A stretch of DNA of 64,000 nt from Haliangiales bacterium (GTDB lineage Bacteria > Myxococcota_A > Polyangia > Haliangiales > SHYZ01): NCBI GenBank assembly GCA_035259575.1, contig DATFWE010000009.1:29800-93799 (forward strand). The letters run 5' to 3'. This document shows positions 1 to 64,000 of this stretch, piece by piece. A program made the position numbers and the translations under genes. The stretch's first letter is position 1, and each line of letters begins with the position of its first letter. The notes beneath the pieces are model-generated. The model saw nothing but the letters and a program-made list of their open reading frames with translations, made no database searches and had not been told where the DNA came from.

Positions 1-1
1 G

Positions 2-2164
<2,163 letters not shown>

Positions 2165-2180
2165 GCGCGCGGGGCTGCTT

Positions 2181-3155
2181 ATGCTGGCGCGGGCCGTCGG
2201 GCCGGGGCCGGCCGAGGAGCTCGACGCGGACCTTTGCGACCTGGCTGCGCGCGAGGGGCTCGCGCCGCTGCTCGGCGCGCGGATCGCCCGGGGCGAGATC
2301 GACGCCGGCAGCGCGGGGGCCGCGCTCGCGCGCGCGCATCGCGAGGAGCTGGCGCGGGGCCTGATGCGCGAGCGTGCGGTGCGCCTGCTCGGGCGCGCGC
2401 TCGCGCAGGCGGGAATCCCGTGGCTGCTGCTGAAAGGCGCGGCCCTCGAGCGCAGTGTCTACGCGCCGGGAGAACGGCCCATGCACGACGTGGACGTCCT
2501 GGTGCCGGCGGCGCGCTTCGCCGACGCGGGGCGTCTCGCGCGAGGCGTCGGCGCGGAGCCGCTCGGGCCGGCGAGCCGCCCCGTGACCGGCCGGTTCGAG
2601 TACGCGGCCGCGTTCGCGCTGCCGCCGGGCGTGGGCGTCGAGATCCACCGTGCCGTCGGTCCGTCGCCGCTGTTCGCGGTGGACGTCGCGGCCCTGTTCC
2701 GGCGCGCGAGCGCGTGCACCGACGGCGCGCTCGTTCCGGACGCGACCGACCTGTTCCTGCTGCTGGCGTTGCACGCGGCGAAGCATGGGTTCTGCCTGCC
2801 GTTCCGCTCGGTCGTCGACGGTCTGCGCCTGGCGGCGGCGGGCACGGTCGATCGGGGCGCGCTCGTCGCCCGCGCGCGCGCGTTCCGAGCGCGCCGGGCC
2901 CTCGCGGCGTGGGTGGGCGTGCTCGAGTCGTTCGGCCTCGACGCCGACTTCGCCGCCGCAGTGCGGGCGGCGCTGCCGCCGACCGCCGTCGCCGCGGCCG
3001 CGATGCTCGCCCGCTCCGCGCCCTGGCCCCACGACGGCGGGGGATGGCCGCGCCGCGCGCGCATCGCCCTCTCCGTCGAGGGCTGGCGCGGGGCCGGCTG
3101 GCTGCTGCTGCGCGCGGCGCTGCGCGTCGCGGATCTCGTGGCGGCGCGGTCGTAG
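2181..3155 (+). CDS. Nucleotidyltransferase-fold protein (uncharacterised NTP_transf_5-like family)
   Basis: Motif block WLLLKGAALERSVYAPGERPMHDVDVLVP resembles the 'uncharacterised nucleotidyltransferase' family. I chose the ATG at 2181 (MLARAVGP..), 17 nt after the Wzc stop. The longer ORF-track start at 2073 overlaps Wzc and encodes low-complexity junk. Confidence 0.6.
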   Translation: MLARAVGPGPAEELDADLCDLAAREGLAPLLGARIARGEIDAGSAGAALARAHREELARGLMRERAVRLLGRALAQAGIPWLLLKGAALERSVYAPGERPMHDVDVLVPAARFADAGRLARGVGAEPLGPASRPVTGRFEYAAAFALPPGVGVEIHRAVGPSPLFAVDVAALFRRASACTDGALVPDATDLFLLLALHAAKHGFCLPFRSVVDGLRLAAAGTVDRGALVARARAFRARRALAAWVGVLESFGLDADFAAAVRAALPPTAVAAAAMLARSAPWPHDGGGWPRRARIALSVEGWRGAGWLLLRAALRVADLVAARS

Positions 3156-3179
3156 ACGAAGAAACCCGTGAACGGTGCC

Positions 3180-4307
3180 CTAATAGCTTCCCGACAGTCG
3201 GTCGTAGAGCGCCTCGTACGCGCGCACGCTGGCCTGGATATCGTAGGCGCGGGTGATCGTTTCGCGGGCGCGCCGGCCGATCGTAGCCGCCTCGGCGCGA
3301 TGGTGCGCGATCCACACCATTCGGTCGACCAGCGCCGCGATATCGCGGGGTGGCACGAGCCAGCCAGTACGCTCGGGCTCGATGAACTCGGGGAGCGCGT
3401 CGGTCGCCGCCCCGATCGTCGGCAGTCCGGCCGACATCGCCTCGAGCACCGCAATGCCGAGCGCCTCGGTGGTGGCTGGGTGGACGTAGGCGTCGAACCC
3501 GCCGAGGAGCCGCGGGATGTCGGTCCGCTCCCCCAGGAAATGGACCCGCCCGCGGGCCCCGACGGCGTCGGCCTGCCGCTCGAGCTCCTCCCGCAGGGGG
3601 CCGATGCCGCACAGGAACAGGCGCGCGGTGGGAACGCGCGCCAGCGTCTGCGCGAACGCATCGATCACGTAGCGCTGCCCCTTGACGGGGACGAGCCGCG
3701 CCACGTTGGCGAAAGCGAGGTCGTCGGACCCGATGCCCAGCTCAGCCCGTACCGCCGCGCGGCTCCCGTCCGCGGCGACGGCAATCGCGCGCGCGTCGAT
3801 CCCGTTGGGGATGATGGTCGGCTCGCTTCGTCGCAGCTCCGGATGCTGCTTCGCGGTGGCGTCGAAGCAGGCGCGGCTGATGAAGACGTTCACGTGGGAC
3901 AGGCCGAGCGTGAGGTCGAGCGCGTTCCGGGTCCTGGGCTGGTACTGATAGTGCATCCCCTGCTCTGTGGTCACGACCGCCTTCACCCGCGCCAGTCTGC
4001 CCACCAGCCGCGCCGCGATCACCGCGTACGGGTTGTGCGCCTGCAGGATCTGGGGGCGCCGGCGGCCGAGCAAGACCGCCAGCCGCGCCAGCGAGCGCGG
4101 GTCGGGGCGGCGCCGTTCGCGGAGGTTGAACACCTCGACGCCGAGCGCTTCGATCGCCGCGCGCAGGGTGTCGCTTCCGCCGATCTGGCAGACGCTGGGC
4201 TCGAAGCGCGCGCGGTCGGTGTAGCGGAGCTGGTTCAGGACGAAGTTCTCTGCACCTCCGGCCGCGAGCGAATTGATGAGGATGAGCAGGCGGCGCGGCC
4301 CCGGCAT
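3180..4307 (-). CDS. Glycosyltransferase, GT4 (GT-B fold) family
   Basis: N-terminus MPGPRRLLILINSLAAGGAENFV and C-terminal EALGIAVLEAMSAGLPTI are typical GT4 signatures (EX7E-type region). The ATG at 4307 overlaps the upstream gene's TGA by 1 nt (TGATG). The rest of the 683-aa track ORF is out-of-frame junk over the next gene. Confidence 0.85.
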   Translation of the reverse strand: MPGPRRLLILINSLAAGGAENFVLNQLRYTDRARFEPSVCQIGGSDTLRAAIEALGVEVFNLRERRRPDPRSLARLAVLLGRRRPQILQAHNPYAVIAARLVGRLARVKAVVTTEQGMHYQYQPRTRNALDLTLGLSHVNVFISRACFDATAKQHPELRRSEPTIIPNGIDARAIAVAADGSRAAVRAELGIGSDDLAFANVARLVPVKGQRYVIDAFAQTLARVPTARLFLCGIGPLREELERQADAVGARGRVHFLGERTDIPRLLGGFDAYVHPATTEALGIAVLEAMSAGLPTIGAATDALPEFIEPERTGWLVPPRDIAALVDRMVWIAHHRAEAATIGRRARETITRAYDIQASVRAYEALYDRLSGSY

Positions 4308-5530
4308 CAGAGAACTTGTCGCAAGGTCGCGGGCTCGGACCGATCGGTCGGGGGACCGTCCGCCGGGTCCACGCGCACGCCACGAGACTCGATCTCCTCC
4401 ACGCTCGCCTTGCGATGGAGCTTCACCCGCAGCGGCTCGCCCGCCTCGGCGAACCGCGTCCCGGTGGCGGCAACGCGGTACGGGGTGACGACCACGTCGT
4501 TGTACCCCTCCTCGCGGTACCACTCGAGGACCTCCTCCACCGAATGGAGGAACGTGTACTTGCACGCATACATGTCGTAATTGCGGACTACGTTGAATGC
4601 CGCGTTCTCCATCGGCTTGTAGGCATCCGGCGGCACCCGCGCGATGACGTCGGCGATGCGTCGGAAGCCGAGCCGCCGGATCCCCTCGGCGAAACGCCGC
4701 TTCGCCCACAGCCCCCGGCAGAACGCCTCGAGGAGCGGGTGAGGAAGGTTCGACACCGCCCCGCGCAGGGGGCCGAACCCATACCACGCGAGGTCGGGCG
4801 GGAGTGGATCGTCCCACTTCGTCATCGGGCGCTCGTACACATAGATGCTGAGCCGTCCGCCGACCTTGACGGTATGCGCGAGCTCGCGGAACCCGCGCTG
4901 GGGGTCCGGCGTGATCATCAGGACGCCGAAGGTCACCGTGTGGTCGAAGGTTCCGGTCTTCACGGGCGGCATCAACAGGTTCCCCTGGATCACATGGACG
5001 TTCGGGTGCGCGGCGGCGTGGTCGGCCGCCATCTCGCATGCGGTGGACAGGTCCATGGCAAGGACGGCCTTCGCGCCCGCCGCAACATACGTGGGAAGAA
5101 AGCGACCGCCGCCGCACCCCGCGTCGAAGACCAGCTTGCCGGCGAGCTCGCTCGGGGGAACGCCCGTTCGGGCCTCGAAGATCGCTTCGTTGTCGAGATG
5201 GTAGGACTGATCGCGCTGCATCTTCTTCCACCAGTTGCCGTAGGCAACCTTGGTGGTGGAGACGTCCTCGACCAGCGCCTTGTCGAAGTCGACGAGGTTC
5301 TTCGGCATGCGCGCGCGCAGCGCCGCCTGGTGCTTGCGAACGAACGCGGGGCGGTCCTGGAACGCCTCGGCGAGCAGCCGGGGGATCGATCCGACGATGG
5401 GGTAGGCGGCGCCGCAGCCGCAGCGCAGAAGACCCTCGGTGACGTGGTCGCCGCTCGACTCGAACGGCTGGACCGTCAGGTCACGGCGGCACAGCGGACA
5501 GGCGATCCAAGCGAGCAACTCCCGGCGCAT
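4307..5530 (-). CDS. Class I SAM-dependent methyltransferase with N-terminal Trm112-like zinc ribbon
   Basis: N-terminal CPLCRRDL..LRCGCGAAYPIVGSIPRLL is a Trm112-type Zn ribbon. The SAM-binding motif I is VFDAGCGGGRF. Composition is balanced over 407 aa. Confidence 0.8.
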   Translation of the reverse strand: MRRELLAWIACPLCRRDLTVQPFESSGDHVTEGLLRCGCGAAYPIVGSIPRLLAEAFQDRPAFVRKHQAALRARMPKNLVDFDKALVEDVSTTKVAYGNWWKKMQRDQSYHLDNEAIFEARTGVPPSELAGKLVFDAGCGGGRFLPTYVAAGAKAVLAMDLSTACEMAADHAAAHPNVHVIQGNLLMPPVKTGTFDHTVTFGVLMITPDPQRGFRELAHTVKVGGRLSIYVYERPMTKWDDPLPPDLAWYGFGPLRGAVSNLPHPLLEAFCRGLWAKRRFAEGIRRLGFRRIADVIARVPPDAYKPMENAAFNVVRNYDMYACKYTFLHSVEEVLEWYREEGYNDVVVTPYRVAATGTRFAEAGEPLRVKLHRKASVEEIESRGVRVDPADGPPTDRSEPATLRQVL

Positions 5531-5608
5531 CCCAGCCTCCTCGTGGCTCAGTGAGTAGCAGGAAGCGGGATGGCCCGCAAGACGCGCGCCGCGGTCCCGC
5601 TCGGTGGC

Positions 5609-7540
5609 TCAGCTCGCCTTGCTGCCGTCCGCCTCCGCCCGGTCGAGGACGTCGAGGACGCGCATCGGCTGGCTCCAGCTGGCCCGAGGGCGCGGTTCCG
5701 CAAACTCGGGCACCATCCGGTGGAGGAGCTCGAGCACCCCATCGCGATCGTGCTCGTCCACGGCCCGGCGCATCTCCTCGACCTGCGCTTCGAACGCGGC
5801 GATATCGATGGGCCGATGGCGCGCCACGAGGATCTTGGGGTGCGCGGTATGCTCCGCCTGCTCGGCCTCGAGGTAGAGCTCCTCGTAGAGCTTCTCGCCG
5901 GGACGGATCCCCGTGTACACGACCTCGATATCCACCTCGGGGCGCAGCCCCGACAGCGTGATGAGGTCGTGCGCGAGGTCCACGATCTTCACCGGCTCGC
6001 CCATGTCCAGCATGAACACCTCGTTGGCCTTGCCCATGGCAGACGCCTGGATGACGAGCTGCACCGCCTCGGGGATGGTCATGAAGTAGCGTCGCATCTC
6101 CGGGTGGGTGATGGTGACCGGCCCGCCGACCGCAATCTGCTCCTTGAGCACCGGCACCACGCTCCCTTGCGAGCCGAGCACGTTGCCGAAGCGTACCGAC
6201 GTGTAGCGCGTGGGGCCGGGACGGCAGCGGATCCACAGCTCGGCGGCCCGCTTGGTCGCGCCCATCACGCTCGACGGGTTCACCGCCTTGTCGGTGGAGA
6301 TGAGCACGAACGTCTCGGCGCCGAGCTGCCCCGCGAGCCGGGCGACGACCTCCGTCCCGAACAGGTTGTTGCGCACGCCCTCGACGGGGTTGGCCTCGAG
6401 CACGGGGACGTGCTTGTGCGCCGCGGCGTGGAAGATCACCTGCGGGTTCTCCGCCGCGAACAACGCTTCCATGTAGGGCAAATCGGTGATGTCGCCCAGA
6501 CGGTAGGCGACGTTGCCGCGCTCGCCGGCCCTGCCGAGCGCCCGCTCCAGGTAGAACAGCGCGTTCTCGTCGTGGTCCAGGCAGACGAGGCTCTTCGGCT
6601 GATGATGGAGGACCTGCCGCGCCACCTCCGAGCCGATCGAACCCGCAGCCCCGGTGACGAGTACGCGCTTGCCGCGGAGGAACTTGCCGATCGCGACGAG
6701 GTCGAGCTCGATGGGCGGGCGGCGCAGGAGGTCGTTGATGTTCACCTCGCGCGCCGAGCCGAGGCCGATCTTACGATCGAGCACCTCCCACAGCGCCGGC
6801 ATCACGCGGAACGGTACGCCCGCGTCGCGGCAATGCCCGATGATGCCGCGCATCTCCGCGCCCGACGCCGACGGCGTGGCCACCACGATCTCGTCGATGC
6901 GGAACCGCTTCACCGCGTCGGCGACGCGCGCGACCGTCCCCCACACGGGCACGCCGTTGATGTAGGCGCCGCGCTTTTCCGCCGCGTCATCGAGGAACGC
7001 CACGACGTGGTAGTTCATACGCAGGCTTTGGCGCGTCTCGCGGAGGAGCGCCTCGCCGGTGTCGCCGGCGCCGATGATGAGCAGGCGCTTGCGGTGGCCG
7101 GGCTCGCGCTCCCCGGGGAGCTGGCGCATGAGTCGGACGATGAGCCGGCTGCCGATCGACAGGCCCACCACCAGCACCGCGTTCACGAAGAACACCGAGC
7201 GCGGGAACTGGTCGTGCTTGTGGAAGATGACCACGTACGTCGCCAGGCCGAGCGCCCCCAGGAACGCGGCCTTGAGGGCGTTCAGGAAGTCGGAGATGCC
7301 GACGTAGCGCCACCACCCGCGCGTGAGCTTGAACGCGTAAAAGGCGGCGTACTGGATCGCGATCGCGGCGGGAAGGGTCCTGACGAACACCTTCTCCATG
7401 AACGCCGGGACCCCGAAGTCGAAACGGAGGAGGACGGCCAGCGAATACGCCGTGGCCGCCACGACCAGGTTCGCGATCGTCGTGAGCGCCACGCGATGGC
7501 GCAGGAGGCGCGGAGCGGGTACGGAGTCTATGTGGGACAC
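5609..7540 (-). CDS. Membrane-anchored NDP-sugar 4,6-dehydratase/epimerase (CapD/PglF/WbpM family)
   Basis: Four N-terminal TM segments precede two Rossmann regions (LLIIGAGDTGEAL; VLVTGAAGSIGSE) and the family-typical block SVRFGNVLGSQGSVVP. GTG start at 7540. Confidence 0.9.
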   Translation of the reverse strand: MSHIDSVPAPRLLRHRVALTTIANLVVAATAYSLAVLLRFDFGVPAFMEKVFVRTLPAAIAIQYAAFYAFKLTRGWWRYVGISDFLNALKAAFLGALGLATYVVIFHKHDQFPRSVFFVNAVLVVGLSIGSRLIVRLMRQLPGEREPGHRKRLLIIGAGDTGEALLRETRQSLRMNYHVVAFLDDAAEKRGAYINGVPVWGTVARVADAVKRFRIDEIVVATPSASGAEMRGIIGHCRDAGVPFRVMPALWEVLDRKIGLGSAREVNINDLLRRPPIELDLVAIGKFLRGKRVLVTGAAGSIGSEVARQVLHHQPKSLVCLDHDENALFYLERALGRAGERGNVAYRLGDITDLPYMEALFAAENPQVIFHAAAHKHVPVLEANPVEGVRNNLFGTEVVARLAGQLGAETFVLISTDKAVNPSSVMGATKRAAELWIRCRPGPTRYTSVRFGNVLGSQGSVVPVLKEQIAVGGPVTITHPEMRRYFMTIPEAVQLVIQASAMGKANEVFMLDMGEPVKIVDLAHDLITLSGLRPEVDIEVVYTGIRPGEKLYEELYLEAEQAEHTAHPKILVARHRPIDIAAFEAQVEEMRRAVDEHDRDGVLELLHRMVPEFAEPRPRASWSQPMRVLDVLDRAEADGSKAS

Positions 7541-7647
7541 GGGGCGCCCATCCTATTCCACACCCAGGTTTTCGCAAGTGAACTCGCGCACTCGCGCACT
7601 ACCAGGGTTGGTGCCCCGCGGCGTGCGGGATGTTCATTCGTCGCGCG

Positions 7648-8232
7648 TCAGAAGACGCGCTCGGGGACAAACACCACATCCCCGGGACGAAGGAGGAAGT
7701 TCGGCGCTTTTCCCTGCCCGATCTCCTCCACGGCCACCTCGATGCGCTCGGTCGTGGCGCCTGTGCCGCGCGTGACGCGGACGCTGTTCTTCTTCGCCAT
7801 GGCCGTGAACCCGCCGGCGCGCGAGATGACCTCGACGATCGACATGTTTTCGGTGTAGGGGAATGTGCCTGGAGATCGCACCTGGCCGAACACGCTCACG
7901 CGGCGCGAGCGATAGTCGGTGACGCGCACCGACACCGAGGGTCGCTTGATGTAGCCGTCGGCGAGCCGCGTCTCGATCTCCCGCTCGATCTGGGGCGGCG
8001 TCTTGCCCGCGACCTCGACCACGCCGATGAGCGGGAAGTTGATCGTCCCGTCGACGGCGACCTCGTAGGCCGCGGTCAGCGCGGCCTCACCGTACACGCG
8101 CACGTCGAACACGTCCCCCGGTCCGACCGCGCTGTCCGCTGCCGGGGGCGGCCCCGACGTGGGGTACGGGCCGCCGGCCGCGTCGGCGCACCCCGCCACC
8201 GCCATCCACAGCGCCAGCGCTCGCAGCCGCAT
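7648..8232 (-). CDS. Short outer-membrane polysaccharide export (OPX/Wza-like) lipoprotein
   Basis: Lipobox LWMAVAGC. A Poly_export motif region (GPGDVFDVRVYGE...TINFPLIGVVEVAGKTPPQIEREI) is followed by one SLBB-like repeat (..VSVFGQVRSPGTFPY..). At 194 aa there is no C-terminal Wza D4 helix. The start lies 7 nt after the upstream stop. Confidence 0.85.
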   Translation of the reverse strand: MRLRALALWMAVAGCADAAGGPYPTSGPPPAADSAVGPGDVFDVRVYGEAALTAAYEVAVDGTINFPLIGVVEVAGKTPPQIEREIETRLADGYIKRPSVSVRVTDYRSRRVSVFGQVRSPGTFPYTENMSIVEVISRAGGFTAMAKKNSVRVTRGTGATTERIEVAVEEIGQGKAPNFLLRPGDVVFVPERVF

Positions 8233-8239
8233 GTTCCGG

Positions 8240-8815
8240 TCAGCTCTTCGGGCTGCCCACGGGCAGCGGATCCACGACGGGGAAGCCGGGCTCGCCGAAC
8301 ACCGTGGGGTCCTCGGGGATCCTGGGCTCCTCCACCGTGACGGTGGTCTTGCCGAGGTAGGTCAGTTCCTCTCCGACGCACTGCTCCGCCTCGGCGGAGA
8401 TGCGCTGGGACTCCTGGTACGCCAGGGTGATCCGACCGAACTGATGATAGCGATCCGCCTCGTCGCCGCGCGCGATGGCGGTGACGAGGTTGGTGTTGGC
8501 TTGGTCGGCGATGTTCAGCACCGCCTTGAGCTGCAGCTCCTTGTCGTTGATGCAGTTGAGCTTGATGACGTCCTTCAGCCGCTTGGCCTGATCCTGAAGC
8601 TGTACGATGTGCTTAAGCATCTCCTCCATGCGCGTCTTGTAGTCGGCGACCTGCTTGACCATGTCGCTCGGGGAGATCTCGGCGCGGGTGGCGCCGGGCA
8701 CCTCGACGTCCGGCTTGGCCGGCACCGGGCCCGCGTCCTGCGCGAGCACGATCCCGCCCGTCAGCAGCGCGCCGACGGTCGCAACCAGGCCAAAAGTAAG
8801 ACGCGTTCGCACCAT
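8240..8815 (-). CDS. Secreted hypothetical protein (helical); last gene of the Glt/Nfs-like cluster
   Basis: Signal peptide (LTFGLVATVGALLTGGIVLAQD) followed by balanced, helix-prone sequence. No family motif recognised. It occupies the GltH/NfsH position but does not look like a beta-barrel. Confidence 0.6.
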   Translation of the reverse strand: MVRTRLTFGLVATVGALLTGGIVLAQDAGPVPAKPDVEVPGATRAEISPSDMVKQVADYKTRMEEMLKHIVQLQDQAKRLKDVIKLNCINDKELQLKAVLNIADQANTNLVTAIARGDEADRYHQFGRITLAYQESQRISAEAEQCVGEELTYLGKTTVTVEEPRIPEDPTVFGEPGFPVVDPLPVGSPKS

Positions 8816-8880
8816 CGGTGAGTATAGGAACCCCGTCCGGGGGTGTCAAACGGGTTGGTTGCCGGAGTGTGATGGATCGT

Positions 8881-10269
8881 TCACAGCTTGCGGAGGATGA
8901 ACGGGATCTCGAACTCCGCCGGGGCCTGGGGCTTCGTGAAGCGCCAGCGGCGCACCTCCTGCTCGATGCAGCTGTCGACCGACGAATCGAAACCGCTGAC
9001 CGACGCCTTGATGACGTTCCCCGCCACGCCGACGGTGAACGCGATGTCCACGCGCCCGCCGAGGTTGGGGTTGGTCTTGAGCCCCCGCTGGTAGCAGGCA
9101 TTCACTTTCTGCTTGTAGAGTCGCCCGATGGTGGTCGCCACCACGTTGGGATCGAGGCCGACCTCCCCTTCGCCCTCGAGCCTGCCCGCCTCGGTGCGGG
9201 TCTTGATCTGCTCCTCGACCTTCTCCCGCCCGGTCGAGCCGGGCCCCTCGGGCCCGGTGACGCCGATCTCCTTGCCCGACGCCACGTCGCCGGTGCCGGT
9301 GGTGCGCGTCCCGCTGGACGTCGTCGCGATCTGCACGCCGCCCTCCTGCCCGACCTTCTTCAGACCCTTGTCGAGGTCGCCCCACGCCTCCTTGTCCGAC
9401 GTCGCGATCGCCGTGCCGTTCTTGCCCTTCGCCGCGAGCTGATTGAGCGTGCGGATGACCGCGCTCGATTCCACCTTGGCCTTGATGTCGGCAGCGCTCG
9501 GCTTCTCCTTCTCCTCGACCTTGGGCTTGTCCTCGCCCTTCTTCTCCGCCTTCTTCTCTTCCTTCTTCTCCCCCTCGTTCTGCATGCCCGGCTTCTCCGG
9601 CTCTTTCGGCGGGGTGGGCGGCTTGGGCCGCGTCATGACGACGCGCGCGAACTGGTCGGGAATGACGTCCGGCGGCGGCGGGTTCGTGTCCTTCACGAAG
9701 AACTTGAAGTAACAGAACACGATGATGTGCACCGCGAGCGAGATGGACAGCACCACCGACAGGTAGGGGTCGATGCGGTCGGTGAAGCTGCCCTTGACCG
9801 AATGCGGCAGTTGGGGGCGCGGCTGCAGCGGGGGCGCCTGCACGAACTGGAACAGCAGCGTCATCTCGCCGATGACGATCTTCCCGCGCGAGGCCTCGGT
9901 GACCGCTATGAGCCAGCCCGACTTGGTCGGGCCCTGGCCCACCCGCTGGGCTCGGCCCGTCTGCTTGAGCTGCGCGAGCGTGAGCACCTGGCCGCCGTCG
10001 CTGATGCGGCCGTCCATCGTCTCGGACACGTGGAGGACGTAGCGCCCCCCCGTGAGCTGGAACAACGGCCAGCTGCGCGGCAGCTCCGGCGTGGGCACCG
10101 AGAACGTATTCCTGGCCGACTGGCCGATGCTCACCGGCCCCCGGTCGCGGATGAGCCGCTCCTCGACGATCTTGTCGCCGAGGATCACCCCGATGCGCAG
10201 GATCTTCGGCCGGGGGACCGCGTCGGCTCGCGGCGGGGATTGGGCTTGCTGTGGCATCTGAGGCTGCAT
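8881..10269 (-). CDS. GltG/PglI-like bitopic protein: cytoplasmic FHA-like N-domain, one TM, K/E/P-rich linker, AgmX/PglI (TonB-C-like) C-terminal domain
   Basis: The C-terminus ..VNACYQRGLKTNPNLGGRVDIAFTVGVAGNVIKASVSGFDSSVDSCIEQEVRRWRFTKPQAPAEFEIPFIL matches the myxobacterial AgmX/PglI tail pattern. TM segment LSVVLSISLAVHIIVFCYF. I chose the ATG at 10269, preceded by GAGGA and lying 8 nt after the upstream stop. The track start at 10344 would overlap the upstream gene. Confidence 0.75.
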   Translation of the reverse strand: MQPQMPQQAQSPPRADAVPRPKILRIGVILGDKIVEERLIRDRGPVSIGQSARNTFSVPTPELPRSWPLFQLTGGRYVLHVSETMDGRISDGGQVLTLAQLKQTGRAQRVGQGPTKSGWLIAVTEASRGKIVIGEMTLLFQFVQAPPLQPRPQLPHSVKGSFTDRIDPYLSVVLSISLAVHIIVFCYFKFFVKDTNPPPPDVIPDQFARVVMTRPKPPTPPKEPEKPGMQNEGEKKEEKKAEKKGEDKPKVEEKEKPSAADIKAKVESSAVIRTLNQLAAKGKNGTAIATSDKEAWGDLDKGLKKVGQEGGVQIATTSSGTRTTGTGDVASGKEIGVTGPEGPGSTGREKVEEQIKTRTEAGRLEGEGEVGLDPNVVATTIGRLYKQKVNACYQRGLKTNPNLGGRVDIAFTVGVAGNVIKASVSGFDSSVDSCIEQEVRRWRFTKPQAPAEFEIPFILRKL

Positions 10270-10277
10270 ATGTCCTC

Positions 10278-10580
10278 TCAGAACGGGCTGTCTTCCACCG
10301 TGCGGAAGACCTTGGGCAGGAAGTTCTGCTTCAGCGTCTCCCACTCGTAGTTGATCGTCGAGCTGAGGAGCCCGTACAGGATCTCCGGCTTGGGGACCTT
10401 GCCGCAGATGACGAAGCCGGTCTTGATGCGAAAGATCTTCTTCCCGTCGGGCCCGATGACCACCTCGTACTTGGTCTTCTGCTCACCTTGCGGCACCTCG
10501 TCCGAGCAGCGCGGCTGCGCCTTCTGCGCCGCCGCGGACAGCGATGCCAGGAGGAGCACTGGGATGATCGCCGCTTTCAC
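10278..10580 (-). CDS. Small secreted protein (GltF/NfsF position)
   Basis: 100 aa with a signal peptide (MKAAIIPVLLLASLSAAAQ). The GTG start overlaps the upstream TGA (GTGA). Assignment rests on position and size only. Confidence 0.55.
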   Translation of the reverse strand: MKAAIIPVLLLASLSAAAQKAQPRCSDEVPQGEQKTKYEVVIGPDGKKIFRIKTGFVICGKVPKPEILYGLLSSTINYEWETLKQNFLPKVFRTVEDSPF

Positions 10581-11689
10581 TTGTCACCCGCTTTCTTCTT
10601 CTGCTGCTGCGCGTCCTTCTTCTTCTTGCGCTCGAGCGCCTTCTGCTCGCGCTCGATGCCCTTCTGCGCGGCGGCGATGTGATCGTCGACGATCGGCACG
10701 CCGCCGGGCCCCGCCCGCTGCTTGTACTCGGCGAGGAACTTCTGCGCGCTCTGCATGCGCGGCAGCCCGTCGAGCCCGGGGAACGGATCCGCGTCGAGGT
10801 AGAGGATCCCCAGGTTGAAGTACGCGGGCGCGTAGCCGGGGTTGATCTGCTGCGCGAGCTTCAGCTCCATCTCCGCCTTGCGCAGGAGGGTGTCGCGCGC
10901 CGTCGGGTCGTCGGCCGAGCGCCCGCGGTAGGCGGCGCCGAGGTAGGTGTGCGCGCGCGCCGACTGGCTCTGGAGCGACACGAGCCGCTCGAACACGTTG
11001 ACGGCGTCGGCGTAGCGCTTGCGCTTGAGGTAGATCGTCCCCTTGTTGTGGAGCGCGGCGATGTAATCCGGCCGCAGGGACGTCGACCGTTCGTACGCCG
11101 ACAGCGCCTCGTCCTCGCGGTGGGTGCGGTCGTAGGTGAGACCGAGGAGCATCCACAGGACCGGGCTCTGGTCGCCCTCGCGCTGGCGCTTGGCGATGGT
11201 GAGCACCGCCTCGACCTTGTCGTCGTACCCCTTGAGATAGTACGCGTGCGCCAGCCGGATCATCGCCGGGACGCTGGACTCGTCTGCGTCGAGCGCGGCG
11301 CGGGCGGCGCGCATCGCCGTGTCGGCGTCGCGGGCCTTGAGCGCCTGGTCGGCCTTGCGCAGCTGCTCCTGGACGATGGCTGAGCGCTTGTCCGCCGGCA
11401 GATCCAGCGTCGGCGGCTTGGGACCCGTCAGGGCCGGAGCGGCGGGCTCCGGCGCGGGCGGAGGAGGAGCCGGCGTCGCCGTCGCCGGCTGCGGCTCGGG
11501 CGGAAGGTCGGTGTAGGTGACCTCGGCGTCGCTCGCGGGCTTCGGCGCCGCCGCCTTCGCGGCCGGCGTCGTCGGCTGCCGGGCCGGCTTCGAGCCGCCG
11601 CAGGCCGCCAGCGCCAACGCCCACGTCAAGACACACCACCGCACGGACGTACCGACGCGTGAGCCCGAGAAACGATCTGGCGGGCTCAT
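10577..11689 (-). CDS. TPR-repeat lipoprotein (GltE/AglT/NfsE-like)
   Basis: Lipobox LALAACGG and a Pro/Ala-rich linker, followed by several TPR units (..AMIRLAHAYYLKGYDDKVEAVL.., ..IAALHNKGTIYLKRKRYADAVNVFE..). The ATG at 11689 overlaps the upstream TGA (ATGA). The upstream part of the 1428-aa track ORF is shadow frame. Confidence 0.7.
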   Translation of the reverse strand: MSPPDRFSGSRVGTSVRWCVLTWALALAACGGSKPARQPTTPAAKAAAPKPASDAEVTYTDLPPEPQPATATPAPPPPAPEPAAPALTGPKPPTLDLPADKRSAIVQEQLRKADQALKARDADTAMRAARAALDADESSVPAMIRLAHAYYLKGYDDKVEAVLTIAKRQREGDQSPVLWMLLGLTYDRTHREDEALSAYERSTSLRPDYIAALHNKGTIYLKRKRYADAVNVFERLVSLQSQSARAHTYLGAAYRGRSADDPTARDTLLRKAEMELKLAQQINPGYAPAYFNLGILYLDADPFPGLDGLPRMQSAQKFLAEYKQRAGPGGVPIVDDHIAAAQKGIEREQKALERKKKKDAQQQKKKAGDK

Positions 11690-14600
11690 GGATTCTGCTC
11701 CTTGTCCACGAGCTCGTCCCGCTGGACCGGATACTGGTCCGCGGCGATGTACGAATTCAGCCGCTGCTGCGCCAGCTTGGACCACTCGTTGGCCACACCT
11801 GCCTTCTTGGCCGTTTCGACCGCGCGCAGCCATTGTTTCTTGGCGAGCTCGGTGTTGGGCGCGACCTGCTGCTCCAGGCTCTCCTGGTAGGACCCGAGCA
11901 CATTCTGTTCGGGATACTGCTTGTCCAGGCGCGTGATCTCGGCCGGCACTGGAGCGTCGAGGAGCTTCTGCCCGGCGAAGAACGCGATGTCCCCCAGGCG
12001 CACGATCGCCGCCAGCGACCACGACGCCTCGAACCGGGCCACCGCCTCGTAGCCGGCCGACGTCGCCTTCGCCACCTTCTGCAGCTCGTCGATGGTCTTG
12101 ACCACCGCCGCCGAGGCGCGCGTCTGGTTCTTGTCGGCGATGTTGCCCAGCCAGCGCACCTTGTACTTCTCGAACTCCTTCTTGTAGTACTGCTCGGCCA
12201 GCCAGAACTGCGCCTCCCCCGCCAGCTCCGACGCCGGCGACGCCGGCTTTTCCCCCGATTCGTCGTACGCGCGGATCGTCGCCTTGTAGTACTTGTCGGC
12301 GGCGTCCTTGTCGCGCGCCTTCTCCATCGCCTTCGCCGTCTTGTGCTGCGCCAGGACGAGCTTGAACCCGGCGCCCGCGTCCTTGCCGTACTGGCGCTTC
12401 CACTGGTCGAACGTGGCGATCATGTCCTTGGTGTTGCCGGCCTTCTCGTAGACGAGCGCCGCGTTGAAGAAGGCGTCGCGCGCCCGCTCGCGGTTCTTCT
12501 GGTCGAACGCAGCGTAGCGCTTGTACAGCGTCGCCGCGCCCGGGTCGTTCTTGCCCCGGTCGTAGTAGACGCGATCGAGATCGCGCAGGAGCGCCGCGTT
12601 GTAGAGCGCGTTCACGCGCGCCTCCTCGAGGTTGAACTCCGGCCGCGATGTGCGCCCCGGCTTGGCCGCCTCGTCGACGACCTGGAGGTACGTGTCCACG
12701 GCCGCCTCGTAATCGAACGCTGCCTGGTAGGACTCCGCAGTGCGGTAGAGCGCCTCGATGTAGTACTCCGACTTGGCGAACTCGGGGACCTTGACGAATT
12801 CCTGGTACAGCGCGACGGCCGTCTTGGGCTTGCCCGCCTTGGTATAGGCGAGCGCCGCGTTGAACATCGCGCCGGCGCGATCGGCGAACACGTCCGTGCC
12901 CGCCTTGTACAGGCCGTAGAACCGCTGCCCCGCCTCGTCGAACCGCCCGTCCTTGTAGGCGTTGATCGCGACGGTGTACTCGTTCGACAGCTTCTGCTTC
13001 TGCGCGACGAGGACGTCCTGCGGCGTCGACCCGCACTTGTCGCCGATGAACTTGTCGGCGGTCGCCTGGAACTTGTCCGTCTGCCCTCGCCCCTGGTAGA
13101 TGGCCAGCATGCCCTCCTTGGCCTGCACCGCCTCGGAGGTCTTGCAGTACGTCGTCATGATGCCCTGGAAGCGGGCGAGCGCGTCGTCGAGCTGGACGTG
13201 GCGGTAGGAGATCATCGCCGCCGCCAGCGCCTTCTGCGACGCCGTGGAATCGTTCGGCACCAGCTTGGCGTACTCGTCGTAGGCGCCCTGGAGGTCCCGG
13301 TACAGCGACGGGACCGACAGCGAGCGCGCGCCCTTGGCGAACGTCTCGGGCGTCGGCACCGGCGGCTCCTTGAGCGCCCCCTGGGCCTTGGCCTGGGCCA
13401 CCGCCTCCTCGTACGCCTTGACCACCGAATCCGCGGCGTCGTCGTGGTACTTGGTGCCGAGCTCCTGGTGGTCGCGCACCCACCGGTAGCGCTCGACCGA
13501 GGCCACGTACTGCTCGCTGAAATAGAGGCAGTCGGCGAGGCGGTAGGTCACCTCGTAGGCGTCGGACGAGTTGGGAAACTCCTGCAGGTACGCCTGGTAC
13601 AGGTTGGCCGCCTCGGCGTAGAGGCGCAGGTAGCCGCGCTTCCCGTCGGGCGTCGGCGCCTTCTGGTACTGCTGCTTGGCCAGCTGCGCGCTGCGGTGCT
13701 GGTTGCGCGCCGCCTCGATCAGCGAGCCCTCGGTGAGGCGGCTGGCGTTGTCCATCGCCTCGCGGTTGGTCTCGTTCGCCGTGTACCACGGGGTGCCGCG
13801 CTTGTACGCCGTGGCCAGTCTCGCCCGCTCGTCGCCCGCCGCCTGCGCGTCGCCCATGAACGCGAGCGCGTCGACGATCTTCTGGTGCACGACGGGGTTC
13901 CTCGGGTGGGTCGGGTAATGATCGAGCGTGAACCGCCAGGCGTTGATCGCCTCGCGGTAGGCGGTGCGGATCTCCGGCGGCACCTCGCCCCCCGGCGGCG
14001 TCCCCGCGGACAGGCGCAGGACGTCGCCGACCTGCTCGTAGACGTCGCGCACGTGCCGCTCGTTCGTCCGGCCCTTGTAGAACGCGTTCAGGCGCTCCAT
14101 CGCCTTCACCGGGTCGGACAGCGTGTTCTCCTCCCACGGGTCGGTGAAGCTGATCGCCAGGTACTGCACCGACTCGCCGCGGAGATCGTTTTTCGGCTGC
14201 CCCTGATCCTCGAGCTTGTCGGAGTAGGCGACCAGCTCGTCGAACGCCTGGATCCCGTCCATGAACTGGTTGTTGCGGTAGTAGGACCAGGCGAGCTTGT
14301 AGAGCGCGATGTCGTAGAACTTGGACTTCGTGTTGTGCGCGACGCGCTTGTAGGCGGCGATGGCGGTGGGCAGCGAGCCGGGCGTGTCGAAGTCGATCTC
14401 GCCGACGCGGATCCAGCCCTCGTCGATGAGGTCCTGGTTCTGCGTCATCGGCTCGCAGCCCTGGTATGGGTCGACCGTCTGCGGCCGCGCGCCCGCGGCC
14501 AGGCGGCGGCGGAGCTCGCGCGGATCCGGCGGAGGCGGCGGCGTCCCCAGCGGGTCGAACTTGTTCCGGCACACGAGGCCCAGGAACGCCTGGCGCGACT

Positions 14601-15207
14601 CGGGCGTCTGGCGCATCTCGCCGCGGTAGTAGGCGTATAGGTAGATGGCCCCGTCGACCTGCCGGTACTTCGGGAACCGTTCGTTGATCTGCCGCCAGAT
14701 GTCGAGGGACGGCGTGTAGTCCGGCCCCGCGTACTGCGGCGGAGCCTCGGGGTCGACCGGCGGCGGCGGCGTGTCGGCGGAGGCCGCCTCCTTCTCGTCC
14801 CACTCCCACTTGGCCTTGTCGAGGTAGAGATCCGCCAGGCGGAACATCGCGTCCGGCGTCCACTTCGGATCGTCGGGGTACTTGACGAGGAACTTCTGCA
14901 ACGCCTCGAGCGCGCTCATGTGACGCGCGCGGTAGTCCTTCTCCGCCCCGTCCATCGCCTTGTGGTAGCGCTCGGCGGCTGCCCTCACCTTGTCCTGGTA
15001 CTCGCGGCGGAGGATGCCGCGCATCTGCTCGACGTGGTCGCCGACGGCGCCGGCGTAGCGATCGGCGTCGCGCTCCACCTCCTTGAGCACATCGAGCTCC
15101 TGCGGGGTGAGCTCGCGCGGCGGCGCCCCCGGTTTGGGCCTCGGCGGCGCGGGCTGCTGCTGCGCCCAGGCCGTCGACGCGACCAGCGCAATGAGGAGCG
15201 CCATCAT
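11686..15207 (-). CDS. Large periplasmic TPR protein (GltD/AgmU/NfsD-like), about 1173 aa
   Basis: Signal peptide MMALLIALVASTAWAQQ starts at 15207. TPR-like helical repeats run throughout (..FRLADLYLDKAKWEW.., ..ALYKLAWSYYRNNQFMDGIQAFDE..). Size and position between the GltC-like and GltE-like genes fit. The 66 codons upstream in the track ORF are the repeat element, not protein. Confidence 0.75.
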   Translation of the reverse strand: MMALLIALVASTAWAQQQPAPPRPKPGAPPRELTPQELDVLKEVERDADRYAGAVGDHVEQMRGILRREYQDKVRAAAERYHKAMDGAEKDYRARHMSALEALQKFLVKYPDDPKWTPDAMFRLADLYLDKAKWEWDEKEAASADTPPPPVDPEAPPQYAGPDYTPSLDIWRQINERFPKYRQVDGAIYLYAYYRGEMRQTPESRQAFLGLVCRNKFDPLGTPPPPPDPRELRRRLAAGARPQTVDPYQGCEPMTQNQDLIDEGWIRVGEIDFDTPGSLPTAIAAYKRVAHNTKSKFYDIALYKLAWSYYRNNQFMDGIQAFDELVAYSDKLEDQGQPKNDLRGESVQYLAISFTDPWEENTLSDPVKAMERLNAFYKGRTNERHVRDVYEQVGDVLRLSAGTPPGGEVPPEIRTAYREAINAWRFTLDHYPTHPRNPVVHQKIVDALAFMGDAQAAGDERARLATAYKRGTPWYTANETNREAMDNASRLTEGSLIEAARNQHRSAQLAKQQYQKAPTPDGKRGYLRLYAEAANLYQAYLQEFPNSSDAYEVTYRLADCLYFSEQYVASVERYRWVRDHQELGTKYHDDAADSVVKAYEEAVAQAKAQGALKEPPVPTPETFAKGARSLSVPSLYRDLQGAYDEYAKLVPNDSTASQKALAAAMISYRHVQLDDALARFQGIMTTYCKTSEAVQAKEGMLAIYQGRGQTDKFQATADKFIGDKCGSTPQDVLVAQKQKLSNEYTVAINAYKDGRFDEAGQRFYGLYKAGTDVFADRAGAMFNAALAYTKAGKPKTAVALYQEFVKVPEFAKSEYYIEALYRTAESYQAAFDYEAAVDTYLQVVDEAAKPGRTSRPEFNLEEARVNALYNAALLRDLDRVYYDRGKNDPGAATLYKRYAAFDQKNRERARDAFFNAALVYEKAGNTKDMIATFDQWKRQYGKDAGAGFKLVLAQHKTAKAMEKARDKDAADKYYKATIRAYDESGEKPASPASELAGEAQFWLAEQYYKKEFEKYKVRWLGNIADKNQTRASAAVVKTIDELQKVAKATSAGYEAVARFEASWSLAAIVRLGDIAFFAGQKLLDAPVPAEITRLDKQYPEQNVLGSYQESLEQQVAPNTELAKKQWLRAVETAKKAGVANEWSKLAQQRLNSYIAADQYPVQRDELVDKEQNP

Positions 15208-15401
15208 TGTTGCACCGCCGGCTCGCGTCCGCGCGGGGGCTCCAGGTCGCGTGGCTGCGCCTCGCTCCAGGGTCGCGCCCGTCCGCGCTTCCGCTCGCCA
15301 GCTCGTGGTTGCACCGCCGGCTCGCGTCCGCGCGGGCGCTCCAGGTCGCGTGGCTGCGCCTCGCTCCACGGTCGCGCTCGGCCGCGCTGCCGCTCGCCGG
15401 C
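15208..15401. repeat. Tandem dimer (2 x 95 nt, joined by TCGT) of the junction repeat family also found at 21627-21720 and 23191-23284
   Basis: Both copies carry (t/g)gttgcaccgcc...ccaggtcgcgtggctgcgcctcgctcca(g/c)ggtcgc... and fill the whole gap between the stop at 15402-15404 and the start at 15205-15207. The dimer is flanked by TCAT on both sides. Confidence 0.85.
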
Positions 15402-17747
15402 TCATGGCTTCTCTCCCGGCTTGGGCGGCTCCGCCTGCTTGTCCTGGATGACGTCGCGAAACTCCGCCTCGAGCGTGTTCTTCTCGCGCGCGAAATCGAT
15501 GCGCAGGCGGTCGGCGTACTTCTGCGCCTGCTCCTTCTGCGCCCACGTCACGTCGAGGAGCCCCACGTCGGAACGGACCACGAAGTCCTTGAACTTCCGC
15601 GCGACGCGCCCGAACGACCCGGCGACAACGTCGGAGCCGACGTCCACCGTCTCGCCGTCGTAGCTGCCGAGCTGCTGCTGATAGCCCACCAGCGCCGCTT
15701 TCTCCTCGGCGATCGCCACCTTGACCTCGCGGAGCTGCCCCTCCACCGCCTGGTCGATGCGGCCGTTGACCCGGCCCACGGTTTGCTCCACGTTGTCGGC
15801 GCGCGCGAGCTGGGACTCGATGTCGCGGACGCGCCCCGCCGAGTCGCCGCCGGCGCGCGACGCGGCCCGCGCGACGACGTCGTGCTCGGCCTTCACGGCT
15901 GCGCGCATCTGCTTCCGCAGCTCCTGCTCCTCGAGGGCCAGCTCGTCGCCGATTCCGGCCTCGTCCGCCGCCAGCTCGGTCTCGTGGTGGAACTTCTCGA
16001 GCTGGCCCCGCAGCGCGGCGATGTCGTCGCGGATCGGCTTGCGCTCGCGCTCGAACTGCTCGGGCGTCATCTTGACCGGCTGGGTGGCGTAGTAGCGCTC
16101 GAGCGCCACCATCTGCGCCTCGAGGCTGTACAGGAACACCTCCACCTCGGTGGCGCGCTTGTCGATCTCGTCCACCGCCTCGCGCGCCTTGCGCTGGCGC
16201 TCCTCGTAGGCGTCGCCGCTGTTGGGCAGCGCGGCGAGCTTGCGCGCCAGCCCCTCGCGCACCGCCGCGACGCGCTGGAGCTCCGCCTGCTCTCCCGCCG
16301 ACAGGCTGCCGAGGACGAGCACGCGCTCCTCGTTGCCGAGCGATGTGCGGACGCGCGTCAGCCCCTCCTGGATCTCCTCCGCCTGGGCGCGCCGCGACGC
16401 CAGCTCGGGGAAGATGCGCACGCGCGACGGCGACGCCACCGCGCGCTCGAGGCGCGCGATACCCTTGGCCGCGTCGTCGAGGTCGACGCGCACCTCGTCG
16501 AGCGTCTTGGTCACGCCGAGGACGCGCCCGGCCTCCGGATCCTCCTTCACCGCCTCCAGCGCCGTCTTGGGCACCTCGATCTGGACGTCGAGCGCCTCCC
16601 CCCCCTTGCCCGTCAGCGCGTTGAAGTATGCCCTGCGGTCGCCGTGCGCAGCCAGGAGCTTGTCGATCTCGTCCTTGCTCTTCTGATAGGTGTCGCGCAT
16701 CTGCTCGAACGTCGTCGTCGCCTTTGCATACTCCTCGCTGGTGTTGCCGAGGCCCTCGGCGCCGATCCCCTGCGCCTTGCGCAGGCGGAGGTTCCCCTCG
16801 AGGAGGCGGATCTCCGGCAGGTCCGACGCCTTGGGGCTGGCGAGCTGCAGGAGCTCGAGCGCGCGCAGCGCACGGTCGTACTGCTTGGCCTTCACGTAGG
16901 CCCAGGCGATCTCCTGCAGCGCGTCGCCGAATGCGGGCGACCGCCGGCTGATCGCCTGGTAGGCGTCGATCGCCTCCTGCGTCTGATTGCGCTCGTAGAA
17001 CACGCGCCCCAGCGCGAGGCGCGACAGCTCCACGATCATCTCCTCGTCCTTGTTCTTCGTCGGCTCGCGCGTGACGCCCTGGAACGCCTTGGCCGCGGCT
17101 GCGAGGTCGCCCTTCTGGGCGTGGGTCACGCCGATGAAGTAGTGCGCCTGCATGGCGTAGGACGACGTCGGCGGGATCGCCTCGAAGAACCGCAGCGCTT
17201 CGTCGTAGCGGCCGGCCGAGTAGGCGTACTTGCCGCGCACGTAGGGCACCGACTCGAGCGCCTTGCCCGCCGGGAGGCGGTCGAGGCGGGCCAGGTAGTC
17301 CTGGATGCGGGCCGGATCTTTGGTGCGGACGACGAGCTCGACCAGGCGCCCCAGCGCCTCGCCGTAGTGCGGCGAGCTCTCGCCGAGCGTGTCGATGACC
17401 TTGTGGAAGTAATCGCGGGCGAGGAGATTGTCGCCCTTCTTGAACAGGCAGTCGGCGAGGAAGAACAGCGCGTCGGGGTACGAGCGCGTCGTCGCGTGCT
17501 TCTCCACGACGTCGTAGAGGAGGACGGCCGCATCGTCGTAGTGGCCCACGCCGTACAGGACCTGCGCGCGGATGAGGCGGCGCTCGGCCATGTCGGCCTC
17601 GTTCTCCTTGGCCGGGGTCAGCTTGGCGAGCCCGTTCTCGAGCTCGATCGCCCGCTGCTCGAGGTAAGACAGCCGGCTTTGCGGATCCTCCTGCGCCTGG
17701 GCCGCCGCGGCGAAGCCGAGGGCGGCCACCCAGAGGAAAGCTCTCAT
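15402..17747 (-). CDS. Periplasmic TPR plus coiled-coil protein (GltC/NfsC-like)
   Basis: Signal peptide MRAFLWVAALGFAAAAQAQ. The N-terminal half holds TPR units (..AQVLYGVGHYDDAAVLLYDVV.., ..MQAHYFIGVTHAQKGDLAAAAKAFQ..). The C-terminal half is long coiled coil. It lies directly upstream of the GltD-like gene. Confidence 0.65.
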   Translation of the reverse strand: MRAFLWVAALGFAAAAQAQEDPQSRLSYLEQRAIELENGLAKLTPAKENEADMAERRLIRAQVLYGVGHYDDAAVLLYDVVEKHATTRSYPDALFFLADCLFKKGDNLLARDYFHKVIDTLGESSPHYGEALGRLVELVVRTKDPARIQDYLARLDRLPAGKALESVPYVRGKYAYSAGRYDEALRFFEAIPPTSSYAMQAHYFIGVTHAQKGDLAAAAKAFQGVTREPTKNKDEEMIVELSRLALGRVFYERNQTQEAIDAYQAISRRSPAFGDALQEIAWAYVKAKQYDRALRALELLQLASPKASDLPEIRLLEGNLRLRKAQGIGAEGLGNTSEEYAKATTTFEQMRDTYQKSKDEIDKLLAAHGDRRAYFNALTGKGGEALDVQIEVPKTALEAVKEDPEAGRVLGVTKTLDEVRVDLDDAAKGIARLERAVASPSRVRIFPELASRRAQAEEIQEGLTRVRTSLGNEERVLVLGSLSAGEQAELQRVAAVREGLARKLAALPNSGDAYEERQRKAREAVDEIDKRATEVEVFLYSLEAQMVALERYYATQPVKMTPEQFERERKPIRDDIAALRGQLEKFHHETELAADEAGIGDELALEEQELRKQMRAAVKAEHDVVARAASRAGGDSAGRVRDIESQLARADNVEQTVGRVNGRIDQAVEGQLREVKVAIAEEKAALVGYQQQLGSYDGETVDVGSDVVAGSFGRVARKFKDFVVRSDVGLLDVTWAQKEQAQKYADRLRIDFAREKNTLEAEFRDVIQDKQAEPPKPGEKP

Positions 17748-17748
17748 G

Positions 17749-18417
17749 TCAGTTCCCCGTCGAGGGCGCGGCGGTGGGCTTTTCTGCCACCACGTTGACC
17801 TTGAATTCGACGGCCGGGCGATCCTTGAGCTGCGTGGTGATCCCGCCCTTCTCGAGGCCGACGACGGTGACCTGGGTCTGCTTGCCCTCGGCCGCGGTGA
17901 ACGTGTAGCTCGAGCGTACGGTGAACTTGTACTCTTTGAGATAGGCGAACACGCCGTAGCCGTTCCCGCGGTAGTCGATGAGCACGCTGATCGTGTGGTT
18001 CCCCGGGGCGATCGGTCCGGACAGGATCTCTATATTTTTGAGATCGTTGAGCTTTCCCGTGTCATCGGCGCGGGCAAAAATCTGCACGCCGTCGAGCGCA
18101 TACACAAGGCGGACCATACGGAAGGACCCGCCCATCTGGTTGTCGTGGATGATGGAGGCGCGGGCGCCGACGCCGCCGCCGAGGACCGCCTCTTTGAGCA
18201 TCCCGACGCGCGCCTTCACGCGCCAGGCTTGCTCCTTCAGGACCTCGACCTTCTGCTCCAGGTTGCGCAGGCGCATGTTGGGCGGAGGCACCTCTTCGGA
18301 CGGTGCGGCGGGTTGCGCCGGGCCGGTGTCCGGCTTCGGCTGCGCCCACGCGAGGCCGGAGAACGAGAGGAAGGCGAGGAATGACGCGCAGCGCGATGGC
18401 AGGCGAGAAGAAAGCAT
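17749..18417 (-). CDS. Secreted protein, short coiled coil plus beta-rich domain (first gene of the Glt/Nfs-like cluster)
   Basis: I chose the ATG at 18417 (MLSSRLPSRCASFLAFLSFSGLAWAQP, a signal peptide). The C-terminal part has alternating beta-type sequence (..FRMVRLVYALDGVQIFA.., ..YKFTVRSSYTFTA..). The stop lies 1 nt before the next start. No OMP-type terminal aromatic residue, so a GltA/B identity is not established. Confidence 0.6.
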   Translation of the reverse strand: MLSSRLPSRCASFLAFLSFSGLAWAQPKPDTGPAQPAAPSEEVPPPNMRLRNLEQKVEVLKEQAWRVKARVGMLKEAVLGGGVGARASIIHDNQMGGSFRMVRLVYALDGVQIFARADDTGKLNDLKNIEILSGPIAPGNHTISVLIDYRGNGYGVFAYLKEYKFTVRSSYTFTAAEGKQTQVTVVGLEKGGITTQLKDRPAVEFKVNVVAEKPTAAPSTGN

Positions 18418-18493
18418 GGACGCACCCCGAAAGGGCTGGTTAATGGGGGGGCGTGTCCGGCCGGCGCTCCCCCCGGTCTTCGGACGAGAACCT

Positions 18494-18522
18494 TGTATAT
18501 CACGCGCACTTGCGCCGAGCAA
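18494..18522 (-). promoter_or_regulatory. Candidate sigma70-type promoter for the Glt/Nfs-like cluster
   Basis: On the minus strand: TTGCTC (18522-18517), 17-nt spacer, TATACA (18499-18494), about 75 nt upstream of the ATG at 18417. Sequence match only. Confidence 0.3.
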
Positions 18523-18548
18523 CACCGTGCCGAAGCGGGTGCTCTACA

Positions 18549-19541
18549 TCACTTCCCGAGGAGGGACCAGAGGCGCTCGAGGACGGCAGGCACACCCTCG
18601 CCCGTCGCCCCGGACACCGCATGGAGCTCGATGCCGCGGTCGGCGAAACGCTCGCGTAGGGCGGAGTAGGCCTCGCGGGCGTGGGTGAGGTCGATCTTGT
18701 TGAGGGCGACCACCTGAGGTCGCCGGGCCAGGACCGGGTCGTACTTGGCGAGCTCGCGGTTGACCACGTCGTGGTCCGCCTCGGGGTCCCGCCCCTCTGC
18801 GACCTCGAACAGATGGAGCAGCACCCGGGTGCGCTCGACGTGGCGAAGGAAGCGGTGACCGAGCCCTGCCCCTTCGGCCGCTCCCTCGATGAGGCCGGGG
18901 ATGTCGGCGAGGACGAAGCTGCGGCCGTCGCCGAGGCCGACCACGCCGAGGTTCGGCGTGAGCGTCGTGAACGGGTAGTCGGCAATTTTCGGGCGGGCCC
19001 GCGAGGCCGCGGCCAGGAACGTGGACTTCCCCGCGTTGGGGAAGCCGATGATGCCCGCGTCGGCCAGGAGCTTCAGCTCGAGGCGCACGGTGCGCTCCTC
19101 GCCCGGCGTGCCCGGCTCGGCGGTGCGCGGCGCCTGGTTCCACGGCGACTTGAAATGGATGTTGCCGCGCCCGCCGTGGCCGCCGCGCGCGACGACCGCG
19201 CGCGCCCCCGGCTGGTCGAGGTCGTGGAGCACCTCGCCCGTGTCGGCGTCCATCACGACCGTCCCGAGCGGCACCTTGACGACGAGGTCCTCGCCGGCCT
19301 TGCCGTACTGGTCGCGGTTGCGGCCCGGCTCGCCGCTCTGGGCGCGGTAGTGCTGCTGGTACTTGAAATCGAGGAGCGTGGACAGCTGCTCGTCGGCGAC
19401 GAACACCACGCTGCCGCCGTCGCCGCCGTCGCCGCCCGACGGGCCGCCGCGGGGAACGTGCGCCTCGCGCCGGAAGGTCGCGACGCCGTTGCCGCCGTCG
19501 CCGGCCTTGACGTAGATCTTGGCTTCGTCGATGAAGATCAC
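18549..19541 (-). CDS. obg: GTPase Obg/CgtA
   Basis: [44 protein letters not shown] is the Obg fold. G motifs [18 protein letters not shown] and NKID are present. The GTG start overlaps the rpmA stop (GTGA). Confidence 0.95.
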
Positions 19542-19804
19542 GCCGCGGGGGCGGCGGGAACGACGGAGACGCGACGCTTGGTCTTGGTGTGCCGCTCGTA
19601 CTTCACGATGCCGTCCACGAGGGCGAACAGCGTGAAGTCGCGGCCCATGCCGACGTTCTGGCCGGGGTGGATGACGGTGCCGAGCTGCCGCACCAGGATG
19701 TTGCCGGCGCGCACGAGCTCTCCGCCGTAGCGCTTGACGCCGCGCCGCTGGCCGGCCGAATCCCGGCCGTTGCGCGACGAGCCCTGTCCTTTCTTGTGAG
19801 CCAT
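19538..19804 (-). CDS. rpmA: 50S ribosomal protein L27
   Basis: [29 protein letters not shown].. is the canonical L27 N-terminus. Confidence 0.95.
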
Positions 19805-19822
19805 GGCGTTCCCCTAGTCAGC

Positions 19823-20134
19823 CTACGAATTGATCCCGGTGATCTTGACCGCGGTGTACTGCTGCCGGTGTCCCGTCTTGCGGCGGTAGCCCTTGCGGCG
19901 GCGGAACTTGAACACGAGGAGCTTGGGTCCGAGCTCCTGGCCGACGATCTCGGCCGTGACCTTCGCGCCGCTGACGAGCGGGGCCCCGACCTTGACGTCG
20001 GCGCCGTCCGCCACGAGTAGGACGTCGGTGAACTCGAGCGCCTTCCCCTTGTCGCCCTCGAGCTTCTCCACGCGGATCGTCGCACCGGGCTCGACCCGGT
20101 ACTGCTTTCCGCCAGTTCGAATGACCGCGTACAT
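19823..20134 (-). CDS. rplU: 50S ribosomal protein L21
   Basis: MYAVIRTGGKQYRVEPG.. is the canonical L21 start, so I chose the ATG at 20134. The track ORF has 19 extra upstream codons. Confidence 0.95.
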   Translation of the reverse strand: MYAVIRTGGKQYRVEPGATIRVEKLEGDKGKALEFTDVLLVADGADVKVGAPLVSGAKVTAEIVGQELGPKLLVFKFRRRKGYRRKTGHRQQYTAVKITGINS

Positions 20135-20195
20135 GGGCATATCCTCAGTCGAAACGGGAAACGAGTGCCGTAGTCTACCCAGGGAGCCCACCAGG

Positions 20196-21626
<1,431 letters not shown>

Positions 21627-21720
21627 TGTTGCACCGCCCCCTCGCTCCGGCGCGCCGCTCCGGGTCGCTCGGCTGCGCCTCGCTCCAGGGTCGCTCGTTG
21701 GCGCGCCTCCGCTCGGGGGC
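21627..21720. repeat. 94-nt structured junction repeat (gatA|gatB)
   Basis: It fills the intergenic gap exactly and is flanked by TCAT at 21623-21626 and 21721-21724. It shares tgttgcaccgc and the core ggtcgctcggctgcgcctcgctccaggg with the 23191 and 15208 copies. Terminal imperfect inverted repeats lie at 21636-21656 and 21700-21720. Confidence 0.85.
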
Positions 21721-23190
<1,470 letters not shown>

Positions 23191-23284
23191 TGTTGCACCG
23201 CTCGCGCGCGACGGCTCGGGGCGCCAGGTCGCTCGGCTGCGCCTCCCTCCAGGGGCGCCTCTCTCCTCGCCGTCGCGCGCTCGC
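23191..23284. repeat. 94-nt structured junction repeat (gatC|gatA)
   Basis: Same length, same conserved blocks at the same offsets as 21627-21720, and flanked by TCAT (23187-23190, 23285-23288). The inverted-repeat arms (23200-23215 and 23269-23284) differ in sequence from the other copy but still pair. Confidence 0.85.
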
Positions 23285-23572
23285 TCATTTCTCGATGATT
23301 CGCGGCACGACGAAGAAATCGTCGACGCGCGCGGGCGCGGCGGCGAGCGCCTCGTCGGCGGACAAAGACGGCGCGGCCGCGTCCTCGCGCAGGGGGCAGT
23401 CGAGCGGCACGGCATGCGTCATCGGCTCGACCCCGGTCGTATCCAGGGCCTGCAGCTTTTCGACGTAGGCGAGGATGCTCTGGAGCTCCCCGCGCAGGCG
23501 CTCGGCCTCGGCCGCGCCCAGGCGGAGGCGCGCCAGCCCGGCCAGCTCCTCGACGTCTTCCCGGGTGATCAT
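23285..23572 (-). CDS. gatC: Glutamyl-tRNA(Gln) amidotransferase subunit C
   Basis: 95 aa. [30 protein letters not shown] is the typical GatC pattern. It lies upstream of gatA. Confidence 0.9.
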
Positions 23573-23575
23573 GGC

Positions 23576-24232
23576 CTACAGCCGGTCGGCCTCCACGGTC
23601 GCGAATTCGGGCGGCGGGCCGAGCGGCGTCGGCGCTTCCCGGGGCGTGAGCGACGGATCCACCGCCGGGATGCGCTTGTCGAAGTCGAGCCAGATGCGCT
23701 TGTCCTTCCGGCAGTCGTAGTAGCGGCACACCGCCGGACGATGATGGTAGACGGTGCAGAACTTCGTCTCCGGGTCGTTGTGGACGCAGTAGCCGTTGTC
23801 CCCCTGCCGGATGAGGTACGGCTGGGTGTAGTTCCATTTCACGACGCGCTCGCCGAGATCCTGCTTCGACAGGGGGAAATGGAGCGTGCAGCAGCGTCCC
23901 CGGCACAGCGGGATGAGCTCGCCGCACGGGATGTCGGGGAGACCGGTCATCGAATATTTGTTGAGCGCCGGCTCGAGGATGATGCGCTCGTGCTCCTCCA
24001 TGCGCTTGAGCTCGCCGGCGCGGACGCGGTCGGTCCGCTCGGCGAGCCGGGCGGCGTCGACGCGCCCCGATTCCACCATCTCCTCGACGAGCGCCTCGAC
24101 GGCGACGACGAAGTCGACGACCCCGCGCTTGGCCTGCGAGCCGAGGACGTGCGCGAAGCGGAGCCCGGCGTCGAGGTCGGCGCGCAGCTCGCCGTCGCGC
24201 GCCGCGATCGCCTCGGGCGCGCGCTCAGCCAT
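23576..24232 (-). CDS. YkgJ-family (UPF0153) cysteine-cluster protein
   Basis: CGELIPLCRGRCCTLHFPL ... GYCVHNDPETKFCTVYHHRPAVCRYYDC is the CxxCxxCC-type zinc/iron-chelating pattern. The stop lies 3 nt before the gatC start. Confidence 0.75.
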   Translation of the reverse strand: MAERAPEAIAARDGELRADLDAGLRFAHVLGSQAKRGVVDFVVAVEALVEEMVESGRVDAARLAERTDRVRAGELKRMEEHERIILEPALNKYSMTGLPDIPCGELIPLCRGRCCTLHFPLSKQDLGERVVKWNYTQPYLIRQGDNGYCVHNDPETKFCTVYHHRPAVCRYYDCRKDKRIWLDFDKRIPAVDPSLTPREAPTPLGPPPEFATVEADRL

Positions 24233-24938
24233 GGCCGGCTTCGGTTAGGTGGAGCAGGTGCTCGGCACCGCGGGCCATGTAGGTGTCGGCGATCTTCGAC
24301 GCGGTGTCGCCGTCGTGCTTGGCCACCGCCTTGACCAGCGCGCGATGGTGCCGGCGCACGGCGTCGGTGGACACGGTGAAATGCGAGAAGAAGCTGGCGT
24401 AGGCGAGGACCGCCTGCCGCACCGTGTTGATGAGAAGCCCGAATACGCGGTTCTTCCCCGCGTGGGTGAGCGCGACGTAGAACTCGAAGTCGAGGCGCAG
24501 GATTTCCTCGGGGGCGCGCGCCTCCTCGGCGGCGTCGGCGATCGCCCGCAGCCGCTCGATGTCGGCGGGCTCGGCGCGCTCCGCCGCCAGACGCGCCACC
24601 TCGCGCCCGTAGATGCGACGGAACTCGAGAATGTCGGCGAGGAGCGCCGGGTGCCCGCCCTGCGCCAGCGGGACCAGGTGCGACACGAGATCGATGCCGC
24701 CGGTCTGCATGAAGTCGAGGACGCGCGTGCCGTCCCCTTGACGGATCTTCACCAGCCCCATGTGCTCCAGCTTCTTCAGCGCCTCGCGCAGCGACGACCG
24801 GTTGACCCCGAGCTCCTTGGCGAGGTTGCGCTCCGGCGGCAGCTTGTCCCCCGGCGCGTACGATCCGCTGAGGATGAGGTTGCGCAGCTGGTCGACGATC
24901 TCTTCCGCAACGCGCTGTTTTTCTATGGGACGGAGCAT
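24225..24938 (-). CDS. GntR-family transcriptional regulator (FadR/FCD subfamily)
   Basis: The N-terminal winged HTH is ..GDKLPPERNLAKELGVNRSSLREALKKLEHMGLVKIRQGDGTRV... The C-terminal domain is helical and FCD-like. It overlaps the next gene by 8 nt. Confidence 0.9.
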   Translation of the reverse strand: MLRPIEKQRVAEEIVDQLRNLILSGSYAPGDKLPPERNLAKELGVNRSSLREALKKLEHMGLVKIRQGDGTRVLDFMQTGGIDLVSHLVPLAQGGHPALLADILEFRRIYGREVARLAAERAEPADIERLRAIADAAEEARAPEEILRLDFEFYVALTHAGKNRVFGLLINTVRQAVLAYASFFSHFTVSTDAVRRHHRALVKAVAKHDGDTASKIADTYMARGAEHLLHLTEAGHG

Positions 24939-24975
24939 GGGGCGAGGGGCGAGATCTTATCAGGTTCCGGGCAAG

Positions 24976-25004
24976 TTGATCGTGGCTTCTCCGTTGACTA
25001 GAAT
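24976..25004 (+). promoter_or_regulatory. Candidate sigma70-type promoter, probably giving a leaderless or near-leaderless mRNA for the 25013 gene
   Basis: TTGATC (24976-24981), 17-nt spacer, TAGAAT (24999-25004). The GTG start codon at 25013 lies 9 nt downstream of the -10 hexamer. Confidence 0.45.
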
Positions 25005-25012
25005 GATGTCTC

Positions 25013-25867
25013 GTGTCGCGTTCCCGCGTCTTTTTGACCCAGGCCGTAGTTTGCGCGCTGCTCTGCGCGGCGTGCACCGGCGCGACCGACGTGCGCCCCG
25101 TCCCGGACGCGGGGGGGCGGAGCTACGCCCGCCTCACGGTGGTGGCGACGGGGACGTCCGTGGCCGTGACCGGGCGGCTGCTCCGCTACAAGAACCTCGA
25201 CGCCGACAGCGCGCAGATCCTGGCCGGGGCGCCCCCGTACGAGGGCGCGCTGCCCGGGGCGTGCATGCTCATCGACGAGGAGACGCTGCTCGACCTGGCG
25301 ATCTCCGGGACGTCCCCCGACGCCTCGGTGCGCCTGCTCGATGCCGGCGAGGTGCTGGTGCGCGCCGCCGGCCACGCCGTGCGGCTGCCCCCGCGCTACG
25401 TCCCCGAGCTGCTGCCGTTCGTGAGCGGCGTCGCCTACACAGCGGAGACGGGCGCCGACACGGCGGCGGACCCGGTGCCGACGGAGGTTCTCGTGTCCGC
25501 GTTCGGCGGCGAGGACGTCGGCGCGTTCTCCGCCGCAGCCGAGCTGCCGCCGACCCCGCGCATCACCAGCGTGGGTGAGCCGGCGCGCGGCTCGTCGCTC
25601 GACCTGGCGTGGGAGGGGCGCGGCTCGGGGACGGTCGACCTCGTGGTCACGCGCGACGCGGGCCGCTCGGTGCGCTGCCGCGTCGCCGACAACGGCCGCT
25701 TCTCCGTCCCCGCCCGCGCGCTGGGGCCGTTGTGGGACGCGGGGCGCTCCGACGTCGCGACCGTGTCGGTCGAGCGCTCGCTGCGGACGCCGTTCTCCGC
25801 GCCCGGGCTCGACGGCGGCGACGTGGTCGTCGTCGCGCGAGACGCGGCGACCGTCCGGGTCCCCTAA
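25013..25867 (+). CDS. Hypothetical lipoprotein
   Basis: Lipobox VVCALLCAACTG. Balanced composition over 284 aa. No family motif recognised. Confidence 0.6.
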   Translation: MSRSRVFLTQAVVCALLCAACTGATDVRPVPDAGGRSYARLTVVATGTSVAVTGRLLRYKNLDADSAQILAGAPPYEGALPGACMLIDEETLLDLAISGTSPDASVRLLDAGEVLVRAAGHAVRLPPRYVPELLPFVSGVAYTAETGADTAADPVPTEVLVSAFGGEDVGAFSAAAELPPTPRITSVGEPARGSSLDLAWEGRGSGTVDLVVTRDAGRSVRCRVADNGRFSVPARALGPLWDAGRSDVATVSVERSLRTPFSAPGLDGGDVVVVARDAATVRVP

Positions 25868-26059
25868 AAACAAACAAGGAATTCGAACAAGGAATTCGAA
25901 GTCGAACGGGGGAGCAGAGAGGGCCGCTCCCGAGCAGCGAAGCGCCTCGCCGGCATTCGAATTTCGAACGGGGAAGCACAGAGGGCCTCCCGCGAGCACG
26001 GAAGGCCCTCTCCGGCATTCGAATTCGAATTCCTTGTTCCTTGTTCCTTGTTCCTTGTT
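25868..26059. repeat. AT-richer palindromic/tandem repeat block in a convergent intergenic region
   Basis: The left arm has ACAAGGAATTCGA twice (25874-25899). Two ~61-62-nt tandem units lie at 25895-25955 and 25956-26017, each TTCGAA..TCGAACGGGG..hairpin..CCGGCA. The right arm is TTCGAATTCGAATTCC plus four copies of TCCTTGT (26018-26058), the inverted complement of the left arm. Confidence 0.8.
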
Positions 26060-27889
26060 CTATTCGACCACCCGCAGCACCGGGCCGGTGCCGTCGTCGC
26101 CGGCGCGCTCGGGCGCGACGACGACCCGATTCCGCCCCTCGCGTTTGGCGCGGTAGACGGCGCGGTCGGCCGCGCCGATGAGCGCAGGCTCGTCGGCGCC
26201 GTGCGCGGGGTACGCGGCGACGCCGATCGAGGTGCGGACGATCGCCCCCACGGTCTCCGCGCCGTTGTCGACGATGATGTGCTCGGCGCCGGCGCGAATG
26301 CGCTCCGCCACCACCTGCGCGCCGGCCAGATCCGTATCCACCAGCAGCACGACGAACTCCTCGCCGCCGTAGCGGATGACCGCGTCGCCGTTGCGGACGG
26401 TGTTGTGGAGGAGCGCCGCGAACGCCACCAGCGCCCGGTCGCCCACCTGGTGGCCGTGGCTGTCGTTCACTTGCTTGAAGTGGTCCAGGTCGCACACGAG
26501 CACCGCGAGCGGGCGCTTGCGCCGCGCCGCCACGCTGAGCTGCTTGGCCAGATACTCGGACAGGAAGGCGCGGTTGTACGCGCTGGTCAGGCTGTCGCGC
26601 AGCGCGCGCTCGCGCGTCGACGACAGGAGCCGGATCGAGCTCAACGTCGTCGACGCGAAGTTGATGTAGCCCTGGCTGCCCTCGAGGGACTCGCGCGGGA
26701 AGCGGCCGCGCTCGGTCGATTGCATGTTGACGATGCCGACGAGCTCGCCCGCCGACACCATCGGCACGCAGCAGTAGGATCCCGCTTCGGGCACGCCGAG
26801 CGGGCAGGCGCACGCGACCGGCGCATCGGAGTCGGCGCTCACCGGGCGGAGCGTGCGCACCGCGCGGCAGCGCATCGGCTCGGACAGGATGGGGTGATGG
26901 CCGACCTCATCCGGCGGCAGTGGCCCCGGCCAGGTCACCTCCAGCCGGTTGCGGCTGGCGTTGCGGACGAGGATCTGGAGCTTGTCCGGCGCCATCGTGT
27001 CGTCCAGCGTGCGGGCGAGCGCCTGGTGGAGCTCGTGCTCGTCGACGAGCTGCTGCACGAACTCGCCGAAGGCGTTGAACGCCACCGCGCGCGCGTGCGC
27101 CTGGGCGCGGGCGCGCTCGCGCTCGCGCGCGGTGCGATCGAGGTCGTGCAGCGCCTGCTGCAGACCGGCGACCTCGCGCACCTTGACCCCCGCCCCCGGC
27201 GCGGCGAACGGCTCGCCGGCGCTGGCCTTGCGCTCGAGCTCGGCGAGCGGTCCGGCGGTCCGGCGCAGGAACGCGCGCATGATCCACAGGCCCATGACGA
27301 AGACGAGGGCGGTGACGCCGTGGCCGATGAGGCGCGCCTCCTGGATGAGGCGATCCGCGCGCGCAATCGCCGCCTCGGAGATGTCGCGCAACACATCGCT
27401 GAGCTCCGCGTGCGCGGCGCGCACGCGCTCGAACAGGCGCTTGCCCTCGATGAACGCGGCGGGGAGGTCCTGGATCGGCCCCTTCTCGCGCGCCCAGATC
27501 TGGGGCGAGGCGTAGGCAGTGATCCAATCCGCCGTGGCGTCGTCGACATCGTCGAGGAGCTTGGACACGCGCTCGCGCTCCCCGTCGAGGAGGAGGCGCG
27601 CGAGCTGGAGGCGCGCGTCGCGCGCCGCGTTCCGTCCCGTCTCGTAGGGCTCGAGGAGGCGCCGGTCGCCGCTCGCCAGGTAGCCGCGCAGGCCGACCTC
27701 TTGGTCGACGAGGCCGAGCAGGCGCGCGCGGGCGGACGCGGCGATCATGTCGTGGCGGACGACCGCGGCGCGGCGGTCGTCGGCGGCGCGAAGGACCCGT
27801 TCCGAGGTGAGGACCGACACCGCCGCCCCGCCGAGCAGGATCCCGCCCATTCCGGCGAGGAGCATGGCGCGCAGGGACCAGCGGAACAT
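26060..27889 (-). CDS. Diguanylate cyclase with CHASE3 sensor, GAF-like domain and GGDEF domain
   Basis: The start MFRWSLRAMLLAGMGGILLGGAAV (TM) is at 27889. CHASE3 pattern ..GLRGYLASGDRRLLEPYE... A second TM follows, then a GAF-like region and a GGDEF domain with RYGGEEF. An RxxD I-site (RNGD) lies 5 residues upstream. The rest of the 1253-aa track ORF is shadow frame over the next gene. Confidence 0.9.
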   Translation of the reverse strand: MFRWSLRAMLLAGMGGILLGGAAVSVLTSERVLRAADDRRAAVVRHDMIAASARARLLGLVDQEVGLRGYLASGDRRLLEPYETGRNAARDARLQLARLLLDGERERVSKLLDDVDDATADWITAYASPQIWAREKGPIQDLPAAFIEGKRLFERVRAAHAELSDVLRDISEAAIARADRLIQEARLIGHGVTALVFVMGLWIMRAFLRRTAGPLAELERKASAGEPFAAPGAGVKVREVAGLQQALHDLDRTARERERARAQAHARAVAFNAFGEFVQQLVDEHELHQALARTLDDTMAPDKLQILVRNASRNRLEVTWPGPLPPDEVGHHPILSEPMRCRAVRTLRPVSADSDAPVACACPLGVPEAGSYCCVPMVSAGELVGIVNMQSTERGRFPRESLEGSQGYINFASTTLSSIRLLSSTRERALRDSLTSAYNRAFLSEYLAKQLSVAARRKRPLAVLVCDLDHFKQVNDSHGHQVGDRALVAFAALLHNTVRNGDAVIRYGGEEFVVLLVDTDLAGAQVVAERIRAGAEHIIVDNGAETVGAIVRTSIGVAAYPAHGADEPALIGAADRAVYRAKREGRNRVVVAPERAGDDGTGPVLRVVE

Positions 27890-27996
27890 TCGACACCGAT
27901 AACGCACGAATTGCGCCAGCCCGTACCGTGAATGATTACGGTACCTTGTGCTGAACGTCGCCCGGCCCTCGGGAATGGGCTCCCGAGCGCCCGCTC

Positions 27997-29943
27997 CTAC
28001 TTCTTGCGGAAGCGGTCGAAGAGGCCCTTCTTGTCGCCGCCCTTGCGCCGCATCTCGAGGAGGCGCACCTCGCGCAGCGCGTCCACGTGCCCCTCGGCCA
28101 GATCGAGGACGCGGTGGAACGCCGCCATGGCGCGCGCTTCGTCGCCGACGTGCTTGTAGAGCTGCCCCAGGTAGAAGAACGCCGGGACGCACTTCGAGTT
28201 CAGCTCGATGGCCTTGTTGAGCTCTTTCTTGATGTCGAGGGCGATCGCGTCCTTGTCGTCGGCGTGGCACCACGTCGCCCACGCGGCCATGGCGTGGTGC
28301 TCCCCCTCGTCGGGGTTGAGCTCGAGCGCGGTCTTGAACTCCTTCTCGGCGAGGGAGAAGAGCTGCCGCCTGAGCGCCATCTCGCCCTTGCGGAAGTGCT
28401 CCTCGGCGGTGAGGATCTTGGTGGCGCGGGCGACCTCGTCCTCGTCGCCGCGCATTGCGCCGTGCCGGCCGCCCTCGAGGAGGTGGGAGTATTCGGCGCG
28501 CTTCTTGTCGTCGCCCAGCACGGCATACGCCTCGCTCAGGCGGGCGAAGATCTTCTCCACCTGCGGGCGGAGGTTCTCGAGCTTGACGATCGACAGGCGA
28601 TCGGGGTGGTACATCTTGGCCAGTTGGAAGTACGCGGTCTTGATCTGGGCGCTGCCCGCGTCGCGCGGAACGCCGAGGATGACGAAGTAGTCGGCGTTGA
28701 CCTCGACCTGTCCGAGCTTGTGGATGATGTGCTCGCGCAGCGTGCCCGCGGCGCCGGCGCCGTCGAGCGTGTGGCGGCCGACCTTGGGGAAGGGCCCGGA
28801 CCCGGACGCGCTCGGCTGCGGCGACTCGGCGCGCGGCGTCGGGGCTTTTGCCTCGGCGTGCGGGCCGGTCTGCCGCGCCTGCGGGCCGGTGGCGCGCACG
28901 TTCGGTCCGGTCGGCGACGGCGGGCGGAGAGGTCCCGTGTCGCGCGCCTTCGGCGCAGTGGAGGACGACGGCGACGGCGGATGGAGCGGCCCGGTTCCCT
29001 GGGGCGGCGTGCGATTCGCGCCGGTGCCGTTCGGGACGCGCGACGGCGGCGCCGGCGGCGGCGCCGGCGGCGGCCCGACGTTGGTCACGCCGGTGCGCGG
29101 GCGCTGCGGCGGATCCGGCGCGAACGGGGACTCGATGCGGGGGTTGGTCGTCTCGGCGATTTCCATCTCCTGGGTCGCCTCGCGCGGGCGCTTGCGCAGG
29201 CGGGGGACGGAGGTCGCGGGCTTCACGTCGACGGCGTCGAAGGCGTAGAGGCCATAGACGACCGCGAGCACCGATTCGCGCGGCAGGGTGAGGCACGCGG
29301 CGACGAGGTCGTCGAGCAGCCAGTAGCCCTTGTTCAGGTAGGCCAGCACCACGAGCTCGTCGTCGGCGAACCCGTAGGCTCCCTGGATCCCGTTCGGGTC
29401 GATGGCCATCTTGAGCGCCGACCCGGACAGCGCGCCGCCCAGCTCGCGTTCCAAACGGTCCTGCCCGCCATGCAGCCGCATGCCCTTGTAGACCACCCAG
29501 CGGGGCTCGAGCGGCTCGGCGGCCTGTTCCTCGGGCGGGTGCGCCCCGGCCTCCACATGGAATGTGGCATGGGGGAGCGCAAACAGTCGGAGCGCACGCC
29601 GCGTCAGCGTCATGCGGACCGCCCGCGAAACATTCTCCGCGGAGAGCGCCTTCATGTCGACGAGAACCTCGAGCTGCCCCTTCTTGCGGTTCTGCGCCAT
29701 CCGGCGCAACGACTCGCCCAGCGCGCTCGGATCGACGAGGCCACCGTCGAGGGCGACCCGCCCCAGCGTGTCCTCGGGCGCCGCGCTCTCGGCTGCGACC
29801 AGCACGCCCGACCGGAACCACACCGCATGGCGCCGCATGTCCTGCTCCAGGCGGAGCGCGCCGGTGAAGCCCTGCACCGCCAGCCTGCCCATGAGCGGCC
29901 CCAGCGGCACGGTTTCGACGTTTCCCGAGCTGGGAAAGGTCAC
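27997..29943 (-). CDS. DUF4388 (PatA-N-like) / Pro-rich linker / DnaJ J-domain / TPR protein
   Basis: N-terminus ..LMGRLAVQGFTGALRLEQDMRRHAVWFRSGVLVAAES.. is the DUF4388 pattern. The J domain DYFVILGVPRDAGSAQIKTAYFQLAKMYHPDR contains HPD. The C-terminal repeats are TPR-like. Confidence 0.8.
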   Translation of the reverse strand: MTFPSSGNVETVPLGPLMGRLAVQGFTGALRLEQDMRRHAVWFRSGVLVAAESAAPEDTLGRVALDGGLVDPSALGESLRRMAQNRKKGQLEVLVDMKALSAENVSRAVRMTLTRRALRLFALPHATFHVEAGAHPPEEQAAEPLEPRWVVYKGMRLHGGQDRLERELGGALSGSALKMAIDPNGIQGAYGFADDELVVLAYLNKGYWLLDDLVAACLTLPRESVLAVVYGLYAFDAVDVKPATSVPRLRKRPREATQEMEIAETTNPRIESPFAPDPPQRPRTGVTNVGPPPAPPPAPPSRVPNGTGANRTPPQGTGPLHPPSPSSSTAPKARDTGPLRPPSPTGPNVRATGPQARQTGPHAEAKAPTPRAESPQPSASGSGPFPKVGRHTLDGAGAAGTLREHIIHKLGQVEVNADYFVILGVPRDAGSAQIKTAYFQLAKMYHPDRLSIVKLENLRPQVEKIFARLSEAYAVLGDDKKRAEYSHLLEGGRHGAMRGDEDEVARATKILTAEEHFRKGEMALRRQLFSLAEKEFKTALELNPDEGEHHAMAAWATWCHADDKDAIALDIKKELNKAIELNSKCVPAFFYLGQLYKHVGDEARAMAAFHRVLDLAEGHVDALREVRLLEMRRKGGDKKGLFDRFRKK

Positions 29944-30209
29944 TCGCGCTTCTCCGCTCGACGGGTCCTCACCTTACGGAGTACGTAGGACAGGGCAAAT
30001 ATGCCCACCATGCTCAACACCACCCCGACGACCCACGGATCAGCGTCCATACGCATTGGATTTTACAAGAGTGTCGGCCAAACGTCTCCCTTGTCAATGT
30101 GGCGACTAGACGTATTCTTCCTTACCCCTCATACGTTGATAGATCTTCCGGGCCTTCCCTTAGGGGCGAAGGCCGCGGACTCATTGGGGTTGCGTTATAC
30201 TCGAGGCGC

Positions 30210-31001
30210 ATGTCCACGTCCTTCCCGCTGGACGGGATGCGCGTGCGTTTTTCCGGCGAAACCCATGTAGGAATGGCGCGCACGCACAACGAAGACTCGC
30301 TCCACATGCCGGTGGACGAGCGCCTCGCGATCGTCGCCGACGGCATGGGCGGACACGCGTCGGGCGAGGTCGCGAGCCGGATGGCCGTCGAGACGATGGT
30401 GGAGTACTTCCGCGACACCGCCGAGGAGCAGGCCCTGACGTGGCCGTACAAGGTCGATCACGAGGGGCGCGCGGACATCACGCGTCTCGTGACGGCGATC
30501 AAGCTCGCGAACCTGCGCATCCACGAGGCGTCGACGCGCGAGGCCGCCAAGAAGGGCATGGGCACGACGGTCGTGTCCGCGTTGTTCCTCGACGACCGGA
30601 TCGTCATCGGTCACGTCGGGGACAGCCGCGTCTACCGCGTGCGCGAGGGGGAGATCGTCCAGATCACCGACGACCATTCCCTCATCAACGACTACATCAA
30701 GATGAAGCGGATGACGCCGGAGGAGGCCGCCAACTGGCCCCACAAGAACGTGATCGTCCGCGCGCTGGGCATGAAGGAGACGGTCCAGGTGGACGTGCAC
30801 GTGGAGACGCCGCGCCTGGGCGATCTGTTCCTGCTCTGCTCCGACGGGTTGTCGTCGATGATCGGCGACGAAAAGATCGTCGACATCGTGAAGCACGAGC
30901 ACGACCTCGACAGGGCGGCCGAGGAGCTGATCGGCGCCGCCAACGAAGCCGGCGGCAAGGACAACATCACCGTGGTGTTGGCCCGGATCGAGCCGGCGTG
31001 A
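30210..31001 (+). CDS. PP2C-family Ser/Thr protein phosphatase
   Basis: ..SGETHVGMARTHNEDS.., ..IVADGMGGHASGEVAS.., ..LLCSDGL.., ..GGKDNITVV... I chose the ATG at 30210; the track ORF begins 37 codons earlier in non-homologous sequence. Confidence 0.9.
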   Translation: MSTSFPLDGMRVRFSGETHVGMARTHNEDSLHMPVDERLAIVADGMGGHASGEVASRMAVETMVEYFRDTAEEQALTWPYKVDHEGRADITRLVTAIKLANLRIHEASTREAAKKGMGTTVVSALFLDDRIVIGHVGDSRVYRVREGEIVQITDDHSLINDYIKMKRMTPEEAANWPHKNVIVRALGMKETVQVDVHVETPRLGDLFLLCSDGLSSMIGDEKIVDIVKHEHDLDRAAEELIGAANEAGGKDNITVVLARIEPA

Positions 31002-31354
31002 TGCGCGTGCTCGTCTGGCTCGTCCTCATGTGCGCCTGCGAGCGCGGGCCGGAGCCGGGGCCGCCGGCGATGCCGCAGGCGGAGAAGGACCGCGCGGTCG
31101 AGATCTGTCGAACCTACGTGGCGCGGCTGTGCGCGTGCGCCGGCGACGATGCCGCCCTGCGCGAGGCCTGCGACCTCGCGCGCGCGCAACCCGAGGCCGT
31201 CGCCATGCACCTCACCATCCTTGCCGGCAAGGGGCCCAAGGGGCAGCTCGCCCCGGAGGAGCGCGCGCTCATGGAGTCGAGCCTGCGCAAGATCGTCGCC
31301 GCATGTGTTAGGGGCGACGCAGAGCTCGATCCCCACAAGTGTCCGCGTAAGTAG
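31001..31354 (+). CDS. Small Cys-rich lipoprotein (hypothetical)
   Basis: MRVLVWLVLMCAC carries a lipobox. 117 aa. The ATG overlaps the PP2C TGA by 1 nt (TGATG). No family recognised. Confidence 0.55.
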   Translation: MRVLVWLVLMCACERGPEPGPPAMPQAEKDRAVEICRTYVARLCACAGDDAALREACDLARAQPEAVAMHLTILAGKGPKGQLAPEERALMESSLRKIVAACVRGDAELDPHKCPRK

Positions 31355-31368
31355 TAAGGTTCGCGCCC

Positions 31369-32871
31369 ATGAGACGGATCCTGTGTCTCGGGCTCGCGGC
31401 CTGCGCGGCCGGGCCCCCGCCAAAGCCTGCCCTTCCGCCGCAGAAATTCGTCGTGACGCCCGGGCCGGCCCCCGTCGACCGCAGGACCAAGGTGCTCGCC
31501 GCCCTGCCCAAGGTGCAGGAGCTCCTGGGCGAGCGCGCCAAGGCGTTCCCCAGCCTCGCCGTCGGAGTCGTCGTCGGCGGGGAGCTCGTGTGGTCGCGGG
31601 GCTACGGCGTGCGCGACGACGATCAGAAGGACGAGGTGACCGCGTCGACGGTATTTCGCATCGGGTCGATCACCAAGATCGTCACCGGGCTCGCCTTGCT
31701 CAAGCTCCGCGACGAGGGGAAGGTCTCGTTCGACGACCCCGTGGTCGAGACGCTGCCCGAGCTGGCGGGGATCGGCTACCCCACGCGCGACAGCCCGATG
31801 CTGACGCTGCGCCACCTCGTGACCCATTGCTCGGGGCTTCCGCGCGACGGCGCCTACGACCCCGACGGGAGCGCCGCCCCGCCCACTGAGGCGGACATCC
31901 TCGCCGAGGCCGCGGGCCGCACGCTCGCGTTCGCCCCGGGGACCGAGGACGCGTACTCCAACCTCGGCCTCGCGGTCGCCGGCGTCGTGGTCCACCGCGC
32001 CTCCGGGGTGCCGTACCCGACGTACGTGTCCGACCGCCTGCTCGCGCCGCTCGGCATGACGGCCACGGTGTGGGACGACACCAAGGTGCCGGCCGGCCGG
32101 CTGGCCCTGGGGCATCGCCGGTTGGGCGACAAGCTCAGCGCCCACCCCCAGCAGTGGCACCTCGGCGCGGGCGCCGCCACCGGCGGGCTCTACTCCACCG
32201 TCGAAGACATGGCCAAGCTCATCGCGTTCGAGCTCCTGGCCTGGCCGCCGCGCGACGACGCGGAGCAGGGCCTCATCCGCCGCGCGACCGTCAGGGAGTC
32301 GCAGCTCGCGTTCGGCCCGGCGCGCGCCGGGCGCGCCAACTTCGGCGTCGGCTGGGTCATCTACGAGGAGCCGAGCGTCGGCTACACCCTGTTCCACAAC
32401 GGCGCGACGCCGGACTACAGCGCCACGCTGTGGCTGGCGCCCCGCCGGCAAATCGGCGTGGTGGCGATGGCCGGCAGCGGCGACTTCAGCCAGCTCGACG
32501 CCGTCGGCCGCGAGGTCCTGGGGATCCTCGCCGCCGCCGTCCCCGAGCCCACGCGGCCGGTCGGGCCGCCGACGCGCGCCGCTCTCGATCGCCTGCTCAA
32601 GCTCCTCGACAAGCCCGACGAGGCGGGCGTCAAGGCCGCGTTCTCGGAACGGTTCCTCAAGGCGGTGCCGGCGGCGACGGCGGTCTCCACGCTGCAGGCG
32701 ATCCACGGCGACATGGGCGCGTGCACGGGCACCGAGCCCCTCAGCGTGCGCAGCGACACCGACGCGACCGTCCGCGTGACCTGCGACAAGGGCGCGTTCC
32801 TGCTCACGCTGTCGGTGAGCGCCGCCGAGCCGTACCTCATCGACCTCCTCAAGCCGACCCCGATCCAGTGA
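31369..32871 (+). CDS. Serine hydrolase, beta-lactamase/transpeptidase-like fold (class C / PBP4*-like) lipoprotein
   Basis: Lipobox LGLAAC. The SxxK motif is in FRIGSITKIVTG, followed by ..YSNLGLAVAG.. (YxN). Confidence 0.85.
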   Translation: MRRILCLGLAACAAGPPPKPALPPQKFVVTPGPAPVDRRTKVLAALPKVQELLGERAKAFPSLAVGVVVGGELVWSRGYGVRDDDQKDEVTASTVFRIGSITKIVTGLALLKLRDEGKVSFDDPVVETLPELAGIGYPTRDSPMLTLRHLVTHCSGLPRDGAYDPDGSAAPPTEADILAEAAGRTLAFAPGTEDAYSNLGLAVAGVVVHRASGVPYPTYVSDRLLAPLGMTATVWDDTKVPAGRLALGHRRLGDKLSAHPQQWHLGAGAATGGLYSTVEDMAKLIAFELLAWPPRDDAEQGLIRRATVRESQLAFGPARAGRANFGVGWVIYEEPSVGYTLFHNGATPDYSATLWLAPRRQIGVVAMAGSGDFSQLDAVGREVLGILAAAVPEPTRPVGPPTRAALDRLLKLLDKPDEAGVKAAFSERFLKAVPAATAVSTLQAIHGDMGACTGTEPLSVRSDTDATVRVTCDKGAFLLTLSVSAAEPYLIDLLKPTPIQ

Positions 32872-33361
32872 TCTTGCGGATGCGCTGATCGCCGAGGCGG
32901 ACAAGGAGCGCCGCCGCCCGGCCCGCGCCCGGGATGGTCGCGTGCGGCGCGAGCTCGACGAGCGGCGCGAGGGCGAACGCGCGCGCGTGGAGGCGCGGGT
33001 GGGGTAGGCGGAGCTCGGGCTCGTCCACCACGCGGTCGCCCCACAGAAGGAAGTCGAGATCGATGGCGCGCGGACCGCCGGGGACCTCGCGCGATCGGTC
33101 GCGGCCGAGGCGTCGCTCGATGTCGAGCAGCGCGCGGAGAAGATCGACGGGCGCGGGGGCGCGCGAGAAGCTCAGCTCGGCCGCGGCGTTCAGGAACGCC
33201 GGCTGCTCGCGCACCGGCCCGACGGGCGCCGTCTCCCACAGCGACGACAGGCGCACGCCGGCCACGCCCGGAAGCGCGGCCAGGCCCGCGGCCGCCCGGC
33301 CGAACGTCGCGGCGACGTCACCGACGTTGCCCCCGAGGCCGATGTAGGCCAGATCGGACAA
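32849..33361 (-). CDS. folK: 2-amino-4-hydroxy-6-hydroxymethyldihydropteridine diphosphokinase (HPPK)
   Basis: AYIGLGGNVGD.., ..LWETAPVGP..QP.FLNAA.., ..GPRAIDLDFLLWG.., ..LPHPRLHARAFAL.PL... Its 3' end overlaps the convergent upstream gene by 23 nt. Confidence 0.9.
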   Translation of the reverse strand: MSDLAYIGLGGNVGDVAATFGRAAAGLAALPGVAGVRLSSLWETAPVGPVREQPAFLNAAAELSFSRAPAPVDLLRALLDIERRLGRDRSREVPGGPRAIDLDFLLWGDRVVDEPELRLPHPRLHARAFALAPLVELAPHATIPGAGRAAALLVRLGDQRIRKITGSGSA

Positions 33362-33364
33362 TGA

Positions 33365-34531
33365 TCAGACAATGCGGCCGATGCGCTCGACGGCCTCCGC
33401 CAGGCGGGCCTCGGGGGCGCACACGGTGAGGCGCACGAAGCCTTCGCCGCCGGGGCCGAACCCGGTGGCGGGCGTCACCACGACGCCCGCCTCGGACAGG
33501 ACCTTCCCCGCAAAGTCGAGCGACGTGGTCCCCCGCGGCACCTGGACGAGGCAATAGAACGACGCGCGCGGGCGGAGGACGTCGAGCCCCAGCCGCTCGA
33601 GGCCGCCGCACAGGACATCCGCGCGACGGCGGTAGGTGGCGCGCATCTCGGCGACGCACGCCTGGTCGCCGGTCACCGCGGCGATCGCGGCCCGCTGCAC
33701 CGCCTCGAACACGCCGGAATCGACGTTGGTCTTGACCTTGCCGAGCGCGCCCACGAGGTCGCGATTCCCGACGGCGAAGCCGACGCGCCACCCGGTCATG
33801 TTGTACGTCTTCGACAGCGAGTAGAACTCGATCGCCACGTCGCGGGCGCCGGGCACCTCGAGGAGCGAGCCGGGGCGATCGGCCTCGTCGAAGTAGACCT
33901 CGCTGTAGGCGAGGTCGGACGCGAGGACGACGTCGTGGGCGCGCGCGAACGCGACGAGCGCCTCGTAGAACCCGCGCGAGGCGAGCGCCGCCGTCGGGTT
34001 GTTGGGGTAGTTGACCCACATGACCTTGGCGCGGCGCGCGACGGCGGCGGGAATCGCCGCGAGGTCGGGCAGGAACCCATTCTCGCGGCGAAGCGGCACC
34101 CCGCCGACCTCACCCCCGACGAAGCGGGTGCCGGTCGCGTAGACCGGGTAGCCGGGGTCGGGGCAGAGGACGAGGTCGCCGGGGTCCACGAGCGCCAGCG
34201 GCAGATGCGCGATCCCCTCCTTGGACCCGATGAGGGTCAGCACTTCCGCCTGCGGGTCGAGCTCGACGCCGAAGCGCCGGCGGTAGAAGTCGGCGCAGGC
34301 GCGGCGCGTCTCCAGCATGCCCGCGTAGGAGGGATACCGGTGGTGCGCCGGGTCGGCCGCCGCCGCCTGCAGCGCGGCGACGATGTGGGGCGGGGTGGGG
34401 AGGTCGGGATCGCCGATCCCCAGATCGATGACGTCCACGCCGCGGGCCTTCTGATCGTTCTTGAGCTCGTCGATGCGGGCGAAGAGGTACGGCGGCAGCT
34501 CGCGGATGCGCTGGGCGATCTTGGGCTTCAT
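33365..34531 (-). CDS. Class I/II PLP-dependent aminotransferase (LL-diaminopimelate/aspartate aminotransferase-like)
   Basis: MKPKIAQRIRELPPYLFARIDELK..VIDLGIGDPDLPTP.., NYPNNPT, and the PLP-lysine motif YSLSKTYNMTGWR. The ATG at 34531 overlaps the upstream TGA (ATGA). Confidence 0.85.
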   Translation of the reverse strand: MKPKIAQRIRELPPYLFARIDELKNDQKARGVDVIDLGIGDPDLPTPPHIVAALQAAAADPAHHRYPSYAGMLETRRACADFYRRRFGVELDPQAEVLTLIGSKEGIAHLPLALVDPGDLVLCPDPGYPVYATGTRFVGGEVGGVPLRRENGFLPDLAAIPAAVARRAKVMWVNYPNNPTAALASRGFYEALVAFARAHDVVLASDLAYSEVYFDEADRPGSLLEVPGARDVAIEFYSLSKTYNMTGWRVGFAVGNRDLVGALGKVKTNVDSGVFEAVQRAAIAAVTGDQACVAEMRATYRRRADVLCGGLERLGLDVLRPRASFYCLVQVPRGTTSLDFAGKVLSEAGVVVTPATGFGPGGEGFVRLTVCAPEARLAEAVERIGRIV

Positions 34532-35157
34532 GAAGCTCCTTCGGGCTCCTCGATGACCGGATTCCTGAGGACGCCGATCGCCTCGATCTCCACCTCCACG
34601 ATGTCGCCGGCGAACAGCGGCCCGACGCCGGGCGGCGTGCCGGTCGTGATGATGTCCCCTTCCTCGAGGGTCATGACGCGGGACACGAACGCGATGAGCG
34701 TCGGGACGTCGAAGATCATGTCCGCGGTGGTCGATCGCTGGCGCACCTCGCCGTTGAGGCGCGTCTCGATGCGCAGGCGCGACGCGTCCAGCCCGGACAC
34801 GACGCGCGGCCCGCACGGGGCGAAGCTGTCGAACCCCTTGGCGCGCGTGTACTGGACGTCCTTGCGCTGGAGCTCGCGCACCGTCACGTCGTTCATGCAT
34901 GTGAAGCCGGCCACGACGTCGAGGGCGCGGTCGCGCGTGACGCGGCGGGCGCGCCGGCCGATGACGACCGCGAGCTCGCCTTCGTAGTGGATCTCACGCC
35001 AGGCGCCACGCGGCCGGACGATGGGGTCGTCCGGGCCGATGATGGCCGAGGGGGGCTTGAGGAACAGGAGGGGCTCCTCCGGGAGTGGCTTCTTCATCTC
35101 CTCCGCGTGGGCCCGGTAGTTGAGACCGACGCCGATGATCTTGGTGGGGCGGAGCAC
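34528..35157 (-). CDS. Fumarylacetoacetate hydrolase (FAH) family protein
   Basis: KIIGVGLNYRAHAEE.., ..HYEGELAVVIG.., ..NDVTVRELQ.., ..GDIITTGTPPGVGPL.. are FAH-family blocks. Confidence 0.85.
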   Translation of the reverse strand: MLRPTKIIGVGLNYRAHAEEMKKPLPEEPLLFLKPPSAIIGPDDPIVRPRGAWREIHYEGELAVVIGRRARRVTRDRALDVVAGFTCMNDVTVRELQRKDVQYTRAKGFDSFAPCGPRVVSGLDASRLRIETRLNGEVRQRSTTADMIFDVPTLIAFVSRVMTLEEGDIITTGTPPGVGPLFAGDIVEVEIEAIGVLRNPVIEEPEGAS

Positions 35158-35182
35158 CCGGGCCTTATAGCACGCCCGTGGT

Positions 35183-36772
35183 ATGCTCGCGCCGATGTCC
35201 GCTCCGCTGCCACCTTCGGGCGGCGACTCCGACGACGAGCCCCCAGGCGATAAAACCTTCGTGGATCCAAATGTTTACGACGGGAAGTGGGACGAGAGCA
35301 CCGTGGACGAGCGGGGCGGCCGAAGGGCTGCCGAAGCGGGCGAGGCGGGATCCGCCCCGGCCCGGGTCGCGCGCCTCCGGGTGACCGGCGGGAGCGACCG
35401 GGGGCGGGAATTCGTGCTCGGGGACGCGGAGACGTCGGTCGGCCGGGGCACGACGAATGGCATCATCCTCACCGACCTCTCGGTCTCGCGGAAGCACCTC
35501 CTCGTCCTCTACGACGGCACGGAATACCGCATCAAGGACCTCGGGTCGGGGAACGGGACCGTGGTGAACGGGGAGATCCTCGAGGGCGAGGGCCCGCTCC
35601 GGGACGGGGACACGATCGACCTCGGCAAGACGACGCTGCGGTTCGCCTTTCCGCCCACCGGGGCGGAACGCCGCGGCTCGGCCGCGCCCGCCAAACCGCG
35701 CCCGCACCCGCTTTCGCCGGACGTCGCTGCGCGGCAGACGCTGCCGCTCGGGACGTCGGGCGCCTCGCCGCCGATGCGTCGGGCGACCGCGTCGTCGTCC
35801 AAGACACCGCCTCCTTCGCCGTCGGGGGGACCGGGCGCGCCGGCCGCCGCGGCGCCGGCGCCGTTCGTGCCGACGGTGCAGACGCCCGCCGTGGCGCCGC
35901 CGCGCCGGACTGCCCGCCTCCTGGCCATGTTCATGGCCGGTGTGGGCCTCCTGGCGCTGGGGTTCGGCATCCTCGCGCTGGTGGGACCACGCCGGTCGAC
36001 GCGAACCGTGGCCGTGCCGATCCCGGCCCCGGTGCCCGTTCCGGTGGCCACGGGGGCCAAGCCCGAGCCCAAGCCCGAGGCCGCCCCGCCGGCGACGCCG
36101 CCCGAGCCCGCCCCGTCGGTGACGCCGCTCGCGGAGGAGCCCAGGCCGGCCAAGCCGGCCGCCGCCGCCGTGGCGCCCCTCAAGAAGAAGGCCGCGGCGG
36201 AGACGGGGTCGGCCGAGCACCCCGCCGAGAAGACCGCCGCGGTGCAGTACCGGGACAAGCAGTTCGCCGAGGCGGCGCGCATCCTGCGCGCCGCGGCCGA
36301 CGCCGACCCCGCGAGCGCCCCGCGCCTCAACGCGATGGCGAAGGACTTCGTGGCGGTGGGCGCGGGCCTGGCGCGCGGCGACGCGGCCGCGGCGGCGAGC
36401 CCCGCCCAGTCGCTCGTCGCCTACCAGGAGGCGCTGGCGGCCGACCTCCGCGCGGGCGGATTCCACGCGCCGGGGATCCGCTCCAAGCTCGCGCGGGTCG
36501 CGCCGGCGGCGGCGGCGTCCTACCTCGGCGCGAACCGCTACGAGCAGGCGCGCGCCGCCTGCGACCTGGCGCAGAACTTCGGCGCCGGCGGGGACGAGCG
36601 CGTCGCCCGCGTGCGCAACGAGCTCGAGGCCAAGGCGCGCGAGCTGTTTCAGGCCGCACAGGAGCTGTCGCGCGACAAGCCCGACGAGGCGCGCTCGCTC
36701 TACCGGCGCATTACCCAGATCGTGCCGGAGGGGAGCCAGTGGCACGAGAAGGCGTCGAGCTCCCTGCGCTAG
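35183..36772 (+). CDS. FHA-domain membrane protein with Pro/Ala-rich linker and helical C-terminal domain
   Basis: FHA core ..VGRGTTNGIILTDLSVSRKHLLVLYDGTEYRIKDLGSGNGTVVNGE... TM segment LLAMFMAGVGLLALGFGILALV. The start could also be the ATG at 35195. Confidence 0.8.
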   Translation: MLAPMSAPLPPSGGDSDDEPPGDKTFVDPNVYDGKWDESTVDERGGRRAAEAGEAGSAPARVARLRVTGGSDRGREFVLGDAETSVGRGTTNGIILTDLSVSRKHLLVLYDGTEYRIKDLGSGNGTVVNGEILEGEGPLRDGDTIDLGKTTLRFAFPPTGAERRGSAAPAKPRPHPLSPDVAARQTLPLGTSGASPPMRRATASSSKTPPPSPSGGPGAPAAAAPAPFVPTVQTPAVAPPRRTARLLAMFMAGVGLLALGFGILALVGPRRSTRTVAVPIPAPVPVPVATGAKPEPKPEAAPPATPPEPAPSVTPLAEEPRPAKPAAAAVAPLKKKAAAETGSAEHPAEKTAAVQYRDKQFAEAARILRAAADADPASAPRLNAMAKDFVAVGAGLARGDAAAAASPAQSLVAYQEALAADLRAGGFHAPGIRSKLARVAPAAAASYLGANRYEQARAACDLAQNFGAGGDERVARVRNELEAKARELFQAAQELSRDKPDEARSLYRRITQIVPEGSQWHEKASSSLR

Positions 36773-36803
36773 CGGGGATCGCGCCGAAGGCGCGAGAACC
36801 CCG
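36773..36803. terminator. GC-rich hairpin between convergent genes (candidate bidirectional terminator)
   Basis: In cggggatcgcgccgaaggcgcgagaaccccg, the inner stem TCGCGCC/GGCGCGA pairs around GAA and the outer stem CGGGG/CCCCG closes it. A T-containing tail ctactctttcc follows. It lies immediately after the TAG at 36770-36772. Confidence 0.45.
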
Positions 36804-36820
36804 CTACTCTTTCCGGCTCT

Positions 36821-37210
36821 TCAGCGCCTTTTGGCCAGCACCCGCTCGATCGCTTTTTCCAGCTCGTCGAACTCGAACGGCTTGTCGATGTGCTCGTCGG
36901 CGCCGTAGAGCGGCGACGTCATCTCGTTCATCTTCTCGCCGATGGCGGTGAGGATGATGATGCCGATGTCCTTGGTCGCCTCGTCCTGCCGAAGCGCCCG
37001 CGCCACCTCCCAGCCGTTCTTGAGGGGCATCATCACGTCGAGGACGATGACGTTCGGCCGGCGCTGCCTCGCCTCGGCGATCGTTTTTTCGCCGTCTTGC
37101 GCCTCGGAGACCTCGTAGCCGCGTTTGGCGAGACGCAGGCTGAGCATCCCGAGGATCTCGGGGTCGTCGTCCGCCACGAGGATCTTGGCCTTGGTCGCCG
37201 CCTTCGCCAT
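36821..37210 (-). CDS. Single-domain response regulator (CheY-like receiver)
   Basis: KILVADDDPEIL.., phospho-acceptor context VIVLDVMMP, ..IIILTA.., and ..DKPFEFDEL... Confidence 0.9.
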   Translation of the reverse strand: MAKAATKAKILVADDDPEILGMLSLRLAKRGYEVSEAQDGEKTIAEARQRRPNVIVLDVMMPLKNGWEVARALRQDEATKDIGIIILTAIGEKMNEMTSPLYGADEHIDKPFEFDELEKAIERVLAKRR

Positions 37211-37276
37211 CGCTTCACGCTACGACGAACGTGGAGCAGGAATCAAGCCATCCCAAACACATGCTAAGACCAGCCA

Positions 37277-38245
37277 ATGCCTAAGGTTTGGCGCCGCCTG
37301 CTCCTCGTGGCCCTGGTGGCCGTGGCGGTGTTCGCCGGCTTCTCCATCTACGCCGACGTATCCAAGCTGGGCGATCGGCTCGCGCACCTGGCTCCCGGGG
37401 CGGTGGTCGCGGCGCTCCTCCTGGCGCTCGGCAACTACGTCATCCGGTTCTGGCGCTGGGAGCTCTACCTGCGCGCCGTCGGCGTCGAGGCGCCGAGGAA
37501 GACGAGCCTCCAGGTGTTCGTGGCGGGGTTCGCCATGTCGGTGACGCCGGGGAAGCTCGGTGAGCTCGTCAAGGCGGTGCTCCTGCGCGAGGCGGCCGGC
37601 GCGCCGGTGGAGCGGACCGCCCCCGTCGTCGTGGCCGAGCGCGTCACGGACCTGGTCGCGCTCGTCATCCTCGGCATCGTCGGCGTGGCCGCGTACGGCG
37701 TGGCCCGGTCGATGGTGGTCGCGGCGGCGGTCGTCACGGGCGCCGGCCTGGCCGTGCTGTCGTCGCGACGGCTCGCGGGCGGTGTCATCGCGCTGGTCGC
37801 GCGCATCCCGCGCGTCGGGCGCATCGCGCCGCGCCTCTACGACGCGTACCGCCACATGGGCGCGCTGGTGCGGCCGCGCCCCCTCGCGTGGGCGACGGCG
37901 CTGGGCATCGCCGCGTGGCTGTGCGAGTGCATCGGCTTCGCCGTCATCTGCCGCGGCTTTCCCGGCGCCGACGTCCCGCTCGGGCTGGCCACGCTCATCT
38001 ATGCCGCCACCACCGTCGCCGGCGCGCTGTCGTTCCTCCCCGGGGGGCTCCTCGTGACCGAGGCGTCCATGACGCTGCTCCTGGTCGAGTGGGCGCACGG
38101 CCTCGACCGGCCGGCCGCCGTCGCGGCGACGATCGTGACGCGCTTGTGCACGCTGTGGTTCGCGGTGATCCTCGGGATCGTCGCGTTCGCCGCGCTCCGC
38201 CGCGACAAGCCGGCCGCGGCGGCCGCCCTGGCGCCCGAGCGGTGA
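37277..38245 (+). CDS. UPF0104 / lysyl-phosphatidylglycerol-synthase-TM-like ('flippase-like') integral membrane protein
   Basis: About 8 TM segments. The family-like N-terminus is ..RLLLVALVAVAVFAGFSIY...LGNYVIRFWRWELYLR... First gene of the tightly spaced plus-strand operon. Confidence 0.7.
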   Translation: MPKVWRRLLLVALVAVAVFAGFSIYADVSKLGDRLAHLAPGAVVAALLLALGNYVIRFWRWELYLRAVGVEAPRKTSLQVFVAGFAMSVTPGKLGELVKAVLLREAAGAPVERTAPVVVAERVTDLVALVILGIVGVAAYGVARSMVVAAAVVTGAGLAVLSSRRLAGGVIALVARIPRVGRIAPRLYDAYRHMGALVRPRPLAWATALGIAAWLCECIGFAVICRGFPGADVPLGLATLIYAATTVAGALSFLPGGLLVTEASMTLLLVEWAHGLDRPAAVAATIVTRLCTLWFAVILGIVAFAALRRDKPAAAAALAPER

Positions 38246-38246
38246 C

Positions 38247-38666
38247 ATGACGGACGAGGAGCGTCCGCCGTTCGTCCTCCGCTGGGTCCTCCTCTTCGGG
38301 GCGGGCCTGGTGGCGACGGCGATGACGCTCATGGTGATCTTCCTCCGCCAGCCCAAACCGCCGCCGCTGGGGACGCCCGCGCTGGAGCGGCAGGGAGAGT
38401 ACCTGGTGTGCCACCCCGCGGGCCGCGGGTACCTCATCCTCGCGTCGGCCCAGGACGGCCGCGTGACGATCCACATTCCCCGGCGCGGCGCGGGCGCGAG
38501 CGCGCTCGTCGACGATCAGGCCGGCATCCCCCTCGCCGACCTGCCGCACGGGACGATCTACGCCTTCTTCAGCCTGCACCCCATCTCCGTCGGCACGGTC
38601 ATGTCGCGCCTGGCGCGCGGCGTGGAGGAAGTTCCCGAGGCCACAACCGTCGTCTTCCGCTGGTAG
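38247..38666 (+). CDS. Hypothetical membrane-anchored protein
   Basis: The ATG lies 1 nt after the upstream stop. N-terminal TM WVLLFGAGLVATAMTLMVIFL. No recognisable family. Confidence 0.5.
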   Translation: MTDEERPPFVLRWVLLFGAGLVATAMTLMVIFLRQPKPPPLGTPALERQGEYLVCHPAGRGYLILASAQDGRVTIHIPRRGAGASALVDDQAGIPLADLPHGTIYAFFSLHPISVGTVMSRLARGVEEVPEATTVVFRW

Positions 38667-38675
38667 TATTCACCC

Positions 38676-39176
38676 GTGACGCATTTCGCCTTCGCGCACG
38701 ACTTCGACGCCGATCCGGAGCGCTACTGGCGACTGTTCTTCGACGAGCCCTACAACACGGATCTCTACGCCCGGCTGAAGACGAAGGACCGCACGGTCCT
38801 CGTCCATACGGAGGACGACGCCACGATCCACTTCGAGCAGAAGGTCGTCCCCCGCCGCGATCTCCCCGGCGTCATCAAGAAGATCGTCCGCGGCGACCTC
38901 GGCTACGTCGAGACCGCGACGTACCACAAGGGCAAGAGCTACATGGACGTGAAGATCGAGCCGACGCTGTTCCGGGATCGCACCAGGGTGCGCGCCCGCT
39001 ACACCGTCACGGCGCTCGCGCCGGGGAAGGTGCGGCGGACGTTCGAGGGGGACATCCACGTGGACATCCCGCTCATTGGACGGCGCGTGGAGGCGGCGGT
39101 GCTCGAGGACGTGAAACGCAGCTATGACGTGGCCGCCGAGGTCACGAGGGAGTGGCTCGCAAATGGCGCGCGGTGA
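38676..39176 (+). CDS. SRPBCC-superfamily protein (DUF2505-like)
   Basis: 166 aa. ..DADPERYWRLFFDEPYNTDLY.. and the C-terminal ..IPLIGRRVEAAVLEDVKRSYDVAAEVTREWL resemble DUF2505/polyketide-cyclase-like lipid-binding folds. Recalled from memory, not searched. Confidence 0.55.
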   Translation: MTHFAFAHDFDADPERYWRLFFDEPYNTDLYARLKTKDRTVLVHTEDDATIHFEQKVVPRRDLPGVIKKIVRGDLGYVETATYHKGKSYMDVKIEPTLFRDRTRVRARYTVTALAPGKVRRTFEGDIHVDIPLIGRRVEAAVLEDVKRSYDVAAEVTREWLANGAR

Positions 39177-39951
39177 CGTGGAGTTCGACTTCCAGCGCTA
39201 CGTGGCGCTGCGGCGCGGGCAGGCGGAGAAGCGCGCGCGCGACGGCGCGGCCTACGCCTACCGCGGCGAGCATCGCATCCGCCGCACGCTGACGGTGGCG
39301 CGCCCGGTGGCGATCGCCATCGAGGCGACGGTGCGGCTGTGGCAGTCCAAGGCGCGCGACGAGCTGTTCGCATCGGGCGTCAAGGCCACCGGCGCCGACC
39401 ACCCGCGCGCGCACCAGCTCGTCGCGCGCGCGGCGAAGGTGCTGGGCATCCCGGCGCCGCCGACGTACGTCGCCGGCGAGGGCCGCGAGGTGCTCGCGCT
39501 CGGCACGGACGAGGAGGCCTACCTCGTCGTGCCGGCCAAGGCGCTGGACTCGTTCGACGACGCCGAGCTGTCGTTCGCGCTGGGCCACGCGCTGGGCCAC
39601 GTCCACAACGGGCAGGTCGTCTTGACGACCGCGCTCTACTATCTCAGCCACGACGCCGCGTTCTACGTGCGCTGGGTGGTGCAGCCGGCGATCCTGGCGC
39701 TGAAGGGCTGGCTGCGGCGCGCCGAGATCACCTGCGACCGCGCCGGGCTCCTCGCCAGCCCGAGCCTGGACGCGGCGACGGCCGTGCTGGACAAGCAGGG
39801 CGTGCGCGGCGGCCGCCGCGACAAGCGCCTGGCGGCGCTGCGCCTGTTCGCCGACTCCGCCTTCTTCCGCGCCCACGCCGGGACGGGCCCGGGCGGCCTC
39901 AGCGCCACCGAGCTCGACGACGAGGTGGCCAAGATCGTGAGCCTGCTATGA
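39163..39951 (+). CDS. M48-like metalloprotease homologue with a degenerate active site (HALGH in place of HExxH)
   Basis: The context ..ELSFALGHALGHVHNGQVV.. and the downstream ..AEITCDRAGLL.. resemble M48/HtpX-like peptidases. The codon at the Glu position is GCG (Ala). The ATG at 39163 overlaps the upstream gene by 14 nt. Confidence 0.65.
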   Translation: MARGDVEFDFQRYVALRRGQAEKRARDGAAYAYRGEHRIRRTLTVARPVAIAIEATVRLWQSKARDELFASGVKATGADHPRAHQLVARAAKVLGIPAPPTYVAGEGREVLALGTDEEAYLVVPAKALDSFDDAELSFALGHALGHVHNGQVVLTTALYYLSHDAAFYVRWVVQPAILALKGWLRRAEITCDRAGLLASPSLDAATAVLDKQGVRGGRRDKRLAALRLFADSAFFRAHAGTGPGGLSATELDDEVAKIVSLL

Positions 39952-41696
39952 CCTTTCTCCCCCAGCACCAGGCGGTGAAGCAGCGCCTCCTCGAGGCCCT
40001 GCGCGGTCTCGCCGATCTCGCCGGCGCCGCCGGCATGAAGACGCTCCGCGCCGACCTCGTCGAGACGCGCGTGCCCAAGCTCGAGGAGGAGCGCTTCCAC
40101 CTCGTCGTCCTCGGCGAGTTCAACCACGGCAAGTCCACGTTCGTGAACGCGCTCCTCGGCGCGGACGTCCTGCCTACCGGCATCACCCCCACGACCGCCA
40201 CGATCAACCACGTGGTGTGGGCGGACCGGCCCCGCGCCAAGGCGGTCTTGACCGGGGGCAAGGAGATCGCCGTCGATCCCAAGGCGCTCGCCGACTGGGT
40301 CACCGTCGACGGGAGCCACGCCGCCGAGACGCACTACGTCGAGGTGGGCTGGCCGGCCGCGTTCCTCGAGGACAAGCTCACGCTCGTCGACACGCCCGGG
40401 GTGAACGACCTCAACGAGCAGCGCGCCGAGATCACCTACGAGTACGTGCCGCGCGCCGACGCCGTGCTGTTCCTCCTCGACGCGGGGCAGGCGCTCAAGG
40501 AGTCCGAGCGCGCGTTCCTCGCCTCGCGCCTGCTCGAGCGCTCGCGCGACCGGATGATCTTCGTCGTGTGCAAGGCGGACCTGCTCACGCCCGAAGAGCT
40601 CGCCGACGTGGTGCGCTACGTCGAGGACAACCTCGGCCGCCTGGTCGACGATCCGCCCGTGTTCGCCGTATCCGCCCGCAAGCACCTCGCCGGCGACAGG
40701 GCGGCCGGGCGCATGGAGCCGCTGCTCCAGCACCTCGCCCGCTCGCTCACCGAGGACCGCGGGCGCGTCCTCCTCGACAACGCCGCCGCCGAGGGGCTCC
40801 GCGCCGCCGGGTACCTCAAGCAGAACCTCGGCGTCAAGCGCAGCGCGTTCGAGCTCAGCCTCGCCGAGCTCACCGAGCGGGTCGAGAAGGTCCGCTCGCA
40901 CCTCTCGGCCACGAAGGACAATCTCGAGCGCCTGCACGACAAGATCCGTTCCGAGGGCGACGCGATCAAGGCGCGCGTGCGCCTCGACGTCGAACAGTTC
41001 GCCGAACGCTTCCAGCGCGCCATCATCGGCGAGATCGACAAGGCCGACGCCCACGACGTGAAGCGTTACCTGCCGCTCTACATCCAGGACAAGTTCAAGG
41101 AGTGGGCCGAGCTCGAGGGCGAGGCCTGCGCCGAGCTGCTCGAGCGGCTGGCGGAGGAGGCGATCACCGTCACCAACGAGAACGCGCGCGCGGCCACGGC
41201 CGCGGTCGCCGAGCGGCTCGGGCCCACCGACGCGCGATTCCAGGTCGACGTCGATACGTTCCGCTACGACGTCTCGGTCTACGCCGTCGGCGCGCTGGGC
41301 ACCACCGTGTTCCTGTTCGTGAACACGCTGGTCGGGGGCGTCCTCACGCTCGCCGCGCCCATCCTGGCGATCGTGCTCCACTCGCGCGCCGCGGCCGAGA
41401 TCAAGGACCAGGCGATGGAGAAGGCGCCCGAGGCGATCCGCCAGGCGGCGGCGCTGATGCGCCCGCACTTCGAGCGGCTGGTGAACGAGTTCGTGACGCG
41501 CCTGGGCGACTTCGTGACCGCGGCGGGCGACAAGCTCTACCGCGGCATCACCGAGGTGCTCGACCAGGCGATCGCCGAGCGCCGCGCCCGCGGCGACGCG
41601 GTGGCGCCGCTGGCCGCCGAGGCCGAGGAGCAGATCGCGCGCCTGTCCGCCCTCGAGGAGGGGATCACCCAGCTCCGCGCCGATCTGTGGAAGTGA
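39948..41696 (+). CDS. Bacterial dynamin-like GTPase (BDLP) with hydrophobic paddle
   Basis: G1 GEFNHGKSTFVNALLG, G2/G3 ..TPTTA.. and LVDTPGVND, G4 CKADL. The stalk is helical. A hydrophobic membrane-insertion segment is YAVGALGTTVFLFVNTLVGGVLTLAAPILAIVL. The ATG overlaps the upstream TGA (ATGA). Confidence 0.85.
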   Translation: MTFLPQHQAVKQRLLEALRGLADLAGAAGMKTLRADLVETRVPKLEEERFHLVVLGEFNHGKSTFVNALLGADVLPTGITPTTATINHVVWADRPRAKAVLTGGKEIAVDPKALADWVTVDGSHAAETHYVEVGWPAAFLEDKLTLVDTPGVNDLNEQRAEITYEYVPRADAVLFLLDAGQALKESERAFLASRLLERSRDRMIFVVCKADLLTPEELADVVRYVEDNLGRLVDDPPVFAVSARKHLAGDRAAGRMEPLLQHLARSLTEDRGRVLLDNAAAEGLRAAGYLKQNLGVKRSAFELSLAELTERVEKVRSHLSATKDNLERLHDKIRSEGDAIKARVRLDVEQFAERFQRAIIGEIDKADAHDVKRYLPLYIQDKFKEWAELEGEACAELLERLAEEAITVTNENARAATAAVAERLGPTDARFQVDVDTFRYDVSVYAVGALGTTVFLFVNTLVGGVLTLAAPILAIVLHSRAAAEIKDQAMEKAPEAIRQAAALMRPHFERLVNEFVTRLGDFVTAAGDKLYRGITEVLDQAIAERRARGDAVAPLAAEAEEQIARLSALEEGITQLRADLWK

Positions 41697-41700
41697 AGGC

Positions 41701-44385
41701 ATGGGCTTCTGGGACCGCCTGTCGCGCCGTCTCGACGAGCTCAGCGAGGAGCTCCTCCCCGACGCCATCCGCGACGACGTGGGCGGCGCGCGGGAGATGG
41801 TCGCGCGCGGGGACTACGGCGCCGCCATCGCCACGCTCGAGCGCGCCCTGGCCCACAAGCCGGACCACGCCACCGCGCGATACCTCCTTGGCGTCGCGCG
41901 CCTGCGCACGGGCGACACCGTCGGGGCGATCGACGCGCTGGCGCGCGCGCGGGAGCTGCGCCCCGGATTCACCGAGGCGCTGATCGCGCTGGGGGAGGCG
42001 TCGCTGGCCAAGGGGGAGCCCGACGCGGCCATCCCGTTCCTGCGCGAGGCGCTCGCGGCCGGCGGCGCGGCCGAGGAGCTCGCCGACGCGTACCTCGCTC
42101 TCGGGCGCGCGTACCTGGCGAGCGGCGCGCGCGCCAAGGGCCTGCGCGAGCTGCGCAAGGCGCTCGCCGAGGACCCGGCCGACGAGGAGGCGGCGGCGAC
42201 GCTCGCCGAGGCGCTCCTCGACGACGACAAGCTCGACCCCGAGGAGGCGCGCGCGTTCTTGAAGGGCACGTCGCCGCCGGTGCTCGCCGCGCTCGGGCGG
42301 CTCGAGCTGCGCGCCGGCCGCTGGGAGGCGGCGGAGAAGGCGCTCGCGCGCGCGCTCGAGGGTATGTTGCCGCCGGAGGTGCGCCTGGCCGCCCTGGTCG
42401 GCCTCGGCGACGTGCTGGCGCGGCGGGGCGATCGGCGCGGCGCGCACGATGCCCTGCTCCGCGCGCTCGCGCTCGCCCCGCAGGACGCGTCGATCCACCT
42501 CCGGCTGGCGCGCGTCCTCGCCGCGGCGGCCAGCCCCGAGGCCGCGCTCGACGCCTACGAGCGCGCCGCAGCGCTGGGCGCGGACCCCGCCGTCCTGTCC
42601 GAGGCGTTCGACGTCGCGATGGCCGCGGGGCTCGCCGCGCGCGCCGCGGGCTACCTCGAGGGGGGGCTCGGCCCGCGCGAGCGCGCGCTCGCCGAGGCGC
42701 AGGCGGAGCTCGACGCCGACCCCGCCCGGGCGATCGCCGCCGCGCGCGCGCTCCTCGAAGATAACGCCGGCTACGCGCCCGCGGAGAAGCTCCTGCGCTC
42801 AGCGCTCGGCCGCGAGCTGGGCGACGGGCCGGCGGGCGACCCCTACGCCCTCGCCCAGCGCGTCCACCGCGTCGCCGCCCGCCGCTTCCCCGAGCTCGCC
42901 GGAGAGGCGCTGGCGATCGTCGAGTCGTACGACCGGCCGCTCCTCGTCACGGTGATGGGGGAGTTCTCGAGCGGCAAGAGCACGTTCGTGAACGCGTTCC
43001 TCGGCGCCGACGTCGCGCCCGTGGGCGTGACGCCGACCACGGCGACGATCAACGTCGTCAAGTACGGGCGCGAGCCCGGCGCGCGCATCGTCTACCAGGA
43101 CGACCGCACCCGCGACGTCCCCTGGGAGGAGGTGCCAGGCGTCCTCGGCGCGCTCGATGCCGACGAGGCGCGCCGCATCCGCTGGGTGGAGGTGCTCTAC
43201 CCCCTCGAGACGCTCGCCCGCGTCAGCATCGTGGACACCCCCGGGCTGAACTCGATCCTCCCCGAGCACGAGGCGACGGCGCGCCGGTTCATCGCCGAGG
43301 CCGACGCGATCGTCTGGCTGTTCACCGTCGGGCAGCCGGGCAAGGCGACCGAGCGCGAGGCGCTCGAGCGCATCCGCGCCGACGGCCGGCGCGTGCTCGG
43401 CGTCGTGAACAAGATCGATCAGGTGACGCCGGAGGAGGCCGAGGCGGTGACGGCGCATCTCCGCGCCGAGCTCGGCGAGCTCCTCGACGACCTGGCGCCG
43501 GTGTCGGCCCGGCGGGCGCTGGCGGCGCGCGAGGCCGGCGACGCCGCGGCGCTGGCCGCGGCCGGCTGGCCCCGCCTCGACGCGGCGCTCGAGGAGCGGT
43601 TCTTTCACCAGGCGCGCACCATCAAGCGCGACATCGCGCGCCGGCGCCTGGCGGGCGTCATCGAGCGCGCCCGCGGCGACGCGCGCGCCCGCGCCGACTC
43701 CGCCGGGGCGCGCGCCGCCGCGTTGGCCCGCGCGGCCAACGGCGCCCGCGCCGACGCGGCGCTCTTCGCCCGCGTCACCGTCCCCGAGGAGCGCCAGCGC
43801 CTGGCCGAGCGGGTCGCCGAGACGTACCGGGGCGCGGCCCGCGAGGTGCTCGAGCTGGTGCGGCCGCGCAAGTCGCCGTTCGGCTCTCACCGCGCGACCG
43901 GCGCGGACCGCGACTACCTCATCGGCTACCTCGACCGCGGCCTGGCCGAGGCGCTCGAGCCGATGCGCGAGCGCACCGTCGCCGATCTACACCAGGCCGG
44001 CGAGGCCGCCGCCGCCGCCGCCCCCGAGGCCGCCGCCGCGCTCCGCGCCCACGTGGAGGACGCGATCGCGCTGGTGGAGGCGCGCGCCTTCGACCGGGCG
44101 CGCGCCTACGTCCGCGGGTACCTGCGCGGCGGACGGATCGACGATTTCTTCGGCCGGGTCCTGCCCAAGGTCGAGCTCGTCACAGACAACGTGTACCATG
44201 CGCTGGTGAGAGACGCGCCCGATCTGGAGCTGGAGCTGGGAGCGCCGCTGGGGCGGCAGGGCGAGGCGGCGCTGCGCGCGCTCGCGACGCGCCTCGACGC
44301 GCTGGCGGCCGCGGCCGCGGCGGCGGCGCTGGAGGCCCGCGTCGTCGCCGACGCGGCCGACGCCTGGCACGAGGAGCTCGCGTGA
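41701..44385 (+). CDS. TPR-domain / dynamin-like GTPase fusion protein
   Basis: The N-terminal ~390 aa hold TPR-like repeats (..GDYGAAIATLERALAHKPDHATARYLLGVA..). The dynamin G domain follows with GEFSSGKSTFVNAFLG, IVDTPGLNS and NKID. The C-terminal stalk is helical with no hydrophobic paddle. Confidence 0.85.
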   Translation: MGFWDRLSRRLDELSEELLPDAIRDDVGGAREMVARGDYGAAIATLERALAHKPDHATARYLLGVARLRTGDTVGAIDALARARELRPGFTEALIALGEASLAKGEPDAAIPFLREALAAGGAAEELADAYLALGRAYLASGARAKGLRELRKALAEDPADEEAAATLAEALLDDDKLDPEEARAFLKGTSPPVLAALGRLELRAGRWEAAEKALARALEGMLPPEVRLAALVGLGDVLARRGDRRGAHDALLRALALAPQDASIHLRLARVLAAAASPEAALDAYERAAALGADPAVLSEAFDVAMAAGLAARAAGYLEGGLGPRERALAEAQAELDADPARAIAAARALLEDNAGYAPAEKLLRSALGRELGDGPAGDPYALAQRVHRVAARRFPELAGEALAIVESYDRPLLVTVMGEFSSGKSTFVNAFLGADVAPVGVTPTTATINVVKYGREPGARIVYQDDRTRDVPWEEVPGVLGALDADEARRIRWVEVLYPLETLARVSIVDTPGLNSILPEHEATARRFIAEADAIVWLFTVGQPGKATEREALERIRADGRRVLGVVNKIDQVTPEEAEAVTAHLRAELGELLDDLAPVSARRALAAREAGDAAALAAAGWPRLDAALEERFFHQARTIKRDIARRRLAGVIERARGDARARADSAGARAAALARAANGARADAALFARVTVPEERQRLAERVAETYRGAAREVLELVRPRKSPFGSHRATGADRDYLIGYLDRGLAEALEPMRERTVADLHQAGEAAAAAAPEAAAALRAHVEDAIALVEARAFDRARAYVRGYLRGGRIDDFFGRVLPKVELVTDNVYHALVRDAPDLELELGAPLGRQGEAALRALATRLDALAAAAAAAALEARVVADAADAWHEELA

Positions 44386-45083
44386 GGCCGCCGCGCGAGA
44401 TCATGACGCTCGGGCTCGACGAGGCCGGCCGCGGCCCGGTGCTCGGTCCCCTCGTCATGGCCGGGGTGTGCGTGCGCACGCGCGCGGCCGCGTCGATGAC
44501 CCGCGCGGGCGTCCTCGACTCCAAGGAGTTCGGCACCGGCGACGAGGCGCACGCGCGCCGCTCCGAGCTCGCCGCGCGCATCCGCGAGCTCGCCGCGTCG
44601 ATCGTCGTGCGGGTGATCGACGTGGCCGAGATCGACCGGCGCGTGCGCCTGCACGAGCTCAACGTGCTCGAGCGCGAGCACGCCGCGGAGATCATCGAGC
44701 GATCGAGCCCGGCCAAGCGCATCGTCGCCGACGGGGAGCGCATGTTCGCCGCGCTCAAGGTGCGCTTCCCCCACCTCGAGGCGCGCGACCGCGGCGAGTC
44801 CTGCCACGTCGCGGTGGCCGCGGCGTCCATCATCGCCAAGGTGCGCCGCGACGAGCTGTTCCACTGCATCCGCCGCCGTTACGAGCCGGAGTTCGGCCCC
44901 ATCGGCGGCGGCGGCTACGAGAACGCGCGCACGCACGCGTTCCTGCGCGCCTACGTGTGCCGCTACGGCCGCCTCCCGCCCGAGGCGCGCCGCTCGTGGA
45001 GCTGGGCGAACGTCGACTACCTGCCGCGCGGCTACAGGCCTCTCGCCGACCTGCCGCCGGTGGGGCAGCTGTCCCTGGTGTAG
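44382..45083 (+). CDS. rnhB: Ribonuclease HII
   Basis: ..LGLDEAGRGPVLGPLVMAGV.., ..DSK.., ..IVADG.., ..VAAASIIAKVRRD... The GTG start overlaps the upstream TGA (GTGA). Confidence 0.8.
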   Translation: MRPPREIMTLGLDEAGRGPVLGPLVMAGVCVRTRAAASMTRAGVLDSKEFGTGDEAHARRSELAARIRELAASIVVRVIDVAEIDRRVRLHELNVLEREHAAEIIERSSPAKRIVADGERMFAALKVRFPHLEARDRGESCHVAVAAASIIAKVRRDELFHCIRRRYEPEFGPIGGGGYENARTHAFLRAYVCRYGRLPPEARRSWSWANVDYLPRGYRPLADLPPVGQLSLV

Positions 45084-45093
45084 ACTTCCGCGC

Positions 45094-45951
45094 ATGGGCA
45101 ACGCCACCGTCGCGTTTTTCGGCGCGGGGATGATGGGGGCCGGCTTCGTCAAGGCGCTGCGGCGCCGCGGCGTGGACGTCGCGGTGTGGAACCGCACCAT
45201 CGCCAAGGCGCAACCCCTCGCCGCGGTCGGGGCGCGCGTCGCCGCGGACCCGGCGGCGGCCGCCGCCGGCGCGGCGCGCGCCCACCTGTCCCTCTCCGAC
45301 GACGCGGCGGTCGATGCGCTCCTCGAGCGCATCGTCGATGCGCTGCCCCCGGAGGCGCCGATCATCGACCACACCACCGTGTCCCCGGCGGGCGCCGCGG
45401 CGCGGGCGGCGACGCTCGCCCGCCTCGGCCGCCGCTTCCTCCACGCGCCGGTGTTCATGGGGCCGGCGCAGGCCGAGGGCGCGCAGGGGCTGATGCTGTG
45501 TTCGGGTCCGTCGGATCTCTACCAGTCGCTAGCCACGGAGCTATGGGCCATGACCGGCGAGGTGTGGTACATGGGCGAGGAGCCAGGGCGCGCCGCCGCC
45601 TTCAAGTTGTTCGGCAATGCGATGATCGTGACCATCGCGTCCGGGCTGGCCGACGTGTACGCCATGGCGCGGGCGCAGGGCATCACGCCCGAGGACGCGC
45701 ACGGCCTGTTCGCCAAGCTCCCCGTCGGCAAGCAGATCGACTTCCGCGGCGCCAAGATGGCGCGCGGCGATTTCGCCGCGTCGTTCGAGCTGGCCATGGC
45801 GCGCAAGGACGTCCGCCTCATGCTCGACGCGGCCGGCGGCTCGACGCTGGCCGTCCTTCCCGCGATCGCGGCGCGCATCGACGCGCTCCTCGCGGCCGGG
45901 CACGCGCGGCAGGATCTGGGCGTGCTCGCGGTGGACGCGGTGCGGCCCTAG
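45094..45951 (+). CDS. NAD(P)-dependent oxidoreductase, 3-hydroxyisobutyrate/6-phosphogluconate dehydrogenase-like
   Basis: N-terminal Rossmann motif VAFFGAGMMGAGFVKAL, followed by ..AAAFKLFGNAMI... The C-terminal domain is helical. Confidence 0.85.
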   Translation: MGNATVAFFGAGMMGAGFVKALRRRGVDVAVWNRTIAKAQPLAAVGARVAADPAAAAAGAARAHLSLSDDAAVDALLERIVDALPPEAPIIDHTTVSPAGAAARAATLARLGRRFLHAPVFMGPAQAEGAQGLMLCSGPSDLYQSLATELWAMTGEVWYMGEEPGRAAAFKLFGNAMIVTIASGLADVYAMARAQGITPEDAHGLFAKLPVGKQIDFRGAKMARGDFAASFELAMARKDVRLMLDAAGGSTLAVLPAIAARIDALLAAGHARQDLGVLAVDAVRP

Positions 45952-47675
45952 TACCCCTCCGCCCCGCCCCCGCGCCGCGGGTCGGGCGAGGCGGTCCACA
46001 GCTCGCCGCGCCGGACGATCGTCGGCGCGACGCCGACCGACCCGCCGACCTTGGTCGTGTGCCCCATGCGCTCGAGCGCGCGCACCGTGTCCGGCGGGAG
46101 CCCGTTCTCCTCCGTGAACAGGACGTCGGGCAGGTGCTGGTGGTGGACGCGCGGCGTCGCGACCGCCGTGTACGCGTCCATGCCGAAGTCGAGCGCGTTG
46201 GACATCACCTGAAACACGCCGGTGATGATGCGCGAGCCGCCGCGCGCGCCGGTCACCAGCACGACGCGCCCGTCGGGGCCGACGACGATCGTGGGCGACA
46301 TCGACGACAGCGGGCGCTTCCCCGGGCCGACGGCGTTCGCCTCCCCTTGCACCAAGCCGAAGATGTTGGGCGTGCCCGGCTTCACCGCGAAATCATCCAT
46401 CTCGTCGTTGAGGAGGAACCCCGCGCCCGCGACCGTGACCCCCGAGCCGTACAGACGGTTGAGGGTGTAGGTGAGCGCGGCCACGTTCCCCTTCTCGTCG
46501 ACGACGGCGAAGTGCGTCGTGTCGGTGCCCTCGCGAAAGCCCGGGCCGGTCCGGTCCGACGGTGTGGCCTTGTTGAGATCGATCGTCTCGCGCCGCCGGG
46601 CGGCGTACGCGTCGGACAGGATGGTGTGGTTCCACGGCACGAAGTCGGGATCGCCGAGGAGCGCGTTGCGATCGGCGTAGGCGCGGCGCATCGCCTCCGC
46701 GACGAGGTGGATGTGCTCGACGGAGTGCCACCCCAGCGCCGCAAGATCGTACCCCTCGAGGATGTTGCCGATCTCGGCGAGCGCGATGCCTCCCGACGAT
46801 GGCGGCGCCATGGAGATGACGTGGTTCTTGCGGTAGTCGAACTCGATCGGCTCGCGCCACTTCGCCGAGTACGCCGCGAGGTCCGCGCGCGTGATGAGCC
46901 CGCCGCCCCGCGCCATCTCCGCGGCGACGAGATCGGCCGTCTCGCCCCGGTAGAAGCCGTCGGGCCCGCGCTCGGCGATGCGCCGCAGCGTGCGCCCGAG
47001 GTCGGGGTTCACGAACGTCGCCCCCACCTGCGGCGGCGCGTCGTGCGGCCAGTACAGCGCCGCCGACGCGGCGTAGCGCTGCATGTCCTTGCCCTCGTCG
47101 GCGATCGACGCGTGGAACCGTTCGGTGACGGGGAACCCCTCCTCCGCGATGCGGATCGCCGGCGCGAGGAGCTCCGCCCACGGCTTGGTGCCGAGCCTGC
47201 GGTGAAGCTCCCACAGGCCGGCGACCGTGCCCGGCACGCCCGCGCTGCGCGGCCCGTACACGGAGTCCTTGGTCGGCGTCCCGTCGGGACCGAGGTACAT
47301 GTCGCGCGTCGCCGCGGCCGGCGCGGTCTCGCGGAAATCGAGTGCGTAGGTCTTGCCGTCGCCGGTGCGGACGACGGCGAATCCGCCGCCGCCGAGGTTC
47401 CCCGCCACGGGATAGGTGACGGCGAGCGCGAACGCGGTGGCCGTCGCGGCGTCGACCGCGTTGCCGCCGGTGCGCAGGACCTCGATGCCCACGTGCGTGG
47501 CGAGCGGCTCCTCGGTCACGATGATCGCGTGGGCGCCGGTGGCGACCGCTCCCGTGACCGGGAAGCGCCAGCCTGCCGGAACCGTCGGGACGGCCGTCGC
47601 GGCAGGCGTCGCGCTGGGCGTCGGGCGCTGGCAAACCGCAAGGGCGAGGAGGACGAGGGGCGCGAACCGGCGCAT
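45948..47675 (-). CDS. ggt: Gamma-glutamyltransferase
   Basis: The start MRRFAPLVLLALAVC is at 47675. ..GGNAVDAA.., ..GGGGF.., the autoprocessing/nucleophile context GTDTTHFAVVDEKGN, and ..MDDF... The upstream 86 codons of the track ORF are junk. Confidence 0.9.
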   Translation of the reverse strand: MRRFAPLVLLALAVCQRPTPSATPAATAVPTVPAGWRFPVTGAVATGAHAIIVTEEPLATHVGIEVLRTGGNAVDAATATAFALAVTYPVAGNLGGGGFAVVRTGDGKTYALDFRETAPAAATRDMYLGPDGTPTKDSVYGPRSAGVPGTVAGLWELHRRLGTKPWAELLAPAIRIAEEGFPVTERFHASIADEGKDMQRYAASAALYWPHDAPPQVGATFVNPDLGRTLRRIAERGPDGFYRGETADLVAAEMARGGGLITRADLAAYSAKWREPIEFDYRKNHVISMAPPSSGGIALAEIGNILEGYDLAALGWHSVEHIHLVAEAMRRAYADRNALLGDPDFVPWNHTILSDAYAARRRETIDLNKATPSDRTGPGFREGTDTTHFAVVDEKGNVAALTYTLNRLYGSGVTVAGAGFLLNDEMDDFAVKPGTPNIFGLVQGEANAVGPGKRPLSSMSPTIVVGPDGRVVLVTGARGGSRIITGVFQVMSNALDFGMDAYTAVATPRVHHQHLPDVLFTEENGLPPDTVRALERMGHTTKVGGSVGVAPTIVRRGELWTASPDPRRGGGAEGY

Positions 47676-47716
47676 CGCGCCCAAACATAGCACCCTGTTA
47701 GCGTTGCGCCGGCGCG

Positions 47717-49207
47717 TCAGTGCGCGGCCTTGTTCTCGTTCTTCTCCGCGGCGTCGACGTTGTCGTTGAGACGCGGCGCGGACTGGGCCGGCGCCGGTGC
47801 CTTCTTGACCGCCTTCGCGCGCTGCTGCTGGTCCATGCATCCGCGGAACGCCGGGTCGCCCGCGACGTTCTTCTGGAAGTACGTGGGATCGACGCGCGAG
47901 ATCTTGTCCCGCAGCGCCAGCGCCTCGGGGCACGCGCCCGCGCTCGCCTGCTTGCGCGCCTGCTGGTGAAGCTCGGCGGACTGCGACGGCGGCGACGGCT
48001 TCGCCGGCGCCTGCTTCTGCTCGTATTGCTTCGGCGCCTGGTTGGCCGCGGCCTGCGTTTTCTGGTTGGCCGGCGCCTCGGGCTCAGCGTTCGCCGTCTG
48101 CAGCGCCTTGGGCGGTGGCGGCGCCGGCTCGGGCGCGGGCGCCGCCGGCGCCGCGGCCGCGCGCCGATCGCCCGTGGGCGCGGCGCCACCGACGGTACCG
48201 GCCTTGCGCTGCTCCGTCTGGGCGAGGTCGTTCGCGGGCGCTTGCTGCGCCCCGCGCGACTCGAGGCCCTTCTGCCCCTCCTGCGTCGGCGCCGGACGGT
48301 CCGCCGGCGCGCGCGTCGCGAGCTTCCCTTCTTTGGTCGCGTCGGGCACGGTGATCTCGCCGGTCACGGTCTGGGCGCGTTCCAGATCGTCGGCGTGTTT
48401 CGCGTCCCCGCCCTTGCCGCCGGCGGTGTCCTTGTTGGCGAGATAGCCGTCCTCCGTCTTGTACCGCGACGGCGCCACGGTCTTGTCCGCTGCTGCCTCG
48501 CGGAGCGACTTCTCCTCGCGCGGCGTGCTGGTGCGCCCGGTCCGATCGGGCCGGAGCTTGGCGTCCCGGGTATCGGCTAGACCGTCGATGTCGGTAGACG
48601 CCCGGAACTTCGTCGCGACGGTCTTCGACTTCGCCACCGGCGCCGGAGCGACGGCCGGCGTGGCCCCCGGCTTGGCCTCCTCCGCCTCCGGCGGCGCCGC
48701 GGCCACGACGGGTTGATCGAAGCGGCCAGCCTCCTTCGCCTTGTCCGACTCTCCGGCGCGCGCGCCCTCGTCGGCCGGGCGGACCGGCTCCGCCTTCGAC
48801 GCGGTCGTGACCCCGGCCGGGGCCATGCCCTTGTCGCGCCTGAGCGTGAGCACGCTCGCCAGCCCGGCCACGAGCAGCACCGACGCCGCCGCCCCGACCC
48901 AGGCCGGGTGGCGCGCCAGCGGCGCGAAAAACTCCCTCAGGCGGGCGAGGATCCCGACGCGCTCCTCCGCGACCTTGGGCGCGCGCCGCGCGGCCTCGTG
49001 CAGCAGCCGCGCGGAGACCGCCGGCGACGGCTCAAGCTGGGGGATCGCCCGCAGCGCCTGCCGGGTGCGCGCCAGGCTCGCCAGCTCGGCCTCGCAGCGA
49101 GCGCAGTCGTGCACGTGCTCCTCGAAGGCCTTGGCCTGGGGCTCCCCGAGCTCCTGGTAGAGAAAATCCACCATCAGCTCGTCTATGTCGCGGCACTGCA
49201 TCATCAC
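47717..49207 (-). CDS. Anti-sigma factor (zf-HC2) with one TM and a long low-complexity periplasmic region
   Basis: The N-terminal zf-HC2 pattern is ..HVHDCARCEAEL... TM segment WVGAAASVLLVAGLASVL. The start overlaps the sigma-factor stop (GTGATGATG). The C-terminus has Cys pairs (ACPEA..FRGC). Confidence 0.75.
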   Translation of the reverse strand: MMMQCRDIDELMVDFLYQELGEPQAKAFEEHVHDCARCEAELASLARTRQALRAIPQLEPSPAVSARLLHEAARRAPKVAEERVGILARLREFFAPLARHPAWVGAAASVLLVAGLASVLTLRRDKGMAPAGVTTASKAEPVRPADEGARAGESDKAKEAGRFDQPVVAAAPPEAEEAKPGATPAVAPAPVAKSKTVATKFRASTDIDGLADTRDAKLRPDRTGRTSTPREEKSLREAAADKTVAPSRYKTEDGYLANKDTAGGKGGDAKHADDLERAQTVTGEITVPDATKEGKLATRAPADRPAPTQEGQKGLESRGAQQAPANDLAQTEQRKAGTVGGAAPTGDRRAAAAPAAPAPEPAPPPPKALQTANAEPEAPANQKTQAAANQAPKQYEQKQAPAKPSPPSQSAELHQQARKQASAGACPEALALRDKISRVDPTYFQKNVAGDPAFRGCMDQQQRAKAVKKAPAPAQSAPRLNDNVDAAEKNENKAAH

Positions 49208-49854
49208 GGCATCGCCTTCGCCAGGTCGGCGTATTCCTCCAGCTCCTCCCGCAATTTCTCCAGCGCGTAGCGCATCCGGCTCTTGACGGTGTTCTCGGGA
49301 CAGCCGACGACGTCCGCGATCTCCTTGAACGGCATGTCGAGAAACTCACGCATCAAGAACACTTCCCGTTGGTCTTCCGAGAGCTTGGCGATCGCCCGAT
49401 GAAGCCTGCCATGGAGCTCCTTGTCGAGCACGTGACGGTCGGTGCCGGCCGCCTTGGGGTCGGGCACCACGTCGAGGAGGGTCGCCCCCTCTTTTCCGTC
49501 GCCGTTCATCATCGGTACGTCCAGGCTCGCGGCCTTTCTGTGCTTCCCCCGTCGCGACGCGTCCACGCACAGGTTACGCGCGATGGTGTAGAGCCATGTC
49601 GTGAACTTCGCTTGCTTCTGATAGGCCTCTGCTCCTTTGATGACCCGAAGAAACACCTCTTGCAGGAGATCCTCGGAATGAGCGGGATCCCCGACGAACC
49701 GGAGGATGAAGTTGAAGACCGGCTTCCGGTGGCGGGTGAGGAGCAGCTCGAACGACCGCACATCTCCCTTCTGGTAGCGGAGCATGAGGCCCTCGTCTGA
49801 CTCGTCCCGCGACACGGGTTCCTCCGACCCCGCCGGCCGCGCGAGGTAAGCCAT
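49204..49854 (-). CDS. ECF-type RNA polymerase sigma factor
   Basis: Region 2 is ..DLLQEVFLRVIKGAEAYQ..FTTWLYTIARNLCVD... Region 4 is ..REVFLMREFLDMPFKEIADVVGCPENTVKSRMRYALEKLR. Confidence 0.9.
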   Translation of the reverse strand: MAYLARPAGSEEPVSRDESDEGLMLRYQKGDVRSFELLLTRHRKPVFNFILRFVGDPAHSEDLLQEVFLRVIKGAEAYQKQAKFTTWLYTIARNLCVDASRRGKHRKAASLDVPMMNGDGKEGATLLDVVPDPKAAGTDRHVLDKELHGRLHRAIAKLSEDQREVFLMREFLDMPFKEIADVVGCPENTVKSRMRYALEKLREELEEYADLAKAMP

Positions 49855-49926
49855 GATCCTATCTTAGGCACTCATCGCCAATCAATCCTCCGTTGCCCAT
49901 GCCAACGCATCGGGAGGCCACAGGAT

Positions 49927-50730
49927 CTAGCGGGTCGGACGAATTTGGCAGGTGGGGCAGAAATAGGTCGCGCGCCCCTGGTGGACGGAGCGGCGGACGA
50001 CCCCGCCGCAGCGAACGCACGGCTCCCCGTCGCGGCCATAGACGCGGAGGCGCCGCTGATTTCTGCCCTCGCGGCCTTTGCCGTCGCGGTAGTTGCGAAG
50101 GGTCGTGCCTCGGTTGCGGATTCCTGCCGCGAGCACGTCCCGGACGGCCCGCCAGAGCGCCCTGCGCGCATCCTCCCCGAGTCGGTCCGCGCGCGAATCG
50201 GGGTGGATGCCCGCGGAAAACAGCGCTTCGCTCGCGTAAATGTTACCGATTCCCGCTACTTGGGACTGGTCGAGGAGGAACGGCTTCACCGCGCGCTTGC
50301 TCCGCGCGAGGAGGGCAGAAAAGCGGGCGACGGTGAACGTCCGGTCGAACGGATCGATGCCCACGTCCTCGGGCGGCCGCGTCGTGACCTGCCCGAACCG
50401 GCGCGGGTCCACGTAGCGGAGCTCCCTGCCGGTGTCGAGCCGCCAGACGACGTGGGTGTGCGCCGCCTTCGGGCCGGGCTCGGTCACCGACAGGCTGCCG
50501 CTCATGCCGAGGTGCACGATGACCGAGCCGCCCTCGACGTCGATCGTAAGGTACTTGCCGTGCCGGCGGAGCGCGAGGATCTGGCCGCGCGCCCGCCGCA
50601 GGGCGCGCACGTCGATGGGGCGGTTCATGTGGAGCGGCTTGCCGCTCGTCCACACCGACAGGATGCGCGCGCCGACCAGGTGCGGCAGGAGATCCCGGCG
50701 GATCGTCTCGACCTCAGGCAGCTCCGGCAT
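49927..50730 (-). CDS. mutM: Formamidopyrimidine-DNA glycosylase
   Basis: MPELPEVETIRR.. starts at the ATG at 50730. H2TH region ..LLDQSQVAGIGNIYASEALF... C-terminal zinc finger CVRCGG..FCPTCQ. Confidence 0.9.
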   Translation of the reverse strand: MPELPEVETIRRDLLPHLVGARILSVWTSGKPLHMNRPIDVRALRRARGQILALRRHGKYLTIDVEGGSVIVHLGMSGSLSVTEPGPKAAHTHVVWRLDTGRELRYVDPRRFGQVTTRPPEDVGIDPFDRTFTVARFSALLARSKRAVKPFLLDQSQVAGIGNIYASEALFSAGIHPDSRADRLGEDARRALWRAVRDVLAAGIRNRGTTLRNYRDGKGREGRNQRRLRVYGRDGEPCVRCGGVVRRSVHQGRATYFCPTCQIRPTR

Positions 50731-51535
50731 GGGCCTCCGCGAGCGCCGCGAACTCCGCCAGCTCGAGCGTCTCGCCGCGGCGGCCGCCGTCGATGCCGGC
50801 GCGCGCGAGCATCGCGTCGGCGTGGGGGAACGCCGCGCGCAGGGCGTTGCGCAGCGTCTTCCGGCGCTGGCCGAACGCGGCGTGGACGACCCGGCCGAAC
50901 GCGCCCTCGTCGCGCAACGCAAAGCGCGGCCCCGGAAGCGGCGTGAGGGCGACGACCGAACTGTCGACCTTGGGCGCGGGGTGGAACGCGCCCGCGCGGG
51001 CGCGCGCCACGGTCCGGACGTCGGCGTACATGGTCACCATCACGCCGAACGCGCCGTACTCCGGCGTGCCGGCGCCGGCGACGAGGCGATCCGCCATCTC
51101 CTTCTGCAGCATGAGCACCGCGCGGCGGACGTGCGCGCGCGCATCGATGATGCCGAACACGAGCGGCGACGCGATCTGGTACGGGAGGTTGCCGACGACG
51201 ACGACCGGACCGCCTGCCGCGAGCGCGGGGTAGTCGAGGGCGAGCGCGTTCTCGGCGCGGATCGTCACGTTGGGCAGGCCGGCGAGCTCCTTCTCCAGCA
51301 CGGCGAGCATGTCACGATCGCGCTCCACCGCCACGACGCGGCCGCGCGTCGCCGCCGCGAGGCGCGTCGTGAGCGTGCCGAGGCCGGCGCCGATCTCGAC
51401 CACATCCTCGTCCCCCGCGACGATCGCCGCCGCCACGATCGCGCGGTACACGCGCTCGTCGACGAGGAAGTTCTGCCCCCACGATTTCTTGGCGCGGAGC
51501 CCATGCTTGGCGAGGAGCGCGCGCGGGTCGGTCAC
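50714..51535 (-). CDS. rsmA: 16S rRNA (adenine1518/1519-N6)-dimethyltransferase
   Basis: ..KKSWGQNFLVD.., ..VVEIGAGLGTLT.., ..VVGNLPYQIASP... The GTG at 51535 overlaps the tsaD stop (GTGA). Confidence 0.9.
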   Translation of the reverse strand: MTDPRALLAKHGLRAKKSWGQNFLVDERVYRAIVAAAIVAGDEDVVEIGAGLGTLTTRLAAATRGRVVAVERDRDMLAVLEKELAGLPNVTIRAENALALDYPALAAGGPVVVVGNLPYQIASPLVFGIIDARAHVRRAVLMLQKEMADRLVAGAGTPEYGAFGVMVTMYADVRTVARARAGAFHPAPKVDSSVVALTPLPGPRFALRDEGAFGRVVHAAFGQRRKTLRNALRAAFPHADAMLARAGIDGGRRGETLELAEFAALAEAHAGAA

Positions 51536-52536
51536 GGCAGGGGGAGGCTGCTCTCGGCGTTGAGGTCGAGGCCGTCGCGCTCGCCGCGCCGCACGCGGTG
51601 GTAGCCCGCCGCCGCGATCATCGCCGCATTGTCCGTGCACAGGCGCGGGGGCGGGACGAACAGGCGGAAGCCGTCCTCCTCCCCGGCGGCGCGGAGCGAT
51701 TCGCGCAGCGCGCCGTTGGCGGCCACGCCGCCGGCGAGCTGGAGATGGCGCACGCCGAGGCGACGCGCGGCGTCGCGCGTCTTGGCGACGAGCGAGTCGA
51801 CGACCGCGCGCTGGAAGCTCGCGCACAGGTCGGCGAGCGCGTCGCCCGCGGGGCGCCCGTGCTGCTTCACCCAGTTCGCCACCCACGTCTTGAGCCCGCT
51901 GAAGCTGAAGTCGAGATCGCCCTTGCCCGCCATCGGACGGGGCATGCGCAGCGCGCGCGGATCGCCGCCGCGGGCGAGGCGCTCGATCGTCGCGCCGCCG
52001 GGATAGCCGAGCCCGAGGAGCTTCGCGACCTTGTCGAACGCCTCGCCGGCGGCGTCGTCGCGCGTGCGCCCGAGCTCGCGGTAGCGCCCGTGATCCAGGA
52101 CCTCGACGAGCGACGTGTGTCCGCCCGAGACGAGGAGCGCGAGGTGCGGCAGCTCCGGAACATCCGCCGTTTCGAGATACACGGCGGACAGGTGCCCCTC
52201 GAGGTGGTGGACGCCGACGAGGGGCAACCCGCGCGCCCACGCGACCGCCTTGCCCGCCTGCATCGCCACGAGGAGCGCGCCGACGAGGCCGGGGCCGCGC
52301 GTCACCGCCACCGCATCGAGATCGGCCAGCCCGACGCCCCCCTCGGCGAGGGCCTCGGCGACGACCGGGACGATGTTCACGACGTGGTGGCGCGAGGCGA
52401 GCTCCGGCACGACCCCGCCGAATTTCTCGTGCACCTTCACCTGCGACGACACGACGTCGGCGAGGATCCGCCGGCCGTTCTCGACGATGGCGGCCGCCGT
52501 CTCGTCGCACGAGCTTTCCAGGCCGAGGATCTTCAC
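51532..52536 (-). CDS. tsaD: tRNA N6-adenosine threonylcarbamoyltransferase
   Basis: [17 protein letters not shown].., ..HHLEGHL.., ..SGGHT.., ..GGVAAN... The GTG at 52536 overlaps the upstream stop (GTGA). Confidence 0.95.
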
Positions 52537-54806
52537 AGGGTGTCGAGCGCGGCGCGGATGTCGTCGGCGTCGCGCGCATCGGGGCGGAGCTCGAGGTATT
52601 TCTGCAGCGCGTTCTTCGCGCCGGCGGTGTCGGAGACGAGCAGGATCTTTCCTTTCGTGCGCCACGCGTCGGCGTTGCCGTCGTCGGCGGCGAGCGCCTG
52701 GTTGCATACGGCGAGCGCTTGCGCCATCTCGCCCTTGTCGAGGAGCGTCTCCGCCTTGAGGACGAGCGCCTCGCTGCCGGAGGGGTTCTCGGCGAGCGCA
52801 CGATCGAGGAGGGCGAGCGCCTCGTCGGGGCGAGCGCGCCGCACGCGCCGCGCCGACCGCACGAGGTCGGCGTAGGCCTTGGCGGCGGGGTCGACCTTCG
52901 GCGAATCGAGCTTTGCCGCCGGCTCCGCCTTCGCTTCCGCCTTCGGCGTGGGCTCGGACTTGGGCGGCTTCGGCGCGGTCGTCGCGGCGACCGGCGCGGC
53001 CTTCGTCGCCGCCGGTTCCGCCTTCGCGGGCGCCGGTCGGGCCGCCGGCGGCGGCGGCTTCGCGGGCTCCGGCTTCGCCGCCGCGGGCTCCGCCTTCGCA
53101 GCCGCCGCGGGCTCCGCTCGCGTCGGCGCGGCCTCGATCGTCGCCGGGCCGGAGCTCGGCATCGCGACGGCGGCAGGGCGAGGGGGCCACGCCAGCGCCT
53201 GCTCGTTCGCCGCGTCGGGCCGTCGCCGGCTCGCGATGGCGAACGCCAGCGCCGTCGCCGCCACGATCGCGGCGCCCCACACGACGATCTGGCGCTTGCG
53301 GCGCGCCCTGCCCTCCGCCACCCAGGTGACCACTTCGTCGACGCTCGGCCCGTCGTGGGCCCTGACCTCGGAAGGCTCCACAGCCTCCATCTGGCCGCTC
53401 GTGCCATTCTTGCGCGCCGCGCCCCCGGGAAGGATCGTCACGCGCGGCGGCGTCGACGCAACGCGGTTCGTCTCCGCCTGGGTGAGCGGCGGTTCCGGCG
53501 ACGACACCGTCCCCGCCGCGGCGGCGCGGTCCGCGCCTTTCGAGGTGATCATGCGCGGGCCGGAATCGTCGTCGGGGTCGAACGGCTCCGGCAGCGGCGT
53601 GATGTCCTCGCGGAACTCGTGCACCGCATCGTCCACCGGCGCGGCGGCCACCGCGGCGGCCGCCGCGGGGCGCTCGTCCTCGATCGGAAGCGGCACAGCC
53701 TCCGGCTCGGCGACGAGCAAGCGCCCGGACGGCTCGAAGTCCTCGATCGTTGCGATCGTCGGAAGCGGCAAGGAGGGCCGCATCATCGTGAGGGGCAGCG
53801 GCGTGGGCTCGTGGCGCCACGTCTCGGGGCCCTCCCGCTTCTCCCCTTCCTCCACGCGCCTGGACTCGAAGATGAGTCCCTCGAAATAGAGCTTGGAGAT
53901 GATGTTCAGCGCCTCGAGGTCGGAGAACTCGCAGTCGTCGACGACCTGCATGAGGGAGCGGCGCCCATCGAACAGGCGGAGCATCCCGTTGACCTCGTCG
54001 GGGATCTCGGCGAGGCGCTCGGCGAGCTCCCGGTAGTCGATCTCGAACACTGTCTCGAGCGGCGGCAGCTGCTCGAGCAGGCGGCCCCACTCGTCGAGGC
54101 GCCGCATCCCCTCCATGAGGAGGCCCTGGGAGCTGAGCTCGATGACGTCCTTGCGGCGGATGTTCTTGAACTCGACCTCGAACTCGCCGTCGGTCCAGAT
54201 GAGGAGGCGGTACACGGCCTCCTCGCCCTCGAGGCGCCCGAGCTCGGCGTCGATCACCTTGCCGTTGCGAAAGTAGATCGCGGCGCGCCGCGTCCCCGTT
54301 CCGATGAAGTGGATGACGCCGGATTTCCTAGAAATTTCGATGGTCTGGATGAGATCGACCACCGCCATATCGGAGAGCGTGCCGGAGAACTTGGTGCGCG
54401 CGTCGCGCCGTTCGTCGAGCTGGAGCCGTTGCTGCTTGCGTTGGAGCAGGAGCTTGACCCGCGTGATGATCTCCTTGATGTAAATCGGCTTCTCGAGGTA
54501 GTCCTCGACGCCGAGCTCGAGCCCGCGGATCTTGTCCTCGACGGACTTCACGCCGGTCAGAAAGATGAAGGGGATCTGGGAGCGGTCGGAGTTCTGCTTG
54601 AGCCGCTTGCAAAAGTCGAATCCATCGACCTCCGGCATGCGGGTGTCGGAGATGATCAGGTCGGGGGCGACGGTCTCGACCTTCTCGAGCGCGTCGTGGC
54701 CGTTGGTGGCCGTCGTGACGTTGAAGCCGGCTTTCTTGAGCGACACCTCGAGGACACGAAGGCTCTTCACGTCGCCGTCCACGATGAGGAGGCTCTGCTT
54801 GGCCAC
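52533..54806 (-). CDS. Response-regulator receiver / DUF4388 (PatA-like) / TM / Ala-Pro-Lys-rich linker / TPR protein
   Basis: The receiver is ..[11 protein letters not shown].., [14 protein letters not shown], ..FLTG.., ..YLEKP... DUF4388 pattern ..[26 protein letters not shown]... TM segment [19 protein letters not shown]. The C-terminal repeats are TPR. GTG start at 54806. Confidence 0.8.
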
Positions 54807-55095
54807 GGCGGAGGAATTTTAGCACCCGCGCGCGGGGCCTATAATCAATTCCGTGCAGGTCGACGTCGGCGAGCGCTCGGAGTCCCTCGACACTTGCCGT
54901 CGAGCATCCGGCCTGTGCCTGACGTTCGCGTCGCGCGACACGACACGCGACGCCATGCGCACGACGAGCTCGATCGTCCCGCGCAGGCGCATTCGATCTC
55001 TCGCTCGCGCCGGCTCACGCAGCGGGCTCGGGGCGCCTCCGCCGAACATCTGCCGCCCACCCGGAGTAGAATTGCATGTCATGTAGTGTCACTTC

Positions 55096-55629
55096 ATGAA
55101 CGCACAGGCGGGCAATAAGTACGTCCAACTCCTCCTGTTCTGGAACCGCCGCATCAACCTCACCGCGATCCGGAATGAGGTGGGCATCCGTTCGACGCAC
55201 TTCGGCGATTCCCTCGCCGCGGCGGCGCATGTCCCGTCCGGAGCAGCGACCCTCGTCGACGTTGGGAGCGGGGCTGGATTTCCGGGTGCGGTCATCGCCC
55301 TGTCCAAACCCGAGCTCCGCGTGACGCTCGTCGAGCCCAACCACAAGAAGGCCGCGTTCCTCGAAGCGCTGCGGCGCGAGGTGCCCATCCCGAACATCCA
55401 GATCATCGCCCACCGCGTCGACCGCCTCGCCGAACGCTTCGACGTGGCCACATCCCGCGCCACGTTTCCTCTCCCAAAGTGGCTGTCCCTCGGCGCCCGG
55501 CTCGTTCGACCAGGCGGCCTCGTCCTCGGCTTCGAGGGCGCACAAGCCGCCGAGCTCCCCCCCGGAGCCCAGCGCATCCCCTACGCCCCCGGCCGCTCGA
55601 TCATCCTCTACGTTCCACGTGAAACGTGA
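55096..55629 (+). CDS. rsmG: 16S rRNA (guanine527-N7)-methyltransferase
   Basis: ..LLLFWNRRINLTAIR.., SAM motif LVDVGSGAGFPG, and ..LVEPNHKKAAFL... At 177 aa the N-terminus is somewhat short, bounded by an in-frame TAG at 55084. Confidence 0.85.
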   Translation: MNAQAGNKYVQLLLFWNRRINLTAIRNEVGIRSTHFGDSLAAAAHVPSGAATLVDVGSGAGFPGAVIALSKPELRVTLVEPNHKKAAFLEALRREVPIPNIQIIAHRVDRLAERFDVATSRATFPLPKWLSLGARLVRPGGLVLGFEGAQAAELPPGAQRIPYAPGRSIILYVPRET

Positions 55630-55660
55630 CGCTCCCGCGCTCGCGTTCCACGTGAAACGT
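55611..55660 (+). promoter_or_regulatory. Direct duplication of a 17-mer containing a near-palindrome (candidate operator in front of bioF)
   Basis: CGTTCCACGTGAAACGT occurs at 55611-55627 (over the rsmG stop) and again at 55644-55660 (just before or overlapping the bioF start). Each copy contains GTTCCACGTGAAAC, a 14-bp near-palindrome around CACGTG. Copy spacing is 33 bp. Confidence 0.35.
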
Positions 55661-56844
55661 TGCTAGATTCCGCCCGCGTGACGCCCCTGTCTCTAGACGA
55701 GCTCCTCTCTGCCGAGCTCGCCGATCTCGACGGCCGCGGGCTCCGGCGGACGCTTCGGCTCGTCGGATCGCCGCAGGGTGCGGTCATTGACCTCGATGGC
55801 CGCCTCGTTCTCAACTTCTCCTCCAACAACTACCTCGGGCTCGCCCACCATCCCAGCCTTCGCTGGACCTCGGACCACGGCGTGGGCTCCGGCGCCTCCC
55901 GGCTCATCGTCGGGAACCTTCGCGCCCATCGCGAGCTCGAGGCTGCGCTCGCCGACTTTCACGGCGCGCCCGCCGCCCTTCTCTTCTCATCCGGATACCA
56001 GGCCAATCTCGGCGTTCTCCAGGCCCTCGCCGGCCCCGACGACGTCATCCTCTCCGACCGCCTCAACCACGCCAGCATCGTCGACGGTTGTCGCCTGTCC
56101 CGCGCCCGCGTCGAAATCTATGCCCACGCGGACCCGTCCGACCTCGCGCGCCGGCTTGCCCGTGCCGGGGGCCGACGCCGCTTCGTCGTCACGGACACGG
56201 TCTTCTCGATGGATGGCGACCTGGCCCCGCTGCGCGAGATCCGCGAGCTCTGCGATCGCCACGCGGCGTTCCTCGTCGCCGACGAAGCGCACGCCACCGG
56301 CGTCCTCGGCCCCGGCGGACGCGGGCTCGGCGCCGAGCTCGGCGTGGCCCTGGACGTCCACGTCGCCACCCTCGGAAAGGCGCTCGGAACCTTCGGCGCC
56401 TACGTCACCGGCTCGCGCACGCTCGTCGATCTTCTCGCCAATCGCGCGCGGAGCTTCATCTTCACCACCGCGCCCGCGCCGGGCCTCGCCGTGGCCGCGC
56501 GCGCCGCCCTCGCCGTCGCCGCCGGCGACGAGGGCCATCGGCTGCGGGCCAACCTTCAGGCACATGTCGCGAGGCTCCGCGATGCCCTGGCCGCGCGGGG
56601 CCTCCTTGCGCCCGGTGCGGGTCTGACCCCTATTTTTCCGCTCCTCATCGGCGACGAACGGCGGGCGCTCGGCGCGACGCAGGCGCTCCTCGCCGACGGC
56701 ATCTACGCCCAGGCCATCCGGCCTCCGACGGTACCCCCGGGCACCGCCCGCCTCCGCATCTCGGTGATGGCCACCCACACGCCGGCGCACATCGAGGCCC
56801 TCGTGGCCACGCTCGACCGGCTCGATCTGGGGCGTCGCGCGTGA
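55660..56844 (+). CDS. bioF: 8-amino-7-oxononanoate synthase
   Basis: ..[15 protein letters not shown].., ..SGYQANLG.., ..[13 protein letters not shown].., ..DEAHATG.., and the PLP Lys in ATLGKALG. The start is uncertain: TTG at 55660 or GTG at 55678. Confidence 0.9.
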
Positions 56845-58127
56845 GCGCCCTCGGCGACAAGGACAAGCGCTACGTCTGGCATCCGTTCACGCAGATGCAG
56901 GACTGGCTCGCCGACGAGCCCCTCGTCATCGAGCGCGCCGAGGGGAGCTGGCTCTTCGACACGACCGGAAGGCGCTACCTCGACGGCGTCTCCTCCCTGT
57001 GGGTCACCGTCCATGGCCACCGCCGCCCGGAGATCGACGCCGCCATCCGCGCCCAGCTCGATCGCGTCGCGCACTCCACGCTGCTCGGGCTCGCCAACGT
57101 GCCCTCCATCGAACTCGCCGAGCGCCTGGTGCGCATCGCCCCGCCGGGCCTCGACAAGGTCTTCTACTCGGACAGCGGCTCCACGGCCGTGGAGGTCGCC
57201 CTCAAGATGGCGTTCCAGTACTGGCGACAGCGCGGGCGCCCAGACAAGTCCGGCTTCTTGACGCTCGCGGACGCCTACCACGGCGACACGGTCGGCGCCG
57301 TGAGCGTCGGCGGCATCGATCTCTTCCACCAGATCTTTCACCCGCTGCTGTTCCCCACCCAGCGCATCCCGGCGAGCTTCGACGCGCTGATCCAGGCGTT
57401 CGATCGGCACGCCCCCACCCTGGCCGCGTTCGTCGTCGAGCCGCTCGTGCAGGGCGCGGCAGGCATGCTCCTCCATCCGCCCGGCTTCCTGCGCGCGGCG
57501 CGGGACCTGTGCCGGAAGCACGACGTCCTCCTCATCTGCGACGAGGTGGCGACCGGCTTCGGCCGCACCGGGACGATGTTCGCCTGCGAGCAAGAGGAGG
57601 TCACGCCGGACTTCCTCTGCCTCGCCAAGGGCATCTCCGGCGGATATCTGCCCCTGGCCGCGACGCTCACCACCGACGCGGTCTACGGGGCCTTCCTCGG
57701 CGCCTACGGCGACAAGCGGACGTTCTTTCACGGCCATACGTACACCGGCAACCCGCTCGCCTGCGCCGCGGCGCTCGCGTCGCTCGACATCTTCGAGAAG
57801 GACCGCGTCATCGCCAACCTGCGGCCGAAGATCGAGCTCCTGTCCCGGCTGCTCCACAGCCAGGTCGCGCCGCTCGCGCACGTGGGCGAAATTCGCCAGC
57901 GCGGCATGATGGTCGGCATCGAGCTCGTCGCGAACCGCACGACTGGCGCGGCCTACCCCTACGACGCGGCCATCGGCGCCAAGGTCTGCCGCGCCGCCCG
58001 CGCCCACCAGCTTCTCCTCCGGCCGCTCGGCCCGGTCGTCGTGCTCATGCCCCCGCTGTCGATCACCCTCGACGAGATCCGCCACCTCGTGGCCGGCGTC
58101 GCGGCCAGCATCCGCTCCGAGACGTGA
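56841..58127 (+). CDS. bioA: Adenosylmethionine-8-amino-7-oxononanoate aminotransferase
   Basis: ..YVWHPFTQM.., ..[17 protein letters not shown].., ..[15 protein letters not shown].., ..[12 protein letters not shown]... The GTG at 56841 overlaps the bioF TGA (GTGA). Confidence 0.9.
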
Positions 58128-58780
58128 GGACGTACTTCGTCACGGGCACCGATACCGGTGTCGGAAAGACCTTTGTTTCCGCGGGGATACTGGCCTCGCT
58201 GCGTCGGCGCGGGGTCGCCGTCGCGGCGCTCAAGCCGGTCGAGACGGGCTGCGATCCCGACCCCGCCGACGGTGCTCTCCTCGGCGCCGCCGCCGGGCGC
58301 GCGCTCGTCCCGTACACGTTCCGCCCGCCGATCGCCCCGGCCGTGGCCGCTCGCCTCGAGGGACGTCCGGTATCGTTCGAGCGCATCCGCGCCGCGCTCG
58401 TCTCGCTCGACGCCGATTTCTGCCTCGTCGAGGGCGCCGGCGGCCTGCTCGTCCCCTACACCGACGATCTCCTCGCCGCCGACCTTGTCGCCTTCCTCGG
58501 GCTGCCGCTCCTCGTCGTCGCGCGGGCGTCGCTCGGCACCATCAACCACACGCTCTTGACGATCGCCGAGGCGCGCCGCCGGGGCCTCCCGATCGCCGGC
58601 GTGATCCTGGACCGCGTCGTCGCCCAGGCCGGCCCCGACGAGCCGCACAACGTCGGCGAAATCGAGCGGCACGGGGGCGTCCGCGTCCTCGGCACCGTTC
58701 CGCACGTCGCCGGCGCGCGCGACCCCGCGGCGCTCGCCGACGCCGTCGAGCGGGCGTTCGATCCTATGTCGTTGCGATGA
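58124..58780 (+). CDS. bioD: Dethiobiotin synthase
   Basis: [16 protein letters not shown].., ..[10 protein letters not shown]... The GTG overlaps the bioA TGA (GTGA). Confidence 0.9.
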
Positions 58781-59306
58781 ACCGGTCGCGCAGCCACGCC
58801 GGCACCTCGCGCAGGACCCAGCGCAGCCCCGCCAGCGGCCGGCGAAACTGCACGCTGTCGGCGAGGTAGAGCCCGAGCGGCTCGAAGCCCACCCGGCGGA
58901 ACCACAACATTGAGCGCCGCAGGTGGAACGGCTGCGTCACCACCCACACCCGCCGCCGCGCCGGGAGGAGCAGCGCGGCGACGTTCTTCGCGTTCTCTGC
59001 GGTGTAGCGCGCCGCGGTCTCGACCAGGAGCGCCTCGGGCGGAACGCCGCGCGCCCGCGCCGCCGCGGCCATCGCCTCCGCCTCGGCGATCGCCGCGCCG
59101 CGCGTGCGCCCGCCGGTCATCACCACGAGCGGCACGCGCCCGGCGCGCCACAGCTCGACCGCCGCGGCGACGCGCTCCTCGAGCACCTCGGTCAGCGAGC
59201 CGTCCGGCCGCAGCGGCGCGCCGAGCACCACCGCCGCGTCGGCGGCGCCGCCCTCGTGCCTCTCGACGAGCGGCGCGGTGGCGAGCTCGAGCAGCCGGCG
59301 CATCAT
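58764..59306 (-). CDS. DUF218 (YdcF/ElyC/SanA-like) protein
   Basis: ..AVVLGAPLRPDGSL.., ..LVVMTGG.., ..EAEAMA.., and ..VVTQPFHLRRS.. are typical DUF218 blocks. The ATG at 59306 overlaps the mnmE TGA (ATGA). Confidence 0.8.
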   Translation of the reverse strand: MMRRLLELATAPLVERHEGGAADAAVVLGAPLRPDGSLTEVLEERVAAAVELWRAGRVPLVVMTGGRTRGAAIAEAEAMAAAARARGVPPEALLVETAARYTAENAKNVAALLLPARRRVWVVTQPFHLRRSMLWFRRVGFEPLGLYLADSVQFRRPLAGLRWVLREVPAWLRDRFIATT

Positions 59307-60631
59307 TTGCCGATGCAGAAGCGGGCGAACAGCGCCCGGAGCACGTCGTCGCCCACCTCTTCCCCGACGATCGCGCCCAGGCGCTGGGCCGCCTCGCGCA
59401 GATCCGCGGCGACGAGCTCGGCCGCGCGGCCGGCCCGCGCCGCCGACGTAGCGCGCCGCGCCGCCGCGACCGCCTCGTCGAGCAGCGCCTTCTGCCGCTC
59501 CGATTGCACGAGCACCTCCTCGCTGCCCTCGCCGGCGGCACCGAGGATCTTCGCCAGGACGGCGCGGCGCAGCGCATCGAGCCCTTCGCCGGTCAGCGCC
59601 GACACCCCCAGCGCGCCCGCCGGCGCCGGGCGAAGGTCGATCTTGTTCCACACGGCCAGGGCGCGCGCGTCGGTCGGCTCGTCGAGCGGGCCATCGCCGC
59701 CCGCCTCGCGCAGCGACAGGATGACGTCGGCGCGCGCCGCGCGCGCCCGGCCCAGCTCGACGCCGCGGCGTTCGATCTCATGGTGGGACGCGCCCTCGAC
59801 GACTCGATCGCCCGCCGTGTCGATCAACGTGACCGGCACGCCGTCCCACACCACGCGCGCGTCGACGTAATCGCGCGTCGTCCCCGGCTCGGCGGCGACG
59901 ATCGCCCGCTCCTCGCCGCACAGCGCATTGAGCAGACTCGACTTGCCCACGTTGGGCGCCCCCACGATCGCCACCTCGATGCCGTGCCGCAGCGCCCGTC
60001 CCACCGCGTACGTGGCCGACAGCGCCGCCGCCGCCGCCGCGATCTGCTCGGCGCGCGCCGCCACCGCCGCCGCCGGGAGGAAATCGAGATCCTCCTCGGG
60101 AAAATCGATCGACGCCTCGACCTCGGCGAGGAGCGCCACCGCCTCCGCGCGCGCCGCGGCCACGCGCTCCCCCAGCGCGCCCGACAGGGCGACCTGGGCC
60201 GCGCGCAGCGCCCGCTCCGACGCCGCCGCGATCACGTCGGCCACCGCCTCCGCGCGCGCCAGGTCGAGCCGGCCGTTCAGGAACGCGCGCCGCGTGAACT
60301 CCCCCGGCTCGGCGGGACGCGCCCCCAGCGCCACCGCCGCGCGCAGGAGCCGGCCCAGGTTCACCGCGCCGCCGTGGCCGTGCACCTCGGCGACGTCCTC
60401 GCCGGTGTACGAGCGCGGCGCGCGCATCGCCACCACCAGCACCTCGTCGAGACGCTGGCCGGTGGCGGGGTCGCGCGCGCGCGCGAGGATCATCCGCCGG
60501 TCGTCGAGAGCGTCGCGCCCGACGAGCGCGGCCGCCAGCGCGACCGCGCGCGGCCCGGACATGCGCACGATCCCCACGCCGCCGGCGCCGGGCGGTGTCG
60601 CGATCGCCGCGATCGTGTCGTCGTCCCTCAC
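59303..60631 (-). CDS. mnmE: tRNA modification GTPase MnmE
   Basis: DTIAAIATPPGAGGVGIVRMSG.., G1 GAPNVGKSSLLN, ..DTAG.., and the C-terminal CIGK. The GTG start overlaps the jag TGA. Confidence 0.95.
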   Translation of the reverse strand: MRDDDTIAAIATPPGAGGVGIVRMSGPRAVALAAALVGRDALDDRRMILARARDPATGQRLDEVLVVAMRAPRSYTGEDVAEVHGHGGAVNLGRLLRAAVALGARPAEPGEFTRRAFLNGRLDLARAEAVADVIAAASERALRAAQVALSGALGERVAAARAEAVALLAEVEASIDFPEEDLDFLPAAAVAARAEQIAAAAAALSATYAVGRALRHGIEVAIVGAPNVGKSSLLNALCGEERAIVAAEPGTTRDYVDARVVWDGVPVTLIDTAGDRVVEGASHHEIERRGVELGRARAARADVILSLREAGGDGPLDEPTDARALAVWNKIDLRPAPAGALGVSALTGEGLDALRRAVLAKILGAAGEGSEEVLVQSERQKALLDEAVAAARRATSAARAGRAAELVAADLREAAQRLGAIVGEEVGDDVLRALFARFCIGK

Positions 60632-61092
60632 ACCTTGTCGGGCGCGGGGACGATGAGGAGGCGGCGGAAGATGCCCTCCCCCTCGCTGCGCGTGGTCACC
60701 CCCGGCACCTTGTCCAGCGTGATGTGGATGATCCGACGGTCGTGCGGGCTCATCGGGTTCATCGTGATCGTCGTCCGGGTGCGCACCGCCTTTTCGCCCA
60801 GCCGCTTGGCCATGTCCACCAGCGTCGCCTCCCGCCGCGCCCGGTATCCCTCCGAGTCGACGACGATGGGGTGAAACCCCTCCGGCTCGTCGCGGTGCAC
60901 GACCTTGGACACGAGGTACTGCAGCGCCTCCAGCGTTTGCCCCTTCTTGCCGATCACGAGCCCCGCCTCGGGGCCGTGGATGTCGAGCAACGTACGCTCG
61001 CCCTCCTCGCGCACGTCGATGGTGGCGTCGATGCCCATGCGCTCGAGGATCCCGACGAGGACCTCGCGCGCGCGTTCCGCTTCCCGCGCCAT
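60628..61092 (-). CDS. jag: Jag/KhpB-like RNA-binding protein (KH plus R3H domains)
   Basis: KH-like ..GLVIGKKGQTLEALQYL... R3H ..MSPHDRRIIHITL... It holds the conserved position between yidC and mnmE. Confidence 0.85.
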   Translation of the reverse strand: MAREAERAREVLVGILERMGIDATIDVREEGERTLLDIHGPEAGLVIGKKGQTLEALQYLVSKVVHRDEPEGFHPIVVDSEGYRARREATLVDMAKRLGEKAVRTRTTITMNPMSPHDRRIIHITLDKVPGVTTRSEGEGIFRRLLIVPAPDKV

Positions 61093-61106
61093 GACGCCTG
61101 ACTATA

Positions 61107-62936
61107 TCAAGCTTTCTTCGCCGCCACGCCCTTGTCCCGCTTCTTTTGCGGCTTGGCGTCGGTCTTGGCTTCGGGCTTGGCTTCGGGCTTGGCCTCGGGC
61201 TTCTTGGCGTCCGGCTTGGCCTCCGCCTTGGGCGGCGTCGGCGCCGGCTTCTTCTTGTCCTGCGCGTTCATCCACTGCTGGTGGCCGATCGACAGCCCGG
61301 TGTTCGTCAGCATGTAGATGCCCAGGCCCGACGGAAACACCAGCGAGAAGAAGCCGAGCATCGCCGGCATGAGGTACTGCATGATCTTCTGCTGCTGCGA
61401 GTCCACCGCCGCCGGCGACAGCTTGGTCTGGAGGAACGTGACGCCGGTCAGGACGATCGGGATCACGTAGTAGGGATCCGGCACCGTCAGGTCCTGGATC
61501 CAGCCCACGAACGGCGCGCGGTAGAGCTCCGCCGCCGCCGACAGCGTCTGGTACAGCGCGAACCAGATCGGCATCTGCAGCAGGAGCGGCAAGCAGCCTC
61601 CGAGCGGGCTGATCTTGTGCGACTTGTAGAGCTTCATCAGCTCTTCCTGCTGCTTCATCTTGTCGTTGGCGTACTTCTCGCGAAGCTTGTCGAACTCCGG
61701 CTTGAGCTTGCTCATCGCCTTCATCGACCGCATCGACTTGGTCGTCCAGTACAGCGTGAGCAGCTTCACCGTGATGGTGAGGAGGATGATCGCCAGGCCC
61801 CAGTTGATCACCCAGCCGTGGAACACCTTGAGCAGCGCCAGCATCGGCCGGGCCAGGAACGAGAACCACCCCAGGTCGACCGCGTCGGCGAGGTGCGTCT
61901 CGCGCCCGCCCACGATCGAGATCTGATCCAGCTCCCCGTGGAGCTTGGGGCCCGAGTAGACGATGAGCGATTGCTTGAGGCTCTGCCCCGGCTCCAGCGT
62001 CGACGGCGTGTTGAACGTGAGGCGCGACTCGATGATCCCGCGCCGCTCCGCCGCCACCATCGAGCTCGCGCACACGACCGGGTCGGAGCCCAGCGGCGCC
62101 GCCGCGAACAGGAAGTACTGGTGCGCGATGCCGCCCCAGCGGACGTCTCCGCCGTGCACAGTCGGCGCCGCCGCCAGCCCCTTGACCGCGTCGTGGCGCG
62201 CCTTGCCGTCGACGTAGCAGGCGGCGTCCCACCAGGGCTCGGCGTAGGTGAACGTGCCGCGCTCCTTGGCCATCGGGTCCTGGTAGCCGAAGAGCTCCAC
62301 CGAGGCCTCGACCATGCGCTTGGGCCCGCCGGCCGGCGCGGCGTTCGTCACCGTGAAATCGAGGAGGAACCCGTACTTGGACGGGACGTTGCGGCGGAAC
62401 GTCTTGGTGATCTCCACGGTGCCGTCGCCCGAGCGCCACTTGAAGGAGATGGCGTCGTCGGACTGGTTGGTGAGCTCCCACGTCGCGCCCGCGGGCACGA
62501 GCCCGACGCGCTGCTCGTCGGCATTCGTGCCGCCGGATGCGGGCGCGGCCACCTGCACCTGCAGCGGGAAATACGCCGGGGCGGGGCCGGTCCGCACCAT
62601 GTCGATCGGCTTGCCGTCGATCTCGAACTGCGCGCCCTTGAGCGTCAGGCTCGCCAGCGCGCCGCCGCAGCGAGAGAACGTCGCGGTCCACTCGGGCGTG
62701 TCCCACCGCGGCGCTTCGTTCGGCGACTCCGGCACGCACGCCGGCCCCGCCTCGGGCGCTCCCGGCGCCGGGGCCGGGGCCGCCGTCGCGGCCGCGGCCG
62801 CCTTCGTCTCCGCGGCCGCCGGCTTTTGCGGCGGCGCGGGGGGCGGCGCCTTGGGCGGGAACAGCAGCATCCACGCCAGGTACATGGCGGCGACGATGCC
62901 AACCGCCAGGAGCAGCCGTTTGCCTTGATCTTCCAT
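61107..62936 (-). CDS. yidC: Membrane protein insertase YidC
   Basis: An N-terminal TM and a large periplasmic P1 domain are followed by the conserved core ..NWGLAIILLTITVKLLTLYW..PLGGCLPLLLQMPIWFALY... The C-terminal tail is basic and repeat-rich (PEAK repeats). Confidence 0.95.
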   Translation of the reverse strand: MEDQGKRLLLAVGIVAAMYLAWMLLFPPKAPPPAPPQKPAAAETKAAAAATAAPAPAPGAPEAGPACVPESPNEAPRWDTPEWTATFSRCGGALASLTLKGAQFEIDGKPIDMVRTGPAPAYFPLQVQVAAPASGGTNADEQRVGLVPAGATWELTNQSDDAISFKWRSGDGTVEITKTFRRNVPSKYGFLLDFTVTNAAPAGGPKRMVEASVELFGYQDPMAKERGTFTYAEPWWDAACYVDGKARHDAVKGLAAAPTVHGGDVRWGGIAHQYFLFAAAPLGSDPVVCASSMVAAERRGIIESRLTFNTPSTLEPGQSLKQSLIVYSGPKLHGELDQISIVGGRETHLADAVDLGWFSFLARPMLALLKVFHGWVINWGLAIILLTITVKLLTLYWTTKSMRSMKAMSKLKPEFDKLREKYANDKMKQQEELMKLYKSHKISPLGGCLPLLLQMPIWFALYQTLSAAAELYRAPFVGWIQDLTVPDPYYVIPIVLTGVTFLQTKLSPAAVDSQQQKIMQYLMPAMLGFFSLVFPSGLGIYMLTNTGLSIGHQQWMNAQDKKKPAPTPPKAEAKPDAKKPEAKPEAKPEAKTDAKPQKKRDKGVAAKKA

Positions 62937-62938
62937 GC

Positions 62939-63154
62939 CTACCTCTTCACCGGGTCGAAGCCGCCTCTACAGAACGGATGACATCGGAGGAGGCGCAGTA
63001 GCGCGGCCGCCGTGCCCCGCCAGGCTCCGTGCACCTCGATCGCCTCCCGCGCGTACTCCGAGCAGGTGGGCAGAAACCGACACGACGGCGTGCGTTTGAG
63101 CGGCGACAGCCACCGCCGATAAAACCCGATCAACGCCAGCAGGAGCCGCCTCAT
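62939..63154 (-). CDS. yidD: Membrane protein insertion efficiency factor YidD
   Basis: LIGFYRRWLSPLKRTPSCRFLPTCSEYAREAI..HG.. is the canonical YidD sequence. The ATG at 63154 overlaps the rnpA TGA (ATGA). Confidence 0.9.
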   Translation of the reverse strand: MRRLLLALIGFYRRWLSPLKRTPSCRFLPTCSEYAREAIEVHGAWRGTAAALLRLLRCHPFCRGGFDPVKR

Positions 63155-63411
63155 GACATGCTTCTCGCCCGGACGAGCAACGTGCGGAGATCTTGATCCA
63201 CGGCGGGGTGACTCGCCACCCCCGCGGAATTGCGGGCCAGGATCACGAGATTTGCCCTCTCGGGCAGCTCGGGGATGTGCCGGCGCACGTACTCCCGAAC
63301 CCACCGCTTGAGGCGGTTGCGCACCACGGCGTTCCCCACCTTCGACGACACCGTGATGCCGACGCGCGTCTCCACGTCACCGTCCTTGCGCTCCCTGTTC
63401 ACGATCAGCAC
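63151..63411 (-). CDS. rnpA: Ribonuclease P protein component. Coordinates give the minimal ORF from the first canonical start; the conserved N-terminus continues in frame up to 63519
   Basis: ..RVGITVSSKVGNAVVRNRLKRWVRE.. is the RNR motif region. The 36 in-frame codons upstream (63519-63412) encode VRPTSEAFPKRVRLRTRSEYLSVQRLGRRVTGELFL. This aligns with the N-termini of E. coli and B. subtilis RnpA but contains no ATG, GTG or TTG. Confidence 0.8.
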   Translation of the reverse strand: MLIVNRERKDGDVETRVGITVSSKVGNAVVRNRLKRWVREYVRRHIPELPERANLVILARNSAGVASHPAVDQDLRTLLVRARSMS

Positions 63412-63519
63412 GAGAAAAAGCTCACCCGTTACCCTGCGCCCGAGGCGCTGGACCGAAAGGTACTCCGAGCGGGTGCGCAGTCTGACTCGTTTGGGAAAGG
63501 CTTCCGACGTCGGCCTGAC

Positions 63520-63678
63520 CTACTTCTTCGCGATCGTCACGGTGAGGCGCTTGCGGCCCTTGGCGCGCCGCCGCTTGAGCACCTTGCGTCCCTCTTGCGT
63601 CTGCATGCGCTTGCGAAATCCGTGAACGCGCTTGCGGCGCTTGTTGTGCGGCTGATACGTGCGCTTACCTTTGGCCAT
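63520..63678 (-). CDS. rpmH: 50S ribosomal protein L34
   Basis: Not in the ORF track (52 aa). My translation is [56 protein letters not shown] lies 9 nt upstream of the ATG at 63678. The TAG stop is at 63522-63520. Confidence 0.9.
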
Positions 63679-63701
63679 GGCATTCTCCGTCGGGACGCGT
63701 A

Positions 63702-63730
63702 TCGTTAGCGCTTGCCCTCCAGCGTGTCAA
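63702..63730 (-). promoter_or_regulatory. Candidate rpmH promoter
   Basis: On the minus strand there is a perfect -35 TTGACA (63730-63725) and a 17-nt spacer. The -10 TAACGA (63707-63702) is weak. It lies about 25 nt upstream of the rpmH ATG. Confidence 0.3.
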
Positions 63731-64000
63731 GCGCCAACGCCCGCGCGCCAACCCCATGGAACCGCACTGGGTTTGGCGCGCCGTTCACAGGCGAGCGAAC
63801 CGCCTCCCGCGTGCGTCGTTTTTGACCCGCAGTTGCCATTCGAGATCACACGGCTTTTGAGGGCGCGTCATTTTTTCTTGCAGCAGGGCTTTTGCCTTTG
63901 CTACGGATCCATTCCGCGCACGAGTCCCGGGTTCTCGCCAACGCAGATCGCGACATCGAACCGTCGAAAACCGAGGAACAGGAAACGCTTGGGTTGGTCC

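Follow-up and report, generated by a model that had tools for sequence, protein, structure and literature searches.

The AUU of infC is the classical autoregulatory start codon, its efficiency being set by IF3 discrimination. CTG is an accepted rare bacterial start. Genetic code table 11, to our knowledge, does not include ACG among its starts. Initiation at ACG is known for AAV VP2 and Sendai C', and editing of ACG to AUG at start codons is an established process of chloroplasts and plant mitochondria. We know of neither scanning 40S initiation nor RNA editing in bacteria, and of no bacterial C-to-U mRNA editing system. The conserved GTC start of Streptomyces sigR, which lies outside table 11, is experimentally proven and repressed by IF3 (Feeney et al. 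2017, PMC5472188). In E. coli, ACG initiates at about 0.1–1% of AUG, with N-terminal Met by mass spectrometry, and is not among the annotated starts of the model genomes surveyed (bioRxiv 10.1101/063800). RnpA is kept scarce, commonly by weak GUG or UUG starts; E. coli has about 130 L34 for each RnpA (PMC9945441). A spacing between genes in the range −8 to +10 nt is taken to predict termination-reinitiation (PMC10666635). In Thermus, rpmH is nested inside rnpA, whose start lies beside the AUG of rpmH but in a different frame (Feltens et al. 2003, cited in PMC9841429 and 10.1101/520783). No ACG start of rnpA and no natural bacterial ACG start is reported in the literature covered, subscription journals being outside its scope.

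The window, the whole stretch of DNA analysed, is 64,000 nt long. Its L34 (HKA86282.1), YidD (HKA86281.1), Jag (HKA86279.1) and MnmE (HKA86278.1) are exact matches to proteins of a Haliangiales bacterium (Myxococcota) MAG; the source lineage of the ACG rnpA is soil myxobacterial Haliangiales. The window and related loci share the gene order rpmH-rnpA-yidD-yidC. Judged from sequence comparison, rnpA is probably translated from the ACG (63510-63508) that follows the rpmH stop by 9 nt, to give a full-length RNase P protein of 119 residues. The features of the locus are as follows.

63520..63678, minus strand: rpmH (ribosomal protein L34, 52 aa); open reading frame, Pfam PF00468 78.3 bits, exact match HKA86282.1.
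63518..63526, minus strand: Shine-Dalgarno-like GAAGTAGGT / GAAGUAGGU overlapping the rpmH stop; weak, non-discriminating.
63522-63520, minus strand: TAG stop of rpmH, directly 5' of the rnpA N-terminal stretch.
63511..63519, minus strand: non-coding spacer of 9 nt, GTCAGGCCG, from the rpmH stop to the proposed rnpA start.
63508..63510, minus strand: ACG, proposed initiation codon of rnpA, kept in frame in 8 of 8 clade sequences.
63151..63510, minus strand: proposed full rnpA coding sequence, 119 codons and TGA; PF00825 model positions 1-108 of 109.
63412..63507, minus strand: conserved N-terminal segment of RnpA, missing from gene-caller models.
63478..63480, minus strand: CTG, rejected alternative start, L of the RL motif.
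63409..63411, minus strand: GTG, first canonical start, chosen by gene callers to give 86 aa.
62939..63154, minus strand: yidD, next gene of the operon, its ATG overlapping the rnpA TGA (ATGA); exact match HKA86281.1.

The original prediction placed the rpmH TAG (63522-63520) in the rnpA frame, followed by 36 codons without ATG, GTG or TTG, and re-reading of the sequence gives the same. These codons, 63519..63412 (GTC AGG CCG ACG TCG GAA GCC TTT CCC AAA CGA GTC AGA CTG ...), encode VRPTSEAFPKRVRLRTRSEYLSVQRLGRRVTGELFL. Its positions for ACG (63510-63508) and CTG (63480-63478) are correct, and its first canonical start, the GTG at 63411 with a product of 86 aa, agrees with ORF calling. The Logan gene call of the window rnpA is this 86-aa form (P0001). 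NCBI accessions run from L34 HKA86282 to YidD HKA86281 with no RnpA between them (63151-63519, minus strand), so the NCBI annotation produced no RnpA for the locus. In neighbouring genes about 7% of 36-codon stretches are likewise start-free, and the absence alone is therefore not statistically remarkable; it gains its significance from covering the conserved N-terminus just after an in-frame stop, and from its recurrence in all close relatives examined. A GC3 screen of the window for further start-less genes is too noisy to be of use, since antisense ORFs also have high GC3 at 71% GC.

Pfam PF00825 matches the extended protein with 93.6 bits (cutoff 22.3) over model positions 1-108 of 109, and the 86-aa form with 70.4 bits over positions 36-108 only. 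Model position 1 falls on the F of AFPK, which is residue 8 in the extension; because the domain begins at residue 8 after the TAG, the rnpA start is placed within 7 codons of the stop. RnpA chains of the PDB are matched (1nz0, 3q1q, 1a6f, 2ljp) with E-values down to 2.6e-14. Counted from ACG as residue 1, the second residue falls on residue 3 of the T. maritima protein (1nz0, 3q1q), and residues 4-6 align to residue 5 in the RnpA of E. coli (2ljp) and of B. subtilis (1a6f); the protein predicted from ACG is colinear with the T. maritima, B. subtilis and E. coli structures. The RNR motif region, VGNAVVRNRLKRW, is invariant or near-invariant in the alignment of relatives. The segment absent from the 86-aa form aligns to what we take to be helix alpha-1 and strand beta-1, presumably in contact with the pre-tRNA leader (B. 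subtilis and T. maritima structures).

The protein database searched holds 5.8 billion proteins. Hits with at least 60% identity are called as 68-96 aa and cover 50-81% of the query, with the read-assembled SRC protein P0020 as the sole exception; the truncated calls begin at differing internal GTG or ATG codons. Hits of about 55-60% identity possess the N-terminus together with an ordinary start (P0003 VASGFPK, P0004 MSASAFPK, P0007 MPESTFPK). The DNA sampled comprises the loci of truncated calls and 80 metagenomic loci, each anchored on the RnpA HMM; P0025, P0030, P0003 and one P0001 place are left out of the junction set. The metagenome scan yields mainly distant relatives, which serve as the positive control, and only L008 and L009 as close ones. 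A scan of genome contigs with a single protein and over-specific patterns gives nothing but a distant Sphingopyxis locus. An ordinary start is present no more than 20 codons upstream of the RL motif in 67 of 83 distinct loci (ATG 33, GTG 22, TTG 12), so normal starts are detected by the method where they are present. The 16 loci without ATG, GTG or TTG in this range are nine rows of the window clade, five CTG loci, one ATC locus (L071) and L045, the last with a GTG just beyond the 20-codon range.

The clade set consists of the window and seven further distinct sequences with 66-87% RnpA identity, from independent metagenome assemblies. The junctions have the following stops, spacers and first codons.

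WIN/L007: TAG, gtcaggccg (9 nt, frame 0), ACG TCG GAA GCC TTT CCC.
L002-4: TAG, gtcagggcg (9 nt, frame 0), ACG TCG GAA TCT TTT.
L005/6: TAG, gtccgcg (7 nt, frame 1), ACG TCG GAA TCG TTT.
L088/89: TAG, gtcgggcg (8 nt, frame 2), ACG TCG GAA TCG TTC.
L090/91: TAG, gccgaa (6 nt, frame 0), ACG TCG GAA GCC TTT.
L095: TAG, gccgaa (6 nt, frame 0), ACG TCG GAA ACC TTT.
L008: TAG, gcccaa (6 nt, frame 0), ACG TCG GAA ACC TTT.
L092: TAA, gctcc (5 nt, frame 2), ACG CTG GCA AGC GAG CGC TTT.

In 8 of 8 sequences the stretch from the in-frame stop upstream to the domain contains ACG and lacks ATG, GTG and TTG; the aligned rpmH-rnpA junctions show in all of them the lack of an ordinary ATG or GTG first noted in the window. 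Upstream of ACG, the rnpA frame contains a TGA inside rpmH in L005 and is open for 67-93 codons without a canonical start in L088 and L092 (93 codons with no canonical start in L088). From ACG onward, no indels occur across 33 codons in seven lineages, L092 having two extra in-frame codons, and pairwise differences in these seven lineages at codon positions 1/2/3 are 40/54/148. The spacer is not coding, because its length of 5-9 nt shifts the rnpA frame freely. With a spacer of variable length on the 5' side and indel-free, third-position-biased sequence on the 3' side, ACG is the boundary between non-coding and coding evolution. It is the only single-mismatch near-cognate of AUG kept in the rnpA frame between stop and domain in the eight sequences, and stands at F-4, the position of the P0003 GTG start, which overlaps the rpmH stop by 1 nt (gene coordinates). 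Near-cognate initiation at ACG 63510, one of the explanations first offered, is strongly favoured by the comparative data. The invariance of ACG is unremarkable when taken alone, since 37% of the invariant codons of fourfold or higher degeneracy in the clade are fully conserved. With no canonical in-frame start before the domain, a conserved codon and an upstream sequence that evolves as non-coding, the locus probably belongs with the genes that have a conserved non-canonical start codon (infC AUU, sigR GTC type).

The same data bear on the 86-aa protein. That initiation at GTG 63411 gives the real product, the 108 nt upstream being non-coding spacer or relic, is improbable. The GTG is the first canonical start, is picked by gene callers and has the best Shine-Dalgarno-like match of the region (−8.7 kcal/mol, stronger than that at the rpmH stop); however, the 33 codons upstream of it are open, indel-free and third-position-biased across the clade, and match Pfam positions 1-35 and solved RnpA N-termini. 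The short form would lose the region aligned to the presumed helix alpha-1 and strand beta-1. The first canonical start also shifts between lineages (P0009 MTGELFL, P0010 VQRQGRK, P0018 VHGELFL).

UAG read-through or other recoding to an L34-RnpA fusion is compatible with the window, L002, L090, L095 and L008, in which rpmH and rnpA share a frame interrupted by one TAG, and with P0020, which reads KKK-VRPTPEAFPK and has a sense codon at the stop position. It is nevertheless very improbable: rnpA is out of the rpmH frame in L005/L006 (7 nt), L088/L089 (8 nt) and L092 (5 nt), the stop of L092 is TAA, and a fusion would need three different recoding mechanisms inside one clade. Since frames 0, 1 and 2 all occur among close relatives, UAG read-through, which the original prediction had put forward, is excluded as the conserved mechanism. 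No conserved in-frame ORF relation across the stop was found, and the shared frame of rpmH and rnpA, at first taken as a key feature, is incidental. P0020, which also switches frame within rpmH, has the look of an artefact of assembly or reads.

P0020 (SRC, SRR5215510) corresponds to window 63683-63350, minus strand. In it an alternative rpmH frame is joined to TVTLAKKK-VRPTPEAFPK..., a K codon stands in place of the TAG of the window, and the frame switches by 2 nt within rpmH. This protein is probably an artefact of the reads or of protein assembly, and might conceivably be a strain variant without the stop.

Another non-canonical start, at CTG 63480, AGG 63516 or GTC 63519, is quite unlikely. 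CTG is accepted as a rare start, as stated above, and AGG is a single-mismatch near-cognate of AUG. GTC is the proven start of Streptomyces sigR (PMC5472188). However, the position of CTG 63480 is CTC in L002, L005, L090, L095 and L008, and a start there would drop the FPKRVR segment (Pfam positions 1-6); GTC and AGG share the frame of rnpA in part of the lineages only, and L090, L095 and L008 have neither. In-frame conservation is absent for all three codons, and the CTG, proposed originally beside ACG, is not retained as a start, being lost in five lineages. In L092 a CTG is found immediately 3' of ACG, and could be the start in that lineage.

Sequencing or assembly error, or a decaying rnpA pseudogene in this lineage, is extremely improbable. 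The NCBI annotation does lack an RnpA protein at the locus, but over 10 independent contigs, drawn from four data sources (Logan, JGI, ENA, NCBI) and truly divergent in sequence, carry an rnpA without a canonical start. The frame is intact over its full length, with an invariant RNR motif region and third-position-biased substitutions. Sequence error, listed at the outset among the possible causes, is excluded by the identical feature in these independent assemblies.

Among the first dozen or so rnpA codons (63470-63507, minus strand), GAA, AGA and GTC are invariant across the clade. GAA, TTT, AAA, CGA and AGA, all present in the first rnpA codons, are presumably rare in a 71% GC genome. Selection acting on the translation-initiation region may lie behind the early codon choice in rnpA, or else the suboptimal codon usage that is reported for this gene.

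In a neighbour-joining tree of the protein of about 110 residues, calculated without bootstrap support and indicative only, all ACG loci fall in one clade with 66-87% identity to the window, nested among ATG, GTG, TTG or CTG lineages. This suggests one origin of the ACG start, followed by long retention. ACG is likely to serve an essential gene here as a true and obligate bacterial start that is stable in evolution, and would then extend the natural start set of table 11.

The conserved-CTG loci are L009, L018, L025, L027 and L069. In L018, L025, L027 and L069 a strong Shine-Dalgarno sequence, GGAGG-like or GGGGAAGG-like, lies 5-6 nt upstream of the CTG (L018 1174-1215, equivalent positions in L025, L027 and L069); the rnpA frame relative to rpmH differs in L069 from that in L018, L025 and L027. 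L009 (1189-1215) has CTG at F-3, and L071 (1104-1125) has ATC at F-3. In L096 (54% identity; 1004-1200) the rpmH-rnpA spacer is 197 nt long and the rnpA frame within it is low-complexity, rich in Pro, Asp and Gln; no canonical start precedes the FPR motif, and only an ATC at F-5 or a TTG inside SLRL is present. The CTG and ATC lineages appear to start rnpA at those codons, and taken together with them the ACG clade suggests that rnpA may be a recurrent site, a hotspot, of non-canonical initiation.

The Shine-Dalgarno-like site at the rpmH stop pairs with CACCUCCUUUC at −6.9 kcal/mol, the pairing ending 6 nt before ACG. It is kept in 7 of 8 clade members, and resembles the Shine-Dalgarno sequence of rpmH itself (−6.6) and the yidD-yidC junction. 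Random 25-mers of the region score as well in 27% of cases; duplex energies and the local GC dip do not discriminate between ACG and background. RNAalifold on the junction gives no compensatory pairs, and a small GGAA/UUCC hairpin and the CCGACGTCGG palindrome are without support. The Rfam scan gives no match. The tRNA scan gives tRNA-Gln only, and hence no hint of a special initiator tRNA. No promoter-like or terminator-like site is found on the gene strand between rpmH and rnpA.

At 63504-63513 (minus strand), CCGACGTCGG forms a perfect 10-nt palindrome centred on ACG, with its 8-nt core CGACGTCG also present in L002, L005 and L088. Upstream of rpmH, at 63702-63730 (minus strand), stands CTTGACA-N17-TAACGAT, with counterparts in L088 (CTTGACT...GCTAACGATAC) and L092 (CTTGACA...GCTAAGCATAC); it is likely the rpmH promoter, though not called by the consensus scan. 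The yidD-yidC junction (62934-62950, minus strand; AAG AGG TAG GC ATG) has an architecture like that of rpmH-rnpA with a normal ATG: the stop codon lies within a Shine-Dalgarno-like purine run, with the next start a few nucleotides downstream. Overlaps are ATGA for rnpA/yidD and GTGA for jag/mnmE. From its sequence, the entire operon looks translationally coupled.

In the proposed mechanism, initiator fMet-tRNA would read ACG with a middle-position mismatch, and ribosomes terminating on rpmH 5-9 nt upstream would aid initiation by termination-reinitiation, perhaps assisted by the weak Shine-Dalgarno-like sequence over the rpmH stop. The distance from rpmH stop to ACG is 5-9 nt in all clade members, inside the range of −8 to +10 nt. 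Termination-reinitiation, also among the explanations first offered, is compatible with it. This spacing, and the lack of a promoter-like or terminator-like site between the genes, makes coupling plausible; initiation of rnpA is probably coupled to rpmH termination, on which it would depend. The very low efficiency of ACG would set RnpA at about 1/100 to 1/1000 of L34. Given the efficiency of ACG in E. coli and the roughly 130-fold rarity of RnpA there, an ACG start would give approximately the required RnpA:L34 ratio from one mRNA.

Editing of ACG to AUG by C-to-U conversion in the mRNA, with normal AUG initiation thereafter, is compatible with the DNA data taken alone, and such start editing is familiar from chloroplasts and plant mitochondria. 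It is highly unlikely here: no bacterial system of this kind is known to us, and the window gives no sign of one. ACG itself can, moreover, initiate at the low level that RnpA needs (10.1101/063800). Either such editing or a dedicated clade-specific initiation mechanism is scarcely probable. Were editing to occur, it would mark the first bacterial case of mRNA editing that creates a start codon.

If rnpA is initiated at ACG, this codon joins the few start codons that bacteria are known to conserve in nature, here in an essential housekeeping gene and over deep divergence, to about 66% protein identity. It would provide a simple, hard-wired setting of the approximately 100-1000-fold gap between L34 and the RNase P protein from one mRNA. 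It would also explain why pipelines truncate or drop rnpA, in what looks like a systematic annotation failure of the gene in this clade. A missing RnpA call can be mistaken for the loss of an essential gene, and may skew completeness or pseudogene statistics.

In Thermus, as that arrangement is summarized in the sources above, rpmH and rnpA likewise have an unusual translational arrangement. Nesting of the Thermus type is rejected here: the rnpA frame has a TAG (window) or TGA (L005) just upstream, and in L088 and L092 the upstream frame is open with no canonical start. Since the frames upstream of ACG hold either a stop or no start codon, rpmH and rnpA are not nested.

AAV VP2, Sendai C' and organellar genes resemble this locus in having ACG at the start position and a product of low abundance. 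The eukaryotic and viral cases use scanning 40S ribosomes and the organellar ones RNA editing, neither of which is known to us in bacteria.

The infC start (AUU, or ATC in Streptomyces) is, like the ACG of rnpA, a conserved non-canonical start on a housekeeping gene related to translation. AUU and AUC have a third-position mismatch, are table 11 starts and reach about 1-3% of AUG, whereas the mismatch of ACG is at the second position, and its efficiency in E. coli is about 10-fold below that of AUU/AUC (10.1101/063800). infC is autoregulatory; for rnpA no feedback logic is evident.

The GTC of Streptomyces sigR is the closest proven analogue of the rnpA ACG. Both are clade-conserved codons outside the accepted start set, mis-annotated by pipelines that assume ATG, GTG or TTG, and a weak start lowers the protein relative to its operon partner in sigR and would do so in rnpA. 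sigR differs in its codon (GTC, not ACG), in its strong extended ribosome-binding site (AGGAGGTG) and in being the first gene of its pair; its start is proven, including repression by IF3, while ACG is the proposed start of rnpA on comparative evidence. In E. coli and other bacteria, rnpA belongs to the same rpmH-rnpA operon and RnpA is about 100-fold below L34, apparently for a shared purpose (PMC9945441). The GUG and UUG starts of rnpA of the E. coli type are canonical, and the proposed ACG would be an extreme of that trend.
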